From positions 1 to 64,000 of the forward strand of contig JAHLWZ010000857.1 of assembly GCA_020536535.1 (NCBI GenBank): a DNA stretch of 64,000 nucleotides, given 5' to 3'. The notes under the pieces are model-generated. The model made no database searches. It had not been told where the DNA came from and saw only the letters and a program-made list of their open reading frames with translations. Source of the DNA: Pelomyxa schiedti. Taxonomy: Eukaryota; Protista; Evosea. Below are positions 1-64,000 of this stretch, one piece after another; the first letter of the stretch is position 1; each line of letters opens with the position of its first letter. The position numbers and the translations under genes were made by a program.

Positions 1-23
1 TCCGCCGCGAAAATGCTGGTGCC

Positions 24-107
24 AAAACTTTCGTCCCTGGTGCTGAGACGCCAAAGTTTTCAGCAACGAAAGTTTTCGGTGACGAAAGTTTTTCAGAACG
101 AAGGTTT
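24..107. promoter_or_regulatory. Clustered ACGAAAGTTTT-like motif array upstream of the dynamin-like gene
   Basis: ACGAAAGTTTT at 66-76 and 82-92, inverted copy AAAACTTTCGT at 24-34, variants CCAAAGTTTT (51-60) and ACGAAGGTTT (98-107), all within 120 nt of ATG 141. Confidence 0.4.
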
Positions 108-140
108 CTCAACATACGGTACCACACCGAAAACCATTGA

Positions 141-3100
141 ATGGGTGACGAGGTAGAGGAGAGACGAAAGCACAGGAGCGGGAGGCACTCGAGGAGGTCC
201 GCGGAAGTGCCCGTGCCCGTGCCCGAGGCGGCGCAGGCGGCGACCACGGACGACATACCGCGGAGCACGTCGGGGCGGTCGAGCCGCAGGAGCCGCGCCG
301 AGTCGGTGGCGGAGGTCAGCGCGACGGACGGGGCGGAGGACCCGCAGGCCCTGGCCCTCAGCGTAGCCGCCATGGTGGAGGCCCAGAAGCAGGAGAAGGC
401 GGACCGCGAGGAGCGCAAGAGGAAGCGGAAGGAGGCCGAGGCGCAGGCCCAGGCGGAAGCAGAGGCCGCCGCCGCAGCTGCCGAGGCCGAGGCCGAGGCC
501 CAGGCCCTGGCTCAGAGTCAGGCGCTGGCGGCGAAGGAGCAGGAGCAGGCGGCGGAGTTGGAAAAGCAGAGGCAGAAGGAGAAAGAGGAAAAGGAAAAGG
601 CGGAAGCGGATGCCGCTGCTGCTTCTGCGACGGCGGCGCTGGAGTTGGCCCAAGCGCAAGCCAAGGCTAAGGAGGAAGCTGAGGCAGCGGAGAGGGAGAA
701 GGCAGCGGCGGCGCAGCGTGCCAGGGACGCTGAGGAGGCGGAGGTGGAGACCAGGAGGAAGTCCAAGGCCAAGGCTGATGCCGACGCCGCCGAGGCTGCC
801 GCCGCCGCAGCCAGGGCCAGGGCAAAGGCCCAGGCGGAGGAGGCTTCCATTCAAGCTGAGCGGGAAAAGGCAAGGGCTGCTGCGGCGGCCGAGGCAGCGA
901 GGGAACTGGAGCAGGCAAGAATCCAGGCCGAGAGGGCTGCGGGCTTAAACATTGCTATGCCAACCGATGAGTTGAGAGCTTTGCTAAAACCATTGTCAGA
1001 GGAGCAAAGAATTGAGGTTTACTTGAGTCTTGTTCCTTGAAGTTATGTGACCAACTGGTACTTTTCTTTTTTTAGAAGGAAAAACGTGATTATGAGGAGG
1101 AATCATCCTTTCTCGATTCAGTCAAAATGGCCCCTACAGATAATCCTTCTCTTGCTCTTGGTCACTCAGAACAGGAAACCCTTTATGAGAATTTCTCCAT
1201 AATTCGTACATTCTCAAGACAGTATTGTTTCTGTTATTTTCCTCCCAGTTATCACATTTATCTAATAGGTTGAACATCCTTTTGCCTGTGCCAGAAATAG
1301 TTTTTGTGGGTCACCAAGGTAATGGGAAGTCTTCGTTAATTGAAGCTATACTGGGTCACTCAATTTTCTACCCATGTATCAGTACCCTTTTTCATACCCC
1401 TTTTGCTTATTTTTCTGAAGCCATTGGGACAAAAAGACCTGTGCATATTAATCTCATAAATAACAAGTCTTGTGCTACAGTGCGCTGCACTGTTAAGCGT
1501 GACTCCTTTCTTCCAGAGTTCGACTCTGATTTAGATGTTCCTCTGGGTTCCCTTGCTGAAGAAATAGAAAAGAGAAACAAGGTTAATACCTTCCTCCCTT
1601 TATGTGCTCTAATTTTGCTCTAATTTGGGTACAGCCGTCTGACTTGCCTATTATTATCCAATGGGAACACCACAATGTGATAGACGCCACATTTATAGAC
1701 ACTCCTGGACTTCCTCTTCCTGAGGATCCATCATTCAAACATGTGATGGCAATGATTAACCAGGTAGTCAGTTTGTGTGAAAGTTTGGCAGTTTACTTAG
1801 CACTTTTTTTTAATGTGGACAACAATAGACGATCAGCCCCAAAAATCGATTGATTGTTTTTGTGAGACCATCCTCGTCATTTGAAGACTATGGAGTTGAC
1901 TTGATAAAACGAGTGGATTTGGAATTGGAAAGAACTGTGGTTGTGAACACACACTTTTTCCCGCAATTAATGGTTCGTTTCTTGATCTTTGGTTTTTTTT
2001 TATTTCCTGACATAGTACAAAGAGATTTCAAACAGCAGAAGCTGTCAATCACTACCTTGCATCAGTTCCATCTACTTGGAAAACGTACTTCGTTTCCTTA
2101 CTACCACGGTTGATGCGCGAGAAGTGTGTGGGCAGTCCTGATGATTTCGACCTCAAGCTGTTTCTTTCTTACAAGAGGGATGAAGGGCAACTGGAATATT
2201 TAAAATTTGATAAGAAGTTGGTTTTACTTTGAGGGTCTCTCTAATGCCTTACAAAGATTTGAACCCCTTGTTGGTCTCCCTCACTTTGTCAATCACATCC
2301 TGAAGCACATCAACAAGTCTTTTCAATCCAGTGCCCCCGACCTATTGAAGTGCTTGAGATTACAAAAAGTGGAGTGTGAAAACAAGCTGGCACATGTAAA
2401 GAGTGAAGTGGAGAGCTTAGATGCAAGCAAGCTGCGCATGATTGGCTCTTCATATGCAGTTAAGATACTTCAGGTAGGCACCACTCTTTCAAAATGCTGT
2501 AACACTCTGCAAGTGCATTACTTCAATGCTTGCTGGCACTGCAGGCCAGGCACACATTCATGGACAAACTCTGGAACAGGAAAAATCACTTTGCGGAGGT
2601 TTGCGTCTATTCTTTAGAGTCGATGCTAACCATAGGAAACTCAGCGGCTGGACAGTGGTTTGACAACAACACACTCCCCCTAGTGTTTGATCCGCAAGAG
2701 TGGAATGTAAAACTGTGGCAAAACAAGTTGTATGGAGGCTCCCAATTTGAGCGGCTATTGGATGAGTTCAGGGCTGTATGCAATCACACCACTCTCCCAG
2801 AAATAACGAGAGACGATATTATAACTGCAGCAGGGGTTCCACAGCTTCTGGATATTCCAAATTTTACTTGGGCTGTAAGTAGAACCTTGAGATCAAAGTT
2901 TCCAAAAATTTACCTCTATGTGCCTTTTCTTAGGCATGCGAACTGGGGAAGCAGAAGTCACAAGAGGCCTTCACACCTTTGATAGGTCAGGTTACCAAAC
3001 GAGCATCCTATATAATGAAGCGGCTTGTTGATGTTGCTGAATCGGAGGTTAATGCTCAACGCCCGGACAGGTTTTAACTTCTCATTTTTCTTGTTTGTTA

Positions 3101-3745
3101 CTGACTGGCACCCAAGACTGAACGTTGGCAATACAGAAAATTTCCCCTTTTTCGTCCATTATGTCAAAGACCTGTGCTACAAAGCAATTGAATCCTATGA
3201 GGCTATGTGCAATGAAAAATGCATGGATGAATTCTACGATACAAGAACGATTTTGCTGGAGTTTACCATGTCACAGTGGGTTTTTCTTCTTATTTTCCTG
3301 CCTCACGTTTATGATTAAAAGGGGACTGAAGCCCTTATCTTCCATAGAAGAAGTCCGCACAGTAGTTGAAACATTATTTACTCATATTAAGGAAAGAATC
3401 ACCACCAATGCAATTATCAAGCTTTACAATTACTTCTTCATCCAAATGCAAAACACCCTTTGGGTTGAAATAAACAAAACGGTATCTCACTTTATTTTTC
3501 AGAAAATCTGAATAACATTTGTTCAGATAGGGGCTCTCTCAGACACCAGCCTTGAAGATTTGTTCCATGCTTCCAGCCTCAAAGAGAGACTTGTTGCTGA
3601 AGAGGACAGGCTATCTGAGTTGATCAAAGTCAATGGCTCTCATGGTAAAGTCTGTGCATTTTTTTTTTCCCTCAGCGTTTTTTGCACAGAAACATCATTT
3701 TTGGAGGCCTCCGCTGGCTTTTCCCACCCCACAGCAGGCAAGTAG
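141..3745 (+). CDS. Dynamin-related GTPase of the DRP5/ARC5/Dictyostelium Dlp type with a long Ala/Glu/Lys-rich N-terminal extension (multi-exon)
   Basis: G1 PEIVFVGHQGNGKSSLIEAILG, G2 TKRPV, G3 FIDTPGLP, middle-domain motif KLYGGSQFERLLDEF (DRP5-like LYGGAQ). Exon 141-1016 joins in frame via GT-AG introns 1017-1075 and 1222-1268. Stop TAG at 3743-3745. Confidence 0.85.
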
Positions 3746-3802
3746 GAAGGGATTTTTTTTGTTTGAGTGTCGACTAGAAAGAGAATGTATCTTTTTTTTT
3801 TT

Positions 3803-5161
3803 TCAGTAGCACAATGTAAGGAGGTGTTTGATGCCCATTTCAAATTCGAGAGAAAGTTCACTGACTGAAAACATGGCACTGGGGGTTTGGTGAATCCCTA
3901 AACGAAAGTGAACAATGTAGTCATTTGAGGGATGGCCACTTACTTTGAATGAATTGTGCCTTCAAATCCGCCAAGGGTTTGGCTAAAATGTGCCGTTTGT
4001 CTGGCGGTGAGCTTTTCATTACACCCCCTATCATATCACGTGCTTGTAAATCAAATTGGTGAGCCACACTTTGAAGGTTGGTCTGCCGACTTGCTGCCTA
4101 GTTCTAAATTTAAAAAAAAAATAGAGGAATGAAAGGGAGGTAACCTGGGATGCTTCATCGATGGTGATCTTTGGGGGAAGGGGGATTGCCCATAAAGATA
4201 AAAGTGAGCCCCATAGGTCGCTCCTATTGTGTTAGCAATGACTTAGAAAGAACAGCTTTTCCTCGGCAAAATAATGCAACGTGCCATTCAGACAAAGGGT
4301 GAGAATCGGAATGAAACACAACTGTGTGGGAGTCCCATTTGTTCTCCTTATTTGGTAAATTAGGGTCTGGAGCCTGCAGTTTTGTTGCCATGTTTCTAAT
4401 GACAAATTCGGGCACTCTGCCGTGTGTGCGCTGGGAATTCCTCTCAACGGCACATTCCACACCACATGCAGCATAGAGCTGTGCATAGCCACAGTTACCT
4501 GCGAGATATAGAAAAGGTTGCGTTAAGAGTGGACTGTGAAAACAATGTCAGGAGTGATTCCATATGTATCTCGTGTGAACTTAACAAACAACGCACATGA
4601 CCTAGCTACGGAGTAATAAGGGGCCCGCATTCCAGTGTAGTACATGTTGTCATCCACCACAACCACATCGGGAGGAGGTGCAACTGGCAAACCGGTACGG
4701 CCCTCGCCGGGACCGATCCTCCGGTCGCTCGCAACCACCACAGGGACTCCCAGCCCCTCGGCCGTCCTCGTCTCCACCAGCCTCGAGGCCGCCTCCTCCG
4801 CCGCCCGCCGGCTCGCCCTCCACGCCCCCACGTCGAACGGCCGCAACCCCGGCGAGCTGCTGCCGCAGGAGCTTCCCCCAGAAGGCGGCGAGGCACATGC
4901 ACCACAGGAAGGGGGAGGGGGAAGAAGAGAGGGGGAAGAAGAGGAGGAGCAGGAGGGGGAAGAGGAAGAGGAGGAGGCAGCAGCAGCAGCGAGGTGGGAC
5001 TCGATGGCGTCCAGGTCGACTATCCAGGCGGCGGCACCGAGGCTGGCCGCGTGGTGGGCCACCAGCCGTGCCAGGGAGGACTTCCCAGAAGCGGGGATGC
5101 CGACCATAACGAGGACCCCCACCCTCGGCTTCTCGTTGCTGTGCTGCAGAGCAGCCGCCAT
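3803..5161 (-). CDS. PSTK: L-seryl-tRNA(Sec) kinase (multi-exon)
   Basis: P-loop VMVGIPASGKSSLAR, VVDDNMYYTGMR (PSTK DDNFYYxSMR), ECAVERNSQR, C-terminal AASRQTNLQSVAHQFDLQAR. The 3' end was spliced by eye. Confidence 0.85.
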
Positions 5162-5197
5162 AGATTGATCTGCTATCTGCTGTTAATCGGGTTTTTG

Positions 5198-6779
5198 ATG
5201 GACTTTCGTGTGGCAGAGACGATATCGGCCCTGGCACATCGTGCCTCAAAAAGGGTGGGTGCAAATTCCATTGCTTGACAATATTCAATCTACCAGCACA
5301 AAAGGTTGGGCTGCAATTCCCAGAGGGTCTGACGAAATATGCCATTGACATTGCGCAACAGATTCAATGGTGGGTTGTTTCTTCTTTCATTTCTCCTCAT
5401 TCATGTGGAAGTTAACTTATGTGAAAGTGGAGCGCATGTGGAGACTGTGATTTTGGCTGATATGGTGTATGGAGCTTGTTGTGTTGATGACTTTACATGT
5501 GACTCTCTTGCTGTTGATACACTTGTTCATTATGGGCACTACTGCCTTGGTACATTCTTAGATAGCAACAAAATACCAAAATACCTTTTTTTTTCCCCCA
5601 TTAGTTCCCCTGAACACTAACGAAAATGATACTCCACACAGTACCCCCTCTGCACGATACAGATTCGCATTGTTCCAAAGTATTATATGTACCAGTTGAA
5701 GTTGACTTGGCTGCCTCTATTGATGTATTTGTTGAATTGGTCAAATCCACATTATCTCCTGGTACCACAGTCGCTTTAGTCTCAACTGCACAATTCCTTC
5801 CTGCAATACAAGTGACTCTCTATCCTCACATTTCAATGATTTCACTGTGACTCTTTAAGGCTGCTAAAGTGAAGTTGACCCCCCATTTTACTGTTACAAT
5901 TCCTAGGATCGCGCCACTGCTGGAGGGTGAGATACTTGGCTGCACTGCACCTTCGTTGGGAGGATCTTCTGACATATTGTATGTATCCATAACCTAAATA
6001 ATGATCCACTAAATCTTCATTTCCAGTTACTTTGGAGATGGCAAGTTTCACGTAGAGGCAGTGGTACTTGCCAATCCGCATTCTGCAGTATTCCAGTTCA
6101 ACCCATACACAAATACCCTAGAAAAGGAAACATATGATGCGGAGGCTACACTGGAGAGAAGAGTGTTAGTTGCGCATACACTCGCGACTGTATTTAACAC
6201 AACATTCATGCAGAACGGCCATGCATCAAGCCAGCACAGCAAAGACTGTGGGCATCGTTCTTAGCACCCTTGGAAGGCAAGGAAATCCCAAACTCATGAA
6301 GGTAACACACCAATCGACTTCCTGGGTTTAGAATCCTTACGTGCTTGTCCAGCATATCAAAGACCTTTTGTCTGGATGCAAAATAAGCCACTTTGTGCTA
6401 CTCCTCAACAACATATCACCTGAGGCACTATCACCATTCACAAATGTTGATGCGTATGTTACACCCTATTACCATTCCTAATGTCTATCTAAATTTCTCC
6501 AGTTGGGTGCAGGTTGCATGCCCAAGGTTGTCAGTTGACTGGGGCACATCATTCACCAAGCCTCTGTTATCAGTCTGTGAAGCCGAACATGTTTTCAACA
6601 GACACACACTTACACCTTCATGCTCAACAACCACCTCAACTCTCCCGGCAACAGCATCCACATCAGCAGAAACAGAAACAACCAATAGCACAATCTCACC
6701 AGGATCATTCACAAGATACCCAATGGATAATTGGGCATCCTCTGGTTCTCCTTGGTCTATCCCTGCCCACAGGGTTTGA
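5198..6779 (+). CDS. DPH1: 2-(3-amino-3-carboxypropyl)histidine synthase subunit 1 (diphthamide biosynthesis; multi-exon)
   Basis: [84 protein letters not shown]. Confidence 0.92.
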
Positions 6780-6914
6780 AACAAAAAGGGTGAGAAAAAA
6801 CAATTTTTTTTTTTCCCAGCTCTCAACTTGATGAGTCTCTTGGAGGATGTGGGTAAGGAGATTCCCGTTTACAGTTTCGTTGGTGAGTGTATTTATGTAC
6901 AGCCGATTGGTTTA

Positions 6915-7873
6915 CTATGAGGACTTCTTGCCCTTGGGCTCAGCATCCGCGGGTTCCTCAATGTAGTCCAAATCAGTAGGGAGGGAGAATTGCCGGTCAA
7001 TGTCTGCAGGGTCCATGCTCCACTTATCAGCACAGAATTTCTTCAGTGTAAATATGTTGTCTGTCCAGCGGTCAGCGGCTTCTTTCAGTTTGGTAGCCTT
7101 CGCATCTGATAATAGATGTACATTATTGATGCAGAGGTGGAAATAGATTGAGGGGTAGATACCTGTCTGTTGGATTGTCACTGGGTCATTATCAGCCATA
7201 CTTTCCAATTCTGTGCTCAAAGAGTCATGCTTTGCCCGTAATTCGTCCAGTTGCGCAACAGCCGCTTTGGTTTCCTCCTATGGAACAAAGGGGAATTTGG
7301 GTATTAAGGCAATGGAGTGTCCTCATACTGTGCAAGCGTGGGTGGTGTGTAGTTGGGCGTTCTCAGTTGTCAGTCTCTCCAGCTTTTCGGTCAATTCGGC
7401 AACTCTTTTTTGTGCAGATTCCAGTGCAACACGTTTCTGTGATAAAGATATGGTAACATGAGGAATGGCTCCGTTCTGTACTCAACCTTTACAGCAGCAT
7501 CTTTTTTAAATGCCCTGGGATATAAATGAGCGGGGAGAACAAAAAAAATAAAAACCCCAAACTATTTTCATTGTGTCACATACCAAAAGTACTTCGACGA
7601 GCCTATCTTCTCTGTAGAAACTAAAGAGTCATCCACCAAAGAATTTAGAGTTTCTTCTATTGTATTGGCTACAATGCCCGTGGCCTTCGAGCTAGCAATT
7701 ACCTCCTTCAGGGTGTATACTCCTCCCTTGGGGAAGGTTACGTTTCGTGAGGTCACTGACAAGACCCCAACGGCTAACAAAAAGAAAAAACTGAATTCCA
7801 CACGCACGTTGTCAAGAAACCACTCGTGCAATTTGTTCCTTTTTTCCTCCTTGCTCATACCCTTACGCGGCAT
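6915..7873 (-). CDS. MND1: Meiotic nuclear division protein 1 (multi-exon)
   Basis: MPRKGMSKEEKR, LNSLVDDSLVSTEKIGSSKYFW, C-terminal KEAADRWTDNIFTLKKF...FSLPTDLDYIE, all matching the MND1 family. Confidence 0.92.
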
Positions 7874-8715
7874 CTCTGCTCGTTCTTCCGGTTTTTTTTG
7901 TTTTTTTGGAAGGGAGCGACGCATGCCTGTGAAACCCATCACAAAATACGAACCGTTTGGGCGACGCCGACGTGATTCCGTCAGACACTCCCGCTCCAGC
8001 TGTGGGTGCATAGACTTGTGGGACGCCCAGAGTTACTGTGTTCATGTGGGCCCTTGTGTTACCCTGTCATTCACTGCTCATTCGGCAGTTGTATGAGGCC
8101 ATCTTCTAGTGATTTGGAAAAAGGAGTTACTTCATGCAATCGACTTGTCCAAGATCTACCGATCGCATACGGCTGGCTGCTTTGCCCCAGCTTCATGCCA
8201 TGTATTTTCTATGTCAGGTGGCACAGGCTACCGTGCCACATGAAATGACCCAAAAATCACTCATGCCCCCAGGAATTCCAGAAGCTGTACAACACCATGA
8301 ACCTGTCCAAGCCCCATCACATTCACATGTTGAGTTCCTGTGATGACATCCCTCAGTGGAAACCACGGAAGTGCCTGGCTGTGCTCACAGTGAGCCTATC
8401 CCTGGCTTTGACACTCAGCATACACAACTGTGACAACTTGAAACCCCGTTGACACGCAATTCCAGAGGAGTATAATAGCGACTTACGCAAAAACCTATTT
8501 TCACTTCAACCAATAGGGTGTCATGATTGCATCACCACGTCCAAAGGCCAACCCCAGTTGCCTTTTGGAATTGTGCACAAACAATCAAACAACAAAGATT
8601 CACACATCTTTCGTGCCTGTTCGCTAGAATCAAAGAAAACTCGTTCCGGTAATCATAAACACAAGAAAAAAAACAAGAACAAACAAAAACAAAATCCCCA
8701 AGCACAACAACCAGG

Positions 8716-9886
<1,171 letters not shown>

Positions 9887-10294
9887 GGAAAGTTACAAAA
9901 CGTGGCCTAAGAAAAACCCTCCTTTGCTCACTTTTTTTTTGTTCTTTATGTTAAACAACAAAAAGAACCGTTGACTGGTGGCGTCATTCTTCCCTCAGGA
10001 TACCAGGAAGCTCGGCCTCTTTTGCAACCCACAATTCCTGTTGGGTTGTGAGCCAGTACAACTGCGGAATCTTTTTGAGTTGGAACCCAGTTCAGTGATG
10101 ACAACATCTCGAGATTTATGAACACCATGATTTCAGAAACCTGTTCTAGCTGACGGATTTTTTTTTTCTGAATGATGCCACAAAGAGCCATCCACCTGCA
10201 CAATCCTGCTCAGACCCTCGTTAGAGAATTTTCCTTCCAATCAAACCTGTGTAAGAAATAAAAAAGCAAACAAAAACAAGGCCTAAACGAGAAA

Positions 10295-13200
10295 ATGACC
10301 AGCAAGGACGACCGGGTACGCGTTCCCACCCACATCCACCTGTTTTTCGTTGCCTGTATCTCTCTCACTCACTCACGCTGACCCACTCGTAGGCCACGTT
10401 TGGTAGCGCAGCAGGGGGATACGACGCGGATGTGTACTCTGGAACAGCGAAGCCAACAAAGTCGACCGCGCTCCCCGACGACGACGAGGAGGCCGACGAC
10501 GAGACGCCGGTGACGTCATCGTCGGGGGGCAGTGCAACTGCGCCGTCGTCTTCGTCGTCTTCGGGGGGGGAGGCGCAAAGCGGCGAAAAGTCGTCGTCGT
10601 CGAGGAAAGAAAAACACGGCAGAGATAGAGACAGGGAAAGGAGCTCAAAGTCACACCACTCCCATCACTCTGCTGAGGAGAAGGATCAGAAGAAGAAGAG
10701 GCCCAGGGAACCAGTATGCTCTTTTTTTTTTTTTTCCCTCCCCTTTCCCCAAACCTATATTGTAAATTTATTATGTGGGCATCGTACAAATTCAACCACC
10801 CAGACATTGTGGAGCTTGAGGTTCACACATAAAACTTCTTGTTTTACGCCATAAAAAAAAACAACCAAATAGCATAATTAAGAACGGATTGACAATTTAA
10901 TCAGGAAGAAGATGATGGACCAAACAAACGATCAAGAGTTGAAGAAGCTGAAAAAGCCAAGTCGGAGTGGGACCAAGAAGAGCAACCTAAACCGGCCTCT
11001 AGATGGGATACCCCACCAGTTGGGCACATAAAACCTGATATATCTGACACCCCAGCTTTGCAGTCGAGAAAGAATAGGTATTGCCTTGCAATATTAAAAT
11101 GATTGCTTATTAAATAAGGTGGGATGAAACACCACGCCCAGCAGCAGTAGCCACTCCCCAGCACCCTGGAATTGGGTCGTCCAGTAGTGGATGGGACGAT
11201 GCCAAAGCCACCGCAAGTACAACTAACGTTGATGCAACTCCATCAAAGCGGTCTCGATCCCGATGGGATGAATCCCCAGGAAACATCTTGCCACTTGGAG
11301 TCAGCCCAGCCATTACACCGGGAGCCAGTGCTGGTGGTGCAACCCCAATGGGGGGTATGGGGGCAACTCCAACTCCAGGGCAACTGTCAAGAATGATGAC
11401 CCCCGAACAAATGATGGCAGTGAGATGGGACAGAGAGATTGATGAAAGGAATAAGTACTTGTCGGATGAAGAACTTGATGCACTTTTCCCACCCGACGGA
11501 TACACTATAATGGAGCCACCGTCAGATTATAAACCAATTCGAACCCCTGCCCGCAAGTTTGCCGCCACACCAACCCCAATTGCTACACAGCATGGTTTCG
11601 TGATGACTGAGGATACTCCCCGTGCTGAAGTTGGTGTGTAGTATAAAAAAACAACACAAAAGCATGAAACCTAAATTGTTCACAATAGGAATGCCTATTG
11701 AGTTACCGAATTTGCCGGCTATCAAGCCAGAGGATAGACCTTACTTTGAGAAAATTCTTACTACAACCGAAGAGGAAGAAGCACTCCTTCCATTGGAAGA
11801 GCAGAAAGAAAGAAAACTGATGAAGTTACTTCTGAAGGTAAGATGGCAAGATTTGAGATGCAGTTCCTTACTTTTTTTCTCAAAAAAATAGGTGAAGAAT
11901 GGCAACCCAGCAATGCGTAAACAAGCTCTTAGGACTATAACCGATAAAGCAAGAGAATTTGGCCCTGCGTGTTTATTCAACAACATCCTGCCGCTACTCA
12001 TGAGTGTTACTCTAGAGGATCAAGAAAGGCATTTGTTGGTGAAAGTCATTGACAGGATCTTATACAAACTTGATGACTTAGTGCGACCTTATGTTCATAA
12101 AATTCTTGTACGTCTCCTTGTTGTATAACAAATCTCACTGGTGTAATAGGTCGTTATTGAACCCCTTTTGATTGACGAAGACTATTATGCCCGCGTTGAA
12201 GGTCGTGAAATTATTAGTAATCTCAGTAAAGCAGCAGGCCTTGCAACGATGATTGCCACAATGCGCCCCGATCTGGATCACGTAGATGAATACGTCCGAA
12301 ATACAACAGCGCGTGCCTTCTCTGTTGTAGCTAGTGCCCTAGGAATTCCCGCATTGTTGCCTTTCCTCAAGGTTTGCCGTCGCAGCGTCATTCGTTTCAT
12401 TTGACCACCTTTCAGGCCGTCTGTCAAAGTAAAAAATCTTGGCAGGCACGCCACACAGGTATCAAGATTGTTCAGCAAATTGCTATTCTCATGGGATGTG
12501 CTGTGTTGCCACACCTTAAAAATCTTGTTGAAATCATCGAACATGGGTTGAAGGTAACTTGTTAAACCCATGTCTTTCCTATTGATTTTTATGCTAGGAT
12601 GAACAAACCAAAGTACGCACCATAACTGCACTAGCACTGGCCGCGCTTGCTGAAGCTGCCACACCCTATGGTATCGAATCTTTTGATAGTGTTCTGAGGC
12701 CCTTGTGGTATGGGTTGCGTGAACACCGCGGGAAAAGCTTGGCAGCCTTCCTCAAAGTACCAAACCACATATTTACTTAACTTGTTAAGCCCCACTAGGC
12801 AATTGGTTACATCATCCCCCTGATGGATGCAGATTTTGCCAGCTACTACACAAAGGAAGTCATGATCACATTGATTCGTGAGTTCCAAAGCCCTGATGAA
12901 GAAATGAAGAAGATTGTCTTGAAAGTTGTCAAGCAATGTGTTGCAACAGATGGCGTGGAGCCATCATATGTCCTCACAGACATCCTTCCTGAGTTCTTCC
13001 GACATTTCTGGGTAAGAAGAATGGCTTTGGATAAAAGAAACTACAAGCAGCTTGGTATGTCTTCTTAGCTACAATATTCGCTCCTAACTGAAAATTTAGT
13101 TGATACAACTGTCGAACTGGCTCGCAAAGTTGGTGGAAGTGACATCATTCGGAGGGTCGTTGAAGATTTGAAAGATGAGTCTGAGCCTTTCCGTAAGGTA

Positions 13201-14999
13201 AGTGGCCTCTTTCCCACAGTTAAGTACTAAAAAGTAACTGAAGATGGTGATTGAAACTGTTGATAAAATTATGGCCACCCTGGGAGCAAGTGACATCGAC
13301 CAGAGGCTGGAAGAGCAACTTGTAGATGGTATTCTATACGCTTTCCAGGAACAAGGTTCACATCCTACTCAAAATGGAGATTCTAAATAATCAACAGCGT
13401 CTGACGACAACATGGTGATGCTGAATGGGTTTGGTACCGTTGTGAACTCACTTGGTCTTAGGGTGAAACCTTACCTACCCCAAATTTGCGGTACCATCAA
13501 ATGGAGATTGAACAATAAAGTGTGTGCATCCTTATTTTTTCGCAATCTTACCTATCATTGTAGTCTGCCAAGGTCAGGCAACAAGCAGCAGACATTATCG
13601 CACGAATTGCTGTTGTGATGAAAACATGTGGTGAAGAACAACTCCTGAGCCATTTGGTAAATTACGAATTCCTTTTTCCCTTATTAATACACCAAAAGGG
13701 TGTCGTTTTGTATGAATACCTGGGTGAGGAATACCCTGAAGTTTTGGGTTCAATACTGGGCGCCTTGAAGGCCATTGTGAATGTAATTGGTATGGCCAAC
13801 ATGAATCCCCCAATCAAGGACTTATTACCACGGCTCACTCCAATTCTCAAAAACAGGTAACCTTACTGGTTTTTTTTTCCTATTGTATAACCTCAACAAT
13901 CCCAGACACGAAAAAGTTCAAGAGAACTGCATTGACCTTGTGGGCCGTATTGCTGATCGCGGTGCCGAACTGGTGAGTGCAAGAGAGTGGATGCGAATCT
14001 GCTTCGAGTTGCTGGAGATGCTGAAAGCCCACAAAAAGGGAATCAGACGAGCAACTGTAAACACATTTGGATACATAGCCAAAGCCATTGGACCACAAGA
14101 TGTCTTGGTTACACTTCTCAACAATCTGAAGGTTCAAGAACGACAGAACAGAGTGTGCACTACAGTTGCTATAGGTACAATGAACTATTTTTGTGTTGGA
14201 TACTTCTAATCTCCTTATCTGAACAGCCATCGTCGCTGAGACTTGTTCCCCCTTTACTGTCTTACCTGCACTAATGAATGAATATCGCGTTCCGGAACTC
14301 AACGTTCAAAACGGTGTACTCAAGGTTTTCCCCTTTTGGGTAACCTTTCTCTAACATTACCATAGTCTCTCTCCTTCTTGTTCGAGTACATTGGTGAGAT
14401 GGGCAAAGACTACATCTATGCTGTGACACCGCTCCTTGAGGATGCACTGATGGACAGGGATTTGGTGCACAGACAAACTGCGTGTTCTGTTGTCAAACGT
14501 ATTTTCTTGACCTTAGCCTTCAATTGCACTTAACCACGCGTTTAGACATGGCACTTGGCGTCGCCGGCCTGAGCTGTGAGGATGCTCTGGTACATCTTCT
14601 CAACTACGTGTGGCCAAACATTTTCGAGACTTCACCACACGTCATAAACGCTGTAACTGAAGCTGTGGATGTATGTCTTACTACTTGCTAAAAAGCGAAA
14701 ATAGAACTAAAACACCTTCAGGGGATGCGCGTTTCTCTTGGAAGTGCAACTGTTTTACTTTACTTGCTCCAGGGTCTATTCCACCCGGCTAGGAAAGTGA
14801 GAGAAGTGTACTGGAAGCTTTACAACAACGCATACATAGGGAGCCAGGTATCCCAAACCAAAAAAAAAACAAAACTATCCCCACTCAATGTAATAACCTC
14901 ACACAAATCACACAGGACGCTCTGGTAGCGCACTACCCCCGCATCGACGATGATGAACGCAACTCGTTCTTACGCTATGAGCTGGACTTGTTCATATAA
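10295..14999 (+). CDS. SF3B1: Splicing factor 3B subunit 1 (multi-exon)
   Basis: RWD/TP repeats, [76 protein letters not shown], ends RYELDLFI-stop. Confidence 0.97.
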
Positions 15000-15106
15000 T
15001 AACCATAAAGGGACATCCCAAAAGTGAAAAATTTTCGGATCCCAAAATTCCCGTTTATCTTCCTTTCTTCGAAAAGTGCTTTCTTTCCATCAATCAAGAC
15101 AAAACG

Positions 15107-17039
15107 ATGGCGTCGACGCAAACAGGCAACCCACAACTGGTTTTTTTTTTTAAAACACAGTGCAGTACAAATGCATGCACAGTCGAGCAAACAGCCCAAA
15201 ACAACCCCATTGCGTCAAACACAAACGAAAGTAACAAAACCCCATTAAAAGATTCTCGGCAGCACCCACGAAACCAAATGATGCTCAAGGCCCTCTCTCA
15301 GTTGCAGGCCGGAAACACTGAGGCTGCAATTGGTCTTGTTTCAGAGGCTGTGAAACATTTTGAGAGCTGTCACTACACCAGCATTGGTTTGACAATTTTC
15401 AGCTCACACACTTATGTTTTCTTTTTTTTTTTTTTTTTTTTCCCCTGTGTTTTTGCCACTAACAAATAAACTAGGAAAACAAACAAGTAAAGGATCACAT
15501 GAACCAGTGCAAGTAGACGAATTATGTTACCTCCCTGGGCTGCTCTTTCTTTACGGTGCGGCTCTACTGACAAATGATTACGTTGCACTGAATCGGCTGC
15601 TTCCTACAAACCTTTCAAGTTCATTTTCCCGTGGCATTTCCTCTCCCACAGTCGACATGATGGGCCATTGCAAGGCCATGTTGTTGTTAGCCAAGAGTGT
15701 GGCACCACAGCCAACACATAACGAACAAAACGGAGAGGATGAGGGGACTACTACAACAACGAGCCTTTCAGAAGAGTGGGACTCCCTTGTTGCATCATGC
15801 ACTTATGATGGGGACTTTGGTAGCGAGTCACAACCTACGATTCCACAAGGAGGGGAGCATAACAGTGACTCTCAACAACAAGAACGGCGGCAAACATCGT
15901 GGGCGCGCATGCTTTTCGTGGCTTTATGGAAAACTTTCTGTTTGGAGGTGACTTCGTGTTTGCCTATCTGGATGGAACTTTCAGATAGTTGCCCTCCAGG
16001 AAACCTCCTGCGTTATTCATGTCTGTCACTCCTTGGTGCATTATACAGTTGTGGACGTGGGGGGTTGGCTAAGGATAACAATAAAGCCTTCCAGCTCTTC
16101 CAGAGGGCTGCTGATGCTGAACATGCCAGAGGAACGTTCAACCTGGGGTTGTGTTACAGCAATGGGACTGGCGTTGACAAGGACATCACTCAGGCCCTCC
16201 AACTTTGGAGGAGGTCTGCAGATGCCGGAAATCCAAGAGCGATACTGAAGCTTGCTTTCTGCTACCAGCATGGACAGGGGGTCTGCAGGGACTCCAGCCA
16301 GTCTATCCTGCTCTTGCAGAGAGCTGCTGATGGTGGTGATGCCGGTGCATCGTGCACCCTTGGGGTGCGTTACAAAAACGGTGATGGTGTTGAAGTCGAT
16401 GTCAAACGGGCTGTGTCACTTTGGGTGAAGGCCTCTGATTCTGGCGATGCTACCGCAATGAATAACCTTGGTGTATCTTACCAAACTGGAAGTGGCATTG
16501 CTGAGGACATCTGCCGGGGTGTGTCCCTTTACAGGAGGGCTGCCGCTGCTGGCAGTTCTGAAGGAATGTATAACCTTGCCATGTGTTACAAAACTGGCGA
16601 TGGCGTCGACACAGATATAACTCAAGCAATACCATTATTCAGTAAGGCTGCTGAAGCCGGCGATCCCGACGCCATGGTGGAGCTTGGTGTGTGTTACTAC
16701 GATGGCACCGGTGTTCACAAGAACCACCGCCGGGCTGCTTCACTCTTCCAGCAGGCTACCGATGCCGGTGAGACCGACGCAATGTACAACCTCGGCCTGT
16801 GCTATGAGAATGGACATGGTGTTGGCAAGGACATCCACCGGGCCGTGTCTCTCTACTGGAGGGCAGCCGATTCCGGCTGTGTGGAGGCAATGGCTGCCCT
16901 TGGGATGTGTTTCCAGAAGGGCCGGGGTGTCACCAAGGACATCAGAATGGCAGTGGCGCTCTACAAGCGAGCGGTAGAAGGCGAACATGAAGGGGCCGGC
17001 GAGAGACTCAACACCCTACTGAAAGGATGCTTTCCGTGA
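15107..17039 (+). CDS. Sel1-like repeat protein
   Basis: About ten tandem 36-aa units such as AMYNLGLCYENGHGVGKDIHRAVSLYWRAADSG in one long exon (about 15474-17039). The start is uncertain. Confidence 0.88.
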
Positions 17040-17199
17040 GACTGCTTGTGGCGCAGGCACCTCGCCACTGCTTGTCTGAAAATGATCTTCGTAGACTGCC
17101 AGTTTAGGGTGCATACCGGTTGAGAAACTTTGGGGTCTCAAGTCAGGAATAGATAGAGATACCGAGGATTTGAAAGAAACTGTTTATTTTCAATCTATT

Positions 17200-17900
17200 T
17201 GAATTTGATGTGGCAAAATCGAAGTGGTGTTGTGTTGATTGCGGGTTTTTATCATGCAAGCTGACTGAGAGTGAGTGATGGGAAAAGGGAACCTGCAACT
17301 GTGGGTGTGGTGAAGAGAAGCTTGCTTGAGTAGAGACCAGTTCCGAATAATTGTTGGGAATGCCTGCCCTTTAGTATTAATAATAATAATGAGATGATTT
17401 ATGCCTTTGGTGCTACCCTCCCTGCCCAGTGAACAAAGATATATTAGATACCGGGGCATGAAGCCGAGTCTAAGTACAAGCAAAGATGATTCAGGAAACT
17501 CGTTGTGAAGCTTTTTTCATTTTGTTAGTTGATTTATTGCTGTCCTTTTTTTTTTTTTAATACCTAGCAGGTCTACATTAGGCACCAGCTCGTTTGTACA
17601 AAAGCCTCCGCATACATCAATAAACCACTCATTATCCCAAAGGAAGGAGGATGTCTTCAATATCATCGAAACCTACCTAATTTATTAGAAAAAACCAACA
17701 GCCACACCACCAAGCTGTAATCACACCCACAGACAGATTTGCTACATACGAAGCATCTGAAAAATCTTCCTGCGCCCAAGTTCTCTTCATAAGCGAGAGA
17801 TTTTGAGAAAGATGCGCCTTTTGCACAAAGCGCGATTGTGTATGCGCCATATGTTCCCTGTGCGGGAAGATTTTTTAATTTTTTTATTATGCACACAGGG
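17200..17900 (-). CDS. Possible small multi-exon hypothetical gene
   Basis: A chain of GT...AG intron-like segments with open frames between them (e.g. ILKTSSFLWDNEWFIDVCGG..., LHNEFPESSLLVLRLGFMP). No family recognised and the model is unresolved. Confidence 0.3.
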
Positions 17901-18518
17901 AACAAGAGCAACGAAAAAGTAAAAAAAAGAGGTTGTTGCACGCAAAATCGTCTTTGAAAAAAACGACACCGCCGTTCAACACCAAAAGTAAACAACACGC
18001 ACCAGACGTCATAGGAGGAAAAAACATACAATACAGGGGGATCTCCGCACACGAGACGGGGATCGCCGCACAATACCACCGAGGAAGTTTGTCGTTTTTT
18101 TTTTATCAATTTATGGCAATCATCTTGCCAGGAGGGGGTTTTTCTTTTTGATTTATTGAGAAAACACAAGGTTGGCCCCAGAGGGGCACGCACCGTGACC
18201 CCGAAGGATCACGTGACTCGCATCCCCCAGTACGAAGCTGGGGGCGGCTCAAAAAGACCTGGGTTCCGGAGTTATGCCCGGGACATCATATCCCGCGCGC
18301 GCCCCATCACCATCACCCAGCGTTCCCCGGGCAAGATGGCTGGTTCCATGAGTCTTGGAAGTCACTACACGACTTCGAATGTTTCTGAGTGTATCTACCC
18401 GCGCTGTACCCCTCCATTGGGAATTTTCCGACTTATGGGATATTCTCGCTATCAGTCCCTTTCACCGAAAAATGATCATCATTGAATAGTTAGAACAAAA
18501 AAAACTTACGAAAACGCT

Positions 18519-21173
18519 ATGGAGGGCGTGCCTCTAGTTACCACCGGATCTACGACAACGAGTAGCGGAGATCTCAGTGCAACCGCACCGTGCGTTTCCG
18601 AGGCTGGGCTTGCCACAGAAACGATTGGCACATCACCTACCTCCACAACTGCAACGTCTACCACTTGCGCATCTGCGTCGGGGGGCACGAGCAACGACCC
18701 CCGTAATGAAAAGTCTGTGTATGATGGGAGGCAGATATGTGGCGAATCTCTTTGCCCGTTGCTCCCCCTTGTGGCTGAAAAAAAGGAGAAGAAGAAGAAA
18801 AAGAAGAAGACTCTGAGAAGTCATGACAGGCATAAAGAAAAAAAGAAGAAAAAGCATGCTTCGAAGCCCAAGAAAGAAAAGCAAACGAAAAAGAAAAAAC
18901 ACAGTGAAAAAGAATTCAGTGAGGATGAAGCCTCGACCAGAAAAAAGAGGAAACGACACAGTAAATCCAAGATTGACAACGAATCTGATGAGGCAGTTCC
19001 CCCTTCCTCCAAGAAATCCAGAAAGGACAAAAAATCTCCAAAGAAAAGCAAAGGGGAAGACGAAGAGAGCGAGCTGAGAAAAGTGAAACCACCTATTGCG
19101 TTAACTCAGAGCCACTACGAAACAAGGCAAAGCTGTGCACTGAAAGACGTTGTGCAAGTTCTCACAGCTCCAAATAAACAGTGAGTTCCTCGTTTCAACA
19201 ATTCAACAATTCACCAAACCCACATTTCAAAACTACAGGGTAAATTATGTCACGAAAGAGGACATGACAGCTTACACACGTCAACTCAAAATGGTTTTTC
19301 GAATCTTTCAAAAGGAGAGAAGAGATGGTTTGATGACAACACGTGATTTGGATGGGTGTCTTCGAGCACTTGGTAATGTATGTCACCACTGACATCCCAA
19401 AAACCAACGGTGCATGTATCCAGGAAAAAGTGACCCAGAAGGATTTTGCAAAAAGCTTGTGAAAACTGCAGGTGATTCTCATGGCCTAGTTTCTTTAGAT
19501 GCCTTTATGGAGTATATGGTGGCACGAAAAAACCTTCGAGTTTCCAAGAAAAAAGCCACAAAAAAGTTCAATGAAGACAAACTTGAGGTCGTTTTCATTA
19601 CTAAATACCCCACTCACTAAAGGTAAAAGGAAGCCGAAGCTTCCAAAAGGCCAAGGAAGGTTAAAACCACCCCAAAGAAAGGAGTCACAAACAATCAATC
19701 CCCTTCTGCAAAACAGTCAGAAACACATCTACCAACACCCACTACGCAACAAGGTGCGCACAGGCCGCCAGAACTCCTGCGGGGGCTTTCTTTAACTGAT
19801 TTCTTCACTGAAAATGCTGGTATTGAGACAAGCCAAAATATGCACCCAATGAATTAACATATTGGCAATAGGACTTCAGGAAGAAATTCAAGTAGAATCT
19901 ATGGATTCTTTTGGTAACCCCCTAGCAAGGTTCTACATTTTTTTTTAATTCTTAATTCCTCTCATGTTTAAAGGGAATATGATCTTGGACTCGAGTCAGC
20001 CTTCGGGATTTTTTCTATCATCATGTTTCTTGATTCCTCTTTAGCATATTATAATACCCTTCAGGTTCTCTTTCCACAATGAGCATGGCGTGTTTTGGCA
20101 GTCAATCCAGGCACTTCAAGAGAAGGGGTTCCGTACTTATCTTGCGGGGACGGAAGAGGTGTGCAACATCCCAGTCGTTCTGGTATTAATGCAATCAATT
20201 AGGAATTTCTGCGAGAATTGCCAAAATATGATGAAGCGTGGTTTGCTTCAGATAAATCTTCACCCAGTACACATGACCCGAAAAAATTTCTTGAGGCAAT
20301 AAAAACTTTCAGAGAAAAGTCTGGTAGTCTTTACGTGTGTAACACTACAACATTCCCTGGTTCTGAAGTTTCTACAACTAGATTCTTGCTGAAAATAGAC
20401 CGTTCTTCGTTCAAGCAAATGAAGTTCTCCCAGAACTCCTTGGTTTCACCTTGGCATTTTTCCTCTTTTCATTATTTTTATGCGCTTACCTTCCAAAAAG
20501 GAAGATAATACACCCGGTGGAAACGTGTTGTCTGTCACACAAAGCAAAATACCTGCCCCAAAAACTTTTTGCAAACATCTAATAACCACCGGCCTGGTTT
20601 CTCTTTATGAAGGTATTCTTTCATAATGTGCGTTTCCAACACATGCCAGGCCACACTATATGCCGGCCATCTTCACTTCCTGCCCGTGAGAGCCTAACAG
20701 TCATTGGGATGTCATCTGATGGGTACCCGTGTTTCATTTGCTGTGATTATGAAGGCCACAAGGGCAGAATTGTTGTGGACTGTGGGTTCACAAAACTTTG
20801 TGATGAGTGGTGGAATCAGACTGCTGGGACAGGCAGGTTTGTGCGGAATGTTGCCGTCTGGCTAACAGGACTTGACCACCGTGCCAAAATTGGAGCACCA
20901 CCCACAGGGCCTTTGCCCATCACTCAACCCCAAGGCACTGCTGCGTCCACGGAAGCCAGCACCACAACAACCATTGAACAAACGCCTGCGGTCACACAAG
21001 CAATAGAAACGACAACGTCTTCCTCTGAACTCCCCCCACCATCATCAGCATCCCCAGGCTTGGGGGGCGACACCACACAGAAAGTCGAGGTTACTCCTCT
21101 GGAAATAACACCAGAAACCACTGAGCCAAAGACCGCTCATTGTGTGGAGGTGCCCACAAAGAGCAACGATTAG
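18519..21173 (+). CDS. Lys-rich / EF-hand-like / uncharacterised C-terminal domain protein (multi-exon)
   Basis: Poly-Lys region, calmodulin-like VFRIFQKERRDGLMTTRDLDGCLRALG and GLVSLDAFMEYM. C-terminal domain with YDLGLESAF, ALQEKGF, GRIVVDCGFTKL..W..TAGTGRFVRNVAVWL. Confidence 0.6.
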
Positions 21174-21262
21174 CAGCAGAATACATTTGCATTTTGCTTG
21201 TAGTAAGGATTTTCGGAAGTCCAAGGACAGGAGGGATTCTTTTTCGTAATAGAAGTTCTGCC

Positions 21263-22702
21263 TTAAATTTTGTGTGTCCAGAAAAGCACATTACCGAATC
21301 CGCGTTGTTTGGCTTGAAGAGAGAATTCCTAGGTTATTGGTGGTTAGTTTAGGATTGATTGGGATTGTTTTTACGTGGATTTCGCTCTCTCTGTGCCGTA
21401 TACTGAAGTGAATCAAGAAGAACATGTTCTTTGGGTGTGCTGAAACTTTTGAGTGTGAGAACAGTGCAGTACTGGGATACTAGTCTACTTACTCATGGGA
21501 GCAAGTTGTTCCCAGTGGGTGTGAGCTTCGTCGTCATCCCCAGAAAAAGGAGAGGGATTTTTTTTCCGCTTGGGCTTGGTGATAGTAGTGTTTGCACTGA
21601 GGGTAGTGACTGGGTCTTCACTTACTGCTGTGGTAGTACTTGTTGTATTGGAATCTGTGGCAGTAGTTGTTGTTGTATTGGAATCTGTGACATCAGTCCC
21701 GGTCGGAGGTGCTGGTACATCGGTAGTTGTTTTAGTCACATGGTCGGTAGGGTGATCTTCGACTGAAGACATAGGCAGATGTGTACATTCAGTAATGATG
21801 GTTGGGTAGTCGAAAATCATGCCGTTCTTTTCAAAGACCTTATTCAAGTGAGGAAAGTTGGAAAAATAACTGATTACATCTGGAGTGGTATCACCAAGAT
21901 ATGCAAAAATGGGAATCTCCATCTGGGTGGTGACAGATTTTCCGGCCTGTTTGGCTTTTCTGTGATACACATCAATTTTTTTTATGTTCTGACCTTCCTC
22001 AAGTTCGCAATTTCTTTTCCTGGTAGGCCTTTGTATTCCTCAGCTAATTTTTCACGAACCTCTGAGAAACAGTAACCCACGCAAGGAACAGTATGCTCAC
22101 ACGCTACAACTTTGGCAATGTACTTTCCTATCTGCATGTTATTTAGATGACGAACTTTCAGCTCCTCCACGCCTTCAATGTGTCTCCAGGGTTTACTCCA
22201 ATTAAAATGTATTTGCCCTCCCCAGTGTCGGCGTCAGTAAAGCTAATAGGTTTTGCTCTTATGCTTGTTACAACAAGAAGTATGGTACCTGTTCAGGGCC
22301 TGTGAGGCAGCAATGTATTTATTCAAAAAGGGGACAATGGGTGCTGGTGCGTAAACAGTGACGGGAGCGACACGACTCAAGAAATACGGTAATTGATAAC
22401 TGTGATCAGCATGACCGTGTGTGATAAAAACATGAGAGGGCTTGATTCTTTTACAATTGTGACAGAAAAGAAAAACACGCGAGGTCTTACCTTCTGGTTC
22501 TTTACATCACCAGCATCTGCAACATGAAAAGAGGGTGAGAAAGGAAAGCACACGGAGAGGTAAAAAAGAAACCGAGTTGCCAGTTGAGTTCCGGGATCCA
22601 AAACGCAGTGGCCTCTCCAGCCCTCGAATGACCAATTAAAGTGAGCTTGCTGTTCGGGATCTTCTCGGTCCTCACGAGTTTGTTGTACTTGTTATCGCAC
22701 AT
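21263..22702 (-). CDS. Short-form tRNase Z (metallo-beta-lactamase, TM/plant TRZ1-like; multi-exon)
   Basis: LIGHSRAGEATAFWIP, FITHGHADHS (HxHxDH), EHTVPCVGY, EEYKGLPGKEIANLRK, AYLGDTT, IITECT, HTHWEQL, FLIHFSIRH. Confidence 0.85.
21646..21690. repeat. Local 30-nt-period duplication (GTATTGGAATCTGTG x2) in a Thr-rich insert of tRNase Z
   Basis: Identical 15-mer at 21646-21660 and 21676-21690, encoding TDSNT twice on the minus strand. Confidence 0.7.
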
Positions 22703-22988
22703 GTCTCACTACCACCAGCACTATCCTGTCTGAGAAACAAACAAACGATTCTTTCATGTTTTATGCGGCGTTCTGCGAGTTTGTTCCGGCTTTCTACATG
22801 GAAAGCAGGGAGGAAGAGTGCAGGGAACTGCTGCCAACACTGAATAACAACTTGGATTTTTTTTCTGAGGCAGCACACAGATCAGTTGTTCAGAATTAAT
22901 AAGAAAACAAAAAGGAGAACAAGGGACAACGTTTGTTTGTGGTTTGGTGTGTTGATAAGGGAGTACGAGTAGGGGTGTGGTTGCATAA

Positions 22989-24590
22989 ATGGGAGATCTG
23001 GACTCTAGTAAATATCGGTTTGCGATGGAGCTGGAGGCACTGGTGAAACAGTTCCCAAAGATCCCACGCAATCTGCTCATAGATGCACTTAGTACCGCCG
23101 GTGCGTTCGTGGTTTATTGCAATCATTACTTTTTTTTTGTTTTTTGTAAAAGCACTAACTCCCAGTACAGGCACAGTCGACGGTGCTGTAAGACTTATCT
23201 GTTCGGGGGGTCTTAGTGCTGCGGCGCGACCTCAACCGGATCCAGCGTAACTTACTTAAGTGTTCTGGATAGTGCTTACTTTTCCATGGGGTGGTGGGGG
23301 AAAAAAAAATATAGAACACTTGAACTTCCACTTACCACAACACTCAGTACCACAACAGCCACTACAGAAAAAACACATCCTGAACCCACACCCAACTCTG
23401 TTCACCCCCGTAACATACAGACGTTGATAACACTGACAGGGAAAATCTCTTCAGTAAGTGTTTCTGACAACTAGAAAGCATGCGTAACAGTTTGCTACAC
23501 AGACAGATCCACATACTATTGTATATAGTTTTGCCTTGCAAGGGACAGAGCCTTCTGCAAAGGATTGGGTCGGCCTCTACATTCATAATAGGCATTCCAA
23601 GTTTGCTTCCAATACCGTGTTGTAATACTGTTGCATAGGCAATATTCCAACAAGTATTCCGCCTATCAGCATACCAGTAAGTCCAACAAAACCCATTTCC
23701 ATCCATAACTCGTGTATAGCTGGAGGGAGCACAGGAGAAGGCCAGTTTTCCGATTTAGTTGATGGATACTATGACCTCCGTTTATTCCTTAATGGCGAGA
23801 AAGATGTTCCTGTGTGCCGGAGTGATCCAGTACTTGTGGGTGAAGCAGTTGATCTCAGGGCAACACTACAGGGCAGAAATGTAATTGTGTCATGGGATCA
23901 CTCCAAATCTTCATCAAACCCCACAAGGGACTGGATTGGATTGTTCCCAGTGGTGTGTATGTGAACATCCTTGTGCACTTCTAATTGTTGGGTTTTCCCT
24001 GCAGAGGACTTATAGCAATAAAAAGTATCTCTCATTCGCATATTGTAATGACACTGGTAAAGTTACTCTTGGACCAGTGCCTTACGGCGATGCAGAGCAC
24101 GAGTGTCGATACTTTAAAGCAACCAGCGGTTATTGTTATTCTGGCAAGTCTAAAGCTTTCTCTGTTCCAAACCAAGATATGATACTTCCCTCTGCAGAAG
24201 ACATAACGTAACATCCAAGAAACACTTCGTGTACAACAATTTAACTGTAACAAAGGCATGGACAGAATTTACAAGTTCACTGGCGCCTTACAACTGTGTC
24301 CCCAAATAAATCGGATTGGGTTGGTGTATTTCCAAAAGGAGCTCCAAGCACAAACTACGCTTTATGCAAATACACTACTCAAGGTACTCTGGCCCCTTTA
24401 GGTGACAGTGGCTTGATCACTTTCAGTGGAGCTGAAACTTCCAAGGTGGCTTCCCTCCACTTTCTCCTTCAGAACTCACCTTGTGTAGCTACTCCCAGGT
24501 TCTTATGACTTGAGGTTCTTTGCGGCCACCAATGGCACTTACGCGTTGCACATGCACGCCTCCGTGAACATCAAGGCGCGTGCATTCTGA
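22989..24590 (+). CDS. CUE/UBA-like domain plus three tandem SKICH-like beta-sandwich repeats (multi-exon)
   Basis: ELEALVKQFPKIPRNLLIDAL..GTVDGAV (CUE-like). Repeats contain PSAKDWVGLY, PTRDWIGLF and PNKSDWVGVF, each followed by a Y-D/E-L/C-R-x-F strand. Confidence 0.7.
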
Positions 24591-24660
24591 ACGTTATAAA
24601 ATCAAACACTCCAGCACCTGTTGCCTGTTGTAAAAAAAAAAATTGAACAATTACCCGGAG

Positions 24661-26072
24661 ATGGGGGGAAACCATAGCAAAGCCAAAAACAGCAAACACA
24701 GACCCACAAGTGAGGAGCCGAACAGCCACGTAGAAGCAGACCACACGCCCAGCACAGAAAACACATCCGCCGCGACTCCAACTTTGTCAACGTCGACATC
24801 AACAACAAGCGAAGGGGCGGAGGCAAATGATGGGATCCATGACACTGAACACGACGCCGTGAGTGGTGGGAGTGAAACTGAGCCAGGAGATGGAGAGAGC
24901 ACGACTCCTGCTCCGCCACCGCCGCCTCCTCCGCCCCCTGTTCCAAGTATGTCTGGCTGTTCGTTTCTGTGTTATGGGATTGTATTCTCACTGACTTAAG
25001 AGAGTTCTGCCTCTACTACTAGCAGTAAAAGTGCGGGAAGCCGCGGGAAGGGAAAAACGGCTGAGGAGAAAATGGCTCTCTACCAGTCACATGCAAATAA
25101 GCTTCGGATGGGCTCTGTTGGGTCCCCTTACATGTTGACTCCTCATACTCCCGCAACTTGGAACGCACTTGTGATCACTGACACCCATTTGTGTAAAACG
25201 GTGAGTGAACTCCATAATACCTATATGTAACCCCAATATATAGCGGTGAAACATTTGTTCACACCTTCACAAATATGAAACTCAAGGATAAAAGCTATTT
25301 CTCGCGAAGCAACCAAGATAAGGTATTTTTAAAAAGAGGTTGCTTATTCCCATATATTAACAACTATAAAGATGTTTGAAACACTTGGGAGAGTAATTAC
25401 TTCTGTGTCCCCATCAGAAATCATTATCCTTGGAGATGTTTTCCATTCAGTTAGTCAAAAGGAAGCGGACCCAGTTTGGTGTCTGTCAATCATAGAAAAG
25501 TTTCTTTCCTTTGGACTGCATGCAACTATAATAGGAGGTTTACAGCTTTTCGATGACTTATACCATTAATAAAGCACTGCAGGTAACCATGACCGCTGGA
25601 TGTTTGAAAAATGGGGAGACCAGTGGCAAAAAAAGCACCCCAAGCACTTAAAAGTTGTCAGGGAAAAACTGATGCTGGCCCAAGACCGTGCTGAGACCCA
25701 TAAGTTTTACTTCACCCACGATGGTAACTCCCCTTCATTCTCTCCTCACACTTTTAACACGCTCCTCACCACACAGGAGGCACCGCACTTTGGTTGAGCC
25801 CCCTACAAGAAGTCCCCTTTGTTCTGGGGCAGAGAGCCGCCCAGGGCCTGCAAGCCGGCGACTGCCTCTGCACCGGCCACGTGCACCGCACCCACGATAT
25901 GATGGAGGCTCATGGCTGTGCCTCCTTGGGCTCGTGCACAGGCTCTGGGTCATCATTCCACTATGCAGTGTTTACTGAGGCCCAACAAGAACCAGCTTCT
26001 CTGGAACCGGGGAGTGCTGGACGAGCAACACCTCAGCAAGGACTCCTCACCATCAAGTTCTACACGGCTTGA
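24661..26072 (+). CDS. Calcineurin-like metallophosphoesterase with putative N-myristoylation (multi-exon)
   Basis: MGGNHS start, poly-Pro linker, motifs ITDTHL, LGDVFH, AGNHD, THDG, GHVH. Confidence 0.8.
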
Positions 26073-26099
26073 GAAGGGGTGGAGGATAGACTAACATAA

Positions 26100-26620
26100 C
26101 TTTACACCTCTTCCAATGAGGTGTCCACCGAAGTCGGGCAAATTTATTCACCAAACGCACCACGTCTTGCATCATAACCAAAAGTAAAGGGACGTTCAAT
26201 TGCAATACCTAAAAATTCTGTCTCACACCCATCACACCCACTCTCGAGAAGTTCCGAGGGTACTCAAAAGAGGCACAGGCAAGGAATGTCTGTCAACAAA
26301 AAAAAAATCGGGATAACCCAGACACCACAATCGTAGCTATTACCAGTCAGTATTGCACTCAGCATTACCGCTGCCATTACCAAGAAGTAATGGCGAATCG
26401 ATACACCCACTAAGCACTACTAAAGTACAAGGAATAAAGACTTTCAGAGCCAGAACTAACACTGGGAAAAGGAATTGATGCTGGTCAAGGTGGCCGAGGG
26501 CACACAAAAGTGGTGCTTTGTGATGTTTTTGTTTTTCGCACAAACGTACCAGAAACAGAGCACGTTAATCCGAATAAATTCCTAAAACCACGGATTGGCA
26601 CTTAGCAGAATGACCCGAAC
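26100..26620 (-). CDS. Possible small multi-exon hypothetical (hydrophobic) gene
   Basis: Intron-like GT...AG segments separate short open frames (RINVLCFCINSFSQ / CLVGVSIRHYFLVMAA / TFLACASFEYPRNFSR). Not recognised. Confidence 0.2.
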
Positions 26621-26807
26621 AAAAACCCAAAAACAAAACAAATAAAGGACGCTTCGAAAGGAGCCGTGCCCACCCCCACCCTTTTGGTTTTTTTTTTTTT
26701 TGTTTCGTGTCAGCCCACAGTGCTTTTTAACACATTACGGTCCATAGCACCACAAACAACCAAACAACCAAACATCAAAAAAAAAAAAAAATAAAAAAAA
26801 TAAAAAA

Positions 26808-29800
26808 ATGGCCAGCGCACCAAAGACCACAACACTGAGATCCAGTGACGGTTGCGAAGTGGTTGTGACGAGCACACCATTGGACACACCGACATTTGTA
26901 CCGGGGGACCCTCTGGGCTACGTGTACAAGGGAATGAAGTACAAGGACAAGGTGGCGTACGCGGCTCTTTCGCGCATGCAATCTGCTGCTGCTCCTACTT
27001 CTGCTTCTGCTTCGGCAAATTGTGGGACGGTGGCTACTACTGCCGAAAAGGATCTGTCGTTCTCCTCGGTGAAGGCGGAGATACGCGATTTTGGAGGGTA
27101 CAAGTGCGTGTGGATCAGCCACGACCAGTCATTTTTCAACGGCACTATTGGATGCGTGGAGGGCGAAGTAATGGCAAGGGCATTGGAGAAGGCCTACGAG
27201 TTGAAATTACCTTTGGTTTTATCTTGCTCGGGTGGTGGTTTACGAATTCAAGGTACGGTTTTGACTTTTTTTTTCCACTTTCCACTCTCCACTTCCTCCT
27301 CTCTTCGTTATGAACTCACTCTCTTTTCACAGAGGGTTCTTTTCCTATTCATGAGATGGCAAAGTACTTTACCATTATGAGCAAACTGAAAGATGCCGGC
27401 ATGCATCTTATACCCTCAATAAATCTAGTAACAAAACTTAGGAATTCCAACAATTAGTATCTTCAATAATCCGTCCCTTAGTGCAGCCACTGTCTATGGA
27501 TCGGCTTCAGATATAACAATAGGTTTAAGGAGCGCACGTATTGGAATTTTCGAGGAGCTGGAAATTCTTGAAACAGTATTCAAAGGGGATTATGCACCTT
27601 ATGATGTCACTTGTCCGCCTGCTTTTCAGACATCCCAATTCGTTTATGACAATGGCAGGCTAGACATTATCGTAGACCACGAAAACAGTGAATACTTACG
27701 CAAGTTATTACACATAGTTTCTGAGGGGAGGAGAGTGTGGCACGATACACCCAGATCTGAAATCAAGGCAATGCTAGAAGCAAAACTTGCTGAGCGCCCA
27801 TTAGTACCTCCCAGGATGGAAGTCGATTTTGATCTTGTTAAACTCCGTGATATGGGGAGAATACAAGTACAAGATTGCCTTGACCTTCTATTTGAGGAAT
27901 TCGTAGAGTTACATGGAGATGGAAATAACAGGTCAAATACATGTACCCGTGGAGGAGTTGCGCTTCTTAATGGACTCCCTGTGATGGTTATTGGTACAGA
28001 TAAGGGCCATACCCCAGAATTGATTGTTCAACGTAACTACGGAATGGTAAGCCCTGGGGACTTGCGCTTTGCTCGTAGGATTTTGCATATTGCTAGGCGA
28101 TGGAGATTCCCCTTGATTGTTCTGGCCGATTGCCCAGGAGCCTTGCCCACCTTTGAAAGCGAAGAAGGTGGTGTCTACAAAATAATCTCAGAGCTAAATC
28201 TTGGAATGACAAAGAGTAAAGTTCCAGTTATATCCTTCGTTCTTTCCGAAGCTGGGAGTGGTGGTGCCGCATGTTTATGCAATCATACCGACTCGCTTGT
28301 TATTCTTTCAAATGCCTATTTTGGAGTTATGACACCAGAGGCAGCAGCGTCAGTCCTTGGAGGAAGCACACCCAATATGGAACAAGGGGAGTTGATCAAC
28401 AAGATTATGAGTGCTCTGCAATTCCGGGGCCCCCAGCTTTTCAAGATGGGTCTGGTTGATCAAATCGTGCAAGAAGGAGAAACCATAAAAGAAACCATCG
28501 ATCAAATGAGAGCCTGCTTCTTTGCAGCTCTTGCCCCGCTCGTAGAGTTATCTCCTCAGGAACTGGTGGAAAAGCGCTTTCACAAATTCCGACCTTTACG
28601 TAAATCACTTCAAGAAGTGGGTGGTGAAGAAATGGAAGCCTTAATGAAAGAGTTCCAGAATGCTCTTAAAGCTCCACCACCTGCCAGACCAAGTACCCGA
28701 GGAAAACCTACCGGGCCTTCTAATGGAGTCACTACTGCTACTCCTGCCTATATGAGGTTTTTATCTGAAATGACGCTATTGGGGCTCAAGAAGTTTGACA
28801 CTGAGGGTAACGACGATGCTAAAAATGTGGAAGCTATAGAGGCCAAGCTTCCGAAGTTCGTGTTTGAAAAGCAAGACCTAGATCCCAGCTACCCAACCAT
28901 AAAGGCAATTCTTGACGGTTCAGGACCAGCAGCAGTTTCACAGTGGTTGATATTGCAAGGTCCCCACCAAGTTTTCTTCTCTGACACATCTTTGTGTGAC
29001 GGCCAGCAGTGTTTACTTTCTGGCCACGTACGTACACGCGATCTACTTGCTGTAGCAGATATCTTTTCACACACAGTGCTTGTAAACAGCAGCTCTCTTT
29101 TCTCCCTAGAGATTTGGGGGGAGGAAGTATTCCACTCATGTCTGACTACTCTTAATGAAGATCCTTGGGAACGCCTGAGACTCCTCAGAGCTTCACTACC
29201 ACAACATGTGGCACTTCAAATGGTGTTGAGTGGAGATTCCCTTGTTTCATTGAGTAAACAACCACGAGACGTAGCTCGTATATTTATCACAGCGGCCGCC
29301 AGGAATGGGATTGATGTGTTTAGGATTTATGACAATTTCAACAACGTGTCCAATATGATGGAAATTGCAGCCATCGTAAATGAATGCCAAAAAATTTCTG
29401 AACTGACAATCTGTTTCTGTGGGGACTTTGAGAACGAAACAGAGACAGTCTACACCTTGGATTACTATAAGGTTCATTGACTATTTGTTAACCAAGTGCA
29501 CTGACTTGTTACAGAGGTTAGCTAACTCTATTTCAAAAACGTGTGCCCATATTCTTGCCCTGGAGGACATGGCTGGAATTGTTAAACCGTCACATGCAGC
29601 TCCACTCCTGGCTGCTCTTCGGGAAGCTTCCGGCAACCGACTACCTATTCACTTTCATACCCATGACACCACTGGTGTTGGGCTTCAAACCGTTATCTCC
29701 ATGGTAGAAGAAGGGTGCGAAATCGTTGATGTATGCGTTCCCCAGTGTATGGCTGAGACCCCTTCACAACCATCCCTCAGCGCCCTCGCTCTTACTCTTA

Positions 29801-31041
29801 AATGCATAGCTTGTCCGCGAGAGGTTCAAGTAGACGCACCTTCACTTGCAGAGATGGACAGTGCCTGGAGGGGAATACTCCGCGCTCCATGGTATTCCAA
29901 GTTGAACGTACACCATTGTCCATCCACAGCTGCTTACAGTCATGCCCTACCTGGGTGGCAGTACAATACTATGTACCGTAAATGCCAGCGAGAACACATA
30001 GAACACCTCATTCCCCAAGTGCTGGTAGCATACAAACAAACCGATTTAGCACTAGGTCGGATCATCAAAGTTACAGCAGTCAGTACCGCTGTGCTGGATC
30101 ACGCCATACACAGTGTCGTTAAGGGAGTGGATGCGACAACCGCACTGTTGGCAGACAAAATATGTCCCATTCCGCAAACTGTGAAGGACATGCTGAATGG
30201 TGTCTATGGAATGCCGGAAGCTGGTTTTCCTGCTGGAATTCTTTCCGCCACAGCCTCCAACCCCTTGAAGCATGGGGCACCACCAGAGTTAGACCTGGAA
30301 AATGTTTCCAATAGGGTCAAAAAAGCTTTCCCCAATGCCCCTACCCCAACTCCTATGGAGTACATCCTGAATGCTGCTCTTTTCAATGATGCCTATCTCG
30401 TTCAACATGCCAAATGGGTGAACCACTATGGTACACTCACGTCGGGAATTCCATCAAGGGCCTTCTGGAGTGGGATGCCGGTGGGGTCGTCAGTTCATAT
30501 CCACAACTACTCGTCCTTATCCGGAAACCACTGCCCACCCTCCTCACTGCTCCCTGCGTACGTCCCCCCCAATCTGTCCCCCTCACTCCTGCCGAGTCCG
30601 TCGCCAGGGTTCCCCACAATTTCTCCCATAGTCCTCATCTCGCACTCGCCCACCCTTTGCCGCTCCCGCTCCCCGTCACCATCACCCATCCCCTCACCCT
30701 GCGTGTCCCCAAGCATACCGCCCGTATCAATCACACCACTTCTGACCCCCTCCATCTTCCCCGTGTCGCCGAAGCTCCCCTCTCCCTGCCTATCTCCCAT
30801 CCCTGTACAGTCCGCGTCCGCTTTAGCCGAAGCCAAGCTTCTGTCCGCAGAGACCCCTCAGATCCTCACTCTGAAGCTCAACAGAGTTTCGCCAGCAACA
30901 CGGACTGGTTCTCGCACAGTCTCGTTCCAGTTGGATGGAAAGGACACTTTTGACTATAATGACGAGGGTCCCCAGGCAAGTATTACTCAAAGCTCATTCA
31001 TTGACATCAGGACAATCCTTTCAAACGTGGGTTTGTTGTGA
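26808..31041 (+). CDS. AccD-AccA-pyruvate carboxyltransferase (PycB/OadA TIM-barrel) fusion, transcarboxylase-like, lacking a biotin carrier domain
   Basis: AccD: GDPLGY..MKYKDKV, HDQSFFNGTIGCVEGE, SGGGLRIQEG, FQTSQFVYDNGRLDIIVD. AccA: FVELHGD, RNYGMVSPG, DCPGA, SEAGSGGA, YFGVMTPE. PycB: LEIWGE, EDPWERLRLLR, NGIDVFRIYD, EDMAGIVKP, IHFHTHDTTG, IIKVT. Confidence 0.88.
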
Positions 31042-31088
31042 GGAGAAAAAAAGGCAGTAAGAAAAAGAAAAAACAGTTTTTTTTTTGT

Positions 31089-33375
31089 CTATGGGAAGTT
31101 GACAGACAAGGCCAAAGGCACAAGAGAATCAGTGACAGCATTTCCCAAGTCAGCCCCCTCTGCTTGTATTTCCGTAAACAAATTACTGAAATAGTGTTGA
31201 TCCTGGATAGAAATTAGCATTGGGAGCACAGTTATGTGCCAAACTTGGTGTAGCTGGTCCTGAATCCCTGTGAGGCATTGTGTGAGTTTCTCTGTGTCTG
31301 GTCCACAATCTGGCAGTGAATCCGCTAACATTGTGTAATGCTGTTGAACAGACTGCAAAATAAACTCAAGGCGGGCAAGTTTCTCCACTTCTTTGGCTTC
31401 AGAAAGGAAAAAGAAATAAGTGTGAACTTACATTCTTCATCTGTAGCTCTGTCCAAGTTCTTACCAAGATTCACTCTGTGAAATCGCGCACGGTTGTCGA
31501 GCTCTCCTTGGTATCTCAATGTGGTTTCTTGGGTAGCCTTTTTTTTTTTGTTATTTTTTCTTTTTTTCACCTTGTGCCAGTAACCACAGTAATGTCTTTG
31601 GGTAATTGGCCAAGAACAGTTTTTTCTTCTTCACAAAAAGCATCCAAATTCTTAGTGCTTTCTGGTACAGTCAAAATGTGTACGAGGAGTGGGAAGAATA
31701 CCAATGAAATCCCTTTGAGAACTGTTCAATGAAACAATACTGTGCCCGGCATGTTTGTCATTGAGGCATTCCTCACAGACAGCACTTTCACAACTTGTGC
31801 ATATTAATGTTATGGCTATGTCTGTATGCACTGGACAGGTAGAGGTATCAGTGACTGTGTGCATTTTTAATGGAAGAGGCTTTATATGACGTCAACGTGT
31901 AGAAAGAATGAAGTGAGTGTTTACCTTGTGGCGTGACCATTTTGGGCCAGAGTGCCTTCTTGCATAACAGCAATCACAAAAAATGAGGCCTTTACAGAAT
32001 GCAATACTGTTGCACGTCTTAGTTCCTTGTGCTGAGTCTTGACAATTAGGGAGATTGCATGACGGGCCACCACTCTGGTTCCCCATTAGGGGCAGAAATA
32101 TGAATTTGAGCTACCAGATATCTTTTCACTTGCTCATTCACTTCCCTGAGCAGCGTATTTTGTTGTGCTGTCGGTGCTTTTTTTTTTAAACAAAAACATT
32201 CAGAAAATAAGACTATACTATTTACAGGTGAGTTCAGCAATTTGATAACAGATAGGACAATTGAAACATCTTGGTGGAGAAGTCTGGCAAGACACGAGGA
32301 TAAGCAGAAATGCGATAAAATATATAGATATTATGTAAAGAGAGACTGAGAATCAAACCTCGGTCACAGGGAATATTGTTAGCATATCCGCTACGCACTT
32401 GCGGCAAAAAATGTGACCACAGGACACTACCACGGGGTCTAAGTACATGTTGAAGCAGCACCCGCACGTCAAGTACCTTGAACCGGAGGTGCCGTTACCT
32501 GCCGAAACAGCCTCATCCGAAAGGAAGACATGTTCTCCTGCCGTAGCCTCGCCCATTCCACCGTGCTTTTCTATTACTATTCCTAGCTCAGTACTCTTCA
32601 CACCCATAAGTGTGCCTGCGCTTGTGCTTGTGCTTGTGCTTGTGCTTGTGCTTGCGCTTGCGCTTGGGCTTGGGCTTGGGCTTGGGCTTGGGCTTGGGTT
32701 TGTGATTGTGATTGTGTTATTTACGTTTGCACTTGCTTTCATCGTGCTTGTGCCGGTACTTGGAACAGGTGGCAAGGCCTGGGAGATTGATGAGAATGAC
32801 GGGCTAGCAGGAACCGTCCTAGAAGTGATGGGCAGCGGGGGCAGAGGCTTAGAGCGCACCACAAAAGCGTCTCCCATCACACCCAGTGCGGGGCTCATGG
32901 GAGTCGCCCTGGGCGCCGCCGCCGGTGTCGGCGGAGACAAGGGCCTTGCAGTCGTCGTCGTGGTCGTCGTCGTCGCCGTTGTTGTCGCCGCTGGTTCTGC
33001 CGGGAAGGAACACAGGGCCGTGGGGATTGGGCGAAGGAGAGCGGGCGGGGACAAGGCCCGCATGGGTGTGCCCGGAGGGTACGGCGAGGGTGAGGGCGAG
33101 GCGCAGGGGGAGAAGGGAGGCGGCATCCTGGGGAGCGCACGGAGGTCGACGGGAGGCGGCATGTCCGCGGCGGTGACGGGGGACCGAGGCGGGGGCGCCG
33201 CGGGGCCCCGGGCGAAGGGGGGCGGCGCCCGAGGCGCCACTATCGCGGGCACAACAACGTGGGGCACAACAGGCGCCACGTAAGGCAGCGGGACAACCAC
33301 AGGAATCGCAGGGGGCCCCTGCTCATTAGCCACTGGAGGCACTGAGGCCCCGTTGCCGCTCAAGTTGGGATCCAT
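31089..33375 (-). CDS. TRIM/RBCC-like protein: Pro-rich N-terminus, RING, B-box1, B-box2, coiled coil (multi-exon)
   Basis: RING CGCC...SCGHIFCRKC...CPIC. B-box1 CNLPNC...C...FCDCCYARRH...H. B-box2 CPVH...LICTSCESAVCEEC...KHAGH. Helical C-terminus. Confidence 0.82.
32620..32697. repeat. Coding hexamer microsatellite (GTGCTT)n-(GCGCTT)n-(GGGCTT)n
   Basis: Tandem hexamers encoding PSPSPS-ASAS-TSTSTS in the TRIM gene. Confidence 0.85.
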
Positions 33376-33447
33376 TTTCTGTGATCAAATTTGCTGGCCA
33401 GTCGTTTCTGTTTGGCCGAAACCTGTGCCTTTTTTTTTCAACGACGG

Positions 33448-34820
33448 ATGTCGCTTGGATCGTATGCGGATGTTGTGTTGTGCACTCGCGGTCCCGTATT
33501 GTTCACGGCACCACATGGCAGGCCGGTCGTGAGGCCAGGGGCCCCGCCGGGGGGCGACGGCGGGGGCTCCGCCCACACCCACGCACGGGAGCGCTACACC
33601 TCGGAGATCTGCGTGTCTCTGGCCCGCCTGCTGCGCGCCAGCTTCGCCGTATGGAGCCCGCCGTGCCTCCCAGGCCCGGCCCCCGCGGGCCCCCGCGCGC
33701 CCTGGTGCCCCAAGTGCGGCGGCGACCCCAGCCACGGCCCCGAGCAGCGAGTGCGTGAGGGGGAGGAGGCCGCGGGGACCAGGAAAGGGCTCCTGCAGGC
33801 CAGGAGTGATTTCTTCAGCAGGCCCAGCGAGGGCTGCAAGGGCGACCCTAGTTACATGCCTCCTGCGTCGAGGGAGTTTGGGAGGTCTCCCTGGTGCATG
33901 GCTGCGAGGAGGTTTATGCAGTCACAACAACTGAGAAGTAGCCCGTGCATGGTCGTTGACATTCACGGCAAGGTAGGGTTCCGTTTGTTATTATGGGGGG
34001 CGGTTTTTTCAAATCTTTTTTTTTTTTACTTTCATATTTATTGTGGTTGTATCTATGGTTTGGACTTGGTAATGTTTAAGTCAAATGTTTCTTTTTTTGG
34101 TCTTTGGCTAGTCAGTACGTGGTTTGTGTGCTGTTTTGTCTAATGACTGGCAACAAGTTCTTCCTACCACCTTAGGCAGATAGACCACACGACCTTGATA
34201 TAGATGTTGGAATTGGGGCCATGGAAGCTCTGTGGTATTCAGATAAGAGGATCCAGCCGGCTTCAGGAAGCAAGGGCGCCACCAAAATGTCGTCATTGGA
34301 TAATTTGAAGACAATCGTATCTGCAAGCCTCAAGTGGGCTCTTTCAGGCCATGGGGCTGTAAGCACAGCCCCGCAAGCTGTACCTGGAGTTATTGTACCG
34401 TTTGGAGTTCAGTGCAATCCCAAGATGAGCGGGTACCGAGGAACGCTTTCACAGCACACTCCCGGTGCTACGCTGAGCCATCAGTGTGTTCTCCTTGGAA
34501 TTCCGGCCATTCAACTGGAGCTACCCTACAGTGTAAGGAAGAAAGTAGTACACTCACCTGAATTTGCGGCATCCATCGCCGCAGCATTATCTGTAACTTT
34601 CCAAAGGTGCATAGAAGGACTTATGGCGGAATCAAACAAACACAGTACGCAAGGGCAGCAACAGCCACCCACACAACAGAAGCCAAACATGACTGTTGGC
34701 GGAATACTACGAACCGTGCACCACGTGAACGAGTCACTCATCCTGGATAACCTCAAAAGCCTTGATGTACTCAGCAGGACTGAAAACAAACCAACAGAAG
34801 AGTGCATGTATCCATACTGA
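33448..34820 (+). CDS. N-formylglutamate amidohydrolase-like (Zn-exopeptidase fold) protein (two exons)
   Basis: VLFTAPHG, ERYTSEI, DPSYM, VVDIHGK, DIDVGIG, IPAIQLELPYSVR. Confidence 0.6.
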
Positions 34821-34948
34821 ACCTTACAACCAAAAAAAAAAACCCAATCTTTCTAACCTGCTGTTCCCCAACAAATCGAACAAAACAAACATCGTCGAAA
34901 AAAAACCGTGACCATTGTTCTCTAGAAACAAACAAAAAAAAAAAAGTC

Positions 34949-37948
34949 ATGGGGCGTTTCGGCCGGTGGTTGGTTGTGTGTTGCATCGCAGCCACTGTGG
35001 GCTGGCAGGGGGCGGGGGCCAGAGCGCGAGCACAGGCACGGACGGGGGACCCTGCGGGGGAGGCGGAGGCGGCGGGGCAGCTGATCGCGAGGGCGATGGA
35101 GGGGGCGACGGGGGCGGCGCTGCCCGCGTTTGTGGTGTCTGTGCTGCGGGCCAGCGGGGGCCAGGGCCGGGGGGATTACTTCGAGCTGGAGACCGGGAGC
35201 GACGGCGGGGCGACGGTGTACGTCACGGCGGGGTCGGGCGTGGCCGCGGCCAGCGGGTTCCACTGGTACTTGAAGTACTTTTGCAATTGCTCCTTGTCTT
35301 GGTACGCTGCCGCTGGGTTTTTCCTTCCTTATGGGATGGGTTTTTTTTTTTGGTTTTTTGGTTTAATGAACAACACTTCACAAAAGGTTTGGAAATGAAT
35401 TGGTTTTTCCAAATCCTCTGCCACTTGTTCCTTTTGAACACCATGACAGTCCTTATGATTATGGCTACTACTTCAACGTGTGTACATTTGGTGTGCACCT
35501 GTGTGAAACTCCACCATAAGGTAACAATAATGCCTTAGGTTATTCCACTGTTTGGTGGGTAAGTTGTAAGTATTTCCATTGGTCCCGACTGAATTGTTGA
35601 TTCCAAAGGATTGGGACCGGTGGGAAGAGGAAATAGATTGGATGGCAATGAATGGAGTCAATTTACCTCTTGCTTTTGTTGGGCAGGAGTATGTATGGCA
35701 AATTGTTTACAACGAGCTTGGCATCTCCAATGAAGAGCTTGAGAGTTACTTTGGAGGTCCTGCCTTTTTACCGTGGCAGAGGATGGGAAATGTTGACGGG
35801 TGGCCATGTATGGTTCAGAAACACGAGATTTTTTCCATGCTCACACTGTTCAGACCCTCTTCCTCAATCATGGATTGTTGCACAAAAGTCTCTGCAACTC
35901 CAGGTTCGAACTACTTAAGTTAGTCCAATATTTTCATCATCTCCACAGATACTCGAGCGTATGCGCTCTCTTGGAATGACTCCAGTACTTCCAGGTTTTT
36001 CTGGGCATGTGCCAGCTGCCATTCAACAGCATTATCCAAACGCTTCCATAACGCAATTGGATCCCTGGCAGAGGGGTTTCACAGGAACATTTTTCTTAGA
36101 TCCACTGGACCCACTTTTCAATAAAGTAAACTGCGTTTTCACCTGCCTGTCAACCAATACAAGAAATAGATAGGGTCTCTCCTCGTTCAACAAATCACGG
36201 AGATATTTGGCTCAGACCATTACTATTCATGTGACCCCTTCAATGAAATCCTTCCTCCAAGTGATGATCCCGCCTACTTGACCACTGTTTCCGCCTCTGT
36301 ATAACGCGTAATTTCAATTTTAATATTAATTTTGCCAAGATATACAGTGCTATGGCAACAGCAGATCCAAGTGCTATCTGGGTGCTCCAAGCATGGTTTT
36401 TAGTGTCATCTCCTCTCTTTTGGAAGACTGAACAGACACAAGCATTCTTGAATGGCGGTACCACATTTCACCGCAGTGGGATTACAATAACTTTTGGCTT
36501 CAATATTTTTTTCCTACAGTTGCCACTGAGGACCTCATTCTCCTTGACCTGTGGGCTGAAGTTGATCCCATTTGGGATGATGATCTCTTCTTTGGAAAAC
36601 AGTTCGTGTGGAATATGCTTCATAATTATGGAGGACGCTCAGGAATGTATGCAACCCTTCCAAGAGTGGCCACTGGTCCAATTACAGCTCTCCAAAATGG
36701 CTCTGCAAATATCGTAGGCACCGGCTTCACACCTGAGGCAATTGAAACGAATCCTGTTGGTTGGAGCCATATCTACCTTGGTCTATATTTATTTTCCTTA
36801 CTGCAGCCTATGACCTCATGGGTGAAATGCGTTGGCGAACAACTGCCCCGGACCTTGACCTCTGGGTTCAATCCTACGCTATTCGCAGATATGGCATCGA
36901 AATCCCTGAACTTATTACTGCATGGTCTCTGCTCCAAAATAGTGTCTACAACTGTGAGCGGCGCCAGGCAGGGACCTCAGGATCAATTGTGGCTGCACGC
37001 CCAGATCTTGTAATACCTGTAGTTGGCTGTTGCGCTGTAAGCAAACTGCGGACAAATTAATCTCACGGCTAAGTCAAATATAGGTCACTCCCCTCTACTG
37101 GGACCCTGTTGATGTATGTGAGGCATGGACATTGATGACACAAGTGGCAAACCAACTAAGAGATCACCCTACATTTACTTATGACCTTACTACCGTGACA
37201 GCACAGGTAAGTTTTTACGCCTTAAATAGAACTCAGACTTTTCACAGGTTCTAAGCACATTAATGCTCGGATACCACAGGTCTCTTGTAGCAAGCTTTCA
37301 TGAAGATACCAGTATTACCTTTGAGAAAGCTGCAAGTAAAATCGAGTCTTTGATACAAGGTATATATCACGAGAGTAGTTAAATAGAAAACCGACTTTGA
37401 TTACACAGATATGGATGAAATTCTTGCAGTGATCTCCTACTCTTTTTTCCCGCAATTTCTTCACTTAACCTCATAACTTTGATAGACACAAGAAAAACTT
37501 CTCCTTGGAACATGGCTTGAAGATGCCAAGCAATGGGCCCAAACTGACGACGAATGGACCAATTATCAATACAACGCCCGGCTACAAATCACCCTCTGGG
37601 GCCCCCCTCTGACCCACCTCAATGACTACGCGTAATTCCACTCCTAATCCCAATCCCAATCTTCCTCCCTATTCCTTTCTTTTTCTCACTATGAATAGGT
37701 ACAAGCTGTGGTCTGGCCTTGTCTCGGATTTCTACCTCCCTCGCTGGGACACATTCATTGGCTCACTACGGGACTACATAGGACACCATGAGGACTGGAA
37801 TCTGACGGCATACCGCCACGAAGTCAGTGCCGTGGAGGAGGCCTGGACACTCAATACTGATGACAGTAATTATCCAAGCACCGCTCAAGGGAATTCAGTG
37901 GATGTGGCTCTTTCCTTATATGAAAAATACAAGTCGGAGTGCCAATAG
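34949..37948 (+). CDS. NAGLU: Alpha-N-acetylglucosaminidase, GH89 (multi-exon)
   Basis: Signal peptide, [95 protein letters not shown]. Confidence 0.95.
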
Positions 37949-38048
37949 AATTCTCCATTCTAGCAACTCACTCTCACCTCTAATATTCACCATAAGAGAA
38001 GCTTATTAGTTCATGCCTTCTTTTTTTGTTGTTTTTCCGGAGTCAAAC

Positions 38049-40192
38049 TTACCAGTCATCAGGAGGTTTGGTGGTTGAGTGCCCAGTTAACCAAGCCACC
38101 TTTAGGTTAATTTTTCTGATGGCCTCAGTGTCAGTAGGTTGCACTCCTTGATCGTGCATCATCTGTGCAATCATTGTGATAACAGCCCGTAGCGAACAGG
38201 CGTGACGGAACCGAGTTCCGAATATGGTGGTATCAACATACTTGATGTATTCCTGCACCCGCTTCTGTGCATGCAGCTGGAATATGAAGCTGTTGTGGAG
38301 TGTGTTTATCAGCGGGACAATTCCTCCCGGGTGTGTGAAAATGGAGCCGTAGCCTTCGCCGGCTGTGGTGATGCGGCACAGGGCCAGTTCTCCATTGGCT
38401 TTGATTGTGAGGTATGGAGATGGCCGGAAGAATGCTTTGCAGTATAGAACTGAAGGTGGAACGGTCCGGATATCAAAGCCGTCGTTGGGTTCCAGGTTGT
38501 GTGCACCGGCGCCGATATCAATGAAGTTCGTGAGGATGTTGGCCCGGTCGCGGGACAGTAGCTGGATTTTAGCCTCGGGACGTGTGTATGGTGGAAATGT
38601 GTACAGGAGATCGGAAATGCGGACGAGGAATTCTATGAAAACTGGGTCCCTTAATGCGGCAGGGTTCAGTAAAATTGAGGCCCGTGCTTGTAGTCCCGCT
38701 TTTCTTACAATCGGAATTCCACGCATTATCTTGTCAAACAAGCCAGGGTGGCCCCTAAAATATTTTTGGAGGTACTGGTGAATTTGGGTTCAAACCTATT
38801 TGCGTCATGTACTGCCGCTGTTGGGCCATCAATGCTGAACCCAACGTGAGTGACACCTGCTCTTTTGAGCTCTGCCAAGTAAGCAGGGACATCGGGGTAA
38901 CAAACACCTGCTGCAGTGAAGTTCGTTTGCTCCAGAAACCACCCACTTGATAGTACAACAACGTCAATTCCGCCACACACTTCCGTTGCTTTGGAGGCGA
39001 TATATTGCACAAGATCAAGCCATCCATCTCCAAACTGTGTCACTTCTCCACCAATAAAAGCAAACTGATTGATTCCAATCATCACCATTGCGTCAACAGC
39101 TCTTTTCAGAAGTTCCACATTAGTAGGTGAAGTTGTTGTTCTTTGCACTCGACTATTATAGCAATGGTGGCATGAAAACCCACACTTACTGGTATACTCA
39201 AATATGATTGTATTTACGTTCTCCAATGGGTTTCGCTTGTATTTCAAACGTATTTCATCCAATGACAGAGATGCCCTGGGGATTTTTTCGGCAAATCCTT
39301 TCTCAATGAGTGAATCAAACACTTTCTTGAGCTTAGTGACACCTTCCTCTACTGTGGGACTCTTGATGGATGCAACGTATGGTGAAGAAGAAGCCTGACA
39401 AGATGTAGAATTGGACGAGGACTTGGAATCAGTCCCTCCATTGGTTTTCTCTGAGCTTTCCTGGGGAATTGTAGCGTTAATTGTAGGAGGTGCCAACGAA
39501 GCTGAAGGCACTTCATTCACGCAGCTGCCATTTGATGTCGTTGTGTTCGCTTTGCCATCTGAAACTACAGAATGAGGTGTTCCATTATCCTTACCAGCAT
39601 CAACAGCAACCTTCGTTTCTGCCGGCCCTGATATTCTCCCTAAATCAGTCCGAGGGGGCGTCCTTGTTTCCTCACTTTCACTGACACTATTACAAGTACT
39701 AGTACTCGTAGTAACAGAACTAGAACTGGAAGTGGGAGTGGGAGTGGGAGTCGTGCTGCAGGGAACAGTTTTCCCAGTTGCAGTTGCATTTTCAGTCGAA
39801 GGTGACGTAGCGGGCGCTGTGGTTGTGGCACCAATTTTTTCAGGGTAGGGCATGGCCAGAACTGTGCACAGCGAAGAAAGGATGAAGTTTTCGAGTTCCG
39901 AGTCTGAAAATCCTTTGGGAGTAGCGAGGGTGCTTAATGCAGGATTATGGGAAGCCCCTCCTGGACCCAGGAAGAGAGTCGCCAGCTTGTGCGTCAGGGA
40001 CATGGCGCCGCTGGACGACGAGAGGTACTCCAACGCAGCCTTATGCCCACAGTTGGTGAGTATCACCCTGCCATTATGGGTGGTGAGAGGAGGAAAAAAA
40101 AGACGAACGAACCAACCAGCCATACAACACAAAAGTGGACGAGGGAGGAGGGATTACTGGTAGTGTTCCTCTGCGTCCGACGACGAAGTCAT
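38049..40192 (-). CDS. Radical SAM protein with Twitch/SPASM-like C-terminus
   Basis: CxxxCxxC = CGFSCHHC (39161-39184), FIGGE, VLSSGW, FSIDGPTAAVHDANR/GHPGLFDKIMRGI, C..(LTIKANGELALC). Long Ser/Thr-rich N-terminal region. First exon inferred at 40192. Confidence 0.85.
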
Positions 40193-40325
40193 GCCTGCGT
40201 TTTGTTGTCGGTTTTTTCCGATAGTTACGGGAAACAGATCAGCCGATCGGCCGCGACTTGGTGGGAAGAAAAGGGCGATCGTTCACGAGAAAAACAAACA
40301 AAAAGTCCCGGTTGCGTGCTCACAG

Positions 40326-42624
40326 ATGGACGCGTACCGCGCACAGATACAGGCCCTGAAGCAACAAAAGGCGGCAGGCACGGCCTCCTCTGCGTCGCCG
40401 TCGTCGCTAGGGGGGGCGAGGCCCACTGCCGCGACCACGGGCCTGGCCGCCACGTCGCTGTCCACGTCTGGCACCACTACGCCCAGATCGAATTTGTTGA
40501 CTTTCCAGCCTCGCCGTATCTACTCTTTTTTTTTTTTAATTATCTCTAATTTGTGTTAATTTTTAAAAATAATTAAAAAAATCGTGTCCACAGCTTGTCC
40601 TATTTGTGGCACTGAGTGCAAAGGTACAATTTGCCAGAAATGCGGAAGACCTGTACCACTTTGTATGCACCTCGTCTATGCATTCTTATTGTTTTTCCCT
40701 TGACTTTTTTTCCCCAGCATCTTTTACTTCTCTAGCCAAGCCAAGCACTCTTAGTCCTTCAACTCCATCAACAACATTAGGAACATCTGCAACTCAGACT
40801 CACCCATCACCACCCTCACCATCCACACCCCAAACAACCCTTGCGACATCAGCACCACATACTCCAACAACGAGACCAGTATCTGGGTGTGTCCCTCCTT
40901 GTGAAAGTCTAGCCTTCAACCTCTTTAACTCTTGAACAGATCACAACGCAGTGACAGTTTGACAAACCTATGGCGCAACCAAGGCCAGCCCTCTACCTCA
41001 AGCCCATCCACACCGCAGTCCTCTACTCCCTCCCCCACAATCACACCCACAACTCCCAACTCAAACGCCTCTACACAGCCCAGTGTATCCACTCTCCTCA
41101 TGAGACCAGCCAACCCTCCTCCTAATACCACAAACCGTGTTTCAGTCACTACCCCCATATCCAATGGTACAACTCACCCAACACCAACCACAACAAACGT
41201 GGGGATTGGTGCCCCAACCAACGTAGTCAAATCAGCGGTCGTATTCAATCCTGTTACAGGAGCCCTGGAGACCAAACCAGTAGCTGTGTGTTCACTCTCA
41301 CAAATTAGCATTGTTATTGATCCCTCTATGATGAAATTAATATTAATATACCCCCACCCTATACTAATATGAGTTCAAGCAAACGCAAGGAAAGGCACCC
41401 TCACCTGAAGACCTGCTATCAAAGGCAAGAGCATGGACATCCTCGCCCTCTGGAGGGAATGCTGCCAAACCCACCACTGCATCGCCAGCAATAACCCCTT
41501 CCACCACATCAAAAGTACCTTCCACAGCACCTACTTCAGCGACTCCTGTTTCAATGAACCCTGCACGTATGTCAACAATGCCGGGGCAACCAGGCATGTC
41601 TGATAGAGCAAGGCGTCAATCGAGAATCAATAGACAATCTCGCATCTTAGTTAATAATCAGATGGAGAAGCTAGAAACCATTCTTGCAAGTGAGTAAAGT
41701 TTGGTGATAGTCACTCGGATTCACTTTAAAATAGATGTATCTAAGTTGGAGAAAAGGATTGTAGCAACAGGTAATATTCTATTCTTCATAGCTTTTCCTA
41801 ATTTCTTTCCTGTCCTGTAGAGGCGGCGCGACAGCAGGCAGAAGAAAGTCTCATAGAAATAGCCATTGGGAAGATGGAGCAAGACGAAAAAGTGAACACG
41901 GCCCTGGAGAAAGTCAACTCCTTATTAACAGACTTCAACTCCCTCTCACATGCCGAACTGCACACACGTCTATGCTCCCTTAGGTGATTTCTTTGTCCTG
42001 CAGTTCTAGTGTAAATCTTTGATAGGGATGGATTGTCGGGAACTGAAGCGGCGTCTCCATCACCATCACAATCACAATCACCCCCACCACCCAGCTCCTC
42101 CACACCACCACCCCCACCACCACCTCCTAGTGGCACTTTCATTGCGTCTCATCACAGAACTAACAGTAATACACCTCCAGCACCCCCTGCCCCCAGGAGT
42201 ACACCTCAATCAACTTCCAATACCTCTGCTCCGGTTAATACAAGTATGTGCTCAAAGTCCACATACATTTGTCAGTGTATAACTTGTTCTCACAGTGGAT
42301 CTTCTTGCTCAAATAAAAAGCGGTGCCAAACTGAAACCTGTTGATGTACAACGCCTAAAAGAGGTACCCCAGCTACAAAAACCTTCAGAATGGCACTGAC
42401 CTTGAAAACAACCAGCAACACGCAACACAAAAGGCTCAATCCAGCAGATCTGGGAGAAAATCAGTAATGCTAGTGAAAAGCTTGGAAGATACAATCAGTG
42501 TGTTGCACTTTCACTCTCTGTTCCCCCAAAGCCAACACTCAACACAGGATCTGCATTGCAAATGAAGTTCCAGATGGGTGACGACGAAGATGACGACTTT
42601 GGAGATGAAGACGACTTCGAGTGA
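40326..42624 (+). CDS. Zinc-ribbon, Ser/Thr/Pro-rich, coiled-coil, poly-Pro, WH2-C-acidic (WCA-like) protein (multi-exon)
   Basis: CPICG..C....CQKCG (40594-40652), PPPPPPPP, DLLAQIKSGAKLKPV (WH2, 42298-42342), LEDTIRSALQMKF helix, terminal GDDEDDDFGDEDDFE-stop. Confidence 0.7.
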
Positions 42625-42846
42625 TGATCACGACCAGGACCTCCTCTCCCACCGCTTTTTTTTTGTTTTTCTGGTGTTTCTGATCCCGAAAGGCACATTG
42701 ACACCAGCGCAGGGGAACTACTCCTGCCAGTTCCCTCATCAGTTGCTGTAAAGGGAAAAAATAATAATCCGAAACAACGCGTTTGGCTCAGTCACACCCA
42801 GATCTACCAAAAATACAATAAAAACAAAAAAAAGATAGAGAGGGTG

Positions 42847-45800
42847 ATGGACGCGTTCTCGTTTCTCAAGAAGGACGATGAGTTGGGTGAGTCACGCCCA
42901 AACGACAACAACCACGAACTACGACACTAATCCATCTGCATCGTTGAACGCCCATTCACACTTCCACCTCACGACAGCGTACTACAAGGAAAAAAAAAAA
43001 AACCCCAACACAAAAATACACGACCCAACAACAATAAAACTCTGATCGAAAAACTGGGGAACAGGGAGTGTATTTCAGAATTTGGATAAGGGTGCCGTGT
43101 TGCAAGAGAAAAGGGTGTTCCATGAAAGCCCTTTGAACGTGCGGAAGTGTAGACTTGCTTTGAGCCAAATCCTCTATGTTCTCAATCAAGGTGAAACCTT
43201 CACGAAGACTGAGGCAACAGATTTGTTCTTTGCTGTCACTAAGCTCTACCAGTCTCAAGATGTATGCATCAATTTGCTTTGATTTTTCTTGCTCAATTCT
43301 CTACTCTTCTCCTGGAAGATTTACTTGCGGTTGTTGATGTATCTTATGATAAGGGAGCTCACATCACTGACAAGTGATAGTATTATTGTGATTAGCTCCC
43401 TAACTCGAGACATGACAAGCAAAAATGACCTTTACAAGTCGAATGCCATGAGGGTTTTGTGGAGAATTTTGGATGTATGTGCTGGAGATTGGTTCCATCT
43501 TTATTGTTTTGTATTCCTTATCCATTACCTAACACCAAAACTAGAATACAATGCTTCCACAGTTTGAACGTTATTTCAAGCAAAGTATTGTGTACACTGA
43601 TCCCAGTATCGCAAGTGCAGCTCTTGTGTCGTCAGTTCATCTAATTCGCACTTGTCCTGATGTCGTAAGTTACCTTTAATTCCAGATCCAAGCTAACTCT
43701 TTCAGGTTAAACGGTGGTCCAATGAAGTCTCTGAAGCACTTCAATCCCGCAATCTTATGGTTCAGTACCACGCATTTGGTCTCCTTTACTACATCAAGCA
43801 GCACGACAAACTCGCAGTTGCTAAATTGATTGCTGGAACATTCTCTCTTATTCAAGCATCCAAGTATCTTTCTTAATTCAGGGCTATCTCTGAATGTAAT
43901 TTCAGGTCTCCGTATGCTCACTGCCTATTAATCCGACTGGCTAAAAAAATTCTTGAGGAAGGGATAGAAAAATCAGCGTGTGTACTTTCGGTCATACCCG
44001 AAATCCAATCATTTCTTTTAGGGAAGCTCCATTGTTTGAATATATCGCCCACTCCCTTCGCAATAACAGTGACATGGTTGTGCTTGAAGCTGCACGAGCG
44101 TTATGTGACCTACCCCAGGCCACCCCAAAGGATGTTGCCCCAGCTGTTAGTGGTATTTCAACACTTCAAACTTGCACTTTCTTTACTTGTTATTACAGAT
44201 TTACAATTATTCTTAAACACTGCAAAGCCTGCCCTACGATTTGCAGCAGTACGGACTCTTAATAAGGTATTCTGGGTGTAAGTTTTACCTTTCTCACTGT
44301 TAATTTTACTACAGCTTGCCAATAAGTATCCAATTTTGACCAGTTTGGCCAACTTAGATTTAGAGGCGCTGCTTTCTGATCCAAACAGGAACACTGCTAC
44401 ACTGGCCATCAGTTGCCTGCTCAAGGTAGCCACGGTATTAGAAGCAACCTCATTTTATGTAGATAACTGGAAGTGAACAAAGTGTTGATAAACTAATGAA
44501 ACAAATATCTGGTTTTATAACTGATATCCCTGATGAATTCAAAATTCAAGGTTCGTTCACGTGAACGAAATCAAACTTAACACTCAAAAAAAGTCATCGA
44601 GGCAATTCGTACTCTGTGTCTCAAATATCCCTCAAGACACCGTTCTTTGATGACTTTTCTCTCAAACATGCTTCGTGAGGAAGGAGGTTTTGAGTACAAA
44701 CAAGTTGTTGTAGAAACCTTCTTCACGATAATTTCATCTATCCCCGATGCTCTCGAATTTGGTTCGCTATTCTCCCCAACCTTCTGTGCTGGGCTTATTC
44801 TTATGTAGGGTTAACACAGTTGTGTGAGTTTATCGAAGATTGTGAATATGCCTACCTATCTACAAGAATTCTGTATCTTCTTTCGCAAGAAGGTCCGAAA
44901 ACTGCAACTGCAGGGAAATTCATTCGTTATATATACAACAGGTAATCTTTTTCGTTCGTTGTGGGTTCTCATATTTTCATCAGAACGACACTGGAGACCG
45001 CCCCTGTTCGAGCTGCAGCAGTGAGCGCCCTTGCAAGATTTGGTGTCAAACTTCCTTCTCTTCAAAGCCAAGTCCTCATCCTACTCAAGCGGTATTCCAG
45101 TTCTTTCTCCTTGACATTATTTTATTAACCCTTACAGGTGTATGAGTGATAGTGATGATGAGGTAAGAGACAGAGCTGCTTATGCTGTCCGGGTTTTTGA
45201 AAGTGGAGACTCCACATGCATTAACAACTTCGTTCTTCCGAGTTCTCCCCCACTGTTGAGTAATTTGAATCTTGCCCTGCAACAATATCTGGAAGGTGGT
45301 GCTGAAACCCCTTTTGATATTTCGGCAGTTCCACAACAATACACTGCGCCTCCCTCAAAGCAAAATCAACCCCAATCACAATCACAATCACCTACACCAA
45401 CACCAGCCCCAGCACAAACACCCGGACCAAACGGGCCGGCAATATTATCAATGCCCGAGTTTGCCCTGATAGCAAAATCCTATTTCAAATCCTGCGCCCC
45501 AGTGCATCTAACAGAAAAAGAGACAGAGTATGTCGTGTCGTGCGTCAAGCACATTTTTACTCAGGATATTGTTCTTCAGGTTTAATGATTCCACCTGTTA
45601 TTTACCAAATTTCCTTACTCCCGTAGTTTGATGTACTTAATACAATGAAATCTGAGCAGTTAGAAAATGTGCATGTTGAATTAATTCCTGCCGAAGGAAG
45701 TGAGAGCTTTACAATTTCTAAGGTGTGCCATTGCTTTGGTTCCTGTGTCTCATTTTTCTCCAGATTATTCCTGCAGCCCAGATACCCTTCGACACAACTG

Positions 45801-46495
45801 TTTCATGTTATGTCCTTATCAAAGCCCCCAAGGGAGCTTCTCCAGGTAGGTCATTTCTGGGAAAACTAGTCCATTGAGTGGGACCTAGGCAGTTTTGGGA
45901 CCACGCTGAAATTCATAGTGAAAGAGGTAGATTCTTCCGGCGAAGTTGAAGAAACTGGTTCAGAGGAAGAATATCCAGTACTCTATTTATTAAGTTGTTC
46001 TTACTCCTTAATCATGCTACAGCTGGAGACTCTGGAAATCGCCGTTGGGGATTTCATCACTCCACTGACCACCTTTAACGTACAAACGGATTGGGAAGCG
46101 CTCCAGCAGGAAGCAGTCGAGACATACAACTTGTCTACTGTGAAAACGCTACAAGGTCTTCCAATCTTTTTTTTCCTTCATATATTCTGAATTACCATTT
46201 TCCAGATGCTGTTAACGAATTGATGTCTTTCTTGTCAATGAACGCGGATACTAAATATGCCAAAGTCGAGGAGAGAGCTAAAAAACACATACTCTTCATG
46301 TCGGGCACCTTCATGGGTGGCATTACAGCAATTGTGAGAGCGAGAATGAGAATCGATCCCAGTGGGACAGGTCAGTTCCATTATCCACGGCACGGTATCG
46401 AACCACAACACTAACCACCAACAGGTGTAAACCTAGAACTTACTGCACGGTCCTCTGTGCAAGAAATATCGCAGCTAATAGCCTCTTCTGTTTAA
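42847..46495 (+). CDS. COPG: Coatomer subunit gamma (multi-exon)
   Basis: [81 protein letters not shown]. Confidence 0.96.
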
Positions 46496-46603
46496 ATGCT
46501 CCACCGTTTTTGCCCACGCCACTCCCCAACAAATACGGAAACCCTTTGAGAGACAAATGTCGTTCAGCTCCACGCTTTTTTTTTCCCATAAGACATCAAT
46601 AAC

Positions 46604-47689
46604 ATGGATTTCGTAAAGATACTAGACAGCCGGGACACCACAACTTGTGTTCTGGCGTCGGACAGGGCAACCTGCACCCAAGCGGGTATTACTTATGATT
46701 CGATTGATGGGCTGTTGTGCCCGCAAACAACTTTTCGACACATAAGCTCCCCTTATGCTTATCGCCAGTGTATGTGATACAGAAGAGGGCAGCCAATGAA
46801 GAGGAGGCGAGGGGCGTTGTGGAAAGAGGAGTGGCGTGCGATGCAACTCTGGTGCAAAGGAATGACAAGTATGCCCAGTACTCAGTTACTGTACCAGACC
46901 AAATCACAGTTAACACCATTTTCCCCGCCACACCAAAGTAAGTCCTTTATTTTTCTTCGCTAAGGGTTGACGGCATTGCAATTTCAACTTTAGGGATATT
47001 GCAAAATATTCTCATGTTAACAGCTTCGTTCTGCGGGAAACTCCTGCACTTTATCACTCAGTTACCCTTCCCTATGTAGATTCCTTGCCTGCCGAAGAAC
47101 TATCTTGGGTAACTCATTTAATTGATGGTACTTCCCACCTAAGGCTATTTGGAACTCCTAACTTCCTCATTTTCAGGTACAAGCGAACAGGACCGCGTTC
47201 TCTGTCAGTCGCCCACAATGGTCCTCGTAAAGGACACAAAGTGGCACACAAGTGATGCGAGTTCCATGTATCTTCTTGCTATAATCAAGTTCCCTCCGGG
47301 AAGGAATTTGCGCAGCATCAGGGACCTGCGTGGCGACGATGTGCCAATGCTACTCGACGTCAAGGAGGCAACTTTGAAAATAGCCCTTGAAAGGCAAGGT
47401 TTGAAATGGCTCGTTCCACACTCACCCTCAACAAAATACCAGATTTGGTGTGAAGCCCCGTGACATCTTGGTGTTCTTCCACTACTTCCCATCCTTCTGG
47501 CATTTGCACCTGCACTTTGTGTGTGTGAATTCTGGCAGTTCGTTTGGCAGGAACAACTCGGCTGGAAAGGCCATTCTTTTGGATGATGTCACTGACAATC
47601 TCCTCTCTGACCCATCATATTACGCAAACGCCAAAATCACTGTCATTATTGACAGCCCACAACTGGGTGCCCTCTTTGGGAATCTGTAG
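46604..47689 (+). CDS. DCPS: m7GpppX diphosphatase (scavenger decapping enzyme; multi-exon)
   Basis: NDKYAQY, TVNTIFPAT, LRSIRDLR, FFHYFPSFWHLHLHF (HIT triad), KAILLDDVTDNL. The start is uncertain. Confidence 0.9.
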
Positions 47690-47721
47690 TAGCACAAATA
47701 AATTTTCAAATGCTTCGTATT

Positions 47722-49609
47722 TTACGTTCTCCGTTTCTTTGGATCAGGTGGTGTTGCTTGTTGTTCTTGTATGGGGGTGTTTTGTGGGGGGTGTTCTGTT
47801 CCTTTGTTTGAGGGCAGTTCTTGTTTGGTGGCCTCAGTTCCTTTGATATTGGGTGTGTGTGTTGGGGTTTCTTCTGTTGTTGGTTCTTCCTCGGTGCTTT
47901 TTGGTGGGTTATTCTCGTTCGGTTTGGCAATGTCTGTTGTTGTACTGCCGGTGTTGTTACTTGTATTAGTTGTGTTTGTGGTGTTATCATCGGTTATTGT
48001 ACTGCTGGTTTTGTTTGTTGATACCTTTTCTGTGGGTGCTGAAGGTTCACAAGGTGCTGGTTCTTTCTCGGCGTTTTGGGGTGAAATAGTGTGGGAAGAT
48101 GAAGATTTGTTTACTACAGGGGGCTGTGTTTCGGTGGACTTTGGTGGTGGGGGAGGTGGTGATGTGGATGAAGGAGTTGCGGGAGGTGGTGGTTGTGTAT
48201 TAGACACATGTACTGTATTTTCCAAGCCTGTCCAAAGTCATTTCCATCAGTTTGTGGGAATGTGGTAGAAAGTGGAGACATACTCTGGGCTTGGATAGCT
48301 GGTTCTGTTTGTGGGAATTGCTCAGGAGCCATCAAATACTGTTGCTGCAGCAACATTTGCTGGTACTGAGCTATAAAGATGGATTATTCTATAACATCTT
48401 AAAGCACCGCCTCAGTTACCAGGGTCATAAGCATAAGGCATCATTCCGGCACACAGTGCCATTTGAGGGTCAATGGCGCCCGATTGCACCATGGCGGTTT
48501 GCTGCAAAACCCGTTTAACAAAGAGTTGAAAAAGGGAAGGGAGGGAACAGGAATGTACTAAGAAAGAAAAGATAGTGAAATGTTATAGAAGAGGCATAAC
48601 CATTAGTTGGTAATCTGCGCCATAGTATGGCTGTAAAGTTTGGTCCAGAAAATCCCTGGAGGGAAACTTTACGTGGGATGAAAATGGGAAAAAGTTGTAA
48701 AAAGGATGCGAGGGAGTATCAATTAAACTTGAGGTGGAAAGGTACAAACCATACCGCGTTCGATTGTTGTTCACTTTGACAGTTAAATCTGTAAGGTGGG
48801 AAAATTGCACATCAATTGTAAACTGGCCAAGGGATTCTCCGGCATAGAATGTATAACTAGTGAACATCGTTTTTGCTTGTTTTGCTCCCTCAACCATGAA
48901 GTACTGAACTAAGGCTTGTACTCCTACTTGAAAAGGGTGAACTGTGTAGAATGAATGTTGGTTTCTTTATAAACCAGCTTCTTTGTTCATAATGACTATC
49001 TTATGGATTTGCCCGTACTGTGAAAAAAGCTGATACACAAAATCGACATTGATGAGATTGAGCATGGTTTCTCCCAATTGTTCATGCATTGGATTATAGA
49101 AAGTAACGAGGATGATTTTATTGCTCGTGCTTTCCGCACTGAGTTCTCCATGAATTGAGAACCCAGCATATACATTACGACCACTTAAAAATAAAACATA
49201 AGCTCAAACCAAAAATAGATGGCAACCAAACCCTAGTCTAAGCTGTGATGTGGTGCTGTGACTAATGAAATTGATGGCTGCTGTTAAGTCCCTCATTTGT
49301 ACCATAGCCTGCTTCTTTGCTTTCATCAAAACAACCTTCTCAACAGCCCCAAAAGGAGTGAATATAGAAAGTAATTCCTCCTTTTTTTTGTTTCGAGAAG
49401 AGTAAAGGGAGGTGGGGAAAAAAAAAAAGGAGTGAATACATCCAGTTATTACAAAATACATCTACAGACCACAAAACAAAGCAACGGCCAAAATACAAGC
49501 AGTGTGGCAGGGGATTAAATACTTGAGTAGTGTCAGTTGGCACATTGCGTATGTGTACCACACGCGATGGTGCTTTTTCAAACGACACCTGCCCAATTCT
49601 GCCTGACAT
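47722..49609 (-). CDS. Polypyrimidine-tract-binding / hnRNP L-like RRM protein with low-complexity C-terminus (multi-exon)
   Basis: PSRVVHIRNVP, FGAVEKVVLMKAKKQAMVQM, VQALVQY, IDVQFSHLTDLTVKVNNNRTRDF. Confidence 0.85.
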
Positions 49610-49883
49610 TTACTTGACTGTTCACTCTTTAAGTTTTGTGTCCGCCGTTTCCCCTCACTCGTACTCCCCACAGTATTGGCACACCTTCCAGACCACAAAC
49701 GCAATTGGCTCTTCAAATAAACCCCTGGTACGAAAAAGGAAACGTGTGATGAGATTGCGATTTTTTGTTATTTGCAAGACTCACTGCACATGGTACAGTC
49801 AATGGTGGATTGTTTTGTTTTGAGTTTGTGTTGTGCTGCGCTACTGTGTGGTGGTTGCCTCTGGTGATAGTGGCGGTAGTGTC

Positions 49884-52800
49884 TTAAACAGCTTGCTGAG
49901 GATTTATGCCAATAGGATCGGGGTGTATACGTAGAAGTTCGATGACAGTTTTGCGTACTGCGTAGAGGAATTGAGCCATTCTGTCAGTGGTAAAGTACTT
50001 GTAAAGATTGTTGGAGGCTGAAGCCACGAGATCCGCTACCTGCAATCTGTTTATGGAGATAAGTGTGCTGCACACAAGCATTTGGGCATATACGCTTCTT
50101 TGAATTGCCCCCTTCGAAAGTATAAATCCTGTAATAACTCGACTGTCTTGGGGATGCAATACTTCTGTAGTGCCTTCAGTCGTTCTGTGTAGTGATTAGA
50201 TTTGCTTCCAACCCAAATACTTGATATTCTCAGGGGTGTCAAGAGAATTGCCTTCAATTAAAAAAAAAACATACCACTTTGTTCAGGGGTCACAGATTCG
50301 AGGAAGCCGGGCTGATGCTGCAGGAACAAAATCAAACCTTGTTCGGCATTGGTCGCTAGTGTAGATTCGAAACCCTGCCATTGTTGGTTTGCTAACTGAT
50401 ATGCTTCAGCTGCTTGCTGGTACAGGAGCCTTTCACTATAAAGACCCTTGGCACTGTTTGAGGAATTAATGGAGAGTTGTGAAGTCAGTATCTCACCCTG
50501 GGGGTGTGGGCGCCTGTGGCTGCTTTTGCTTGTGTTCATCCCACTTGTGACATACGTGTCTGGCTTCGAGGTATCTTCGTAATTCAAGGTATTCGATAGC
50601 AAGTTGATTATATTCATCTTTCTTCTGGAACGTGGGAGCCAAGTTGGGAAGTTTGAATACAATTGGTTCTGTAGCAGTTTGAATTGTAGAGAGCAGTTTT
50701 TGTGGTAGTGGGCACTCCTCTTCAGTAAGGAGCTTGGCATACTGAAACTTATCCAAAACTATGCAAGTATTAGGTGACAAATGACAGAGGAATAAAGTAA
50801 AGTACGGATAAGTTCTCCCAGTAACTCATTGGCTCGGCGAAGGGCCATCTCCCACTGTGTTTCATCAAAACAGAGCCACTTAATTGCGTCAACTCGCTTT
50901 TCGAACGTTGCTGTGTTGATGGTCGAAGTGACAGAAACACTTGTGGCAGCTGCGCTGATGTTCGCTGTGATCTCAGTCTTGTTGAGATTCCACAGGTCAG
51001 CTAATTCAAGCATTTCTCGCCTGTCACTTGTGGGCACTCGAGATAAAAGGTTACTGTATGCAGAGATCCTTTCTTTGTCAGAAGGAATAAAGTAGCAATA
51101 CAGTGCAACAAGATGAAACTGGTTTTACGAAGGTAAGTTAAGAAGATTCGTTGTTAGGCCAACCTGATGAGATTCAATCAAATGGTCAATATAATGGTTG
51201 ATGATGATGATAAAAAGCCGTTTGATGTCCAAGGAAGGTTCAACAAAGTAAGGGGGGCATAAGTACAAAATGGCTAGATGCGTCGAGAAATGAAGTAAAG
51301 GAAGGGGGGGTGAAGTGGAAGCCCACTCCTTAAGGAGGGTAAAAATGCTGCTGATGTCATTTTGTATTATGGAGCATTGTAGCTGATGATATCGTGATGT
51401 AACTCCCGGCCTGAGATGTTGTTAAGAATCTCCTCCAATAAAAAGATAAGGGAGACCTGTCTTGGGTTGTGAGGAAAACGAAGATATCCTGAAGTTCAGA
51501 ATATTTCGGACTCTCTCTATCGAAAGTATAGGACATATCACCGGAAGACGGAATTTTGTACTTTCTGGCAAAGATGTATTACAATGAAGAACCAACCACG
51601 GGGAAAGGAGAGGCACTGGACAGGTGCCTTAATTGATTTCAGTGTGGGTGTAGGAGTCCGTTGTGTGAGTGCCAAGAATGAAAGAGTAAACACGACAGTA
51701 AAAACACTTAGAAGAAGGGGAACCTACCTTAATTCCTCATCAATGTGGTATTCTAGCAAAGTTTTCGTGTGGAGCCACAGGAGGTCCTCCCACGAAGTGC
51801 ATATTGGAAGGGCACAAGAGTGATTCCCTGAAAGAAGACCATAAATAGCTTTTTCGTAGATACTGTTAGATGTCTAGAAGGAGTAAGACAAAAAGACACT
51901 CATTACTCTCATACTTTACTCAGCATTGCACATGTTGATTTCCATAAAAATCTATTAGAGTTGCCGCAGACTTCGGTGGCTAAATATCGAGATACGTGAG
52001 CTCCTGGGGTAGTACAAGATTACTAACCAGTCTGGAAATAGGGTAGAGCCCCCATTAGAGTGGCTGCCCTCCACTGCCGCTTGGCCGAACAGCAAAGATC
52101 AATGGCTGCTGGTAATTGGCCAGAACGCAGTAAGTTCCAAACGTCCTCTAACAACTGCTCTTCTAATTTCTACTTGAAAAATCAGAAATTCAAGAAATAA
52201 AGTTAACATACCTGATCCTCCGATGAAAGGTTACAGTCCGGGTCTATTGAGATGCTGTCATCGCTTCTATGCAACACAGTATCTTCCATCCAACCTTGGA
52301 TATGATCAACGGCAAGTACATTTGTACGAGGCGGAAGTTGTGCAGATAGTTCCAGCCAATCCACAATAATCTGGGTACAGTCAGGTAACATAACTCTAAC
52401 TATAAGCACACCTTCAATTTTCTTAAGTGTGCACTACGGGCAAGAATGTCATTGATCGCTGTTTGGAGAGTGTATGTCTGGCTATTGTCTGCGGGCAAAG
52501 GAGAAATACTCCCGATTTTTTGTTCATTGGTTATCAGTTGCACCAGAGACCAAGTGGACCAGGCCCTATACAAGTGCTCATTCTGTAGTGGTGTTACAAA
52601 AAAGGAAAAGAGTGCCATAACGCCGAGTTCGAGGAGAGAAAAATAGACCACACGTTGATAGAAGAAAGATCCATTGCTCTACTTAGCGCTTCAGTAATCC
52701 TACGGTTTCATAAGATGAAACTCATTTGTTTGGAGTATGGAACTGGTTTTTTGCAGCCAAACACAAGTTGTTCGCGAGCCCACATTTATCAACAGAACGA

Positions 52801-53335
52801 AAATCCCTTTCGTGTCGTACAAGTGGTACTCCATGTTCTGCAAGTACATCACACAGGGGTGACTTCTCGTCCATTGCAGACACAATAGTAGGAATCTCTT
52901 TGTGTGAACTTTAGGATTCACATCCTCCTAGGAGGCATCTGGTACCTGGCTGATTAATCTTTTCAAAGACATCGCGGTCTCTGATGCTTCTCAGGTTCAT
53001 TGACTCGGAGACTTTTTTTAAAAAAAATAAAAAAAAAAACAAGTTGCATTAGGAAAAATCAGCATGAACGAACATAGCTAAGGCGTGGAATGCATACATG
53101 TATCATCCATTCTATCCTGTTGCTGGTCCGCGGCGCCGTGAAAGGCAGGCAAAGAGTCAGCGAAGGAAACCCTCTTCGAGTGGCCGTCGGCGACCGCGCT
53201 ACTGGCAGTCGCGGACATCATTGGTACGTCGTTGTTGCGCGTAGTAGAAGATGTGGGCATGGCAGACGCAGTTGTGGGCTTGAACCCGGATCTACGATTA
53301 CTGCGGTGCGCTGGTACTCCTCCGGTGGGCCTCAT
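49884..53335 (-). CDS. NUP107: Nuclear pore complex protein Nup107/Nup84 (multi-exon)
   Basis: IIVDWLE, GWMEDT...IDPD, GNSNRFLWKSTC, IYEKAIYGLLSGNHSCALPICTSWEDLLWLH. Confidence 0.82.
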
Positions 53336-53612
53336 TGCTCTAACAATAAAAGCGAAATGCAAGAGTTAGATCCAGGGCCCACAACGCGGCTGAGAAGCCA
53401 TCTTGTGACTGAAGGTATGTCCCTGTGGGAATATCTCGTCGACCCAAGTGGGAGCGTTCGGTGGTTCTCGCTTTGAGGGCGAAACGATCTGGAGTAAGAG
53501 TTGAAAAACTTGTGATGATGGAAAACTTCATCCTTTGAAGCAAAGGGGAAAAAAGCCCGACGGGCCGTAAACAAGTTAAAGACACAAACAGACGTGCACC
53601 CCACGCTCCGAA

Positions 53613-56600
53613 ATGAGTGACGTTGTCGATTTCCTCGATAGCTTCGACGATGCGTCGGCCGTGGACCCCGCGGCGGCCCCGGGCCCCACGCCGGGCGCCG
53701 CGCCCGTACCGCAGCCGCCCCCGCAGCAGCAGCACCAACAGCCCCCCTTGCAGCTCCAGCTCTTGCACGCGGCGGCGTCCCCCGCCGCGTCCCCACCCAC
53801 CGTCGCGCCCTCGCCGCCCACGCCCACGCCGACGCCCGCGCCAACACCCGCCGACGCAACCGCGTCCGTCTCCGCGGCGCCCGCGGTCAACGCCGCCAGG
53901 GACGTGGTCGGCTCCCCCGCTGTGGTCCTGGCCTCGTCGCCCGCGGCGGCCGACCTCGCCCGGGGCGCCTCCTCCTCCTCGTGCTCCGCCGACGCGCTCC
54001 CCGAGGAGCCCCCGCGCTCGCCCTCCCCCGACTCCGCGCCCCTGCAGCAAAGAGAGCAGCAACAGAATGTCACAATGACGATGCCCACGGCGCCCGCCGA
54101 GCCGGCGCCCGACCCCGACCCCGATCGCGATTGTGGGACCGAGCTCGCGGTGCGTGGTTTTGACCACGATGGCGTTGGCGGCGGCACTAGCGCCACATCA
54201 GGTCCTGAGGCCTACACGCCAATTTCGCCCGCGCAGTTGCAGCAGCTGGAATCAACCCCAGACAGAACCCCTGGCCTGAGCTTCGAGGAGCACATGCAGA
54301 TGGAGTCCCGCGGCGACATCAACATCATGATGTCCGAAGGCGGGCCAGACGACGGCGGCGTCACCGTTGGGATCGAGGGAAGCATCATGGGCAGCGCGGA
54401 CGACGGCCAAGTGGTGGTGGAGGGGTCCAACTTGGGCGCGCCGGCGGACCCGCAGTCCTTGGCGGCGCTGGGGAGCGCGGCGGCCAAGAAGGAGTACGAC
54501 ATCCCCGGCGGGGGAGATTCTTCGCTACAAGGCACCGCGGCCTCCTCTCACGCCGCGGATAAGAAGCCCGAAGGCGGCGGCGGCAAAGAGGGCGGGCGAA
54601 TTATCCACCTGAAGGACCGCGGCCGCCTTGATTACTTGGAAAAGGACCGCAAGAACGCGGCGCTGGACAAGGATTTGAAGGCGAGGCCGACGAGCATTAG
54701 GGACGCGCGAGGCAGTCGAGATTCGGACCCCAAGCTGCGAGATGGCATCAGAGCTTATGATAAAAACAAGCCTGCGAGAAGTGATAGGGAAGATAGAGTT
54801 TTCAGAAAGGAATCTCCTGAAAGGGAAAGAGACAGAGACAGAGACCGAGACCGAGAGAGAGACAGGGACCGCGACAGGGACAAAGATCATAACCACTCCA
54901 AGGAAAAAGAACGAGAACGAGAACGAGAGCGAGAAAGGGACAGAGATAGAGAACGAGAAAGAGAACGGGAACGAGAAAGGGAAAAAGACCGAGACAGAGA
55001 AAGAGAACGAGAACGCGAAAGAGAAAGAGATCGAGACAAGGAAAGAGACAGGGAAAGAGATAGAGACAGAGATAGGGATAGAGAGTTGAGAACCACAAAG
55101 GACAGGGAGCGGGAGAAAGAGAAAGATGCCCGTCACACCCGACACGATTCTGTAGAGACACTGTGTGTTAGGGGTTTACCTGAAGACCTATCAGAGGACT
55201 CCCTGAGAGGTTTGGTATCCAAGTACGGTCACCTTGAAAGAGTCTACAAACTTAGTGGAAGAAGGTTTCATTCTCCTGTTGTTTATCAATTTTACAGTAC
55301 TCAGTTATGGCTTCATGCAATATACAACTGCGGACAACACACAAACCGCCAAACGGGCATTGGACAATTTTCGACTCGGCTCATGTGTTCTCAGGACTTT
55401 ATTCATGCGGGTTATCTGCCTCTGGCCCCCAAATTCGTTGACAAAATGATTCTAAAATATTCAAATTAGGGATGGCCAGCGCATACAATGATTGTAGAGA
55501 ATGTAGCACCTTCTGACCAGGCTAAAATGGAGGACTTAGCCAATCATTATGGAATTGCCACAGTGAAAAAGGTTCACCTCGTGTGACTCTTTAGTGTCAC
55601 CAAATATGTTAGCAGGCTCCTGAAATGGACACATGGCTAATTACATTTCCTTCTATAGCTGAATGTGTGTCTGCATGTGTTCATATGCATGAGAAGAAAG
55701 TTGGCCCCAGAGTGATTAAAACTGGATTTTGGATGGTGACCTCCTTCTTATGTTCCCTATCGATCCTGATCTCCTTTCACCAAGAAGGGAGATGATGAAC
55801 AGCATACACATGACCATACCTATAGCAATTCTAGTACCCCTATGGTGTCAGGCTCTCGAAGTGAATCAAGACACTTGTTTGTTGGAAATTTGGATGAGAG
55901 TGTGTCCAAAGAAACTCTTGCTGAGACATTTGGTGTATATGGCTCTATTGAAGATGTGAAGATTTTTTATGGAAGGGGGTATGGCTTTGTGGACTTCACC
56001 AGCACACGTGTGTCAATTGCCCTGTTTTTTTACCTTTACATTTATCTTTTCTGTTGCTGCTCTGCTATTGTGGTCACATTTGCTTCATTTGCATGTTTTC
56101 AGAAAGTGCGTGTGTGGCAATGAAAGAACTTCAGAACAAAGTCTTTGGGACTCTACCAATATGCATCAAATTTGGCAAGGTGTTTAGATAACTTCTCTGC
56201 ATTGGCAAATGAATATTCCATCGCACAAAACAGCATACATTCAAGTTCCTTGCGTTGAATCTCATGTTTTTCAGGGGAGACCTTGCTCACAATTGTGTGT
56301 GTCAAGTATACCTCCACAGATGACAGAAGATGAGCTCAAAGCCATCTTTGAGCATTACGGTGTGTGAAACATAATGATTGTGGTGGCATAATGAATGTGG
56401 TGGAACTACACTGTTCACTGCAAAATGATAATGTGATACATCAATGTGAAATGCTCAAACATCATTTATTCAATGTGGCAACTCAAAAAACAAATGTGCA
56501 AAAACTTGCAAATTATGCAATTGTTCAACATCTTGCATCATTCCTCCCATGAACACTGTATCTGCAAAACATGAATATTCAATGTTACTTCAGCTGTGAT

Positions 56601-58876
56601 TTGATTATTCTGTTTCCAACAAATGATGTTTAGGGAGTGTCAGCAAACTTGCATTTTACCGGAACCAAGGCTGTGCAACTGTTGACTTTAGAAGCACCAC
56701 AAGTGCGCGGGATGCATTGAAAGACCTGCAGACGCGATCCTTCCGTGGAGTTCAACTACAAGTTGGATTTGGTCGTGTAGGTGTCTAGAGTGCATATTAA
56801 AACTAAGACTTAATTAGGAAACTACTGAGGATCCCAGGAATCAGTTGTCTTTCAAACCACAGGTATTTCTTTACTTTTCAGTTTCTTTTTCCTCACCAAA
56901 AATTTTCATCAGGTGAGTGACCAGACAGCAAAACGGACTTTGCATGTGGGATTCCCACAAGATATGCGGTACTCGACTTCCAACTATGGACTTGGTTAAC
57001 CAAATTTCCCATTGCCCAGAGTGGATCGACAGGCTTTGATAAACGCCTTTTCTCCCTACAGGGGAAATGTGAAACATCACCCTGGAAAACCTTATGCCTT
57101 TGTTATTTTCAACTCACGTGAACATGCGCATAAAGCAAAGCACGACTTAAGTGGCAGACTCTTGGGTGACTCGCGACTGAGTATTGAATTTGCAAAAATG
57201 GTAAGTGGAGACTGGTGTGGATAAATGTTCACGTTTTGTAAAAAGGATCGAGAAATGAATGAAGGGTATTCTCCGATCTATGAGGGGAAACCTTCGCCTG
57301 TGCATGAGACCTCAGCTCACTCTTTACCCCACACCGACAACCGCTCCCAAAGTTATCACGCAGAGGATGAGCAAGGTTTGTTTCAGATCTTTGTTTCTGT
57401 TGATGATCTCGGATTCAGGGCTTCCAAGGAAAAGACAATCGTCTCCACCATACGACTCTCAATCCACCAAGAAGATTAAGCCACAGTTGGCCCAATCAAC
57501 ACCCCAAATTCAACAATCCTCTGTACAGCCAGCAATTTCCACTCAACAAGGTTCTCAAATCATTCCGTCCCATAAAACTCTTGCCCTTAAACACGAAGCT
57601 CTGAGTGAAGCCCCCTCATCAGAGGTTAGTACTAAGCAAATAGGTTTTTGCCTCACTATTTGCAGGGTATGTGGAGACAAGAGGTATCTGCTCATACTGA
57701 CGCATTAAATCCTGCGATAGGGTACAAAATTTCCCTCCTTCCTCGCTCTTACAAAACTTCAGCCCTGTGATGGATGGTGCACATGCCCAGCCACATTTCC
57801 CACTTAACACTGTTTCTGTCATGGGAAGCCACCCACTAATGCAAGTACCCCAAGACGATCGCTACTCTGACATGAAGTATGCCCACTCTTTCTTTTCATT
57901 TTTTGACGGCGTTTTCTACAATTAGTTATCACACTATGGCAATGGAACAATATGCTCACACCCAGATTGTAAATCCAGAAGTCCCGCGAGACCCAAGATT
58001 GGCAGTTAGTTCAACCCCATCAGCAGAGAGTACTGCTGTACCTGACGCGCCAAATCAACATCACGACTTAGAGGAAGCTGCTCCACCTTCTTCACCTGTT
58101 TCCCCTCCTCCCTGTGCATGGACAGGTATTCTTGCCAAAGGTGATGTGGGTCTATGTCGATTGTCAGCTTACCATCACCGTGGACCCCACATTCAAGACT
58201 TAGTGTATGTCATTATCAGTAACCTCCTTCTTCTTATATCAACCTAGAGACCCTCTTCCAGATTCTTTAAATATAAAGAATCGCACAGATCTGAATAATT
58301 TGCCTTTGTATGTGCCTTTAGGACAGTCGTCAATGAGCTTCTTGGAGCCCTGTGAAGAGCATGATAAAGCTCCCTACCGCGAGTTTTATACCTATCTGTT
58401 GCAGAAAAATCGGGTTTGTTTGAGTTTGTTTGTTTCTTATCTGACATCACTCCCAGGCAGGGATGGGGAAAATGGGCAATTGCCATGTTTATGTCATCCC
58501 CTTATCAGCGCAGTCCGCACAGCTGTTTGGTTCTCACCGCCGGGACCTTTTGCTTGTTGTAGTACCAGCTGCCTTAAGTAAGTCTACTGGCCAACAGTTT
58601 TCTTCAACCCCCTTTGGTGCGTACCAACAGCAGATGGTATCACCCACTGTGAACCCGCTGTCTCTGCCTGCCCATATGATGATGCAAACCGGCCTCCTTC
58701 AGCAAGTATCCTCTGACCCAGCAATGTATAGTGCCGCCGTTGCCCACGCCCAAGCAATTCAAGCACAAGCAGTTCAAACACAGGCCCAAGTGCAAGCGCA
58801 GCAGATGCAACTCGCCAGGCAAGCCAACATCCCAAACGCCGCCTACCAAGCCGCAATACAACAACAACAACAACAA

Positions 58877-58959
<83 letters not shown>

Positions 58960-59374
58960 ACAACAACCACCAAACGTGCCATCCCAAATGCTCCAAGCCC
59001 AAAGATATACAACCACTCAGCAGCAGCAACAGCAACAACAACACCTGCACACACAGGCCTCCTCCGCCAACGCCTCGGGGTCCAGCAGCCGCCGGCACCA
59101 CTCGCGGTCCCGCTCCCGCTCCCCCGTCACGCACCACCACTCCTCCGGCGCCTCCGCCTCGTCGTCGTCCGGCAGCGGCGCCTCGGCCGCCGGCGGAGCC
59201 ATGAAGAGAACGGGCTCGCACGGGAGCAGCGGCCACGAGGGGGATTCCCGCAGCCAGGCCCCACCCCAGCAGCCGTCGTCTGGTGGCTCGTCGTCGTCAG
59301 GCGGGGGTCACTCCACCCATTCTTCTTCCATGCGGTCCTCTGGGTCGTCATCAAATAGGTCATCACGCACGTGA
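53613..59374 (+). CDS. Spen/FPA-like RNA-binding protein: low-complexity N-terminus, RD/RE repeats, multiple RRMs, SPOC domain, poly-Q tail (multi-exon)
   Basis: RRMs TLCVRGLPED, SRHLFVGNLDESV, PYAFVIF. SPOC WTGILAKGDVGLC...LNIKNRTDL...YREFYTYLLQKNRAGMGK...VYVIP. Confidence 0.82.
54820..55110 (+). repeat. Arg-Asp/Arg-Glu dipeptide repeat (AGAGAC/AGAGAA/CGAGAA-type hexamers)
   Basis: ERERDRDRDRDRERD... over about 90 codons. Confidence 0.9.
58859..58966 (+). repeat. Poly-Gln tract (36 CAA/CAG codons)
   Basis: Uninterrupted Gln codons in the last exon of the SPOC gene. Confidence 0.95.
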
Positions 59375-59887
59375 ACAGAACCTGCCCACACGCAGGACTT
59401 GTTGGCTGACCCCCCCCTTGCCTGTTTCCATAACTGCCAATACTTCAGCTTGAGACAAGTTGTACAGGGCTTGGTTCCAGGCTTTGCAAATGCTAATTTC
59501 TTGTTTTGAATTTTAAAAAAGTTCGCAGTTTAGCACCCATAACAGTGCTTTGGACCTTTGCACTGAAAATAGAAGCAAGTGGCCTTAGGAAAAAGCTGGA
59601 GCATTGGCAAGACCCCATAAGGGGAACACAAAGTTTTAACAAGTCTGTCCCCTTCTCCCATTCAGGACTGAGAGTGTGTTGTGGGTGATGGGCTGCTTGT
59701 GAAACGTTCTGCTTACCTCTAAGTGGGGAAAAAGCCTTGTTCCATTCTTCTGAGGAACATTTTTGGTTTTTTGGACTCAACCTCAATGAACACTCCAAGA
59801 CCTTGGGATCTGGTCGTTGGCAAATCAGATCTGGTCAGTCTTCTGAGAGTTCGGCGAAAGGACGCTCAAAAAAGCAAACAAAGGGAA

Positions 59888-62800
59888 ATGACGACGTTCC
59901 AGTCGCTGCTGCGGTCGTCGTCCTCGACCAACTTGGTTGTGAGCGCGGACGCTGCGTACGTACAGGCCGCTGGCGACGAGGCGATCGACGGCCTCATGGA
60001 CCGCGTGGGGCGCGGCGTCTCCGCCTTCGTGGCCGCAGGGGGGTCGCACTTTGCTGCCAAAGCGAGCACGGTAGCGGCCATTATGGGTGGCGATGAACCT
60101 AGCGGGGCTCGTGAGCCTGGCTCTCAGCCTTCAGGTTTGTTTCGCCTTGAATTCCTTAGTGAGGGGAAGTGGTTGGAATTAAATCCCATAATGTTCCTGT
60201 TGCCAATGTGTATATTTGGAAGCTATCATAATATGGTGTTTGGTATTAAGTACTATTCTAATTATTTCATTATTTATTTATTTTTTCTTTTCCTCTCCCC
60301 ACTGGAAATATAGCCTCGACTTATGGAATTACTGAAAAAAGTACCACTACTGAATTGCTGCAGCTTTTGAATAGAAAGGGGGTGGATGTGCGAATGCAAG
60401 TGTTGAGGGAGATACTCTCTAGGTGTTCAAATAATACTGGTGCTATCAATCCAAATGATGTGGTACAGCTGCTACAGGGCACTTTGAGGCCCTGCCTGAA
60501 TGCTCTTATGAATAAGGAAAATCCTTCAGAGCATGAAGTTGCTTTGAGGGTACTCCTGCTAGAAGCAAAAAGAGGTTTTTCTTCCCTCCTGTAGAGTTTG
60601 AGTGTTGCCTTACAATGTCAATAAGACTCTTCTTCTATCAGACAAGCTGGGTACATTTCTTATCTATTTATTGTATTAGATTTTTTATAAAATTTAGTGG
60701 CATCCCAACCCTTGTTTCCTTCCTTTCCTCTGCTTCACCTGCTGGGAAAGTTATGGACTTAGTTGTACTTCAAACTCTCGCATCTCAACGTTTGTACTCT
60801 TTGCCATTTCTTTTCTTTGAGTTCCCTTTGTAGGAAAGAACAAGGACTTCATAATGAGATCTGGGTTTGTTGAGTCAGCAATGCCTCTATTGGGTCCTGG
60901 ATTTCCTCTTCCAGTACAAATCAGTGCCATGCGTGCTTTATGTAGCTTGACTGCAGAACGTACCCTCCTTCCCTATTTTCAAGCCTTTGCTCATACGTTG
61001 CTCTTCCCTTTTTTCAGATAATAAATCCCAAGAGTTAGTGTGCAAGCTCAGTGGGTGGGAGTTAATGATGAAAATTATAGGTGATCCCACAACTCAGTCA
61101 AAGCTTCTTATCCCTGCCCTTCTGTTATGTGAGAAACTTTCAGAGTGTGGTGTGGAGCTTTGTATTTTTAAAGTTTCCCTTACTTTGCCAAGCCACTGTT
61201 AAGAGCACAGTTTCAAAAGTAAATATCAGTACTCTCATGTCAAAGTTAGATGTTTCTCTTGTCTACACACAGACATTTCAGGTGTGAATTGAGTTTTATT
61301 GCCTCTGCTCATTACTGCAAAAGGGAGTCTATAAAGGAGAAGCGAAGACCCCAGAAAGGGAAATTTCCATTCAGGTATCTACATGGCACAATTAGGTAGC
61401 CAAAAATATTTATTCCGCAGATACATACTGCAGTGATGTCAATTTTGACAGAACTTGCTTTTTTGGGTATACCCCCGTAAAACATAAAATCCCTAACAGT
61501 CCAAGAATTACCTAGAGAAGTTATTTCATCTACTGGAGGAATTGAACTGGCCCTTTCATTTTTGAGGCCTCCCCCAGATATTCCTTTTGATGTCTTAGAG
61601 TGGTGTGTTACATATTGTCTCCCATGTTTAAGAGTAATTAGGGACATGGATATTGAAGCAAGTGTATTAGGTCTTCTGAATAACTTAATGCTCAGCAGTG
61701 TGTCCCAAGTTTCTTAGTTTTTTTTATCAATAACAGTATTTACACTAATCTCAATCTGGGGTATTTCAGGTCAGAATAGGCAAAAATTTGTTCAACTAGA
61801 TGGGCTGAAACCTATTGAAAGCATTCTGGCTTTGACTGATATTTTTCCTGAAAGTGTGGTCCTCACTTGTGCTTCTGTAGTTTCCAAGCTTTTTGATGGT
61901 ACGGCCATGATAGAAAAAATTACACAAAATTAAGTAACCATCAAGATCTGGCACATGGAGCCAATATGGAAACAATTGTGAAACTCCACAGACTTCTACC
62001 CAACAACGAAAAACTACAAAAGTACAGCCTACAATTGAAGTTGTATAACCCTTTTGCAGAGTTCTTATTTCCAGCATGCAATCCTTGTGTACTTCTGGTA
62101 TTTACCTTGGAAAGGTGAAATTCTCATTCTCACAGAGCAGGGTCGTGGACAGATATTTCAAGCAGGAGGAGTTCAAATTCTCATTGAGAAACTCAGTCAA
62201 AATCTCAATGCTGATATTACTTCAAACATTGTTAAAATTCTTATGCCTCTTTCAGTTGACAGTGCGTTATCCCTTTCTTCATTTTTTTCTTTTAAAACCT
62301 AAAACTTTATTTCATGCTAGAGTTCTTCCGCAAAGTGCTGCGTGCCATTGAAAGTGCTTTTACATCTATTATTATTCATCTGTCCACCACAACAGATGAA
62401 GCGCTGCAGCTACTTTTGTTGGAACTTATAAATCAACTTGCATGTGAAGGTTACTTCACCCTAAGAGCTTCGTTGGACTCAAGTACTTTAGACCTTGACT
62501 CCAAAGTAGCACTCAGTAAAGTTAACATTGGGGAAACTCAAGCTGCTGTGTTCTTCCATCTGGCTAGATTGTCGGCAAATGGAAGTGATGCTGTTAAATT
62601 AAAAGCTATGGATGCATTCCTGCAAGTCTATCATCCCTGTAACAACACGCCCTCTCCAAGAACGGTTTTTTACACATCCCAGCAACCATAAATATGTTCA
62701 TTGCATCGGGAGCATTGAAAACGGTCATTCAGCTTTTAGTTTGTAAGAATCAGAACATACAGAAGAAAGCAATCACGTTCATGTCCGCTTTGTTTACAAA

Positions 62801-64000
62801 TAGTATCAAATCTCCGAAGTTACCGCCATTAATTGTAACCTTCTAGTTGAATTGCACCCATTGCTGGTACAAGCGGATATCGTTACAACCTTAAAGAACC
62901 TGAGATTTCATGGTGAGTGCTTCCCAAAAACTATTTCTCTAATCTGAGATAAAAAAAGAGAATGTTGTAAAACCAACTAGTGAACTAGTGGAGCCTCTCT
63001 CTCAGTTAATAGCATCCTGGAAAGAATTAGCTGACTTAGTGGAACTGTCCAAAGCAAATCCCGTGCCTGTGGAGATGATAGTATTAATACTTGGCAATAT
63101 CGAGCAACCTCTTAGAGTATTTATCATAACTACCCAGGCAAAAATTTATAACATTAGGTAAATCCATCAACACTGAGTTTGGAGACTTTTAGAGCAGGTG
63201 TTGCAAAAATTCTGGAAATCCCAGAAGAAACAATGGAACTGAAATGCCAAGTGTGAGAACTCCATTTTACTGTCACTCTAAAAAAACGCAGCGAGGGGAA
63301 AAAATGTGGGACATTCTAACAACGCCGCAATTGAGACTTCACCTGTCAGGAAAGACTGCTTCTGAGCAACCAATTGTGCATGTAATTAAAAAAGGAGGTA
63401 GTTCCCAGAGAAGGTGAACCAAACTCATACCACCAAGATGTCGCACAGGCCATTTCCGTTCCCGAACCCCCTCCCCCACCTCCCGTTGATCCTGCTGAGG
63501 AAGAAGCGGCACGAACCCTCTCAAGAATGGAAAATCCAGTTCTTGTGCACCTTGTCAAACTGCTGGTATCCTTTTTTGTTTGTTCACAATCTCCAATTGC
63601 ACCTCATTTTCCAAGGCGAAAGAGGCCAATCTCTCTCTCCAAAAAACACTGGAGCTACTGTCTAAGAATCCATACATCCCCCCACCAGCACCCAAACCCA
63701 CAGCAGCGAGTCAAGACCGCGAAGAAGGCAGCTCTTCCTATTCCCCAATGATGCCTCTGGGTGATTTATCAGTAAGAGAATTTGTCTCCGAAGTCCTTAA
63801 ATGCTAACAACTCAAAGAGTGAACTAATGAAGGAAATAAAATCCGCGGTCAAAGGTAAGATCAGAATGAGGTATGTGAGAAGATCTCACAACTTAACGAT
63901 CCTGACTTGTCAAAAGACATGTTGACCTGGAAGCAGAGCAAGTTAGAAGAAGAGCTGACAGGCAGAAGTATCTACAAAGAGGCTTACTAGATGACTTCAT
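59888..64000 (+). CDS. Armadillo/HEAT-repeat protein, running off the window end (multi-exon)
   Basis: Repeated Leu-rich helical units (FQAGGVQILIEKL, LDGLKPIESIL, SGALKTVIQLL, SGWELMMKII). No ortholog recognised. Confidence 0.65.
63566..63615 (+). other. Intron with a U12-consensus 5' splice site but no clear U12 branch point
   Basis: Donor GTATCCTT. Removal keeps VKLL|AKEANLSLQK in frame. Confidence 0.45.

What the first reader, a model, noticed from the sequence alone, without database searches (positions are those of the whole stretch)
26808..31041. Single-chain transcarboxylase-like fusion (AccD + AccA + pyruvate carboxyltransferase)
Seen: bacterial-type AccD and AccA halves followed by a PycB/OadA TIM barrel in one spliced ORF of about 1250-1300 aa, with no biotin-carboxylase (ATP-grasp) domain. 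Known: this order matches the Giardia acetyl-CoA carboxylase/pyruvate carboxylase fusion, proposed as an ATP-independent malonyl-CoA:pyruvate transcarboxylase, and parallels the Propionibacterium 12S/5S subunits. Inference: an ATP-saving carboxyl shuttle of anaerobic protists, or a derivative of one. It could feed malonyl-CoA to reductases like the FabG in this window, which is speculative.
Basis: partly seen in the sequence, partly recalled or inferred. Interest (0 to 1): 0.75.

Follow-up and report, generated by a model that had tools for sequence, protein, structure and literature searches.

The report
Carrier-less, crippled copy of protist transcarboxylase
This amoeba gene is a real, expressed fusion of three carboxyl-transfer parts, but it has lost the biotin-carrying arm and several key working residues that all its relatives keep. 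It is therefore most likely a non-working or re-purposed copy, not an energy-saving carboxyl shuttle.

Summary
Window 26808-31041 (+) is one four-exon gene of 1355 aa, identical to GenBank KAH3745809.1 'Pyruvate carboxylase [Pelomyxa schiedti]'. Its order is AccD-like, AccA-like, then the pyruvate-carboxylase carboxyltransferase (TIM barrel plus PYC_OADA). There is no ATP-grasp domain. RNA contigs confirm all three introns, one of them GC-AG, and run unspliced through the stop codon.

The gene groups with the Giardia, Entamoeba and Monocercomonoides single-chain transcarboxylases in both domain trees. Unlike every one of them, it has no biotinyl carrier domain.

Its TIM site has lost the carbamylated lysine (KDMAG is EDMAG), both substrate arginines (to Cys and Ser) and 15 more otherwise invariant residues that its sister keeps. 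Its AccD motifs are also altered.

The sister paralog in the same genome (KAH3757164.1, 45-46% identity, two shared intron positions) keeps the carrier domain and the core TIM catalytic residues. After duplication the window copy's TIM domain changed about eight times as much (1.12 vs 0.14 changes per site). A third, canonical copy ('Pelo_58') is in the published protein table.

Best reading: an expressed, fold-preserving pseudoenzyme or re-purposed paralog that cannot work as a transcarboxylase alone. The scan also noted the active-site changes and missing carrier on this stretch, and noted the sister gene elsewhere in this genome.

The parts
26808..27252 (+). Exon 1 (aa 1-149, first base of codon 149): N-terminal region and first part of the AccD-like carboxyltransferase half
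   Evidence: Gene model, identical to P0065. RNA contig X1#1 covers 26853-27250. Pfam Carboxyl_trans starts at aa 83.
27253..27332 (+). Intron 1, 80 nt, GT-AG, phase 1, after ...GGGLRIQ
   Evidence: Spliced out in RNA contig X1#1. The sister gene has an intron at the same position and phase.
27333..27398 (+). Exon 2, a 66-nt exon within the AccD-like half
   Evidence: The sister gene has an exon of the same 66-nt length (L001 6988-7053).
27399..27441 (+). Intron 2, 43 nt, GC-AG, phase 1
   Evidence: RNA contig X1#1 skips 43 nt here. The joint can slide by up to 2 nt, and sliding by 1 gives GC..AG. The sister gene has a 45-nt GT-AG intron at the same position.
27442..29471 (+). Exon 3 (aa 171-847): rest of the AccD-like half, the AccA-like half (aa 306-555 = 27846-28595), a poorly conserved linker (aa 556-654 = 28596-28892), and the first half of the TIM barrel from aa 655 (28893)
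   Evidence: One continuous open frame. ACCA 3.4e-50. Matches to solved AccA, AccD and pyruvate carboxylase structures.
27480..27485 (+). AccD motif DPTxGG reads NPSLSA: the conserved Gly-Gly is Ser184-Ala185
   Evidence: Alignment with 15 fusions and bacterial AccD-AccA proteins. The sister has Gly-Ala.
27546..27554 (+). AccD motif (I/V)GFAGP reads IGIFEE (Ile206, Phe207, Glu208)
   Evidence: This change is specific to the window copy; the sister has VGFSGV.
28995..29012 (+). TIM motif DTTxRDxHQS reads DTSLCDGQQC. Cys689 replaces the pyruvate-binding Arg (R. etli Arg548). Asp690 and Gln693 are kept. Cys694 replaces the invariant Ser.
   Evidence: RNA contigs X1#3 and X2#9 cover these codons with no differences.
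29229..29252 (+). TIM motif RGxNxVGY reads SGDSLVSL. Ser767 replaces the R. etli Arg621 equivalent and Leu774 replaces the Tyr628 equivalent.
29472..29514 (+). Intron 3, 43 nt, GT-AG, phase 0, inside the TIM barrel (after ...DYYK)
   Evidence: Spliced out in contigs of three libraries: X1#3, X2#11 and X3#12. The sister gene has no intron here.
29515..31041 (+). Exon 4 (aa 848-1355 plus stop): second half of the TIM barrel, the PYC_OADA helical domain (aa 988-1176 = 29935-30501), a disordered insert, three PT-like strands, and a short tail
   Evidence: RNA contig X3#12 runs unspliced from 29513 to 31163.
29563..29565 (+). Glu864 in place of the carbamylated metal-ligand lysine (KDMAG reads EDMAG; R. 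etli Lys718)
   Evidence: HMMER alignments to R. etli and Listeria pyruvate carboxylase. It is unique among 155 homologs scanned. Three RNA contigs cover it without differences.
29650..29658 (+). His893 and His895 (HFHTHD), the two metal-ligand histidines, both retained
30067..30087 (+). Motif KVTPSSK reads KVTAVST. Thr1034 (R. etli Thr882) and Ser1037 are kept. Pro, Ser and Lys (Lys886 equivalent) are replaced.
   Evidence: Numbering derived from the 4jx4 alignment.
30526..30873 (+). Pro/Ser-rich low-complexity insert (aa 1185-1300), predicted disordered and kept in the mRNA
   Evidence: AlphaFold2 pLDDT below 50 for aa 1185-1300. RNA contigs X2#11 and X3#12 cross it unspliced. The sister has only about 20 residues here.
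30871..31041 (+). Three beta-strands (aa 1300-1329) matching the strands that precede the carrier domain in relatives, then a 26-aa tail and the stop. There is no biotinyl domain.
   Evidence: Pfam finds nothing in aa 1180-1355 at E up to 1. A tblastn of carrier domains against the window is blank.

Best explanation
This gene is a diverged paralog of the protist single-chain transcarboxylase (AccD-AccA-pyruvate carboxyltransferase-biotin carrier). After a DNA-level duplication within the Pelomyxa lineage, it lost the carrier domain. It also lost the residues that make the pyruvate/oxaloacetate site work: the carbamylated lysine, both substrate arginines and neighbouring invariant residues. Two AccD motifs changed as well.

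Shown: the domain order, the missing carrier, the substitutions, the sister relationship, the asymmetric rates, the splicing and the expression.

Inferred: it cannot move a carboxyl group between oxaloacetate and acetyl-CoA on its own, so it is not a working transcarboxylase. Its 4-kb frame is intact. Its fold is predicted with confidence. It still keeps universally invariant positions more often than other positions. So selection still maintains it as a folded protein.

The most likely role is a non-catalytic subunit. These enzymes work as oligomers, so I infer that it pairs with its carrier-bearing sister (KAH3757164.1) or with the canonical copy, as a scaffold or modulator.
For: The gene model equals the public protein, and RNA contigs confirm the three introns and the stop.

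Carrier domain. The 12 other fusion proteins complete at the C-terminus all carry a biotinyl domain. They come from Entamoeba, Giardia, Spironucleus, Kipferlia, Monocercomonoides, Paratrimastix, the sister paralog and metagenomes. The window protein's C-terminus has no Pfam match at E up to 1, and nothing carrier-like lies anywhere in the 64 kb.

TIM site. Of 75 TIM/PYC_OADA columns invariant in 12 fusions plus 7 true pyruvate carboxylases, this protein differs at 25 and the sister at 8, with 7 shared (Fisher p = 0.0014). Among 155 homologs, EDMAG, Cys at the Arg548 position and Ser at the Arg621 position each occur only here.

Published roles. Arg548 and Gln552 bind pyruvate. The homologous lysine of oxaloacetate decarboxylase is the proposed carboxyl acceptor. 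Removing the carrier domain abolishes biotin-dependent activity in R. etli pyruvate carboxylase (PMC5895798).

Trees. In the TIM tree the two Pelomyxa copies are sisters (100/100), with tips of 1.12 and 0.14 changes per site. In the CT tree they are sisters (100/100), with tips of 0.92 and 0.82. Two introns share position and phase and flank an identical-length 66-nt exon.

Continued constraint. The protein keeps 49 of 67 columns that are invariant in all others and kept by the sister. It matches the sister at only 214 of 430 other columns (p = 0.00035). AlphaFold2 gives pLDDT around 90 across the TIM and helical domains, and Foldseek gives TM 0.92 to a pyruvate carboxylase CT chain.

Precedent. 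Plant BADC proteins are non-catalytic paralogous subunits of a biotin enzyme (PMC11926652).
Against: There is no biochemical evidence of any kind.

Four metal-site positions can still supply ligands: Asp690, Glu864, His893 and His895. Glutamate offers the same kind of group as a carbamylated lysine. Thr1034, the essential Thr882 equivalent, is kept. So a changed activity is not excluded.

The carboxyltransferase oxyanion holes use backbone amides (from my own knowledge), so Gly-Gly to Ser-Ala need not abolish activity.

Hetero-oligomer formation with the sister is inference only.

No ortholog from another species is available, so purifying selection could not be measured by dN/dS.

No RNA contig bridges 28290-28457 or 28618-28875. 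A single transcript across the AccA-to-TIM linker therefore rests on the continuous open frame.
Confidence: 0.55

Rival explanations
1. It is still an active carboxyltransferase subunit that borrows a biotin carrier in trans from its sister or from the canonical copy in a mixed oligomer. Its remodelled TIM site (Asp/Glu/His/His metal site with new Cys689 and Cys694) would act on a substrate other than pyruvate/oxaloacetate.
For: A carrier-less R. etli pyruvate carboxylase subunit regains activity when mixed with a carrier-bearing partner (PMC5895798). Asp690, His893, His895, Gln693, Thr1034 and Ser1037 are retained, and Glu864 could replace the carbamate ligand. The two Pelomyxa paralogs share a long common stem (1.5-1.8 changes per site) and 18 shared departures in CT motifs, which suggests a function already changed before duplication.
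Against: The arginine of the DTTxRD motif is replaced, and so is the second substrate arginine. From my own knowledge, that arginine stabilises the enolate throughout this TIM-barrel metallolyase superfamily. The window-specific AccD changes (GG to SA, GFAGP to GIFEE) hit the other active site too. The eight-fold rate asymmetry in the TIM domain fits loss of catalytic constraint better than fine-tuning.
Confidence: 0.22
2. It is a biotin-independent enzyme. One option is a malonyl-CoA (or other acyl-CoA) decarboxylase using only the AccD/AccA-like half, as the MdcD/MdcE subunits of malonate decarboxylase do. The other is a metal-dependent lyase or decarboxylase using the TIM half.
For: The CT half evolved at the same rate as the sister's (0.92 vs 0.82) and keeps the SGGA motif. 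Pfam gives a faint MdcE match (E 0.08). That biotin-independent CT homologs exist is from my own knowledge.
Against: The MdcE match is far below its cut-off and is expected from shared ancestry alone. The AccD motifs are the most altered part of the CT half. Nothing in the window suggests a matching pathway.
Confidence: 0.1
3. It is a transcribed pseudogene on its way to decay, or the missing carrier is an assembly or annotation artefact.
For: The carrier and catalytic residues are lost. The protein is known from one genome only, with no closer relative than 45-46% among 5.8 billion proteins.
Against: The 1355-codon frame is intact despite about one change per site since duplication. Invariant positions are still kept preferentially (p = 0.00035). 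All introns are correctly spliced, and RNA contigs match the genome through the stop codon with no differences. A gene on the opposite strand begins about 50 nt downstream, so no carrier exon was missed.
Confidence: 0.08

Closest known systems
Protist single-chain transcarboxylase. This is the acetyl-CoA carboxylase/pyruvate carboxylase fusion of Entamoeba histolytica (Barbosa-Cabrera et al. 2012; Clark et al. 2007, as cited in PMC8136499), Giardia (Jordan et al. 2003, as cited in PMC3199775), Mastigamoeba, Monocercomonoides ('malonyl-CoA:pyruvate transcarboxylase') and Spironucleus.
   Same: Same domain order (AccD, AccA, pyruvate carboxyltransferase TIM barrel, PYC_OADA, PT-like strands) and no biotin carboxylase. 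It falls inside this clade in both domain trees.
   Different: It has no C-terminal biotinyl domain. The carbamylated lysine, both substrate arginines and further invariant TIM residues are replaced, and AccD motifs are altered. It shares only 28-33% identity with these enzymes.
Its sister paralog in the same genome, KAH3757164.1 (1468 aa, P0066; locus L001 6001-10646)
   Same: 45-46% identity. They are sisters at 100/100 support in both trees. They share two intron positions and a 66-nt exon, and 18 shared departures from conserved CT motifs.
   Different: The sister keeps a biotinyl domain (PF00364, 29.5 bits, AMKM lysine), KDMAG, both arginines, PGGQY and KVTPSS. Its TIM domain changed only 0.14 per site after duplication, against 1.12 here.
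Pyruvate carboxylase carboxyltransferase domain (R. etli 4jx4, Listeria 4qsl, L. lactis 7zz6). This is also the source of the gene's public name.
   Same: Homologous over about 520 residues (E 4e-75). The predicted fold superposes at TM 0.92 and rmsd 2.5-2.7 A. The Asp and two His metal ligands, Gln552 and Thr882 equivalents are kept.
   Different: It has no biotin carboxylase and no carrier domain, so it is not a pyruvate carboxylase. The Lys718, Arg548, Arg621, Tyr628 and Lys886 equivalents are replaced.
Propionibacterium shermanii transcarboxylase (12S, 5S and 1.3S subunits)
   Same: The TIM half is homologous to the 5S subunit (1rqb, E 3e-21 and 1e-10). The concept of ATP-independent carboxyl transfer between a keto acid and an acyl-CoA is the same.
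   Different: The CT half is AccD/AccA-type, with only a weak match to 12S (1on3, E 1e-06). There is no 1.3S-like carrier.
Plant BADC proteins, the non-biotinylated and non-catalytic BCCP paralogs of heteromeric acetyl-CoA carboxylase (PMC11926652)
   Same: A paralog of a biotin-enzyme component that has lost the feature needed for catalysis, yet is kept and acts within the complex. This is the model for how the window protein may work.
   Different: BADC derives from the carrier protein, whereas this protein derives from the two transferase modules. No interaction has been shown for the window protein.

Membership tests
Protist single-chain transcarboxylase (AccD-AccA-PC carboxyltransferase-BCCP fusion) | Domain order: AccD-like, AccA-like, pyruvate carboxyltransferase TIM barrel, PYC_OADA | tested here: met
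   Pfam domains in this order. Full-length alignment with 9 fusions.
Protist single-chain transcarboxylase (AccD-AccA-PC carboxyltransferase-BCCP fusion) | Common descent with the Giardia/Entamoeba fusions in both halves | tested here: met
   The fusion clade has 100/99 support against pyruvate carboxylases and against bacterial AccD-AccA proteins. The window protein lies inside it both times.
Protist single-chain transcarboxylase (AccD-AccA-PC carboxyltransferase-BCCP fusion) | No biotin carboxylase (ATP-grasp) domain | tested here: met
   No such Pfam family. A tblastn of a BC domain against the window gives only noise.
Protist single-chain transcarboxylase (AccD-AccA-PC carboxyltransferase-BCCP fusion) | C-terminal biotinyl carrier domain with the biotinylated lysine | tested here: not met
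   No Pfam match in aa 1180-1355 at E up to 1. No beta-sandwich in the model. RNA reads through the stop. Nothing carrier-like in 64 kb. All other full-length fusions have it.
Protist single-chain transcarboxylase (AccD-AccA-PC carboxyltransferase-BCCP fusion) | Intact pyruvate/oxaloacetate site: Asp, carbamylated Lys, two His, two Arg, Gln and Thr | tested here: not met
   Lys to Glu864, Arg to Cys689, Arg to Ser767. Asp690, Gln693, His893, His895 and Thr1034 are kept.
Protist single-chain transcarboxylase (AccD-AccA-PC carboxyltransferase-BCCP fusion) | Conserved acyl-CoA carboxyltransferase motifs (AccD DPTxGG and GFAGP; AccA GQSEAIA and GEGGSGGA) | tested here: inconclusive
   26 of 79 conserved columns differ, and 18 of these are shared with the sister. 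GG to SA and GFAGP to GIFEE are window-specific. SGGA is kept. The functional effect cannot be judged from sequence.
Protist single-chain transcarboxylase (AccD-AccA-PC carboxyltransferase-BCCP fusion) | Catalyses oxaloacetate + acetyl-CoA to pyruvate + malonyl-CoA | not testable with these tools
   Needs an enzyme assay. Activity has been reported for the E. histolytica enzyme (cited in PMC8136499).
Pyruvate carboxylase (the public annotation of this gene) | Biotin carboxylase domain, carboxyltransferase domain and biotinyl domain in one chain | tested here: not met
   Only the carboxyltransferase part is present. True pyruvate carboxylases in the same searches carry PF02786, PF00289 and PF00364.
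Propionibacterium-type transcarboxylase (12S/5S/1.3S) | 12S-type (PccB-like) acyl-CoA carboxyltransferase together with a 5S TIM subunit and a 1.3S carrier | tested here: not met
   5S homology is present (E 3e-21). The CT half best matches AccA and AccD (E 2e-32 and 2e-18) and matches 12S only at 1e-06. There is no carrier.

The most novel reading that the evidence does not exclude
The window protein and its carrier-bearing sister form an asymmetric two-paralog complex, separate from the canonical transcarboxylase of the same amoeba. In it the window protein is a dedicated non-catalytic partner. Alternatively it is a metal- or redox-sensing partner, through its Asp/Glu/His/His site flanked by two new cysteines. 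It would shape or regulate the sister's activity on a substrate pair different from oxaloacetate and acetyl-CoA. I know of no described pseudoenzyme subunit derived from the transferase modules of a biotin enzyme.
Probability: 0.2. Interest if true: 0.6.

Novelty: new variant of a known kind. Interest (0 to 1): 0.45.

Why it matters
Anaerobic protists that lack acetyl-CoA carboxylase are thought to make malonyl-CoA with this fusion enzyme (PMC8136499). Counting every 'AccD-AccA-PC' gene as a working transcarboxylase, or as a 'pyruvate carboxylase' as the public record does, would misstate their metabolism.

Pelomyxa schiedti appears to have three copies in different states. One is canonical. 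One is diverged but keeps the carrier and core catalytic residues. The third, in this window, is carrier-less and lacks key catalytic residues. This series shows how a multi-domain biotin enzyme can be dismantled while the protein itself is kept. It gives a concrete candidate for a non-catalytic subunit that can be tested by co-expression.

It also flags that the 'pyruvate carboxylase' in the published organelle map of this amoeba starts with AccD-type sequence, so it is probably a transcarboxylase.

Tried and rejected
1. A downstream carrier exon. I looked for one because CAG|GCAAGT near 30975 resembles a GC donor site. I rejected it for three reasons. RNA contig X3#12 is unspliced from 29513 to 31163. 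The sister gene has no intron at the matching place. A tblastn of carrier domains against the window is blank.

2. The Pro/Ser-rich stretch (30526-30873) as an unannotated intron. Rejected, because two RNA contigs cross it unspliced.

3. Word-index searches. The search with the 676-aa exon-3 piece found only bacterial AccD-AccA proteins, because of the length limit. The search with the fusion alignment was swamped by pyruvate carboxylases. The full HMMER scan and a full-length word search found the fusions.

4. My own recall that the essential Thr882 lies in the TSQPS motif was wrong. Counting along the 4jx4 alignment puts it in KVTPSSK, where the window protein keeps it (Thr1034). I therefore make no claim from the one-residue insertion next to TSQPS that both Pelomyxa copies share.

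5. dN/dS was not attempted. The only close relative is 45-46% identical, so synonymous sites are saturated.

Three papers on pyruvate carboxylase catalytic residues were not held. One literature search was too broad to be useful.


Full report
THE GENE. Window 26808-31041 (+) holds three long open frames in different phases. Joining them at three short introns gives a 1355-aa protein. The exons are 26808-27252, 27333-27398, 27442-29471 and 29515-31041. The introns are 80 nt (GT-AG), 43 nt (GC-AG) and 43 nt (GT-AG). The product is identical to database protein P0065, which is GenBank KAH3745809.1, 'Pyruvate carboxylase [Pelomyxa schiedti]'. Earlier notes of this scan had already pointed to that amoeba.

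RNA EVIDENCE. Contigs from four single-cell RNA libraries, all from one study and one sample, lie on the gene with no sequence differences. They show all three joints as modelled. For the second intron the joint can slide by up to 2 nt, and sliding by 1 gives GC..AG. One contig runs unspliced from 29513 to 31163. That span covers the Pro/Ser-rich stretch and the stop codon at 31039-31041. No contig bridges 28290-28457 or 28618-28875. A single transcript across the AccA-to-TIM linker is therefore supported by the uninterrupted frame of exon 3, not by a spanning contig.

DOMAINS. Pfam finds Carboxyl_trans (aa 83-477), ACCA (306-555, E 3.4e-50), HMGL-like (833-922) and PYC_OADA (988-1176). It finds no ATP-grasp family. 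Solved structures agree:
- AccD subunits match aa 100-262 (E 1.6e-18).
- AccA subunits match at E 2e-32.
- Pyruvate carboxylase carboxyltransferase domains match aa 655-1176 (E 4e-75).

An AlphaFold2 model of aa 640-1355 has pLDDT around 90 over the TIM barrel and the helical domain. It is disordered over aa 1185-1300, then has three strands at 1300-1329. Foldseek places it on pyruvate carboxylase CT chains (TM 0.92, rmsd 2.5-2.7 A to 7zz6).

RELATIVES. A full HMMER scan of 1.8 billion cluster representatives found the protein itself and a second P. schiedti protein, P0066 = KAH3757164.1 (1468 aa, 46% identity). It also found about ten full-length fusions at 31-36% identity. A word search with the whole protein added four more. 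The named ones are:
- Entamoeba invadens
- Paratrimastix pyriformis
- Spironucleus salmonicida
- Kipferlia bialata
- Giardia muris
- Monocercomonoides exilis, labelled 'malonyl-CoA:pyruvate transcarboxylase'

Nothing closer than P0066 turned up among 5.8 billion proteins.

The literature treats this fusion as the source of malonyl-CoA in Entamoeba and Mastigamoeba, through transfer of a carboxyl group from oxaloacetate to acetyl-CoA (PMC8136499).

In a tree of the TIM/PYC_OADA part, the fusions form one clade against seven true pyruvate carboxylases (100/99). In a tree of the CT part, they form one clade against six bacterial AccD-AccA proteins (100/99). The two Pelomyxa proteins are sisters in both trees (100/100). 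Homology with the Giardia/Entamoeba enzyme is therefore established.

WHAT IS MISSING. Every other fusion that is complete at its C-terminus ends in a biotinyl domain. The sister's domain scores 29.5 bits for PF00364 and carries an AMKM lysine. The window protein stops 26 residues after the strands that precede that domain in the relatives. Four checks show the carrier is truly absent:
- Its last 176 residues match no Pfam family at E up to 1.
- No beta-sandwich appears in the model.
- A tblastn of two carrier domains against all 64 kb gives only noise.
- A RING/B-box gene on the opposite strand begins about 50 nt downstream.

The carrier is characteristic of the whole biotin-enzyme family, transcarboxylases included (PMC3199775). 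Deleting it abolishes biotin-dependent activity in R. etli pyruvate carboxylase (PMC5895798).

THE TIM ACTIVE SITE. Residue numbers below are for R. etli pyruvate carboxylase, derived from the 4jx4 alignment.
- Replaced: Arg548 to Cys689, Arg621 to Ser767, Tyr628 to Leu774, Lys718 to Glu864, Lys886 to Thr1038.
- Kept: Asp549 = Asp690, Gln552 = Gln693, His747 and His749 = His893 and His895, Thr882 = Thr1034, Ser885 = Ser1037.

Published roles were checked where papers were held. Arg548 and Gln552 bind pyruvate. Thr882 is essential. The lysine homologous to Lys718 in oxaloacetate decarboxylase is the carbamylated residue proposed to receive the carboxyl group. The other roles come from my own knowledge.

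Of 75 columns invariant in 12 fusions and 7 pyruvate carboxylases, the window protein differs at 25 and the sister at 8, with 7 shared (Fisher p = 0.0014). RNA contigs cover these codons without differences, so they are not assembly errors.

THE CT HALF. Here both Pelomyxa copies are about equally diverged (tips 0.92 and 0.82) on a long shared stem of 1.81. Of 79 conserved columns, the window protein differs at 26 and the sister at 23, with 18 shared. One shared example is AccA GQSEAIA, which reads GVYKIIS here and GVYQSMA in the sister. The window copy alone changes the AccD Gly-Gly to Ser-Ala and GFAGP to GIFEE. Whether this abolishes activity cannot be told from sequence.

HISTORY. The sister gene (L001 6001-10646) has introns at the same two positions and phase as the window gene's first two introns. 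In both genes they flank a 66-nt exon. The sister lacks the window gene's third intron. The duplication was therefore at the DNA level. After it, the TIM domain of the window copy accumulated 1.12 changes per site, against 0.14 in the sister.

The window copy is not simply decaying. Its 1355-codon frame is intact. It keeps 49 of 67 universally invariant columns, while matching the sister at only 214 of 430 other columns (p = 0.00035).

A THIRD COPY. The supplementary protein table of the P. schiedti genome paper lists 'pyruvate carboxylase (PC), Pelo_58'. The part of its sequence shown there begins with canonical AccD motifs (GGSLGCAEGEK, SGGARMQEG, DPTYGGTTASYA, RIGFAGE). These are very like the Entamoeba enzyme (compared). 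The amoeba therefore very probably also has a canonical transcarboxylase. I could not bring that sequence into the tools, so this rests on reading the table.

INTERPRETATION. The gene belongs to the protist transcarboxylase lineage by descent. It fails two defining features of a working enzyme of that kind: it has no carrier, and its keto-acid site is incomplete.

The best-supported reading is an expressed paralog that keeps its fold but has lost transcarboxylase activity. It most likely serves as a non-catalytic partner of its sister or of the canonical copy. Non-catalytic paralogous subunits are known in biotin enzymes, for example plant BADC proteins (PMC11926652). Carrier-less subunits can sit in mixed oligomers (PMC5895798).

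The main rival is that it remains active with a borrowed carrier and a remodelled metal site. The retained ligands, and the chemical similarity of glutamate to a carbamate, keep that open. The loss of both arginines argues against it. A biotin-independent activity and a dying pseudogene are less likely.

The proposed supply of malonyl-CoA to the FabG gene in this window has no support.

VERDICT. This is a new variant of a known kind and of moderate interest.

Noticed in passing
window 27399-27441: A 43-nt GC-AG intron, confirmed by an RNA contig. The sister gene has a GT-AG intron at the same position.
   Followed up: yes
PMC8887013 Additional file 1, Table S2, entry Pelo_58 (not in this window): The protein listed as 'pyruvate carboxylase (PC)' and weakly predicted to be in the mitochondrion-related organelle starts with canonical AccD motifs, not a biotin carboxylase domain. 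It is probably the canonical transcarboxylase ortholog, so the pyruvate-to-oxaloacetate step drawn in that map may be wrong.
   Followed up: partly
window 31089-33375 (- strand): The downstream gene on the opposite strand encodes B-box-like zinc fingers and a RING finger, with long Pro/Ser/Thr-rich low-complexity runs (a TRIM-like layout). Its 3' end lies within about 50-120 nt of this gene's stop, so the two 3' UTRs may overlap.
   Followed up: no
window 30526-30873: A 116-residue Pro/Ser-rich insert sits between the helical domain and the last strands. It is transcribed and predicted disordered. The sister has only about 20 residues at this point.
   Followed up: partly
L001 6001-6313 (sister gene): The sister paralog has an N-terminal extension of roughly 120 residues that contains an extra 149-nt intron. 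No other fusion has this extension. Its role, possibly targeting, is unknown.
   Followed up: no
window 27442-28595 and L001 (both Pelomyxa paralogs): Both paralogs share departures from motifs that are otherwise conserved across the fusions and bacterial AccD-AccA proteins (for example GQSEAIA, GEGGSGGA, SPEGxASIL). They also share a long common stem (1.5-1.8 changes per site). The pair may have changed function before the window copy degenerated.
   Followed up: partly

Follow-up and report, generated by a model that had tools for sequence, protein, structure and literature searches.

A Pelomyxa schiedti paralog of the fused protist transcarboxylase that lacks a biotin carrier in cis

A fused (methyl)malonyl-CoA:pyruvate transcarboxylase has been described in the anaerobic protists Giardia, Entamoeba, and Mastigamoeba, according to the accounts of Jordan et al. 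(2003; PMID 12766347) and Barbosa-Cabrera et al. (2012; PMID 22453500) that are given in PMC8136499 and PMC7985675. In Archamoebae and diplomonad relatives this enzyme is thought to be the sole source of malonyl-CoA for fatty-acid elongation (PMC8136499, PMC7985675). Searches turned up no openly available paper on biotinylation of the Entamoeba enzyme. The anaerobic amoeba Pelomyxa schiedti carries at least three copies of the fused transcarboxylase, to all of which the public record or the literature gives the name 'pyruvate carboxylase'; one, whose N-terminus is AccD-like, served to infer pyruvate carboxylation in the mitochondrion-related organelle (PMC8887013). Here we describe one copy, encoded within a 64-kb stretch of P. 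schiedti DNA that was analyzed in full (the window).

The gene occupies positions 26808–31041 of the forward strand, and its four exons account exactly for the public protein KAH3745809.1 (P0003; 1355 aa). Searches and a tree placed its closest relatives in the fused transcarboxylase family, and by these comparisons it is an additional, fast-evolving copy of the known protist enzyme. Exon 1 (26808–27252; protein mapping, Pfam Carboxyl_trans) encodes the N-terminus and the first half of an AccD-like carboxyltransferase (CT), with the motif SGGGLRIQ instead of SGGARMQ, and its end is supported by an RNA contig joint. It is followed by intron 1 (27253–27332; 80 nt, GT..AG, with a joint in RNA contig X3) and by exon 2 (27333–27398; RNA joints and protein mapping), a micro-exon of 22 codons that is also found in the paralog KAH3757164.1. 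Intron 2 (27399–27441; 43 nt, GC..AG) corresponds to an RNA joint at 27397/27441 with a 2-nt ambiguity, and only the +1 register gives both the frame and the GC..AG borders. Exon 3 (27442–29471) encodes the remainder of the AccD-like domain, an AccA-like CT, a linker, and the first half of a pyruvate-carboxylase-type CT barrel; after intron 3 (29472–29514; 43 nt, GT..AG, with joints in X3, X4, and X5), exon 4 (29515–31041) supplies the second half of the barrel, PYC_OADA, tetramerization-type strands, a tail, and the TGA. The gene is expressed, with an intact 1355-codon open reading frame (ORF) and three introns that, from RNA contigs and protein mapping, are correctly spliced. Pfam identified the N-terminal AccD-like and AccA-like domains (Carboxyl_trans, 1e-24; ACCA, about 1e-50 to 3e-50) and a pyruvate-carboxylase/5S-type CT (HMGL-like barrel plus PYC_OADA), and found no biotin carboxylase (ATP-grasp) domain in the protein. 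Compared with the PDB, the CT and post-CT strands matched solved pyruvate carboxylases at 4e-75 and the Propionibacterium 5S subunit (1rqb and others) at 5e-40.

KAH3745809.1 has no biotin carrier in cis, as an earlier note on this DNA had claimed; Pfam, a six-frame motif scan, a biotinyl-domain HMM, and RNA that continues past the stop all agree on this point. The end of exon 4 (30840–31041) translates to ...LTLKLNRVSPATRTGSRTVSFQLDGKDTFDYNDEGPQ...SNVGLL, followed by TGA at 31039–31041, the same stop that the earlier note had placed at 31041, at which the public model ends, and which the RNA contigs contain. It lies about 30 residues past the last strand that in relatives precedes the biotin carrier (BCCP). 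A profile of post-CT strands built from 17 homologs matched two segments, residues 1156–1184 (30439–30525; E = 2.4e-7) and residues 1291–1325 (30844–30948; LTLKLNRVS...RTVSFQLDGKDT; E = 7.2e-8), which are separated by a low-complexity insert, rich in Pro and Ser and about 106 aa long (30526–30843; exonic, in frame, GC skew -0.45, and covered by RNA contigs). In the alignment, the second segment lies in relatives directly upstream of the linker to the biotin carrier. Because the profile matches both segments, the strand TLKLNRVS...RTVSFQLDGK had been correctly identified as the linker strand that precedes BCCP. The C-terminal tail (30949–31038; 30 residues) has no detectable biotinyl-domain similarity: Pfam at E ≤ 10 gave no match in the tail or in alternative frames, and a six-frame scan of the whole window brought up no plausibly placed [AV]MKM-type motif. 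Similarly, an HMM built from the biotinyl domains of 17 relatives detected no such domain when all 64 kb were translated in six frames: the best match had E = 4, and nothing matched close to the gene. The window thus contains no carrier gene. The last 20 residues, ITQSSFIDIRTILSNVG, resemble by eye the first BCCP strand of KAH3757164.1, IRAPISGHIESISVTVG; the biotinyl HMM gave no match at E ≤ 50, and we rejected them as a BCCP remnant.

One RNA contig (X4, record 17) crosses the junction of exons 3 and 4 and is colinear with the window from there on, over 29515–31055, without mismatch, ending 14 nt past the stop with no joint to a further exon; a second (X3, record 10) spans 30631–31063, also with 0 mismatches and no joint. 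A 35-nt GC..AG intron at 30976–31010 (+) was rejected as unspliced, the contigs being colinear through the region with no joint; the claim that neither the reading frame nor this alternative splice contains AMKM was borne out, and the splice itself is unused in the RNA contigs. Neither a biotinyl-bearing transcript nor an assembly error, the two circumstances that had been held against the absence of a carrier, appeared: the RNA contigs pass the stop unspliced and match the window exactly. Both contigs end, at 31055 and 31063, inside an A/T-rich spacer of 47 nt (31042–31088) between two convergent stop codons. Beyond it lies a convergent RING plus B-box (TRIM-like) gene (31089–33126, minus strand; 551 aa as annotated; Pfam zf-B_box 3.5e-10, with RING matches), whose introns at 31662–31701, 32177–32225, and 32284–32358 are seen in RNA. 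Its end at 31089, as reported earlier, agrees with the ORF and the annotation and leaves 47 nt between the stops; these two define it, the RNA contigs not reaching the last exon.

A C-terminal biotinyl domain is present in all other credible full-length members of the family that we examined, and on this comparison KAH3745809.1 is a protein that lost one. A biotinyl segment was obtained from all 17 full-length relatives (KAH3757164.1 and 16 other fused transcarboxylases), and Biotin_lipoyl was present in five of the five homologs scanned with Pfam. The search for full-length paralogs that had been proposed yielded KAH3757164.1 (P0004), which is encoded in the same genome, is 46% identical, and carries a BCCP with AMKM (Lys1424). 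Since CT and BCCP share the last exon in that paralog, we rejected exon loss as the mechanism. Other family matches that seemed to lack BCCP (P0173, P0175, P0176, and similar) were likewise rejected as fragments or as gene calls running into introns, and so offer no precedent for natural fission. In a tree calculated without the Entamoeba and Mastigamoeba (Archamoebae) orthologs and without Pelo_58, a third P. schiedti paralog that is known here from its first ~400 residues only (in which a search for AMKM found none), KAH3745809.1 and KAH3757164.1 were sisters (support 100/100). Their terminal branches measured 2.05 and 0.56 changes per site, respectively, a 3.7-fold difference that makes the branch of KAH3745809.1 the longest in the tree. 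Among 1.84 billion representative proteins, KAH3757164.1 was the sole relative above 40% identity, and none exceeded 50%; a word-index search with exon 4 returned only two distant pyruvate carboxylases, and a profile search nothing new, so that Pelo_58 and the Entamoeba and Mastigamoeba orthologs came up in neither.

The loss of the carrier is accompanied by replacements in the pyruvate site, whose residue roles (carbamylated Lys, pyruvate-binding Arg, and others) we take to be those of published pyruvate carboxylase structures. At the position of the carbamylated metal-ligand Lys, KDMAG has become EDMAG (Glu864; codon 29563–29565, +); all 16 other homologs have Lys here, as does KAH3757164.1. 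In the part of the site encoded by exon 3, RDAHQS has become CDGQQC (Arg to Cys689) and MLLRG has become MVLSG (Arg to Ser767), while KVTPSSK has become KVTAVST, so that PSSK has lost its Pro, its first Ser, and its Lys. The changes in the biotin/pyruvate pocket comprise G995W, P1035A, S1036V, K1038T, G1041L, K864E, R689C, and R767S, and in the alignment those affecting both Arg, the Lys, Gly995, and TPSSK (now TAVST) occur in KAH3745809.1 only. The site retains Asp690, His893 and His895 (His-x-His), the Gln of GGQ, and the catalytic Thr of KVTPSSK. At columns invariant among the 16 other members, 54 of 161 are changed in KAH3745809.1 compared with 31 of 161 in KAH3757164.1. The changes peculiar to KAH3745809.1 concentrate in the pyruvate CT, where it alone has lost 28+15 conserved positions and KAH3757164.1 alone 8+6. 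The substitutions in the acyl-CoA CT are mostly common to both paralogs and, as KAH3757164.1 is still biotin bearing, need not inactivate. In the AccD-like DPTxGG motif, Gly-Gly is Ser-Ala in KAH3745809.1 and Gly-Ala in KAH3757164.1, and the AccA-like domain keeps 53% of conserved positions, compared with 46% in the paralog. Overall, about 50–58% of family-conserved positions are retained in each catalytic domain.

We consider it the best explanation, with a probability of roughly 60%, that KAH3745809.1 is a truncated, fast-evolving transcarboxylase paralog retained as a subunit or scaffold that folds but is probably not catalytic. The ancestor would have been a single-chain (methyl)malonyl-CoA:pyruvate transcarboxylase with AccD-like and AccA-like CTs, a pyruvate-carboxylase-type CT, tetramerization strands, and BCCP. 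Once the gene had been duplicated in the Pelomyxa lineage, a truncation within the last exon would have removed the biotinyl domain from this copy, cutting cleanly at the boundary of the domain, and the residues for CO2 transfer between biotin and pyruvate would have been lost too. With both the biotin-carrying end and the biotin-handling residues gone, biotin chemistry has probably gone as well. We infer that the pyruvate site is not built to receive a carrier in trans, in which case KAH3745809.1 would not be a working transcarboxylase. Its retention as a folded subunit is suggested by the intact, expressed 1355-codon ORF, the conserved positions that remain, and the complete oligomerization strands; it might conceivably assemble with the biotin-bearing paralogs. 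Purifying selection is argued from the open frame and fold-level conservation, there being no close ortholog for dN/dS. The metal site may survive, as its Asp and both His remain and the carbamate could be replaced by Glu, and some residual activity may persist, given that conserved positions are better preserved in the AccA-like domain than in that of KAH3757164.1.

The earlier note had offered two alternatives, a stand-alone 1.3S-like carrier acting in trans or function without biotin. The second fits better in a modified form, as a copy that is most likely non-catalytic or re-purposed; the first is disfavored by the copy-specific changes at the pyruvate/biotin site and the 3.7-times-longer branch. 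A still-working CT served in trans, whether by a free 1.3S-like protein or by the BCCP of KAH3757164.1 or Pelo_58 in a mixed oligomer, perhaps at the acyl-CoA (AccD/AccA-like) site only, is in our judgment unlikely. It would draw on a paralog that still bears biotin and is encoded by the same genome, on retained oligomerization strands, on an AccA-like domain at least as conserved as that of KAH3757164.1, and on acyl-CoA CT substitutions that this biotin-bearing paralog mostly shares; bacterial transcarboxylase, moreover, has a separate 1.3S carrier. However, the pocket is replaced in this copy only, the AccD-like DPTxGG motif is altered, and the window contains no carrier gene. Our results suggest the biotin-bearing paralog in this genome as a possible partner, an option that had not been raised.

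Slightly more doubtful is that the copy has been re-tooled for new, biotin-independent chemistry, as either (i) an oxo-acid lyase or decarboxylase that uses the TIM barrel and depends on a metal, Glu864 substituting for carbamyl-Lys, or (ii) an acyl-thioester decarboxylase at the AccD/AccA-like site, like MdcD/MdcE. The latter, from biotin-independent malonate decarboxylase, are AccD/AccA homologs that act without biotin. The intact, expressed ORF would fit such a role, as would the retention of Asp690, His893, and His895 and the replacement of Lys by a carboxylate rather than a neutral residue. Nevertheless, both pyruvate-binding Arg are gone, the substitutions are spread widely over conserved positions rather than confined to a few specificity positions, and the 1.84 billion representatives include no ortholog showing conservation of the new residues. 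We hold it equally doubtful that the copy is live either as a Glu864-liganded, biotin-independent oxo-acid barrel or as a regulatory pseudo-subunit that tunes an active transcarboxylase; in the regulatory case it would be a counterpart of the plant BADC proteins, derived from the carboxyltransferase side.

We give still less credence to an incipient pseudogene, transcribed and open but without function. Its long branch, its lost domain and catalytic residues, and its large low-complexity insert would all be expected of one, but a 1355-codon frame with three correctly spliced introns would not remain open by chance after about two changes per residue, the truncation falls exactly at a domain boundary, and about half of the family-conserved positions are retained in every domain. 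Finally, a biotinyl exon hidden by mis-assembly or a wrong gene model is largely refuted and barely credible: the Logan DNA contigs of run X1 are broken between 30732 and 31029, but contigs from two RNA libraries are identical to the window over 29513–31063 (one with the upstream splice junction), a DNA contig (X1, record 3) bridges 31029–31375, and biotinyl-like sequence occurs nowhere in the 64 kb.

A copy without carrier and with an eroded site should not count as an enzyme in metabolic reconstructions. It would also provide a natural example of a swinging biotin domain lost together with the decay of the site that it visits; a regulatory or new catalytic role would be needed to raise its otherwise modest wider significance.

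Compared with the protist fused transcarboxylases, KAH3745809.1 has the same domain order (AccD-like CT, AccA-like CT, pyruvate-carboxylase-type CT, post-CT strands), but differs in having no C-terminal biotinyl domain, replaced pyruvate-site residues, a much longer branch, and the 106-aa Pro/Ser insert. It resembles KAH3757164.1 in sequence (46% identity), in the micro-exon, and in derived changes of the acyl-CoA CT motifs, whereas the AMKM-bearing BCCP, the carbamylated Lys, the two Arg, and TPSS(R) survive only in KAH3757164.1, which also has an extra N-terminal extension. The Propionibacterium 12S/5S/1.3S transcarboxylase likewise combines an acyl-CoA CT and a pyruvate CT without a biotin carboxylase, and bears its carrier on a separate chain, as the model of a carrier in trans would require; its subunits are separate and its sites intact, whereas KAH3745809.1 has fused CTs, an eroded pyruvate site, and no carrier nearby. 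With pyruvate carboxylase, the name under which it is publicly annotated, it shares the CT domain and post-CT strands, but it has AccD/AccA-like domains in place of the ATP-grasp biotin carboxylase and lacks BCCP; by its domain content it is not a pyruvate carboxylase. The plant BADC proteins are non-biotinylated pseudo-subunits of biotin enzymes. As with them, KAH3745809.1 is paralogous to a component of a biotin enzyme, has lost biotin itself, and could exert an effect by assembling with the active enzyme; BADC proteins derive from BCCP, whereas here the carrier is deleted and the CT scaffold is left, so that the analogy would be functional only.

The gene at 26808-31041 on the forward strand encodes P0003 (KAH3745809.1, 1355 aa), which is annotated in GenBank as "pyruvate carboxylase". 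The window is identical to positions 1-64000 of JAHLWZ010000857.1 (assembly GCA_020536535.1), and the public protein aligned to this DNA as four exons with 0 mismatches: 26808-27252, 27333-27398 (a micro-exon of 22-23 codons, also found in the paralog P0004), 27442-29471 and 29515-31041. Three introns, each seen as an RNA contig joint, separate them (80 nt, GT..AG; 27399-27441, 43 nt, GC..AG; and 43 nt, GT..AG); introns of P. schiedti seem to be 40-80 nt as a rule. Pfam recognized Carboxyl_trans plus ACCA (AccD-like plus AccA-like), HMGL-like and PYC_OADA domains in P0003, and no Biotin_lipoyl domain. Residues 655-1176 match solved pyruvate carboxylases (4e-75), and the 5S transcarboxylase subunit structure matches the protein at 5e-40. 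The GenBank name is wrong: this is the known fused transcarboxylase family of anaerobic protists. Both the family and the database entry were thus already known; a member lacking the biotin carrier (BCCP) appears to be undescribed in the literature searched.

The frame closes with ...SNVGLL and a TGA at 31039-31041, as the earlier note had read it, and the public protein maps through 31041. Residues 1156-1184 (E 2e-7) and 1291-1325 (E 7e-8; LTLKLNRVSPATRTGSRTVSFQLDGKDT) match a profile of the region following the carboxyltransferase (CT), made from 17 relatives, so that the "linker strand" said to precede BCCP is genuine. Between the two matches lie about 106 aa rich in Pro and Ser; this insert, encoded at 30526-30843, is a C-rich low-complexity expansion (GC skew -0.45) inside the post-CT sheet, where P0004 has only a short Pro-rich stretch. 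After the second match, 30 residues remain. No AMKM-like motif in credible context was present in six frames, nothing in the tail or two alternative frames there matched Pfam at E<=10, and tblastn with the P0004 C-terminus recovered just the post-CT strands. Absence of AMKM alone is no proof, because the family includes the variants SAKLD (Giardia muris P0155 and P0185, which is closely related to it) and GPKIK (Kipferlia P0009), both with the Lys kept; hence a biotinyl-domain HMM from 17 relatives was needed. Run against the six-frame translation of the whole window (2429 pieces), it found nothing (best E=4, distant from the gene). The claim that the fusion has no BCCP therefore stands.

Contigs from two single-cell RNA libraries follow the gene through its stop. 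One of 1566 nt (X4 record 17) begins 23 nt upstream of the exon 3/4 junction, spans it, and is colinear with 29515-31055 with 0 mismatches; another (X3 record 10) spans 30631-31063. Both are colinear across the 35-nt GC..AG candidate intron at 30976-31010, which is left unspliced; the one genuine GC..AG intron of the gene is intron 2. The mRNA stops about 20 nt or less past the stop codon in an A-rich tract, where the contigs cannot fix the exact poly(A) site, and at this end they show no joint or loose end toward a further exon. Of the two findings named in advance as fatal to the claim, a transcript with a biotinyl domain is thus not indicated, and an assembly error is excluded across 29513-31063 because the RNA matches there.

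The neighboring convergent gene (551 aa, annotated at 31089-33126, reverse strand) leaves 47 nt between the two stop codons. Its end at 31089, as first proposed, agrees with annotation and ORF; its last exon (31089-31388) is without an RNA contig, and three introns are visible in RNA. Pfam finds a B-box (3.5e-10) and a RING finger. This amoebozoan TRIM-like gene (RING, B-box and coiled-coil; 31089-33375) carries long Pro-, SP- and ST-repeat tracts, and its ORF at 32353-33375 (reverse) reaches upstream past the annotated start at 33126. On the other side, an annotated gene further upstream, in which a weak SKICH match was found, includes an ORF at 24643-24999 (forward). Its opening residues, MGGNHSK, resemble those of N-myristoylated proteins, and its other end is a poly-Pro tract with a GT splice donor after it.

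With exon 4 as the query, a full HMMER scan across 1.84 billion representatives returned P0003 itself and one relative at 49% identity; among alignments of similar length, nothing else exceeded 37%. The 49% relative is P0004 (KAH3757164.1, 1468 aa), encoded on a different P. schiedti contig (L001 6001-10646, 4646 nt). This full-length paralog, of the kind the earlier note had proposed searching for, carries a biotinyl domain at its C-terminus (Pfam 22.9 bits; ...LTLAAMKMSVPL..., Lys1424) and is extended by about 120 extra aa at its N-terminus. Its biotinyl domain and CT are encoded by one last exon; exon loss is thereby excluded, and the loss in P0003 is a truncation. Pfam also gave Biotin_lipoyl in 4/4 other full-length members tested with it, those of Giardia muris and Kipferlia plus two more, and a biotinyl domain was present in 17/17 aligned relatives. 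Database matches seemingly without BCCP were either fragments or gene calls that had read on into introns; in the P0173 cluster, one full-length member has a C-terminal AMKM. A third P. schiedti copy, Pelo_58, is the "PC" placed in the mitochondrion-related organelle by the genome paper (PMC8887013, Table S2). As it starts AccD-like, with the canonical SGGARMQEG, it too is a fused transcarboxylase; the same misnomer is attached to KAH3745809.1, KAH3757164.1 and Pelo_58.

With 18 family members aligned, P0003 departs from 54 and P0004 from 31 of the 161 columns invariant in the 16 non-Pelomyxa sequences; leave-one-out departures of most others were 0-7, the exception being an N-terminally shortened Kipferlia protein (46/207). 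Departures in the acyl-CoA CT motifs are mostly common to both paralogs (SGGARMQ to SGGGLRIQ, GQSEAIA to GVY..., GEGGSGGA to SEA(G/S)SGGA), and therefore predate the duplication. Those of P0004 lie mostly in these motifs (SGGGLRIQ, GVYQ, SEASSGGA); this protein may have shifted in its acyl-CoA specificity, or its CT site may be weakened. Most departures in the pyruvate CT occur in P0003 alone: RDAHQS is CDGQQC (RDGQQS in P0004), MLLRG is MVLSG (MLIRG), KDMAG is EDMAG (KDMAG), GGQ is GWQ (GGQ) and KVTPSSKxxGD is KVTAVSTAVLD (KVTPSSRVVGD). Going by published pyruvate carboxylase structures (R. etli numbering), the altered positions include the pyruvate-binding Arg548 and Arg621 and the carbamylated metal ligand Lys718, and others surround the catalytic Thr882 and the biotin pocket. 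Asp549, Gln552, His747, His749 and Thr882 are retained. Conserved positions lost in one paralog only number 28 in P0003 versus 8 in P0004 for the barrel, 15 versus 6 for PYC_OADA and 20 versus 9 for the AccD-like domain, whereas P0004 has lost more in the AccA-like domain (22 versus 12). The two are sisters in the maximum-likelihood tree (100/100), with end branches of 2.05 (P0003) and 0.56 (P0004) changes per site.

These private changes mean that loss of the carrier coincides with decay of the site it visits. Such joint loss would be expected if biotin chemistry were abandoned, and unexpected if the carrier had merely relocated to another chain. We therefore disfavor the earlier proposal of a stand-alone 1.3S-like carrier; of its alternative, that the protein works without biotin, the absence of biotin chemistry fits better, and a working enzyme is less likely. 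P0003 is probably (at roughly 60%) a retained, folded, non-catalytic paralog, given its open frame, a truncation point lying just where the last oligomerisation strand gives way to the carrier, the ~40-58% of family-conserved positions kept per catalytic domain, and transcription with splicing. That a BCCP, either free or belonging to a paralog, serves it in trans, chiefly at its acyl-CoA site, is unlikely, the carrier-visited pyruvate site having decayed. A new biotin-independent activity, with Glu864, the replacement for the metal-ligand Lys, as carbamate mimic, is somewhat less likely still. Slow decay without function is more doubtful again, as an uninterrupted frame of 1355 codons with three introns has survived ~2 changes per residue. 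An artefact is very improbable, given the RNA match and a DNA contig (X1 record 3) that links 31029-31375, reaching into the neighboring gene. For a retained, non-catalytic P0003, the most economical role would be assembly with the biotin-bearing copies, since the equivalent post-CT strands help to form the tetramer of pyruvate carboxylase.
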